Shown piece by piece: positions 1 to 6,942 of a stretch of 6,942 nucleotides of DNA; within the stretch, counting starts at the first letter, position 1; the number at the start of each line of letters is the position of its first letter. This stretch comes from an uncultured Neisseria sp. (GTDB lineage: Bacteria; Pseudomonadota; Gammaproteobacteria; Burkholderiales; Neisseriaceae). The stretch covers positions 1 through 6,942 of the forward strand of contig CAKARM010000113.1 in NCBI GenBank assembly GCA_916720585.1. Reading direction: 5' to 3'. The translations under genes were made by a program, and so were the position numbers. The notes beneath the pieces were generated by a model. It had not been told where the DNA came from, did not search any database, and saw only the letters and a program-made list of their open reading frames with translations.

Positions 1-465
1 GACTTGGTCATACAATGCGCTGTCCAGATTGTTGGTGCCGCGGCGGATGGCTTTACCGTCGTAAAGGAATTTGGGCGCGCCGTCCACGGAAATGCTGTCA
101 ATCGCCTGACTGCGCGAAATAAACTCGCTGTGTCCGGAAACGTTGTTGCCCATTTTGCTGTGGAACACGCCCGGTGTTTGTTTCAACACGTCCTGCAAGG
201 TATCCAAACCTTGGTCGTCCATTTGTTTTTCGGTAACAACAGACAAAGACTGCGGCGTTTCGCGCTGGGTCAGGCGGATGCCTGTCGCAGCGGAGGAAGC
301 CGGAATGGTGTAGTTTGAGGTTGTCTGTTTGCCGACGCCCCGTACTTGGACAGTAGGCAAATCAACCTGCCCAACCCCATCCCCTGCGCCCAAGGAATAG
401 GCAGACAAAAGTGCCGTAGCAACAGCAACCGGCAAACGTGCCGGACGAAATTTAGATAATGGCAT
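1..465 (-). CDS. TonB-dependent siderophore receptor (FhuE/FpvA-like), signal peptide plus N-terminal plug domain; 3' part runs off the window start
   Basis: Not in the supplied ORF track. Hand translation of the minus strand from ATG 465-463 is open through base 1 (155 codons, no stop): MPLSKFRPARLPVAVATALLSAYSLGAGDGVGQVDLPTVQVRGVGKQTTSNYTIPASSAATGIRLTQRETPQSLSVVTEKQMDDQGLDTLQDVLKQTPGVFHSK...DSALYDQV. It has a signal-peptide-like N-terminus, a TonB-box-like DLPTVQV, and a plug signature (TQRETPQSLSVVTEKQMDDQGLDTLQDVL) close to the E. coli FhuE plug as I remember it. A strong SD (AGGAG) lies 5 nt upstream (470-474 region). Confidence 0.85.
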   Translation of the reverse strand, partial: MPLSKFRPARLPVAVATALLSAYSLGAGDGVGQVDLPTVQVRGVGKQTTSNYTIPASSAATGIRLTQRETPQSLSVVTEKQMDDQGLDTLQDVLKQTPGVFHSKMGNNVSGHSEFISRSQAIDSISVDGAPKFLYDGKAIRRGTNNLDSALYDQV

Positions 466-552
466 GGTGTCTCCTAATTATTTAGCCGTCCGAACGGCAA
501 CAGAGTTCCAAACCTCCTTGCACCATTCGGCAGCAAACGGCTTTTTTGTGTA

Positions 553-571
553 TTAAATAAGAATTTTTATC
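553..571 (-). promoter_or_regulatory. Fur-box-like AT-rich operator candidate upstream of the receptor gene
   Basis: Minus-sense GATAAAAATTCTTATTTAA matches about 11-12 of 19 positions of the classical Fur consensus GATAATGATAATCATTATC. It reads as three imperfect nATwAT hexamers and sits about 90-105 nt upstream of the receptor ATG. Siderophore receptor genes are typically Fur-regulated. The match is only moderate. Confidence 0.3.
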
Positions 572-720
572 AAATTTCTGTAATAGGATGAAATAAAACG
601 GTCGGAGTATAGGGAACTGGCGGGCATGAATCAAATAATTTACACAGTCCCCGACACATCATTTTCATCTGCATGACCATCTTTCATTCTCAATCAAACA
701 AATCCGACAGCCGCAGCCAC

Positions 721-731
721 AAAAAAGATAG
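721..731. repeat. Left arm of an exact 11-nt inverted repeat (AAAAAAGATAG), partner at 1841-1851
   Basis: Plus-strand 721-731 AAAAAAGATAG is the exact reverse complement of plus-strand 1841-1851 CTATCTTTTTT. The two arms bracket the recombinase gene. ATTCCA (735-740), one mismatch from a dRS3 ATTCCC arm, lies 4 nt away. Confidence 0.9.
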
Positions 732-782
732 TGTATTCCACCGTCAACAACATTTACATATCTTAAAGATACACGAGGTCTG

Positions 783-808
783 CGCCCTGATTTTTCGGGG
801 CGTTTTTT
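783..808 (+). terminator. Rho-independent terminator shape on the plus strand
   Basis: Stem 783-790 / 795-802 (CGCCCTGA / TCGGGGCG; 7 Watson-Crick pairs plus one G.U), TTTT loop, followed directly by T6 (803-808). On the minus strand the wobble becomes an A.C mismatch and no U-tract follows, so it is a poor terminator for the recombinase gene ending at 820. Confidence 0.55.
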
Positions 809-819
809 CATGACGCTGT

Positions 820-1767
820 CTAATTTCGGTATCGTGAACGGTCGTAATCTTTACCTGTTTTATACAGTTGGTAGGCAATAACGGCAAGTTTGCGCATGAT
901 CGCGACTATTATCAGCTTCGGGGGCTTCCCCCTCGCTTTGAGGCGGGCTATAAAGGCTGGAAATGCGTTCATACGGTAGGCGACAAGTGCGGGCATATAC
1001 AGGGCTTTACGGGCGTTCTTTTTCCCCTGTTTTGATATTCGGGGCTTTCCTTTGACGCTTGTTCCCGAATCTTTGATTTTTGGATCTAAACCGAGGTATG
1101 CGGCAAATTGATTTTGATTGGCGAAGTCGTAGCGTGTGAGTTTTGCGAGCAGGGCGGAAGCGGCGGATTCGCCTATACCGTCTATGGTTTTCAGGCGGTT
1201 CTTTTTTTCGTTGTATATTGGATTTTGGCGGTAGAAGTCTTTGAGTTCGTTTTGTACGGTTGCTATAAGCCTGTTCAGATGGTCTATGGTGGTCTGTATG
1301 TGACGGCGGATAGTATCGGGGGCGGTTTGGTGTTTGGTCTGCTCTGCGGCTCTCTGCTGCTTAAGGCGGGCTATATAGTCTGTGATGGCTTGGAGGTATT
1401 CTTGCTCTTCTGTCGGCGGCTGCCATGCTTGGGGCTGCATTCGTCGGCAGTATTCGGCTATCAGCCTCGCGTCCTGCCTGTCGGTCTTGGTTCGTATCTG
1501 TTCGGCTTCTCTGAAGCCTTTTATCTTGCTTGGATTGACTATGCTTACGATGTGTTTCTGTCTTAAGTGGGCGGCTATGGCTTCGTGGTAGATTCCTGTC
1601 GCTTCACAACAGCAATGCACCGATTCAGCGGTGTGCCCCTGTATCCATTCGTCCAAACGTCTGAATCCGTCCTCTGTGTTGTCAAACCTCCGTTCATAAA
1701 AAATGCTGTCTGAAATCAGACAGCAGTCTATGGTTTTCTTTGATACGTCTATCCCTAAGTAGTACAT
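820..1767 (-). CDS. pivNM: IS110/Piv-family DEDD recombinase (transposase), Neisseria pivNM/irg-like
   Basis: 315 aa. The N-terminal RuvC-like DEDD domain motifs are YLGIDVSKK, CCEATGIYHE and IVNPSKIKGF...KTDRQDA. The C-terminal Tnp domain has IDGIGESAASALLA and YLGLDPKIKDSGTSVKGKPRISKQGKKNARKALYMPALVA with the conserved SG serine. A modest SD (TAAGG) lies 8 nt upstream. Its position at the end of a filamentous prophage matches what I recall for Nf/MDA prophages. Confidence 0.93.
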   Translation of the reverse strand: MYYLGIDVSKKTIDCCLISDSIFYERRFDNTEDGFRRLDEWIQGHTAESVHCCCEATGIYHEAIAAHLRQKHIVSIVNPSKIKGFREAEQIRTKTDRQDARLIAEYCRRMQPQAWQPPTEEQEYLQAITDYIARLKQQRAAEQTKHQTAPDTIRRHIQTTIDHLNRLIATVQNELKDFYRQNPIYNEKKNRLKTIDGIGESAASALLAKLTRYDFANQNQFAAYLGLDPKIKDSGTSVKGKPRISKQGKKNARKALYMPALVAYRMNAFPAFIARLKARGKPPKLIIVAIMRKLAVIAYQLYKTGKDYDRSRYRN

Positions 1768-1951
1768 TGTTTTGCCTTATTTATTCAGGCTCGCAGCCTT
1801 GTATAGTGTTCAAACTGGTTATGTACGGAAGCCCGCGCTTCTATCTTTTTTCCAAGCTTTGGCTTTGGTCGTGCTTCGGAAGTCGCGGGCTGCGGTTCGG
1901 GTCATGAATCCAAACCCCTGAAAGGGTTGGTTACCCGTTCAGGGCTTTGGA
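1762..1951 (-). ncRNA. Candidate bridge (seek) RNA in the recombinase leader: 5' stem-loop plus two internal-loop modules
   Basis: Hand fold of the minus-sense strand. Hairpin 1951->1909 has 17 bp. Module 1 has closing helix 1891-1884/1837-1830 (8 bp), loop strands 1883->1863 and 1851->1838, and distal hairpin 1862->1852. Module 2 has closing helix 1826-1821/1767-1762 (GUACAU/AUGUAC, includes the start codon), loop strands 1820->1800 and 1786->1768, and distal hairpin 1799->1787. The module 1 3' strand contains the 11-nt match to 721-731. No credible ORF is present. The function is an inference. Confidence 0.3.
1841..1851. repeat. Right arm of the exact 11-nt inverted repeat (CTATCTTTTTT), partner at 721-731
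   Basis: See 721-731. This arm lies 74-84 nt upstream of the recombinase ATG, inside the large internal loop of leader module 1. Confidence 0.9.
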
Positions 1952-1983
1952 CTCTTTTTGCCTTCGGCGACGTTCGCCACGTG

Positions 1984-2020
1984 GCAGGGGGTGGGGTAAA
2001 AAACACACCCCACCCCTTGC
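1984..2020. repeat. GC-rich 14-position hairpin with an A-rich 9-nt loop
   Basis: 1984-1997 GCAGGGGGTGGGGT pairs with 2007-2020 ACCCCACCCCTTGC (13 Watson-Crick pairs plus one G.T on the plus strand, which is A.C on the minus strand). The loop is AAAAAACAC. It is preceded by the perfect 10-bp palindrome GCCACGTGGC (1976-1985) and a small hairpin GGCGA-CGT-TCGCC (1966-1978). Confidence 0.8.
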
Positions 2021-2045
2021 GGGCAGCGTCTTTGGGTGGGTTAGC

Positions 2046-2122
2046 GTCAAGGGGTATCCAAAAAGATTTATAAAGACGATAAAGCCGTCTTTACAAATCT
2101 TTCTGGACGCCCTCCCCTTGAC
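2046..2122. repeat. 77-nt composite imperfect hairpin immediately after the last morphogenesis ORF; candidate inovirus packaging signal
   Basis: The inner helix 2057-2078 / 2086-2107 has 22 positions: 20 Watson-Crick pairs and two A.C mismatches, with loop ATAAAGC. The outer helix is GTCAAGGGG 2046-2054 / CCCCTTGAC 2114-2122 (9 bp), across a 2/6-nt internal loop. No U-tract follows on the phage-sense strand. The structure is seen directly; the function is inferred by analogy to the Ff packaging hairpin. Confidence 0.5.
2067..2096 (-). promoter_or_regulatory. Sigma70-like promoter candidate reading toward the leader and recombinase
   Basis: Minus-sense TTGTAA (2096->2091), an 18-nt spacer, then TATAAA (2072->2067); alternatively TTATAA with a 17-nt spacer. 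It is embedded in the arms of the 2057-2107 palindrome. This is a sequence match only. Confidence 0.25.
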
Positions 2123-2128
2123 TTGTGG

Positions 2129-2320
2129 TTAGGTGGGCGATTGGGCTGCGAACATTAAAACCCCTGCGGCGCATAATACAAGAAAAATAATAGCAAGACC
2201 AAAAATAAAAATGCCAAATTCTTTAATCAACATTTTGAAATAAGCCGTGCCATGCTTTCTATGAATATGAATTATTGCATACACAACCAAACACGAAATA
2301 ACAAATTCTAATGCGTTCAT
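2129..2320 (-). CDS. Small phage membrane protein (63 aa, two predicted TM helices), ORF9-position
   Basis: The ORF is in the track. Hydrophobic segments are FVISCLVVYAIIHI and IFIFGLAIIFLVLCAAGVLMF. SD AGGGA lies 5-9 nt upstream. The start is 7 nt after the Zot stop, consistent with operon coupling. Confidence 0.65.
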   Translation of the reverse strand: MNALEFVISCLVVYAIIHIHRKHGTAYFKMLIKEFGIFIFGLAIIFLVLCAAGVLMFAAQSPT

Positions 2321-2327
2321 CGTTTCC

Positions 2328-3503
2328 CTAATTTATTTTCCCGCCCACATTGGTCAGGGCTTTATCATTGTATCCGTCATACATCAAATTTTGCGGGCTG
2401 GCACCGCCCATTGTCAAGACCTGCGGGGCGTCGGGATTGTATGCGGTCTGCGTCGGTTTTGCCGCTTCTGCCGTCTGCGTTTTGTAGGGGTTGAACGGTA
2501 AGCCGTCTTTGACGTAGTTCAGGCAGGTTTGTTTGCCGATGTCTTTAATCTTCGTGCCTTGGTCGGTGTAACAGGTGCAGCGGTTCTCTGCTTTGATACA
2601 GGCAGCAGGCCAAGGCATGACTTTAACGGCTTTGTTCATGCCGTCGTATATCGGGGCGGTTTCGGGACGTTCGGCAATACGGGGCTGGTAGTCTTCTTCA
2701 GTCAGATGGGGCTTTGGCGGTTCTGACGGCTTTTGCACCTTTGCTGCTGCGTACTGCCCCGATGCGCCGTCGTCCGCCGCGGGAGCGGCTGCCGCCTGCG
2801 CTTCGGGGCTTGCCGCTGGCGCGGCAACATGTGCCTGTGCCGTCTGTCCCGCTGTCTCTATGGGTTTTTCCAAATTTTTCCAAAAGGAAGCGAAATAATA
2901 CAAGCCGCCGCCAAGCATGGCTATTGCGATAGGTATCAGGTACAGAACCTTGCTACGCTTGGTTCTGATTTTGGTGTGTTCTTCGGCGGACTTGTACAGT
3001 CCGTACACGCTCTTGTCGAGCTTATAGACGCTGACGAGGGCTTCTTTGATGTTCGCTCTGCTTTCGGGTTCTTTTGCGCCCCCTGTCGTCCATTCGAGCT
3101 TTCGGCGCAGTCCTAGATTGGTCTTTCCGAAATGGGTGTGGTGTTCAATCAGGGAGCGGAGGTGTACGTCTATCAGGCGCGGATGCTGTGTAATAAGCAG
3201 GAAATCTAAACCCCTGTGTCTGTGGGTTTCCAGTTCTGCTACATAGTCGGGAACGGCTGAACTGCTGGAACGGGGGCGAAATATACGCTGACATTCGTCA
3301 ACGACGATTATTGCGCCGTCGGGCGCCCATTTGGGCCACGTTTTTATGCTTTCGCCTTCGGGTATTTCTTCGTGCGGTATTTTTAGGTCAGGTATGCCGT
3401 CAATGAACAGGGGACGGTTTTTAAAATCTTTGCGTTTGGCGAGCATGGAAACGACGTTCAAAGTTTTGCCCGAACCCGGTACGCCTGTGAACAGATATAA
3501 CAT
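2328..3503 (-). CDS. zot: Zot-family / pI-like filamentous phage assembly NTPase
   Basis: 391 aa. Walker A is GVPGSGKT (aa 7-14, nt 3462-3485) and Walker B is IIVVDE (aa 65-70). A central TM (VLYLIPIAIAMLGGGLYYFASFW) is followed by an Ala/Pro-rich linker and a Cys-containing C-terminal periplasmic domain. SD AGGAAG lies upstream. This is the typical Zot/pI architecture and position. Confidence 0.92.
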   Translation of the reverse strand: MLYLFTGVPGSGKTLNVVSMLAKRKDFKNRPLFIDGIPDLKIPHEEIPEGESIKTWPKWAPDGAIIVVDECQRIFRPRSSSSAVPDYVAELETHRHRGLDFLLITQHPRLIDVHLRSLIEHHTHFGKTNLGLRRKLEWTTGGAKEPESRANIKEALVSVYKLDKSVYGLYKSAEEHTKIRTKRSKVLYLIPIAIAMLGGGLYYFASFWKNLEKPIETAGQTAQAHVAAPAASPEAQAAAAPAADDGASGQYAAAKVQKPSEPPKPHLTEEDYQPRIAERPETAPIYDGMNKAVKVMPWPAACIKAENRCTCYTDQGTKIKDIGKQTCLNYVKDGLPFNPYKTQTAEAAKPTQTAYNPDAPQVLTMGGASPQNLMYDGYNDKALTNVGGKIN

Positions 3504-3512
3504 GTTTTCTTC

Positions 3513-3794
3513 CTATTTCGATTGAATGATGGTAGACAGTTTTTTAAAGCCTTTTAGGGATATGACGAAGCTGAACGAACCAAATATCCAGTTCAGGATG
3601 ACACCGAATCCTGCGATATACAGTATTTGCAGGGCTTCATCGGGGAAGCCGCCGATACTGCGGCTTATTTCGTTGATAAAATAATCCTGCAAAGCATTCA
3701 ATCCTGTTACTGAAATAAAACTCAAACCTACGGCGGTCAGTATGCGCCCTGCTACGGACATAAGGACGCCTGTTATCAGTGATGCCCAGTTCAT
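3513..3794 (-). CDS. pVI-like small integral membrane virion/assembly protein
   Basis: 93 aa, mostly hydrophobic with about three TM segments. The ATG lies 1 nt after the TspB stop codon (TGA 3796-3798), with SD AAAGGAA inside the TspB 3' end. It occupies the position of gene VI between the adsorption protein and pI. Confidence 0.75.
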   Translation of the reverse strand: MNWASLITGVLMSVAGRILTAVGLSFISVTGLNALQDYFINEISRSIGGFPDEALQILYIAGFGVILNWIFGSFSFVISLKGFKKLSTIIQSK

Positions 3795-3795
3795 T

Positions 3796-5610
3796 TCACA
3801 ATTCCTTTACGGATTCATAGACAAAATAGGCGCAGGTCAGCACGCATATGGCAATGAAGATGGGGCGCAGTTTGCGCGCCAAATCGCACAGCGGGTCATA
3901 GCTGAACTCTACCTGTCCCAATGCGCCGAAATCGACGGAGCGGGGAGCGGGACACGTCCCGTCAGACTGGAACACGTCCAAAGGCTTGAAATTTAGGTCT
4001 ATGGTCTGTTCGGGCAAATGGATGTCTTCATAGCTCGCATCACCACTCGGCATACATTGCGCAGCATTCGGGTTTTGCTGACAAAAATTCTGCTGCTGAT
4101 TCTCTTGATTTTGATTCTGATTTTGTTGCCCTGTCGGAGTATCAGGTGTTGTAGGTGTATTCGGCTGATTCGGTGTCGTCGGTGCATTCGGACTATCTGG
4201 CGCTGTAGGCGTATTCGGACTGTTGGGTGTTGTCGGTGTGTTCTGTCCTTTATTGGGTGTCGGTATGATTTCGCTGCGTGTTGGTGCGAGTGTGGAATTC
4301 GGTTTCAGGTCTGGACGCGGAATAATAGACGTTGAAACCGAGCCGTCTGCGTTAAGTGTGAACCGTGTCTGTTGTGGCGTATTGCTGCCCTGCGGTGTGT
4401 AGGGTGCTGAATCGGCAGTCATAGGCGTTAATTGGTTTGATTCGGTAGACTTTTCTACGGCGTCTCCTATACGGGACAACTGATTCATCAATTCGGCATG
4501 GTTGGTCTGTTGGTTGTTCAGCATACGGGACAGGATGTCTTTGATGTCTTGCTGATTCAACATCATATCTTTTAAGACTGTTTCAGGATTTTGTCTGCCT
4601 ATTTGGTCATATGACACCGATTTATAATCAATCGTTATGGCAACAACGCCTTTAGGAGCTTTTTTTGGCAAATAACCACTAAAACTTCCGACTTCGAAAA
4701 CTACACCGTTATGTTCTCCAGTACCATCATATTCAGCCCTAGAACGTTTATATTTAGGAGCTTTATCTGTATATTCGCCTAATGACTGTTCAGTAGCTGG
4801 ACCATTTCTAAAGGTTGTGAATTTAGTAAGCTGCCAAATGGTTTTACCCTGTTTTGCCTGCTCTTTGGCAGGTTGAGCCTTTTCTTGTGCCTGTTTTGCA
4901 GCGGCGGCTCCTTCTGCTGCTTTTTTGGCGGCGGCAGCTTCGATTGCTCCGCCTAGGTCTCCGCCTTGTTCCTTCTGCATTTGCCATTGATAAAAACGTT
5001 CTCCAGCTTGTCTAAAATCTTGAGGAGACGGGCTATCAATCAAACCTAATCCACGACCTATATTCCCCAAGGACTCTGCAATTCCTCCAAACAAATTATT
5101 TCCAAAGGTACCAGCCATTAAAACACCACTTTCGACAGCACCTTTATAATCTCCTGACCTGATTCTTGCTCCCATCAAACCACTATGTTTATCAACCGCA
5201 GATGCCAAAGCACCACCTACCCAAACGCCATTTATAGTATTCTGCAATTTCGACGAGCTTACACTTTGCGTCTGTGTCGTTTTCATTACGCCCTTTTCGC
5301 CGTATTTGCCCGTTGCAGTTACGGTCTTAGGTTGCGACCCCTTGATAGTATCGCCCGACTTGGTTACGGTCGGTCTGCCGTTGTTTTGGCTCTGCACGCG
5401 CCATACGCCTGTTTTCGGGTCGTAACCTTTTTGTCTTAAAGCTTGCTCAGACGGGAAACCCGCTCCTTGATGTTGTGCCGGCGGCGGCAATCCTACTTCT
5501 GCCCATGCCTGCCCTACGACCAAGAGCGAGCCAAGACATACAGAAAGACGGCTAATGTTAGGGGCTTTGCCATGCCCAGTAAAAACGCGGTTTCGGGTGT
5601 CATTCTTCAT
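3796..5610 (-). CDS. tspB: TspB-like protein: filamentous phage adsorption (pIII-analogous) protein
   Basis: 604 aa. The signal peptide ends ...GQAWA/EV. There is an Ala/Lys-rich segment (aa 222-255) and a Pro/Thr/Asn then Gln/Asn low-complexity linker (aa 449-508). Four late Cys residues are present, plus a C-terminal membrane anchor IFIAICVLTCAYFVY followed by a short charged tail. Size, position (ORF6 of Nf/MDA phages) and composition fit the Neisseria TspB family as I remember it. Confidence 0.85.
   Translation of the reverse strand: MKNDTRNRVFTGHGKAPNISRLSVCLGSLLVVGQAWAEVGLPPPAQHQGAGFPSEQALRQKGYDPKTGVWRVQSQNNGRPTVTKSGDTIKGSQPKTVTATGKYGEKGVMKTTQTQSVSSSKLQNTINGVWVGGALASAVDKHSGLMGARIRSGDYKGAVESGVLMAGTFGNNLFGGIAESLGNIGRGLGLIDSPSPQDFRQAGERFYQWQMQKEQGGDLGGAIEAAAAKKAAEGAAAAKQAQEKAQPAKEQAKQGKTIWQLTKFTTFRNGPATEQSLGEYTDKAPKYKRSRAEYDGTGEHNGVVFEVGSFSGYLPKKAPKGVVAITIDYKSVSYDQIGRQNPETVLKDMMLNQQDIKDILSRMLNNQQTNHAELMNQLSRIGDAVEKSTESNQLTPMTADSAPYTPQGSNTPQQTRFTLNADGSVSTSIIPRPDLKPNSTLAPTRSEIIPTPNKGQNTPTTPNSPNTPTAPDSPNAPTTPNQPNTPTTPDTPTGQQNQNQNQENQQQNFCQQNPNAAQCMPSGDASYEDIHLPEQTIDLNFKPLDVFQSDGTCPAPRSVDFGALGQVEFSYDPLCDLARKLRPIFIAICVLTCAYFVYESVKEL
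4087..4266 (-). repeat. Degenerate short tandem repeats encoding the P/T/N-rich and Q/N-rich linker of TspB
   Basis: The protein reads PTPNKGQNTPTTPNSPNTPTAPDSPNAPTTPNQPNTPTTPDTPTGQQNQNQNQENQQQN. The DNA shows reiterated units, e.g. GTAGGTGTATTCGG / GTAGGCGTATTCGG and GATTTTGATTCTGATTTTG. Confidence 0.8.
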
Positions 5611-5902
5611 TGCTTTCTCTCTGCCATAAAACCAGTTTCACGATAACGACGACGGCAAAGACGGCAATCATGGCATACATCATCTGTGTGCCGATTTGTT
5701 CGCCGAAACGGTAATATTTCATGCTGTCGCACTGCGGAAACTGAAGTTTTACGGTCTGTTCGTTATAAGTCCAAGTCTGCCCGTTAAAAACGGGGTGATG
5801 CAGCACCCCGTCTTTGTCTATGGTCGGTGCGACTTGGGTCATCACTTCGTTTGTTGCCTGCTCTGCCGTTTCATGACATATTCGACCGACCTGATAACCC
5901 AT
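5600..5902 (-). CDS. Phage protein with C-terminal TM anchor (100 aa), minor coat/assembly candidate (ORF5-position)
   Basis: SD AAGGTG lies upstream and the start is 9 nt after the coat stop. The C-terminal hydrophobic segment is MMYAMIAVFAVVVIVKLVLW. Its 3' end overlaps the TspB start by 11 nt, suggesting translational coupling. Confidence 0.7.
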   Translation of the reverse strand: MGYQVGRICHETAEQATNEVMTQVAPTIDKDGVLHHPVFNGQTWTYNEQTVKLQFPQCDSMKYYRFGEQIGTQMMYAMIAVFAVVVIVKLVLWQRESNEE

Positions 5903-5910
5903 GTTGCACC

Positions 5911-6132
5911 TTATGCGGAACGTTTCACTGCGGATTTGATAACACTGATGGAAACGGCGGCAACAGCCAAAGCAACAGCAACCGCGCCGACGGCAATAAT
6001 GCCTGTTTTCAATCCACCGAGTTCTGTTTTGGCGGCTTCGACCATGCCGCTATCTTCTGCGAATGCCAGTACCGGCAATGCTGCAACGGTTACAAATGCG
6101 GCTGCTTGTTGAAATTTGGTTTTGATACTCAT
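5911..6132 (-). CDS. Inovirus major coat protein (g8p-like)
   Basis: 73 aa. The signal peptide MSIKTKFQQAAAFVTVAALPVLAFA is followed by an acidic mature N-terminus (EDSGMVEAAK), a hydrophobic core (GIIAVGAVAVALAVAAVSISVI) and a basic C-terminus (KSAVKRSA). SD AAGGAAAA lies upstream. This is the standard major coat layout. Confidence 0.9.
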   Translation of the reverse strand: MSIKTKFQQAAAFVTVAALPVLAFAEDSGMVEAAKTELGGLKTGIIAVGAVAVALAVAAVSISVIKSAVKRSA

Positions 6133-6168
6133 GATGTTTTCCTTTATGGAGTTAAAAAAAATGGTTGT

Positions 6169-6214
6169 GGCGGTGTTTCGGGGTCAATTCAGGGGACACC
6201 GCCGAACCCCTGAA
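6169..6214 (-). other. Two interleaved 8-bp helices (H-type pseudoknot topology) between the ssDNA-binding-like and coat genes, followed by U8
   Basis: Helix A is GGCGGTGT 6169-6176 / ACACCGCC 6196-6203. Helix B is TTCAGGGG 6188-6195 / CCCCTGAA 6207-6214. They share no nucleotides and their arms alternate. On the minus-sense strand, helix A is followed after 7 nt by U8 (plus-strand A8 at 6154-6161). Confidence 0.6.
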
Positions 6215-6220
6215 ACTGGT

Positions 6221-6490
6221 TTATGCTTCGTCCGAATAGTAGATGTTGTCTTTAAATGCACGGGGAAACACTTGCATTGAGACGATTTGCTGCGGTTTGT
6301 ACTGCTCGTACTTTTCGGGATGTTTGGTGCGGACTTCGCAAAGGCGTGTTTCGGTGTCTGAACGGATAATCAGACCGACATAGTGGGTCTTGCTGAATGT
6401 GCCGTCTTGGTTTTTGCGTTCTCGTGTGAACATGCGGTCAAATGCGGCAATAACGAAAATACCTTGTTTGCGTTCGGTTTCTTGAGACAT
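6221..6490 (-). CDS. Probable ssDNA-binding protein (gene V analogue) by size and position
   Basis: 89 aa, with SD AAGGAA upstream. It lies directly downstream of Rep and upstream of the coat gene, as in other inoviruses. I recognise no diagnostic motif, so the call rests on synteny. Confidence 0.6.
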   Translation of the reverse strand: MSQETERKQGIFVIAAFDRMFTRERKNQDGTFSKTHYVGLIIRSDTETRLCEVRTKHPEKYEQYKPQQIVSMQVFPRAFKDNIYYSDEA

Positions 6491-6510
6491 GATGTTTCCT
6501 TTCTGCCAAC

Positions 6511-6942
6511 TTAGGGCATATTGATGATGATTTCTCGGTTATAAAACGCCCATTTCGGGCTTAAAAGGGCTGATAGGACGGCGTTGTAATTGTCCTCTGT
6601 AATCTTTTTTGGCTTTCTTTCGTAAAAAAGCTCGACATGCGCCTGTAAAAGGGGTTCAATGCAGATAACCCACTTTTGCAGCTTCTCGCGCCACTTGCGC
6701 GAACCTGCAGATACAAACGAAAAATTGCTGTTCGCAATCTTCCACAACTGTTTTTTGTCTATGGTGGTACGAATAAGACGGTAGCCTTTGTCTTCAGGCA
6801 GACGGCTATCAATATGTTTGGCGATGTACTTGCCAACATATCGGGCAAGACCTTTGCTGTTGGTTTTAACGGGCAACATTTCGGATCTTCCGAATCCGTA
6901 CTTTTCCATGTTTTCACGGAGGACTTGCCAAAGCTGACGTAG
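6511..6942 (-). CDS. Rolling-circle replication initiator (HUH Rep, gene II analogue), C-terminal part; 5' end beyond the window
   Basis: The frame stays open upstream of the track's Met to the window edge (LRQLWQVLRENMEKYGF...). It contains ARYVGKYIAKH (nt 6817-6840 region), a Y-x-x-K-Y-x-x-K double-tyrosine motif 3 like phiX174 gpA YVAKYVNK. It holds the first position of the phage operon. Confidence 0.85.
   Translation of the reverse strand, partial: LRQLWQVLRENMEKYGFGRSEMLPVKTNSKGLARYVGKYIAKHIDSRLPEDKGYRLIRTTIDKKQLWKIANSNFSFVSAGSRKWREKLQKWVICIEPLLQAHVELFYERKPKKITEDNYNAVLSALLSPKWAFYNREIIINMP

Follow-up and report, generated by a model that had tools for sequence, protein, structure and literature searches.

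A predicted IS621-type bridge RNA beside the recombinase gene of a Neisseria filamentous prophage, with guides that track phage ends and host target sites

Positions 1769–1951 (minus strand) of a 6,942-nucleotide Neisseria contig—the whole of which is referred to here as the window—very probably encode a bridge RNA of the IS110/IS621 type, which would direct the neighbouring recombinase to integrate an entire filamentous phage in its circular replicative form. This reading comes from comparative sequence analysis. A first-pass annotation of the same DNA had pointed out that a 5' stem-loop with two modules after it fits the bridge RNA plan, and that proposal is now backed by several types of evidence, including (i) covariation in the predicted helices, (ii) homology to the IS621 bridge RNA, detected with a covariance model (R1), (iii) the polarity of the guides, and (iv) covariation with the junction sequences. 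The features of the window are listed in Table 1.

Table 1. Features of the predicted bridge RNA, the recombinase gene and the attachment sites (window coordinates).
Feature	Position	Strand	Details
IS110-family DEDD/Ser recombinase	820..1767	-	315 aa; Pfam PF01548 + PF02371
attR junction	721..737	-	right end AATACACTAT 737-728; core CT 727-726; right target TTTTT 725-721; chromosome below 721
DUS-like inverted repeat	1698..1725	-	TGCTGTCTGA/TCAGACAGCA then T6; inside recombinase ORF; terminator scan
5' stem-loop of predicted bridge RNA	1909..1951	-	17 bp in three segments, 5-nt loop; MFE fold
Second hairpin	1894..1916	-	GGUUUGG/CCGAACC; read from leader alignment
Target-binding module (module 1)	1831..1890	-	MFE fold and pair covariation
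Module 1 closing helix	1891/1890-1884 with 1837-1831/1830	-	
Module 1 inner helix	1882-1879 / 1841-1838	-	CUUC/GAAG, 4 bp
Module 1 5' strand	1883->1863	-	
Module 1 distal hairpin	1862->1852 (module entry: 1868-1852)	-	
Module 1 3' strand	1851->1838	-	
Left target guide (LTG)	1867..1872	-	ACGACC; equals left target top strand plus first core base (..CAGACGAC-C)
Right target guide (RTG)	1841..1851	-	AAAAA 1851-1847; core complement AG 1846-1845; handshake AU(AG) 1844-1841
Outer helix 5' arm	1821..1826	-	GUACAU; pairs with AUGUAC (1767-1762), including the start codon
Donor-binding module (module 2)	1769..1815	-	with internal loop
Module 2 conserved closing helix	1815-1811 / 1774-1769	-	GUUU(G)/(C)AAAC; directly flanks loop strands
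Module 2 distal hairpin	1799-1787	-	
Left donor guide (LDG)	1803..1809	-	ACACUAU; identical to phage right end
Right donor guide (RDG)	1775..1785	-	AAUAAAUA; core complement AG; handshake G
attP			GGAATACACTATCTTATATATTTCGC
attB			TTTCAGACGACCTTTTTTGCGG

The recombinase is IS621-like. It aligns with the IS621 transposase (8wt6) over its full length (residues 1–313; E = 1e-61) and with ISCro4 at E = 4e-60, and residues D7, E55, D96, D99 and S234 are invariant among 23 homologues. Eighty related loci, obtained by an alignment-based search of viral contigs, were analysed; a single-protein search of genome contigs gave only eight.

The leader upstream of the recombinase gene had been described as lacking a credible ORF, and our ORF check agrees. 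The minimum free energy (MFE) fold of positions 1762–1951 (minus strand) has a value of -64.9 kcal/mol, compared with a mean of -41.9 for shuffled sequences (z = -5.8; none of 200 shuffles was equally stable). This fold reproduces the 5' stem-loop at the coordinates at which it had been drawn by hand; it also yields module 1, the layout of which was verified. The upper part of the 5' stem is retained with compensatory changes across 29 leaders, and the stem-loop occupies the same position as the 5' stem-loop of IS621. A second hairpin has covarying arms (GGUUCGG/CCGAACC, CUUGG/CCAAG, GAUUCGG/CCGAAUC, GGUGGGAAU/AUUCACACC), and overlaps the base of the 5' stem-loop, so that the two pairings are mutually exclusive.

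Two details of the hand-drawn modules required revision. Firstly, the large internal loop of module 1 is present, but an extra inner helix narrows it to ~10 x 10 nt; compensatory changes are seen in 11/11 pairs of the closing and inner helices, with 89.5% of cells paired. Secondly, the outer and distal helices of module 2 had been placed correctly, but the outer one, which involves the start codon, is not general: it reaches ≥5 bp in only 19 of 40 distinct lineages (the window clade among them), with a single compensatory change (GCAUU/AAUGC in L016). It was rejected as a conserved part of the RNA, and could occlude the recombinase start codon where it occurs. The module 2 closing helix listed in Table 1 shows compensatory changes in 4/4 pairs and the distal helix in 3/3 (98.8% of cells paired), and the module aligns to the donor-binding loop of IS621. 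Overall, the stem covariation check that the first-pass annotation had called for gave compensatory changes in 21 of 23 consensus pairs among 28 diverged phage leaders; 86.4% of cells are paired in these leaders, versus 66.6% after shuffling and 34–49% with partners slid. RNAalifold independently recovers the same helices.

Model R1, built from phage leaders only, matches the E. coli IS621 bridge RNA (L092, 1899–2051) at 30.6 bits, with LTG, RTG, LDG, RDG and helices all in register. The corresponding E-values of 5.6e-4 (852 kb) and 7e-6 (small search) are rough, resulting from a shortened calibration; the IS621 reference sequence was confirmed at 100% identity in E. coli genomes. In the window, the match (1762–1899, minus strand) abuts the recombinase ATG at 1767, an upstream, same-strand placement beside a DEDD/Ser recombinase gene that is characteristic of IS621-type bridge RNAs of the IS110 group. 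An Rfam scan of the window returned nothing on the minus strand of the leader, and only weak chance matches to mir-4782 and ohsC (other strand); as Rfam 15 also misses the validated IS621 RNA, it appears to hold no bridge RNA model.

The likeness to IS621 (E. coli; Durrant et al. 2024, PMC11208160; structures 8wt6–8wt9) extends beyond the recombinase and the model match. Shared characteristics include (i) an RNA encoded immediately 5' of the gene, in the same orientation, (ii) the order 5' stem-loop, target loop, donor loop, (iii) 5' loop strands that equal the top strand of the left halves, and 3' strands that are complementary to the core and right halves, (iv) a CT core and a conserved AGAU in the target loop, made up of core complement and handshake, (v) very similar donors (ACAGTAT-CT-TGTAT in IS621, ACACTAT-CT-TATAT in the phage), and (vi) a target that is a repeated palindromic element. 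The two systems differ in that the phage donor is a 7–8 kb replicating virus rather than a 1.3-kb IS, the phage LTG is shorter (~5 nt plus C), the phage RDG embeds a ribosome-binding site, and the phage target is an uptake-sequence terminator or dRS3 rather than the E. coli REP. Further, the phage RNA lies ~6 kb from the left end, which, unlike in IS621, rules out its expression from a promoter spanning the junction.

The 3' strand of loop 1 (AAAAA-AG-AUAG) is complementary at 11/11 nt to the top strand of the prophage's own attR (CTAT-CT-TTTTT, 721–731). A match between a loop strand and the junction had been noticed previously; complementarity to attR stands, but the strand reads across the recombination product, comprising RTG, core complement and handshake in the IS621 layout. 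Co-variation between loop strands and prophage flanks, suggested earlier as a check, was then scored. In 30 distinct pairs, the RTG fits the chromosomal right flank at 140 of 150 positions (81 expected; 0/20000 permutations). These pairs fall into 15 distinct 5-mer classes, and the fit drops sharply past position 5–6. The LTG fits the left target at 74 of 90 positions (53 expected; again 0/20000 permutations). Several prophages carry guide-discordant flanks (L013, L027, L030-33/38, L086). Within one closely related clade, no block of the leader varies more than the RTG 5-mer. Taken alone, A/T-rich guides such as AAAAA and AUAAAUA are low in complexity.

The LTG tracks the uptake-sequence dialect counted in the flanking DNA or, in meningococcal-type phages, dRS3; two unrelated phage clades both carry ACGACC in AG-mucDUS hosts. 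In the window clade only 6 nt of the LTG fit, with the second core base missed; attL of the closest relatives reads TTTCAGACGAC-CT. In the host, two DNA uptake sequences in inverted orientation form a terminator, whose 3' arm is the integration site (TTCAGACGAC-CT-TTTTT); AG-type uptake sequences open with AG, and reverse-complementing this AG gives the CT of the site. The empty site of the window's own locus (...GGTCGTCTGAAACTTTTCAGACGAC-CT-TTTTT-GCGGCTGTCGG) was recovered from metagenomes (L096/L098) by a protein-anchored scan that used the adjacent fragment of a TonB-type receptor, and confirms the left target read by the LTG. An exact-pattern metagenome scan for the window's flank gave no match.

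These guide-to-site relationships bear on whether the leader could be just the 5' UTR of the recombinase mRNA: a UTR would control translation, the protein alone would select the site, and the att resemblances would be incidental. It is true that loop 2 has the Shine-Dalgarno motif AAGG within its 3' strand, that in the window clade the AUG forms part of a 6-bp helix, and that a simple consensus scan of the leader minus strand detected no separate, sigma-70-like promoter. Yet a UTR leaves unexplained the four target- or donor-matching loop segments of IS621 polarity, the tracking of the chromosomal flank by the RTG 5-mer in 15 classes, the tracking of dialect by the LTG, and the model match to the IS621 bridge RNA; in addition, the start-codon helix is missing from half of the lineages. 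We consider this explanation highly unlikely, while noting that a regulatory role of the leader could coexist with guidance.

Structured inovirus DNA could also arise for reasons unrelated to RNA—a packaging signal, a replication origin, or recombinase arm sites that mimic att. Inovirus intergenic regions normally contain such signals; the adjacent stretch 1960–2108 has long hairpins, is more conserved than the flanking genes, and is also present in an inovirus that has no recombinase. That conserved block, however, lies upstream of and outside 1769–1951, the element itself, like its IS621 counterpart, is always found immediately 5' of the recombinase gene and on its strand, and compensatory helices combined with specificity-bearing loop strands are the signature of a guide RNA rather than of a protein site. 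A DNA-level role in place of a bridge RNA is, in our estimation, extremely improbable.

Turning to the donor side of the predicted bridge RNA, the first-pass annotation had reported no convincing donor-guide match inside the window. That statement does not hold: ACACUAU (1809->1803) is identical to the right end of the phage, ACACTAT (734->728). The next two bases of the LDG in the window clade are AC, mismatched where core CU is expected; the LDG of IS621 likewise mismatches the second core base, and relatives carry a perfect LDG-core, ACACUAUCU. In seven LD classes, a single further copy of the LDG 7-mer is found downstream of the recombinase, with CT after it. The RDG strand AAUAAAUAAGG is complementary at 10/11 positions to the attL top strand C-CT-TATATATT (L001/L002), and aligns to the IS621 RDG UAUUUGCAAGG. 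The RDG contains the recombinase Shine-Dalgarno AAGG, and owing to this overlap with the ribosome-binding site some RDG conservation could be translational. Handshake pairing (a dinucleotide concept from PMC13626964) is found between AG-AU(AG) and LD ..(CT)AT, and between AAG-G and the last C of every left target.

The junctions were read from six prophage copies for attR, from L001/L002/L013/L015 for attL, and from circular records L009/L010 for attP. Homology between the window and the five other prophage copies stops at the attR junction, beyond which circular relatives continue with TATATATT; the phage junction is AATACACTAT-CT-TATATATT. The CT core is seen in attP (..TAT-CT-TAT..), attB (..GAC-CT-TTT..), attL and attR, and is, as CT(T), all that donor and target share. 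A prophage end at the dRS3-like GGTGGAAT (~745) was considered and rejected, with the six-copy alignment placing the end at 726–727.

The position of the ends also addresses whether recombinase and RNA merely amount to a standard IS110-family insertion sequence, one that inserted into the prophage and transposes independently. The module is indeed optional among related oral inoviruses (L093 is without it), and L005/L006 resemble small, stand-alone IS copies with the same RNA. Against this, the LDG matches the last bases of the prophage, the RDG matches sequence adjoining the replication gene ~6 kb upstream, and it is precisely these guide-matched ends that are joined in circular phage genomes (LD-CT-RD). 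The donor is thus taken to be the whole phage (7–8 kb), and not a minimal IS110-family element of ~1.2–1.6 kb with recombinase-only cargo and the RNA near its left terminus. Moreover, a search of the window found no RD-like site just upstream of the RNA, and gene order is conserved among related phages from 96% down to 38% recombinase identity. An independently moving insertion sequence is hardly credible as an account of these observations.

Whole-phage integration would proceed as follows. In loop 1, the LTG ACGACC, identical to the host-site top strand, would read the left target, while the RTG with its core complement (AAAAA-AG) would pair with the core and right flank, and the handshake AU with the phage end after strand exchange. 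In loop 2, LDG ACACUAU and RDG AAUAAAUA-AG-G would read the phage junction. By homology with IS621, the RNA would be made and a recombinase tetramer would hold both loops; Ser234 would cleave at the CT core, and exchange of the top strands and then of the bottom strands would generate attL and attR.

Among other IS110-family systems, ISPpu10 and REP-targeting elements likewise have their targets at a repeated extragenic hairpin (PMC13604230; Tobes and Pareja 2006, PMC1525189), and in these a 5' hairpin of the target DNA acts together with RNA-DNA complementarity (review PMC13604230). The phage parallels them in that the 3' arm of an uptake-sequence hairpin supplies its left target, and differs in that the element is a phage. 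The IS1111/seekRNA group shares the recombinase superfamily and the principle of RNA guidance. IS1111 elements have a long right end, which encodes the RNA downstream of the recombinase, and long subterminal inverted repeats; in the phages, R1 matches only upstream of the gene and the 80–220 bp downstream hold only LD, which places them outside this group. CTXphi-type inoviruses integrate through host XerCD at a single dif site, with a folded ssDNA attP and no phage recombinase. They too are filamentous phages with site-specific integration, whereas the window phage brings a recombinase of its own and has numerous repeat targets.

The nearest described phages are the Nf1–Nf4/MDA prophages of N. 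meningitidis and N. gonorrhoeae (Bille 2005, PMC2212043; Kawai 2005 as cited in PMC7058167), which have the same gene order with an IS110-family transposase last, multiple CT-motif repeat sites and a circular form. That the IS110-family transposase of Nf phages integrates them at a repeat containing CT was already proposed in 2005 (PMC2212043; PMC7058167); the published work credits the transposase with site choice and makes no mention of an RNA. The earlier suggestion that IS110-based integration was undescribed for this phage group thus fails with respect to the transposase route, and survives with respect to RNA guidance, which alone is new. The window phage differs from Nf/MDA in recombinase sequence (~59% identical) and in its target, an AG-mucDUS terminator rather than dRS3; L018/L019 integrate at ATTCCCGC-CT-GCGCGGGAAT, the published Nf1 dRS3 subtype. 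No report linking bridge RNA or seekRNA to filamentous phages, inoviruses, prophages or Neisseria was found in a literature search whose coverage stopped short of subscription journals.

More broadly, it seems likely that Neisseriaceae filamentous phages are RNA-guided (bridge) integrating viruses with naturally reprogrammed guides. The LTG would follow the AG-DUS, AG-mucDUS, AG-eikDUS or AG-simDUS of the host, using a self-recognition tag present in thousands of copies as attachment site. AT-DUS hosts offer no CT core, and their phages, including the disease-associated meningococcal Nf1 type, would have switched to dRS3 or another repeat. The hypervariable 5-nt RTG would split the uptake-sequence sites among phage variants, which could permit polylysogeny.

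If correct, this would provide a mechanism for how Nf/MDA phages, one of which has been linked to invasive meningococcal disease, select repeat targets, a question dating from 2005. It would also take bridge-RNA recombination beyond minimal insertion sequences, to a replicating virus whose cargo is 7–8 kb, and connect the integration of phages with the DNA uptake sequence, which acts as a species tag in natural transformation; the latter link bears on host range and on prophage spread by transformation. The more than 15 naturally reprogrammed target guides with known sites constitute a specificity data set for bridge recombinase engineering.

Finally, the DUS-like inverted repeat inside the recombinase ORF is conserved in several lineages, in which its 3' arm is an exact reverse-complement DUS. 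Speculatively, the repeat may form the RNA's 3' end or act as an attenuator.

Every long ORF in the window lies on the minus strand (the phage sense strand), and together these ORFs are a Neisseria Nf-type filamentous prophage whose last gene encodes an IS110-family recombinase. This recombinase aligns over its full length to the IS621 transposase (PDB 8wt6; E = 1e-61) and to ISCro4 (4e-60), and its residues D7, E55, D96, D99 and S234 are invariant among 23 homologues. The integration module is optional within this phage group, since a related oral inovirus, Inovirus D_HF1_11 (L093, OR148966.1), lacks both recombinase and RNA and has three reverse-strand genes at their place.

Genes and right prophage junction in the window (LD, left donor, phage right end; RT, right target, host)
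Feature	Positions	Strand	Details
Chromosomal TonB-type receptor gene, start	1-465	minus	
Right junction	LD 737-728; core 727-726; RT 725-721	minus	
IS110-family recombinase	820-1767	minus	PF01548 + PF02371
Prophage genes		minus	replication protein fragment, small coat-like proteins, TspB-like adsorption protein, Zot (PF05707)

The recombinase leader was compared with those of two almost identical prophages from Neisseria genomes (L001, L002), of three saliva-derived circular inovirus records (L009-L011) and of 80 IMG/VR loci (recombinase identity 96% to 40%). An E. coli IS621 copy (L092) served as the bridge RNA reference; the 177-nt IS621 query has 100% identity matches in 1199 E. coli records. 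Covariance model R1, built from phage leaders alone, gives one match per phage locus, in each case immediately 5' of the recombinase gene, and in addition matches the IS621 bridge RNA (L092 1899-2051; 30.6 bits; E = 5.6e-4 when 852 kb were searched, 7e-6 for a small search space). In the R1 alignment, the phage guides stand opposite those of IS621: ACGGCC/ACGACC opposite AUCGGGCC (left target guide, LTG), AAAAAAG-AU opposite UGCGUAG-AU (right target guide, RTG, plus handshake), ACACUAUCU opposite ACAGUAUCA (left donor guide, LDG) and AAUAAAUAAGG opposite UAUUUGCAAGG (right donor guide, RDG). An Rfam scan of the window was negative, as was one of the IS621 bridge RNA itself; Rfam thus lacks a bridge RNA family, and the negative window scan is uninformative. 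At L092 1786-1935, one IS621 copy is apparently inserted in DNA for the LTG of another IS621, which is self-targeting because LTG and target have the same sequence.

The first-pass annotation had folded this leader by hand into a 5' hairpin and two modules, here the predicted target-binding (module 1) and donor-binding (module 2) loops, with coordinates and sequences that proved correct on checking. RNA folding of 1762-1951 (minus) reproduces the 5' hairpin and module 1 (-64.9 kcal/mol, z = -5.8; equally stable shuffles, 0/200). Comparative data add an inner 4-bp helix to module 1, leaving a loop of ~10 x 10, and identify GUUU(G)/(C)AAAC, adjoining the loop strands, as the conserved closing helix of module 2. 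The start-codon helix GUACAU/AUGUAC, originally proposed for that role, is present in about half of 40 lineages but is not the conserved closing helix. RNAalifold on 29 leaders recovered the 5' hairpin, the distal hairpins of modules 1 and 2 and, in module 1, both helices as well, with compensatory pairs at 17 of 21. The stem covariation that the annotation had proposed to look for is evident when a written-out 23-pair structure is scored on 28 diverged leaders: 86.4% of cells are paired (66.6% in shuffles, 34-49% when partners are shifted by 1-3 columns), 21 of the 23 pairs change on both sides, and the covariation score is 0.58 versus 0.23, none of 500 shuffles reaching 0.58. A simple consensus (sigma-70-like) scan found no minus-strand leader promoter. 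A further hairpin, GGUUUGG/CCGAACC (1894-1916, minus), takes its 5' arm from the base of the 5' stem-loop (1909-1951), making the two mutually exclusive; both pairings are kept, with covarying arms, in other lineages, and may form a conformational switch.

On the phage sense strand, the right junction ...GGAATACACTAT-CT-TTTT(T/C) is common to six integrated copies, which diverge beyond it, while circular phage genomes read ...AATACACTAT-CT-TATATATTGC... at the same point. Left junctions read TTTCAGACGAC-CT-TATATATTTCGC in L001/L002 and TTTCAGACGGC-CT-TATATATTGC in the compared loci L013/L015. The donor is therefore LD-CT-RD (RD, right donor, the phage left end) and the target LT-CT-RT (LT, left target), with only CT(T) common. 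In L013 (75-100) and L030 (2502-2533) the phage left end is tandemly duplicated at the left junction (two copies of CTTATATATTGCA or of CTTATATATTGCGTCC), a pattern that two recombination events at this end might leave.

The four loop strands of the window leader follow the published IS621 guide rules (PMC11208160). In loop 1, the 5' strand ACGACC equals LT plus C, and the 3' strand AAAAA-AG-AUAG complements CTAT-CT-TTTTT, i.e., RT, core and the last LD bases (handshake). In loop 2, the 3' strand AAUAAAUA-AG-G complements C-CT-TATATATT in 10 of 11 positions, and the 5' strand ACACUAU equals LD; a donor-guide match, initially reported as missing from the window, is thus present. The matches are weakened by the A/T-richness of the guides, and in the window clade the LDG is mismatched at the core and the LTG is short. 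Apart from the complement of the RDG, the window has no near-match to RD, so that the recombinase/RNA module lacks its own left end; the whole phage is the donor, as first suggested, with circular genomes joining LD-CT-RD.

The host site was recovered from metagenome orthologues anchored on the neighbouring receptor gene. Phage-free loci (L096, L098 and others) read ...AAAGGTCGTCTGAAACTTTTCAGACGAC-CT-TTTTT-GCGGCTGTCGGATTTG..., an inverted pair of AG-mucDUS DNA uptake sequences (DUS) making a terminator, exactly as the guides predict. The L001 locus (21 kb, about 13 kb chromosomal) has five exact copies of the 11-nt target pattern ACGRCCTTTTT. Relative to the empty site TTTTT-GCGGCTGTCGG (L096/L098), window 702-720 has an extra GTGGCT ahead of GCGGCT, a small duplication beside the junction.

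Loop strands also covary with prophage flanks, another check proposed at the outset. The RTG—the 5 nt preceding the invariant AG—differs between lineages and is in every case reverse-complementary to the flank that follows LD-CT (AGCAA/TTGCT, CAUCA/TGATG, AAGAA/TTCTT, UGAAA/TTTCA, AACAA/TTGTT, CGCGC/GCGCG, GAAAU/ATTTC, AAAGA/TCTTT, UGACG/CGTCA, GGAAA/TTTCC). Over 30 distinct pairs, 140/150 positions fit (81 expected; permutations as good, 0/20000), and over 15 classes, 73/75; agreement ends at position 5-6. In one closely related clade the RTG 5-mer is the most variable leader block. The LTG fits LT at 74/90 positions (53 expected; 0/20000), despite some alignment register errors, and tracks the uptake-sequence dialect counted in flanking DNA: ACGACC goes with AG-mucDUS both in the window clade and, as an independent case, in the L063 clade (44% recombinase identity), ACGGCC with AG-DUS, GUAGCC with AG-eikDUS and GCAGC with AG-simDUS. 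AT-DUS hosts offer no CT core, because the reverse complement of AT-DUS ends in AT; phages there carry guides CCCGCC / CGCGCAG for ATTCCCGC-CT-GCGCGGGAAT, the published Nf1 dRS3 subtype, while others use AAAAC-CT-CGTCA. In seven LD classes, a single further copy of the LDG 7-mer, with CT directly after it, lies downstream of the recombinase. A few prophages (L013, L027, L030-L033/L038, L086) show guide-flank misfits at 1-4 positions, and L027 occupies the same site as L025 yet has the leader of another lineage; probable explanations are off-target insertion, or a swap of prophage segments through homologous recombination or transformation.

That IS110 and IS1111 elements have bridge RNAs is established. 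In the non-subscription literature searched, we found neither a link between bridge/seek RNAs and filamentous phages, inoviruses, prophages or Neisseria phages, nor a description of uptake sequences as an attachment site. A 2005 proposal had Nf phages integrating at a repeat that contains CT, by means of an IS110 transposase of their own. What appears to be new here, judging from sequence, is a virus that would integrate through a bridge-RNA module, with guides retargeted in nature. Leader anatomy, homology and guide-site correspondence are shown by the sequences. By analogy with IS621 (PMC11208160; PMC13626964), integration would involve (i) transcription of the bridge RNA, its two loops held by a recombinase tetramer, (ii) guide-mediated pairing of attP (phage replicative form) with attB (uptake-sequence terminator), (iii) cleavage at CT by Ser234 and strand exchange, and (iv) stabilisation of the exchanged top strands by handshake nucleotides. 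Excision would use the same RNA, acting across attL and attR. Unlike in IS621, the predicted phage RNA is encoded about 6 kb away from the left end and thus cannot be driven by a promoter formed at the junction, and the recombinase ribosome-binding site lies inside the RDG.

Two further structures flank the leader. A strong hairpin block at 1960-2108 (minus; 49-nt perfect hairpin 2058-2106, GC hairpin 1988-2016, small hairpin 1966-1978) keeps 75-90% identity in phages with recombinases no more than 38-40% identical (L003, L004, twice in L011) and is partly found in the recombinase-less L093; it may be a packaging signal or an origin. At 1698-1725 (minus), the recombinase ORF contains TGCTGTCTGA/TCAGACAGCA, a perfect inverted repeat of 9 bp with T6 after it, at the conserved codons CCLISDSIF. 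It could be an intrinsic terminator (bridge RNA end or recombinase attenuation) or a phage-borne uptake signal; the relatives L016/L018 (TTCAGACGGCAT) and L035 (TTCAGACGGCCT plus T8) have an exact reverse-complement uptake sequence as the 3' arm.
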